A stretch of DNA of 11,354 bases from Carcharhinus longimanus (lineage: Eukaryota), in assembly GCA_030264375.1 (NCBI GenBank). It is one part of the record JASCQW010000072.1 of this genome. The stretch is one strand, 5' to 3'. The notes beneath the pieces were generated by a model that had not been told where the DNA came from, did no database searches, and was given only the letters and a program-made list of their open reading frames with translations. Below, in pieces: positions 1-11,354 of the stretch (positions within the stretch are counted from its first letter, which is position 1; every line of letters starts with the position of its first letter). Position numbers and translations under genes: made by a program.

Positions 1-5
1 AGTGT

Positions 6-55
6 GAGTGAACGGGGGAGTGAGTGAGTGAATGGGGGAGTGAGTGAGTGCATGG
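6..55. repeat. 20 bp-period GAGT-rich tandem repeat (~2.5 copies), possibly continuing left of the window
   Basis: gagtgaacgggggagtgagt (6-25), gagtgaatgggggagtgagt (26-45), partial gagtgcatgg (46-55). Seen directly. Confidence 0.85.
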
Positions 56-76
56 ATGTGTTGGGAGTGAAAGAGA

Positions 77-985
77 GGGCAGAATTCTCCCAAAAGGAAA
101 CTATAATAGCGAGAATAAGAGAGTGGTCCCCTCCACTCTCTCAAGACGCGTTCCGCACCGCAACCCCCACACATCAGTCACGTTTTCGTAGAGTTGGGAG
201 TTTCATGTTGGTACTATGGGGGTGGAGAAACAGCGACATGCTGGTGAGTCTGGCTTCAAAGTGCTTGGATGCCGTTTTGCAACGGCACCCTTATTTCAAC
301 AGTGCAATGGGAGGCCCCCTCTCCCCTCCTCTCTCCACACCGCCCCCCCCCCCACACACACAGTGATATGTTTCTCCACCCCTTCCCTGACATGGGCCAC
401 TGGCATTGGGGGTTTTCCTTATGTGTCCCCCTGCCTGACATCCAACATGTCCCCATCATGACCCCTGACATGCCTCCCCAACCTCCTTCATGAGCCCCAT
501 CAGGATCAGCTTCATGATCTACTCCTGCATTGCCCCCTATCACAGCCCCTACAGGCCCGCCTCCTGGCATACTGGCAGCTGGAGGGTCAGGTGGGAACTG
601 CCGGTGTGCCAGATTGGCACTGTCCAGTTATGTCTCTGATCACTCGGGGGCTTCGATGGCTTCAGAGTCCCCTGGCATAATCAGCGTACTAGGTCTCCAC
701 TAGAGGGGACCAGTCATGGTTGTCTCCATTATTGTGCCAGGCCTAAAAGCCAGAGACTTCTGTGTGTTGGGATTTGAATGGGCTACACATATGTAAAAGT
801 TACTTTAAATATGCTAATCAGCTTCACATCATTCCTGAACGTAATCCGGTCTGCACCATTAGGAAAAGGCTGTTGAATTGCAAACTGTTTGGTGCTGTGC
901 GGGAATCAGATTTTTAGGCATGTATGCTATTCTCCAGGATCAGTGTGATCTGCTAACAGCGTGGTGAGGTCGGAGAATTGTCCCC
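77..985. mobile_element. Non-autonomous TIR DNA transposon, probably PIF/Harbinger superfamily
   Basis: Left end gggcagaattctcc (77-90). Right end ggagaattgtcccc (972-985), reverse complement ggggacaattctcc, 12/14 match. Both ends are flanked by AGA (74-76, 986-988), a 3 bp TSD. GGG...CCC termini plus a 3 bp TSD fit PIF/Harbinger, although the canonical TSD is TWA. No transposase ORF. Confidence 0.75.
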
Positions 986-996
986 AGAACGTGGGT

Positions 997-1345
997 CAGT
1001 GAGCGTAGGTGAGTGAGTGAGAGGGTGTGAATGAATGGGTGAGTGGGCATTGGGATTGGGTATGCAGTCAGTCAGTAAAGTGATTTGGTCAAGAGGTTGG
1101 TAGGGTTGGGTGGGCACTTGTTTTGAGTGGGTAGTCAGGTCAGGTGGTCGAGGTGGGTGGTCAGGTGGGGATCTGTTGGTTTGGATGGGCGCTCGAGTCA
1201 GATGGGGTAATCAGGTCAGAGGGTTATCAGGTGGGCAGTTGGGTTGGTGGGAATGGTCAGGTCGGATGGTCAGTCAGGTTGGGCTTGTTGGGTCAGGGAT
1301 CAGTGGTGGGAAAGACAGTTGGGTCAGGTCGGGTTGGGTCGGGTC
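997..1345. repeat. Degenerate G/T-rich low-complexity tract: (GAGT)n grading into (GGTCA/GGTCG/GGTTG)n pentamers
   Basis: gtgagtgagtgagaggg near 1010-1025, many ggtca/ggtcg units over 1130-1345, and gggtcaggtcgggttgggtcgggtc at 1321-1345. The motif resumes at 1713 after the LINE insertion. Confidence 0.8.
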
Positions 1346-1713
1346 GAAGATTGAAAGATGATTTCATTGAAACTTAGAAAATATTTACAGGGCATGACAG
1401 GATAGATGTCACAATGTCTCACCTAGCTGATCAATCTGGAAACAGGGCACATAATCTTAAAATAAGGGGCAAGCTACTTAATCCTGGGATGAGGAGGGTG
1501 ATGTATCTTTAAAATTCGCTACCCCCATGGCTGTGGAAGTTCAATCATTGAGCATGTACAAAACAGAAACTGATTAATTTCTGGATACTAACATCAGGGG
1601 ATAGGGAGATGATGAGGAAAAATGGCATAGAGTAGATGATCAGACATGATCAGTTTGAATGGCAGAGCAGGTTCGATGGCCCAAATGCCTACTCCTGCTC
1701 CTATGTTCTTATG
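1345..1713 (+). mobile_element. 5'-truncated CR1-clade LINE (ORF2 C-terminus and 3' UTR), decayed
   Basis: Translates as RRLKDDFIET*KIFTGHDRID...HNLKIRG...L*NSLP...AVEVQSLSMYKTETD*FLD, matching the CR1 motifs RRLRGDLIE, RGHxLK and WNSLP. Ends in the CR1-type tail gcctactcctgctcctatgttcttatg. Contains stops and a frameshift. Confidence 0.9.
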
Positions 1714-2835
1714 GGTCAGGGTGTTGGTTGTGGTGCTCAGTTCAGTTACAATGGATAATCTCCGAATTAGACCAGCTACTAACCAGTGTAACATTTCCTG
1801 GATAATTATCCAGCAAAGTCCTGCATACCTGGTCTGTGTCTCTGGCATTGAGTTCAGTATTGGAGACATTCACGGAGTGTCCTAGACACTGGAAATCAGC
1901 TTGACAAAAGATTAAACTTCCCGGGCAAATACAGAGCATGTGCGCACACCAGAACATCTGTGCAGGGTCCTGACACAATGCAAACCAAGTCCAGATTTTG
2001 CTGCTCTGGATTTCAAACAAACTGGGTCAATACGTTGGAAAACAGTTGTGTGCTTCAGAACATTATATGCAATGACACGGGAGGTTCACAGCTAGAAGAT
2101 GTTTATTAAGAACCCGCAAGGGTAATGCACCTGACACATTATGCAGATACTAACATAACATATATTGATGAGTACAGCAAAAAGTAGGATACGAACTTAC
2201 CCTTCACAGGCATTTTGAATTTACATTTGTGCTTTGTAGAGATGCATTAATGTATGTATAAGCTACATTTTATAATCTCCATTACTGCAAAATACACTTC
2301 ATTATTAAACGGATTTGTTGAAACACATGCACGCTCAACTTGAGAGACTCGGTGACATAGTGAATCCAATCAAAGGATGGGTAATGCACTATAAGTCACC
2401 TCTCATTAATGGGTGAAATAAATTTCAGGACATATTAATGAACCTGAATATGTTCACCATATTATGCACAATGTAGTGCGTCCAAAAATAAATTAATACT
2501 GTACATCTCAAAGGTCACAGACAGTATAAAATAGGCATGTGTATAAATCTGCCCCCATATATTGCACTTTTGCTCCTGTTTCACAGACCAAATTACAATG
2601 CTGTTTTACCTTGAACCTGCAATGCAATTTTCAAAAAATTGGGCAATATTATGTTGCCTTTACTTCTGAAAACTTATAAACACTGCATCTTTAGACACAA
2701 ACAGATTTCATGTTATTCTGTAAATGTATTCAATCTAAATTAACACATTATGATCCAAATATTGTAAGAGTGCATTTTTGCATTCTATTAAGGGAAGATG
2801 TTACAAAAAGCCAATTTGAATGTATTTATGTTTGT

Positions 2836-3183
2836 AACAACTTGTAAACATGTAACATAATAAAATGTCTCAAGAGACTTTGCAGCAGCATAAAGCAGTG
2901 ACACAGAGCTGTATAGGCCAAAAGCTTGGTCAAAGAGGCAGGTTTTTAAGGAGCGCTTCGTAGGAGGAAAAAGAGAAAGAGAGGCTGAGAGGCCAAGAGG
3001 TTGAGAATGGAAATTCTAGAGCTTAGGCCCAAGACAAATGACGGCAATGGTCAGACTTATACAAGCACAGATGTCTTGGAGTATTGTGGGGCTGGAGGGG
3101 ACCCCAGATATAGGAAGGAAAGTAGGCCTGAAAGAATTTGAAAACAAGGATAAGAATTTTACAACTGAGGCATGATTTAACCA
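2836..3183 (-). mobile_element. L2-clade LINE 3' fragment, decayed
   Basis: Minus strand gives KILILVFK (about 3138-3161) and CLGPKL*N (ORF 3016..3267), matching the L2 ORF2 motifs FKILxLVFK and AFSxxGPKLWNSLP. An L2-type tail ends near 2836 (aacaacttg on +). Homologous to 5235-5700. Confidence 0.85.
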
Positions 3184-3618
3184 AAATGGAGATGCATTTT
3201 TATAAACCCAGAGGTGGCGATTATTAGGATGCGATTTCTTTTGGAAAGAAGAAGTAACTTTTGACATGTACTGTGTATAAATTGTATCCTCTATAACTCT
3301 GACCGTGATGCATTGCCCATTGACATCCCCTCACCATGACCTTTCTGACATAATGTACCACACCGGTCCATTGACTCCTGGCAGGAAATTTTCAGTTGCA
3401 CCATCCAGCCTAAAAATTTAAATTGGGTAGAAATGCAAATGCACAGTCACCAAAAGTAATGACATAGGTTCACAAGGTCATAACAATAGCAAACCGAGTA
3501 CTAGGCTTTAGTTCTAAAAAGGATATAACTGAAAAGCAAAGAGGTGATGCTGAATTTGTGTTGAATCTTTGTCAGATCACACACAGGGGTGCAATTTTGG
3601 TCAACTTATTACAGGAAG

Positions 3619-3691
3619 TGGTCAGTGTAGACTCAATGGGCTGAATGGCCTCTTTCTGCACTGCAGGGATTCTATGATCTATGATTCTATG
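3619..3691 (+). mobile_element. Short 3' tail of a CR1/HER1-type LINE or its partner SINE, nested in the older CR1
   Basis: gggctgaatggcc stem-loop followed by (ATTCTATG)-type terminal repeats gattctatgatctatgattctatg. It interrupts the host frame directly after YYRK. Confidence 0.85.
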
Positions 3692-3974
3692 AAGTTATGA
3701 AGGAAAACATACAGAGGCAAGACACTGCAAAAAAACGATTTACAAAGGCAATGCCAAGAATATGGGGCATAACTAACAGGAAAGGATGAACAGGCTGGAT
3801 TTCTTTTCTCTTGGAAAGAGAGGGCCAAGGAATGACTTAATGGTCGTCTTTAAAATCAGGACAGGTTTTGGTGAGTAAAGATAAAGAAAATTGTTCCATT
3901 TGCGTGGAACAGCAAAACTAGAGGACATCAGTGTAAAACCAAAAAATCCAATAGGAACTCAGAAGAAGTTTCTA

Positions 3975-4461
3975 NNNNNNNNNNNNNNNNNNNNNNNNNN
4001 NNNNNNNNNNNNNNNNNNNNNNNNNNNNNNNNNNNNNNNNNNNNNNNNNNNNNNNNNNNNNNNNNNNNNNNNNNNNNNNNNNNNNNNNNNNNNNNNNNNN
4101 NNNNNNNNNNNNNNNNNNNNNNNNNNNNNNNNNNNNNNNNNNNNNNNNNNNNNNNNNNNNNNNNNNNNNNNNNNNNNNNNNNNNNNNNNNNNNNNNNNNN
4201 NNNNNNNNNNNNNNNNNNNNNNNNNNNNNNNNNNNNNNNNNNNNNNNNNNNNNNNNNNNNNNNNNNNNNNNNNNNNNNNNNNNNNNNNNNNNNNNNNNNN
4301 NNNNNNNNNNNNNNNNNNNNNNNNNNNNNNNNNNNNNNNNNNNNNNNNNNNNNNNNNNNNNNNNNNNNNNNNNNNNNNNNNNNNNNNNNNNNNNNNNNNN
4401 NNNNNNNNNNNNNNNNNNNNNNNNNNNNNNNNNNNNNNNNNNNNNNNNNNNNNNNNNNNNN
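3975..4461. other. Assembly gap (487 N)
   Basis: N run flanked by an identical 24-mer on both sides. Confidence 0.98.
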
Positions 4462-4758
4462 ATAGGAACTCAGAAGAAGTTTCTACCAAGAGAGTGGTGA
4501 GAATGTGGAACTCGTTACCACAGGGGATAGTTGAAGTAAGTAAGGCAGATGCGTTTAAGGAATGTTAGATAAGCACATGACAGAGCAAAGAATAGAGTGT
4601 CCTGTGGATAAAGTTAGATGATGAAGGATGGGAGGAGGCTTGAGTGGAGTATAAACGTCAACATGGACTGGTTGGTCCAAATATCCTTCTTCGATGGCCT
4701 GTTTCTGTGCTATATGCCCCACATAACGTAATATGTATTATATAATGTTAAGAGAAAA

Positions 4759-5095
4759 TGGTGGCATAGTGGCAATCTCACCAGACTAGCAACCAAGAGG
4801 CCCAGGCTTATATTTTGGGCTCATGGATTCAAATCTCGCCATGGCAGCTGGTGAAATTTAAATTCAATCAATGAAATCCAGAATTGAAAACTATTCTTAG
4901 TAAATGCAACCATAAATCTATTATCTATTGTTGCAAAAACCCATCTGGCTCACTAATGTCCTTTAGGGAAGGATGTCTGCTGTCCTTACCTAGTCTGGCC
5001 TACATGTGACTCCAGACCCAGCAATGTGGTTGCTCTTCATTGCCTTCTGAAATGCCCTGGCAAGCCACACTACATCCGATGAAATTAAAAAAAAA
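4759..5095 (+). mobile_element. tRNA-derived SINE, near full length with a shortened tail
   Basis: Pol III A box tggcatagtgg (4762-4772), B box-like ggattcaaatct (4825-4836), about 335 bp long, ending in A9 (5087-5095). The body (aaaacccatctggctcactaatgtcctttagggaagga) resembles an abundant shark SINE from recall; the family name is not certain. Confidence 0.85.
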
Positions 5096-5154
5096 CTTAC
5101 ATGTGTACAGACAAAAAGAGTGAAGAGGTGGAAGTAAGCGCAATTTTTTTTCGA

Positions 5155-5222
5155 AACAGCCAGCAGAAGCATGAGTGACAGAATAGTCTCTTTCTGTGCT
5201 GTACATTGCCATGATTCTATGA
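5155..5222 (+). mobile_element. Very short decayed CR1-type 3' tail
   Basis: gacagaatagtctctttctgtgctgtac...atgattctatga parallels gctgaatggcctctttctgcactgcag...attctatga at 3640-3692. Confidence 0.7.
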
Positions 5223-5234
5223 TCCCCATCATCT

Positions 5235-5700
5235 ATCCTCTGTAAACTTCAGCTCAGTTAAATCTGATGCCATTGACCTGTACCGCACCAGCTCCTGTTC
5301 ACCCTATCCTAATGGTGAACAGTCCCCCCAGGCCTCCAATTTAAAAATTCGCAAATGCACGTAGATCATTTCCACACTTTAAGCCATGCTCCTCCCTTAT
5401 TCTGCAACCTCCTCCCACAATCGCTGTTCCTTGAACGTGGCTTTTTATCTTCTGTCCTCCCTCCACATCGGCGTCACAGCTATGCCTTCAGTTGCCCTGA
5501 CTCCAAGCTGGGAAATTTCTCCTTGACCTTCTGCAAAACCCACCTCTTTGAGCAAGCCTACTTGTGACACGAATAAATAAACTTAAACTTAAAAGTCTGG
5601 CTACTGCTCCAAATATCTTCTGCTTTGATTTTGTGAGATGTTGTGATCCAATTATGCCTCCCTATGTTAAGACTGTTATATAAAAGCAAGGTTTTGGTGT
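5235..5700 (+). mobile_element. L2-clade LINE 3' fragment, decayed
   Basis: ORF 5355..5567 has APPLFCNLL, AFSCPDSKLGN and KTHLFEQAY, matching L2 LAPPYLxxLL, AFSxxGPKLWN and LKTHLFxQAF. Tail gttatataaaagcaaggttttg near 5675-5697. Confidence 0.85.
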
Positions 5701-5919
5701 TCACAAAATGATGTCAGATAAAGCATTTTTATTTATGCAGTAAAGTTTGAGTTACTCAAACTGTGGGAGATCAATACCAGGAATAGAATATTTTTAAATG
5801 TTTTGTATCATTTGGCATAACTAAAACTTACACATCTTACGATTTATTCCGAGGTGGAATAAAAGTCCTATACTATCCCAAGCATGTATATTAAACAGTC
5901 ATCAGATAGCACAGAACAT

Positions 5920-5970
5920 TAATATTGCTGATAAAAGAGATAAGTTGTCCAAAATTTTTTGTCTTGCACT
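5920..5970 (-). mobile_element. Distal end of the Penelope-like element, detached by the 5971-7104 insertion
   Basis: tgtccaaaattttttgtcttgcact (5946-5970) joins catcaggaca (7109-7118) to rebuild a hammerhead motif with terminal tgtc/gaca pairing. The left boundary is approximate. Confidence 0.65.
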
Positions 5971-7104
5971 TGGGATGGGAAGATCCCAAAACAGAACACT
6001 GGCTCAAAAGACTATAACTTTTACTTTTTTATAAAACGTGGAGGAACAGAGTCATGGGACCACTAACTAGTTTTAACAATTAAAAAAATTAGATTAAAAA
6101 ACAGTCAACACTATCCCTTTACTGCCCCTACCACCCCACTTTGACAAACACACAGATTTAAAGATTAGTATCAATTTCAAAGTACATTTTAGGCTCCAAT
6201 AAATAGTCTCATTAATACAAAGTCCTTTTAAGCACACAAGATGACTATGGCCAAATGCACTCTCAATTCTGAACCCCAAATGAATGATGTTTCCTCAGAA
6301 TCCTCCTGGATTTTCACAGTCAAAACAGGCTTTAAAATCTTCTCCCATGATACTGCTTTCCCTGATTCTTTTACACTCCAAAATCCAGTCTATGTTTTAT
6401 AAATTACACTTTCGAACAAAGCTCGCACTCCACTTTTAACAGTGAATCTAGTCCAGGATTTTGCATCAACCCCTTTCGGGTTTCTTTGTTGTAAAGTCTT
6501 CTACACAAACTCTGAGATCCAACCATTAATTTAATTGATTATTTCAAATAATGTCTCACAAACCTTAGTGCTACTGCAAATATCTTTCTGGCCTCTCACA
6601 ATCTAATACCTTTTCAAATCCGTGACTTTATTAAACAGTAATATGTTCTTGCGCCTAGTTTCCTCTGTTGTGTGTTGGACTTTAGATAACCATTATTCCA
6701 TGGTATGGTTTTTCTTCTAGCAAGGCTCAGAGAGACATTTCCTCTTTAGCTTTCCAAAACCTACTGCTTCTGGCAGAGCTTTGAGAGCTGCCTTCTTGCT
6801 CCCTGAATATTTACAATTGTTCTGGCTTCCTAAGAACAAAGGAAAACCCTTGTCTATGGGAAGTGTGCTTCCTATTGCTTAGCAATGCCCATGCTACATC
6901 GTAACACTCTCTAAGAACAATAGAACTTAAACAAGTTGGAATTTAACCAAGTCCCACACATACAAACACCTTTTGTTGAGTATGAATCTAACTATAGATT
7001 TTATCCTTCCAGGTACAGAAACATCAAACACACTTAAAACTATANNNNNNNNNNNNNNNNNNNNNNNNNNNNNNNNNNNNNNNNNNNNNNNNNNNNNNNN
7101 NNNN
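5971..7104. mobile_element. ~1.13 kb insertion, probably a solo LTR
   Basis: Defined by interrupting the Penelope sequence. It starts with TG (5971), is flanked by cact (5967-5970) and tact (7105-7108) as a candidate 4 bp TSD, and has no coding signature. The expected CA end would lie in the 60 N gap and cannot be seen. Confidence 0.55.
7045..7104. other. Assembly gap (60 N)
   Basis: N run. Confidence 0.98.
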
Positions 7105-7107
7105 TAC

Positions 7108-7118
7108 TCATCAGGACA
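7108..7118 (-). ncRNA. 5' half of a minimal type I hammerhead ribozyme (other half at 5946-5970); inactive relic
   Basis: Minus strand reads TGTC-CTGATGA. The rejoined sequence is tgtc ctgatga gt-gcaag-ac aaa aaattt t ggaca. GAAA has decayed to AAAA at a CpG. Confidence 0.6.
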
Positions 7119-7152
7119 GACACAAGAATACCAAATTTCAAAGGCAACAACA

Positions 7153-7208
7153 ATTAATACTATATGAGAAAGTGGGTGCTAATTGGCTGGCAAGTTCGTT
7201 CTGATTGG
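7153..7208 (-). promoter_or_regulatory. Candidate Pol II promoter of the Penelope terminal repeat (CCAAT, CCAAT, TATA-like)
   Basis: ATTGG on + at 7204-7208 and 7182-7186, which is CCAAT twice on minus, 22 bp apart. TATTAA on minus at 7159-7154, about 36 bp upstream of the ribozyme. Confidence 0.4.
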
Positions 7209-7463
7209 TCAAGTTGTTGACATGTGAATGTATCATGTAGCTACTGTGCCCCATGCTTTTGTTTATTCAAAAAGGTGCAATGTCTGATTATATACCTTTA
7301 GCCTGCAGAGGTTCCTGTATATCAATATGTGTAACTTCTAGCAAGCCACGTTGTGTACCCTTTGTAATAATCATCAACTGGTCGTTGGTGTAATTGTTAG
7401 CATACTCTGAAACGTGCAGCAAGTGCAACCCCATTGCAGAATTACATACAACATCAGACATTA

Positions 7464-7556
7464 TGTTCCAAGATTTGCAAGAATGGGTGGGCTGTGTGGT
7501 CAGTAGACTGTTATAAGATTTGCAACTATGGGTGAGTTGAGTATAGGTAGTAGTCT
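7464..7556. repeat. 45 bp-period tandem duplication inside the Penelope ORF
   Basis: tgttccaagatttgcaagaatgggtgggctg (from 7464) versus tgttataagatttgcaactatgggtgagttg (from 7509). Peptide TQLTHSCKSYN / TQPTHSCKSWN. Confidence 0.85.
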
Positions 7557-7769
7557 GCCTGTTGTGAACAGCCGAAGGGACATCCTGGTTGATATGGTCC
7601 ACCAGTCATTAAGACACCTTTAAGATCAGCCTTTTGTGTTGATGGGTGACATCTGAATCCCAAAGTTTTGACCTGTTCAAAGGTCAAAATGCTTCACCCT
7701 GAATACTTATTGAGAATGAGACTAGAACATCATTTAAAAAGGGAGAAATGGGGTTGCAGAAGAAAATGT

Positions 7770-7827
7770 CAATACAAGTACAAGGGCAGGATGGTGTTTA
7801 CCTGTGCTGTAATTTCTATTATTCTCT
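7770..7827 (+). mobile_element. Heavily decayed CR1-type 3' tail
   Basis: gggcaggatgg...cctgtgctgtaatttctattattct resembles the tails at 3619-3691 and 5155-5222. Confidence 0.5.
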
Positions 7828-8718
7828 AGAAATGCTCCTTTACTGAATCCAAGCCAGTGAGTGGTTAAGCAACATTGGTGCTGAACTGAGTTTAGGATGA
7901 TGTGCCCTGTGAAATGTGCCCTAAATAATGAGCCTGTTACCCCTTATGTGATCTTTCAATTTGGTTCAGGTCAGGCTGTGCCAGCTGGCTTTGACAAGTG
8001 ATTAGAGTTCACTTGATTAAACTTCCAGGAACACCTTCACACAGGACTGGCAACCATAAAGACCAGTACACTGTTGATAGCACGCACTATTTAAGGTGTT
8101 TTTGGAATTCTTTTAATAACAAGCTAACATGTACACCATGTTGTCAACAAGAACACGTTTCTAGTTTGCGATTTATATTATTCTAAGTTTGATAAGCATA
8201 TAGGCGTGTATTTTCAGATCAATTGTTTGCTAATTATCAAGTTGCCAAATCTATTTTTTAAATTTTAAAACAGGCATAAGAACCTGAAAATGAGTTAACC
8301 AAAAATAAAATCCCTCTGAACAGCTGGAGCCTTGTTTTCAAAGAGCAGTCCCAGCACAGCAATTCCATAGGCCATTTCAGACTTGACTCCTTGTTTCTGG
8401 TGCCAGACTTTACAGGCTTTAACATCCTCCATTCAGTTTCAGTGTTCACCATTGTGGAGCTCATTCATTGAGGGAGGCAGAATGACAATAAACAAATGAT
8501 GGGATCACACACACGAGTTATGGAATTCTCTCTCATTTACTACATGCACTAAACGTTCCATCATTCCCAATTAGCTAGGGTCCTGTTTATCAAGGATTTG
8601 AGGTGTGATATTTTTCATGTTAAAGAGGATAATTATAGTCAAGGGGAGGCACGTTAACACTTCCCATTATATGAGCTTAAACTGTCTAGAAATGATTGCT
8701 TACCATACGGAGAGAAAA

Positions 8719-8746
8719 AATATGACCACCGCAATATGACCACTGC
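8719..8746. repeat. 14 bp tandem duplication
   Basis: aatatgaccaccgc (8719-8732) and aatatgaccactgc (8733-8746), 13/14 identical. Confidence 0.85.
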
Positions 8747-8909
8747 TCTTTTTAAAATCAGTCGGAAGGCTAACATGTATTTTAAACTATGTGATGTGAT
8801 CCAAGTTGGAAAAAAAAAATCAATCTGCCATCAGTTCTGCAATCTGTTGATACCAGTTCCCATCACTGATTTACAGACACACATTCAAATAGTAACAAGA
8901 AATGAAGGA

Positions 8910-9035
8910 AAAGAAACAGAAAAGGTTGGAAATCCTTAGCAAGTTAGACAGCATCTGTGAATACGGAAGAAGAGTTGACATTCGAAGATCTTTCAGGTGA
9001 CAGTCATCAACCTGAAATGTTAACTGTTTTTGTCA
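8910..9035. mobile_element. Decayed fold-back terminus of a Penelope-like or non-autonomous element with a hammerhead-like remnant
   Basis: Inverted repeats agttgacatt (8973-8982) / aatgttaact (9016-9025), 9/10, and tttcaggt (8991-8998) / acctgaaa (9010-9017), perfect. The left arm aaacagaaaaggttggaaatccttagcaagttagacagcatctgtg resembles a common shark palindromic repeat (recall). Confidence 0.6.
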
Positions 9036-9582
9036 GTACTCTCTTCCTCAGTAAACACCAGTATTCTAGCCTTGCCCTGAGCCTCCAAGCATATATCACC
9101 TCCATTGTCCCTAATATGCTCCACCCCTCTACCTACTACCCACTTATGATTTACATGCCGGTAGAAGAGCTTTGGCTCCCTCTTATATTAAAGACTATTC
9201 TATTTTCATTTTCACTTTATGTCAATCTTACTTTCCTTTTCACCTTCCCTCTCAACTTAATGTGACTATTGGTTAAACTAACTAAATTCTTAGGGAAACA
9301 GATAGTCCTTTCTTCGGAATCAGAGTTGTGAATTCTGATTACTTCCTAAGTAGATTATTCCAACTGTAGTAATTAAATATTCAATCAGTCGTTCTAGAAA
9401 ATGTTAACAGATTGTCACAGTGCATATGTAGGCTTCAGCACAGATAAACAACAAACGCTTGCGAGCCTCACAAAACGTTTTCCAATATTTAAAGTATAAA
9501 AATCAATCTTTTTTGTTTAAATGTCGTAAGGAATAGTAACCATTGCTTATAAGTGTATACATCTAGCACAGAAAGCATGAAA

Positions 9583-10000
9583 ACAGAATGACTTGCATTT
9601 ATAAAGCACCTGTTACAACCTCAGGATTTCCATAAGCTCTGTACAGTTAAAATACTTTTGAAGGGTAGTCATAGTCACTCTTAGATAAGGAATGTGGCAG
9701 ACAATTTGTGCACAGCAAGTCCCCACAAAGTGCAACATGAAAACGACCAGATAATCTTTTTTTTAAAATGTTGATTGAGAGAGAAATATTGGATCAGTAC
9801 AGGGATAACTTCCTGAGTTTTCCTTGAAATAATGCTCTGCAATCTTTCACATCTACTCAAGAGGGTAGGTGGGGTTTGGCATCCCATCCAAAAGGTGTTC
9901 CTGCAGCACTTCCTCATTACTGCACTTGTCAGTCTTGATTTTGGTGCCCAAACCCTTACTTAGCGGTGAGAGTACTGCCAGTTCAGCCACTGCTGGTACT
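9583..10000 (-). mobile_element. Deu-domain SINE (SacSINE1-like) with tRNA-derived head and L2-derived tail
   Basis: Minus-strand A box tggctgaactgg (9989-9978). The B box region appears deleted. The body has DeuSINE-like segments (ggcagacaatttgtgcacagcaag; cagcacttcctcattactgcact). The tail acttgcatttataaagcacc (9591-9610) matches the L2 tails in this window. Confidence 0.85.
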
Positions 10001-10115
10001 TCAAAACCTCAAGCCATTTGTTTGACAGGGGTATTATATATATATATTGTTTGTTGACTGATTGCCAACAAAATGCTTTGGTTTACAATGAAGTTCACAA
10101 AGCATAGTCTTGTTG

Positions 10116-10368
10116 TAGAACATAGAACATAGAACATTACAGCGCAGAACAGGCCCTTCGGCCCATGATGTTGCGCCGACCAGTTAAAAAANNNNNNNNN
10201 NNNNNNNNNNNNNNNNNNNNNNNNNNNNNNNNNNNNNNNNNNNNNNNNNNNNNNNNNNNNNNNNNNNNNNNNNNNNNNNNNNNNNNNNNNNCCAATTTCC
10301 TAGACTACCCTCAATCCCATACATCTGCATTTTCTGCAGAAGCCTACCATGGTGAACCTTATCAAACG
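10116..10368 (-). mobile_element. Relatively young CR1/HER1-type LINE, 5'-truncated in the RT domain, with the middle hidden in a 100 N gap
   Basis: Perfect (TAGAACA)x3 tail at 10116-10136, ggcc-cttc-ggcc stem-loop and intact CpGs. Right of the gap the minus strand gives FDKVHHGRLLQKMQMYGIEG, the RT motif AFDKVPHxRLLxKlxxxGI. Confidence 0.85.
10192..10291. other. Assembly gap (100 N, the conventional unknown-size marker)
   Basis: N run of exactly 100. Confidence 0.98.
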
Positions 10369-10467
10369 TTGTGGTGGAACCTGGCCCGGGAGATCTGGCA
10401 GCCCAGCCAAAAATCCATTGTGTTTTGGCGGGATCCCAACAGTGGGCGGGGATGGAACATCCCACCC
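10369..10467. mobile_element. Fragment of a small GC-rich MITE with one Harbinger-like end
   Basis: Ends in ggaacatcccaccc (10454-10467; reverse complement gggtgggatgttcc), similar in style to the TIRs at 77 and 985. No partner TIR found. Confidence 0.45.
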
Positions 10468-10597
10468 ATAGACACATATCCAACACGATTCTCTTATCCT
10501 GCTCAGCTGGTACCACTAGAAGGTCCTTTCAGGACAAGTAATTCAAGCACAGATGCACAAAGGTACCAAAAATCAATAGGTTCAATAGTTCTGATCG

Positions 10598-10910
10598 TTT
10601 TTATGAAATTCATTCTCAGTATGCGGGCATTGCTGGAAAGGTCAACAATTATCGCCCATCATGAAATACCCTTAAAAGGTAGTAGTAGGCCTTCATGAGC
10701 CACTGCAGTTCATATGTTCCCACAATGCTGTTAACTAGGGAGCTCCTGGATTTTGACCAAGGAAAGGTAATAATTGTCTAAGTCAGGATGACGTGTGATG
10801 TAAAGGGAAACATGGAAATGATGGTTCTCCCATGCACCTGCTGAGCCTTTACTTCCAAACAGTAAAGGTCACAGGTTTTGGAGATGATGCCAAAGGAGCC
10901 TAAGGGAGCT
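10598..10910 (-). mobile_element. 3' end of a further CR1/L2-group LINE family, decayed
   Basis: Minus strand aaatccaggagctcccta gives KSRSSL, a decayed KSWNSLP. The A-rich 3' end is near 10598. Overall resemblance to an abundant shark LINE 3' end (recall). Confidence 0.65.
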
Positions 10911-11237
10911 CACAACTCTTGGTGTCCTTCAGCACCTATCTTGCTGGTGATTGTTGTCGTGATATGATGCACACGTACCTGAAAGGATGTATGATTGGTA
11001 TATTGACGTTGAATAGAACAACATAACAATTGCAGGGAAGGTTTCCTATTACACTAAAACCACAGGACACAAGTAGTACCTTGGCTGCACAGTAGCCACT
11101 TGCCCATGGTGCCTGCACACCCTTGGATACCTTGGTCAAGGATCAGTGTGTCAAAAAATCTTGAGATGAAGAAAGAAAGAACAAGCACATGATAAGTAAT
11201 TAAAGCTTCATCTCACATCCCTAATCAATGAAATAAA

Positions 11238-11354
11238 CTTAGGTCCTGAGGTGGAGCAGACCAATTTTCTCATATCTGTCCACGCATGTGGCCTTGATGA
11301 TGACAACTTTCTGTTTGACCTGAGCCTTTCGAATAGAACTTCCACTGAGGTTTT
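11238..11354 (-). mobile_element. Possible decayed RTE-clade LINE C-terminus
   Basis: A minus frame reads ...KATCVDRYEKIGLLHLRT*, resembling the RTE terminal motif CxxCGRxCxSRIGLxSHxRT. Truncated by the window edge. Confidence 0.3.

Follow-up and report, generated by a model that had tools for sequence, protein, structure and literature searches.

An old Penelope-like hammerhead ribozyme split by a nested repeat, likely a solo LTR, in Carcharhinus longimanus

A sequence-only reading of an 11,354-nucleotide stretch of the Carcharhinus longimanus genome (part of record JASCQW010000072.1; this whole stretch is hereafter called the window) had picked out, on the minus strand, two parts of a small hammerhead ribozyme of the kind carried by Penelope-like elements (PLEs), separated by about 1.13 kb. 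The arrangement raises the questions of whether both parts belong to one ribozyme, what came between them and whether such a ribozyme could still work. Our analysis indicates that the two halves do belong to one hammerhead, that their split is not a chance arrangement of letters, and that the locus is real but ordinary genome debris, namely a fossil hammerhead split by a nested mobile element. The features concerned are as follows.

5893–5970, minus strand: 3′ piece of a Penelope-like element, delimited by coverage with family-related loci and blastn
5946–5970, minus strand: downstream hammerhead half, from the window letters compared with column counts of 29 copies
5967–5970, plus strand: left copy of the target-site duplication (TSD), CACT; the TSD length of the insert family is 4
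5971–7104, no strand assigned: inserted repeat, likely a solo LTR, recognized as a separate family by its ends and TSD
7045–7104, no strand: run of 60 N, an assembly gap or withheld stretch, inside the insert and touching its right end
7105–7108, plus strand: right TSD copy, TACT, identical to the left one at 3 of 4 positions
7105–7616, minus strand: 5′ piece of the Penelope-like fragment (3′ UTR and ORF end), from the right-flank genome search and coverage
7106–7118, minus strand: upstream hammerhead half, with the stem I 5′ strand TGTC, the core CTGATGA and the stem II 5′ strand GT
7288–7605, minus strand: decayed C-terminal part of a GIY-YIG endonuclease (P0001, 105 aa, partly frameshifted), from its reading frame, 142 genomic matches and a profile

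The two halves of the split hammerhead lie at 5946–5970 and 7105–7118. Read on the minus strand, the upstream half (7118–7106) is TGTC-CTGATGA-GT and the downstream half (5970–5946) is AGTG-CAAGAC-AAAAAATTTTGGACA, which confirmed the letters originally proposed. We searched the 2.68-Gb Carcharhinus longimanus genome with the right flank alone (7105–7330) and obtained 1516 first-look candidates, 40 of which were scored (73–81% identity). The loci were picked by this flank only, so the downstream half was unselected. In all 29 other loci fetched, sequence resembling the left flank, as judged by eye, stood directly before ACTCATCAG, and in 8 of the 29 a separate, abutting blastn match to window 5893–5970 was recorded. 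Column counts after CTGATGAGT were G23, C23, A28, A27, G24 and A25 of 29. The contiguous 20-nt core CTGATGA-GTGCAAGAC-GAAA had 65 exact matches in the genome, as against none for the reversed control, and a 34-nt motif in which everything but two CpG sites was fixed had 211 (control, 0). The halves are contiguous in 29 of 29 other copies; their separation elsewhere, which the sequence-only reading had named as a sign that it was wrong, was not observed.

The family motif drawn from these 29 loci consists of a stem II GT-GCAAG-AC, followed by GAAA and AGCT-T-C-GACA, with an AAGCTT palindrome and C at N17. Position 12 is G in 20 of the 29 copies and A in 8, a clear CpG-decay pattern, which bears out both the expectation of a GAAA box behind stem II in the consensus and the explanation of the AAAA in the window as a CpG-decayed GAAA. 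The first decayed CpG site reads T18/C6 then G20/A8 across the 29 copies and the second T13/C13 then G13/A10, and both CpGs were kept in none of 100 motif copies among the matches listed. The palindromic stem III could be upheld only in part: a palindrome does exist in the family, but it is AAGCTT, and the aaattt of the window, two transitions away from it, is a product of decay, stem III having been mis-parsed. In the window copy, position 5960 (G12) is A, the palindrome has A in place of G at 5955 and T in place of C at 5954, C17 (N17) reads T (5951), one extra G is present at 5949–5950 and the stem I strand GACA corresponds to 5949–5946. The type I core is therefore not intact in this copy, with G12 changed to A, the palindrome and N17 altered and stem II split by a 1,134-base insert. 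G12 is the general base of hammerhead catalysis. Because it reads A here, the window copy is predicted to be inactive irrespective of the insert; lacking G12 and C17, the ribozyme would be dead even if the insert were absent.

Family copies display the features of a type I hammerhead, including a CUGANGA box, a stem II with G10.1–C11.1, a GAAA box, A15.1–U16.1, H17 and an open stem I. In 24 copies 88.5% of the stem cells were paired, and covariation showed no excess over shuffles (51 of 500 shuffles reached the score), as is expected for decaying copies chosen by their core, so that the stems gain no support from it; the copies are neutral decay products selected in this way. As judged by eye, GAAA and C17 are retained in about 12 of 100 copies among the matches listed, together with stem I and a G-U at the stem II base. 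As a rough estimate, the 211 motif matches suggest a family of some 5,000–30,000 hammerhead copies at 10–15% divergence. An Rfam scan of the window returned no hammerhead to E 5, in keeping with the expectation that a motif scanner would miss both halves, but this is nothing special to the split copy: the Rfam hammerhead models also gave no match to E 10 in 10 loci with an uninterrupted core, blastn found both window halves at once by plain homology, and the window copy would fail a motif scan even without the insert (G12 is A, stem III is decayed and N17 is changed). The miss reflects a limitation of these models with small PLE motifs. Many of 30 core loci contained partial copies of the hammerhead region in inverted orientation, and such copies are a described trait of Penelope-like insertions (PMC8557442, PMC4209133). 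One further locus, L087, holds two near-perfect fold-back pairs of family hammerheads, the partners a few bases apart (475–570 and 1484–1569); its hairpins score against miRNA models by chance.

We then characterized the host element. The 3′ piece (5893–5970) contains A9 and stem-loop II, the decayed GAAA, stem III, the cleavage site and the stem I 3′ strand. The element ends near 5893–5910, as blastn coverage by 138 family-related loci is zero below 5890 and above 5970, and it is truncated on the 5′ side near 7616, with zero coverage at 7620. The window thus carries a single, 5′-truncated copy made up of about 5893–5970 plus 7105–7616, in which the hammerhead lies about 170 bases behind the GIY-YIG endonuclease remnant on the same strand. 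A profile (A1) built from six endonuclease remnants matched 1301 proteins, the long ones of which consist of a reverse transcriptase (RT) plus a GIY-YIG-like domain at the C-terminus. Among 12 profile matches that were scanned, RVT_1 exceeded the Pfam cut-off in 5 and GIY-YIG fell just below it in 4, and the profile aligned to the C-terminus behind the RT in the four longest matched proteins. P0001 aligned directly to one of the profile matches (P0002) with E=2e-7. A genome search with a full-length protein match gave 75 matches, and in at least 6 of 30 RT-match loci (L141, L144, L146, L156, L160 and L161) an RT remnant, window-like DNA and, downstream, the family hammerhead or its flank followed one another on one strand. 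The order RT then C-terminal GIY-YIG is present for the family, while the window itself retains the endonuclease tail only. In the window and in L121, L124, L128, L141, L144, L156, L160 and L161, a hammerhead lies close to the 3′ end and on the coding strand. Together, the RT and GIY-YIG remnants upstream on the same strand identify the host as an EN+ Penelope-like element, and the origin first proposed for the hammerhead stands. Only stop-riddled remnants of the studied family were found.

Against this assignment, Pfam gave nothing meaningful on remnant frames of the window and the family loci, and two word-indexed protein searches with element remnants were both blank. A PDB sequence search with the endonuclease profile was blank as well. 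No CxxC linker was obvious in four long homologues, and the label of the Neptune clade was dropped on this ground; its absence may point to Penelope/Poseidon rather than Neptune. Tandem non-coding repeats each bearing a hammerhead, which define the non-LTR retrozyme (bioRxiv 10.64898/2026.07.22.740005), were not seen: the window has a single copy with a coding remnant.

What, then, is the sequence between the two halves? It belongs to a separate repeat family and, excluding the flanking 4-bp duplication, measures 1,134 bases (5971–7104), in agreement with the insertion of about 1.13 kb already postulated. The sequence-only reading had mentioned neither the CACT/TACT duplication around the insert nor the 60 N at 7045–7104. 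The left duplication covers A9, G10.1, U10.2 and the first loop II base. A search for the insert family yielded 1931 first-look candidates, 40 of which were scored, so that the 2.68-Gb genome contains at least 1,931 candidates, with fixed TG...CA ends and copy lengths of about 1.04 to 1.59 kb. Identity between the two flanks peaked at 4 bp, reaching 75% as compared with 23% for a mismatched-pair control (n=9); three of these nine TSDs were perfect, three had one mismatch and three had two. In eight further insert copies the 4-bp TSD was perfect in five, nearly so in one and unclear in two. The window insert keeps the terminal TG but lacks the next 26 bases found in other copies (offset 7 as against 33 in 23 of 24). 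An initial reading of the insert as a LINE 3′ end was given up when its fixed ends and TSDs emerged. Compared with its siblings, the window copy had a mean pairwise identity of 77% in the insert (n=10) and of 79% in the host (n=28). These values resemble those among the siblings; insert and host are both old and drifting.

Solo LTRs of Gypsy-type retrotransposons and class I endogenous retroviruses resemble this family in their TG...CA ends, 4-bp TSD, length of about 1.0–1.6 kb, non-coding content and dispersal. The insert family differs from them in that no parent element was found, and the window copy differs in lacking the 26 bases just inside its TG end. Searches of 42 plus 30 insert flanks and five pattern matches revealed neither a full-length parent nor a primer-binding site or polypurine tract, and none of the five had an LTR internal region. 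One candidate parent, L135, was rejected after translation, as it showed a transposase-like frame next to the insert end motif rather than an LTR internal region; the frames at L135:244–1505 on the minus strand, which adjoin this motif, may be a remnant of a hAT-type transposase. Short frames within the insert had no Pfam match. The name solo LTR accordingly rests on the ends, the size and the TSD. An LTR origin is likely on these sequence features.

The same missing parts might mean that the insert is a non-autonomous DNA transposon, or another element with very short inverted ends, and not an LTR. No internal region, primer-binding site or polypurine tract was common to the 42 flanks or the 30 further 5′ flanks, and the variation in copy length would suit such an element. 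Against this, the TG...CA ends have an inverted match of only about 5 bp and are accompanied by a strict 4-bp TSD of variable sequence, a combination typical of what LTR integrase produces; the two ends also share no long terminal inverted repeat. A DNA transposon or similar element is thus an unlikely source of the insert.

We favor, with a probability of about 0.9, an old 5′-truncated Penelope-like copy with a small type I hammerhead at its 3′ end, interrupted by a second repeat (likely a solo LTR) so that the split ribozyme is predicted to be dead. The ancestral motif would have comprised stem I TGTC/GACA, CUGAUGA, a 2-bp stem II with a 5-nt loop, GAAA, a palindromic AAGCUU stem III and C17, and may have cut itself when dimeric or when aided by protein, which has been reported for other ribozymes of this kind. 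Integration of an LTR retroelement at the junction of A9 and stem II would have been a chance event, after which recombination left a single LTR. Neutral changes, CpG decay among them, would have removed G12, C17 and the palindrome G-C pairs before or after the insertion.

We examined contigs of other samples for both junctions of the insert. The left junction was bridged by contigs of runs X6 and X9, which carry different organism labels, and a contig of X11 was one base short of the bridging rule. Because the X6 and X9 contigs bridge this junction, the insertion is shared and old and predates the split of these organisms. The extra G at 5949–5950 is absent in the X9 contig, and the G12 change is likely common to X9, the eight differences of the contig being accounted for by other rows among those listed. 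The N run and right junction were bridged by none of the contigs in seven distinct runs; contigs of three runs reach 33–36 bases past 7044 and then stop. We infer the right junction from the duplication and the gap size: in other insert copies the distance from the point where the N run starts to the terminal CA is 57–65, mostly 64, bases (n=19), which matches the 60 N.

A junction that falls within N and that no contig bridges could have been made by scaffolding, the N run then linking halves from two different family copies; the family has very many copies, and a 24-nt overlap duplication is seen at another gap in the window. Such an artefact is nevertheless very unlikely, since the overlap at which the halves meet is exactly 4 bp, as long as the TSD of the insert family, the gap is of the size of the missing insert end, and the left piece lacks everything upstream while the right piece lacks everything downstream, with no redundancy between them.

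That the insertion falls inside a 34-nt motif might also suggest that hammerheads or Penelope-like elements are targets of the insert family. The PLE pieces of the window were matched by none of 77 distinct insert flanks, and seven weak flank matches were to only 1–5 of 42 loci, as compared with 17–26 for the window's own flanks. No second insert–PLE junction occurred in the 15 loci examined of 19 two-mismatch matches to a junction-type pattern. Simple arithmetic (5,000–30,000 hammerheads and at least 1,931 inserts in 2.68 Gb) predicts about 0.1–0.7 insertions of this family in the 34-nt motif by chance alone, and targeting is hardly credible. Nested transposon insertions number about 600,000 in the human genome (Giordano et al. 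2007, PMC1914374); as in those described there, a younger element here fragments an older one, and the locus differs from them only in that the interrupted stretch is a ribozyme motif.

Folding was computed for eight natural family copies. The hammerhead fold ranged from +4.1 to +10.5 kcal/mol as a monomer and from −3.9 to +8.6 kcal/mol as a dimer, the dimer fold being cheaper than one monomer fold in 7 of 8 copies, and it was the minimum-energy fold in none of the eight, neither as a monomer nor as a dimer. These modeled energies fit weak, dimer- or protein-assisted ribozymes, as small PLE hammerheads have been reported to be (PMC4209133, PMC6765202, PMC6466107, PMC11167929). The prospect that the ribozyme can still form, with the TSD repeating A9-G-U-G, the insert acting as a 1.1-kb enlargement of loop II and the core blocks in order (CUGAUGA-GU is retained in the right half, AC and then the core remainder in the left half, and the locus is common to related organisms), is practically nil, given that G12 reads A, that a 2-bp stem cannot plausibly close a 1.1-kb loop, that the stem III self-duplex is weakened (−2.8 kcal/mol in the window as against −5.7), that no second family hammerhead was found as a partner in the window or within 10 kb to either side, and that the window copy has diverged to the same degree as its siblings (79% versus 78% pairwise). 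We consider it just as far-fetched that a transcript could rejoin the halves, or borrow the missing G12 half in trans from family RNA, as a naturally split hammerhead kept across related species.

Both components of the locus, hammerheads in Penelope-like elements and nested insertions, have already been published; a split PLE hammerhead did not come up in literature searches directed at other questions. The family agrees with the type I hammerheads described in the pLTRs of EN+ PLEs (Cervera & de la Pena 2014, PMC4209133; Lunse et al. via PMC6765202, PMC6466107) in its type I topology, CUGAUGA and GAAA boxes, G10.1–C11.1, short palindromic stem III, 3′ position behind GIY-YIG, thousands of mostly single dispersed copies and close opposite-strand pairs, whereas the window copy is decayed and interrupted. 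Its stem II has 2 bp and a 5-nt loop with no extra base after A9, unlike the Schistosoma motifs, which have 7–8 bp and a bulge; 2-bp stems II are described as common in hammerheads generally (PMC3088659). The exact family sequence was not found in two of the three supplements of PMC4209133, and the motif may be in print in the rest or in figure alignments. The Poseidon element PAc of Anolis is likewise a vertebrate EN+ PLE with a pLTR hammerhead, the cleavage of which depends on the element's protein and is not required for in vitro insertion (PMC11167929); PAc is intact and active, whereas the family studied here survives as stop-riddled remnants.

Taken singly, the locus matters little, although it dates the insert family as younger than the studied Penelope-like family. 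The wider point is that small fossil hammerheads invisible to Rfam can number in the thousands in one genome. The family motif, with its 2-bp stem II and AAGCUU palindrome, could be one further test case for the role of such ribozymes in Penelope-like transposition, and intact elements elsewhere in the genome are better material for it than the broken window copy. One locus, L136 (G000:C2006:1-3944), carries a different, apparently intact Penelope-like element with an 860-aa open frame flanked by two identical hammerhead cores on the same strand (at 297 and 3071, 2,774 bases apart), and makes a more promising candidate than the studied family for an element that is young or active. Further long RT frames (680–770 aa) and other hammerhead core types occur in L137, L138, L145 and L154 and in L149, L156, L157 and L165, and an AAGCTT-type palindrome also stands behind the core in L156 and L157 (fully) and in L165 (with one change). 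Several PLE–hammerhead families coexist in the Carcharhinus longimanus genome.

Several other features of the window were recorded. An exact 24-nt duplication (3951–3974 and 4462–4485) surrounds a gap of 487 N and is likely an assembly overlap. A possible exon on the minus strand (1829 to about 2006) has a strong donor-like site and a cysteine-rich frame with weak likeness to a TNF-receptor repeat (E 0.64; protein search blank); if it is real, the hammerhead fossil may sit in sense orientation in an intron. Finally, 1633–1714, 3618–3699, 4762–5062, 5554–5594 and 10116–10188 are dispersed-repeat fragments common to 10–51 of 202 fetched loci.
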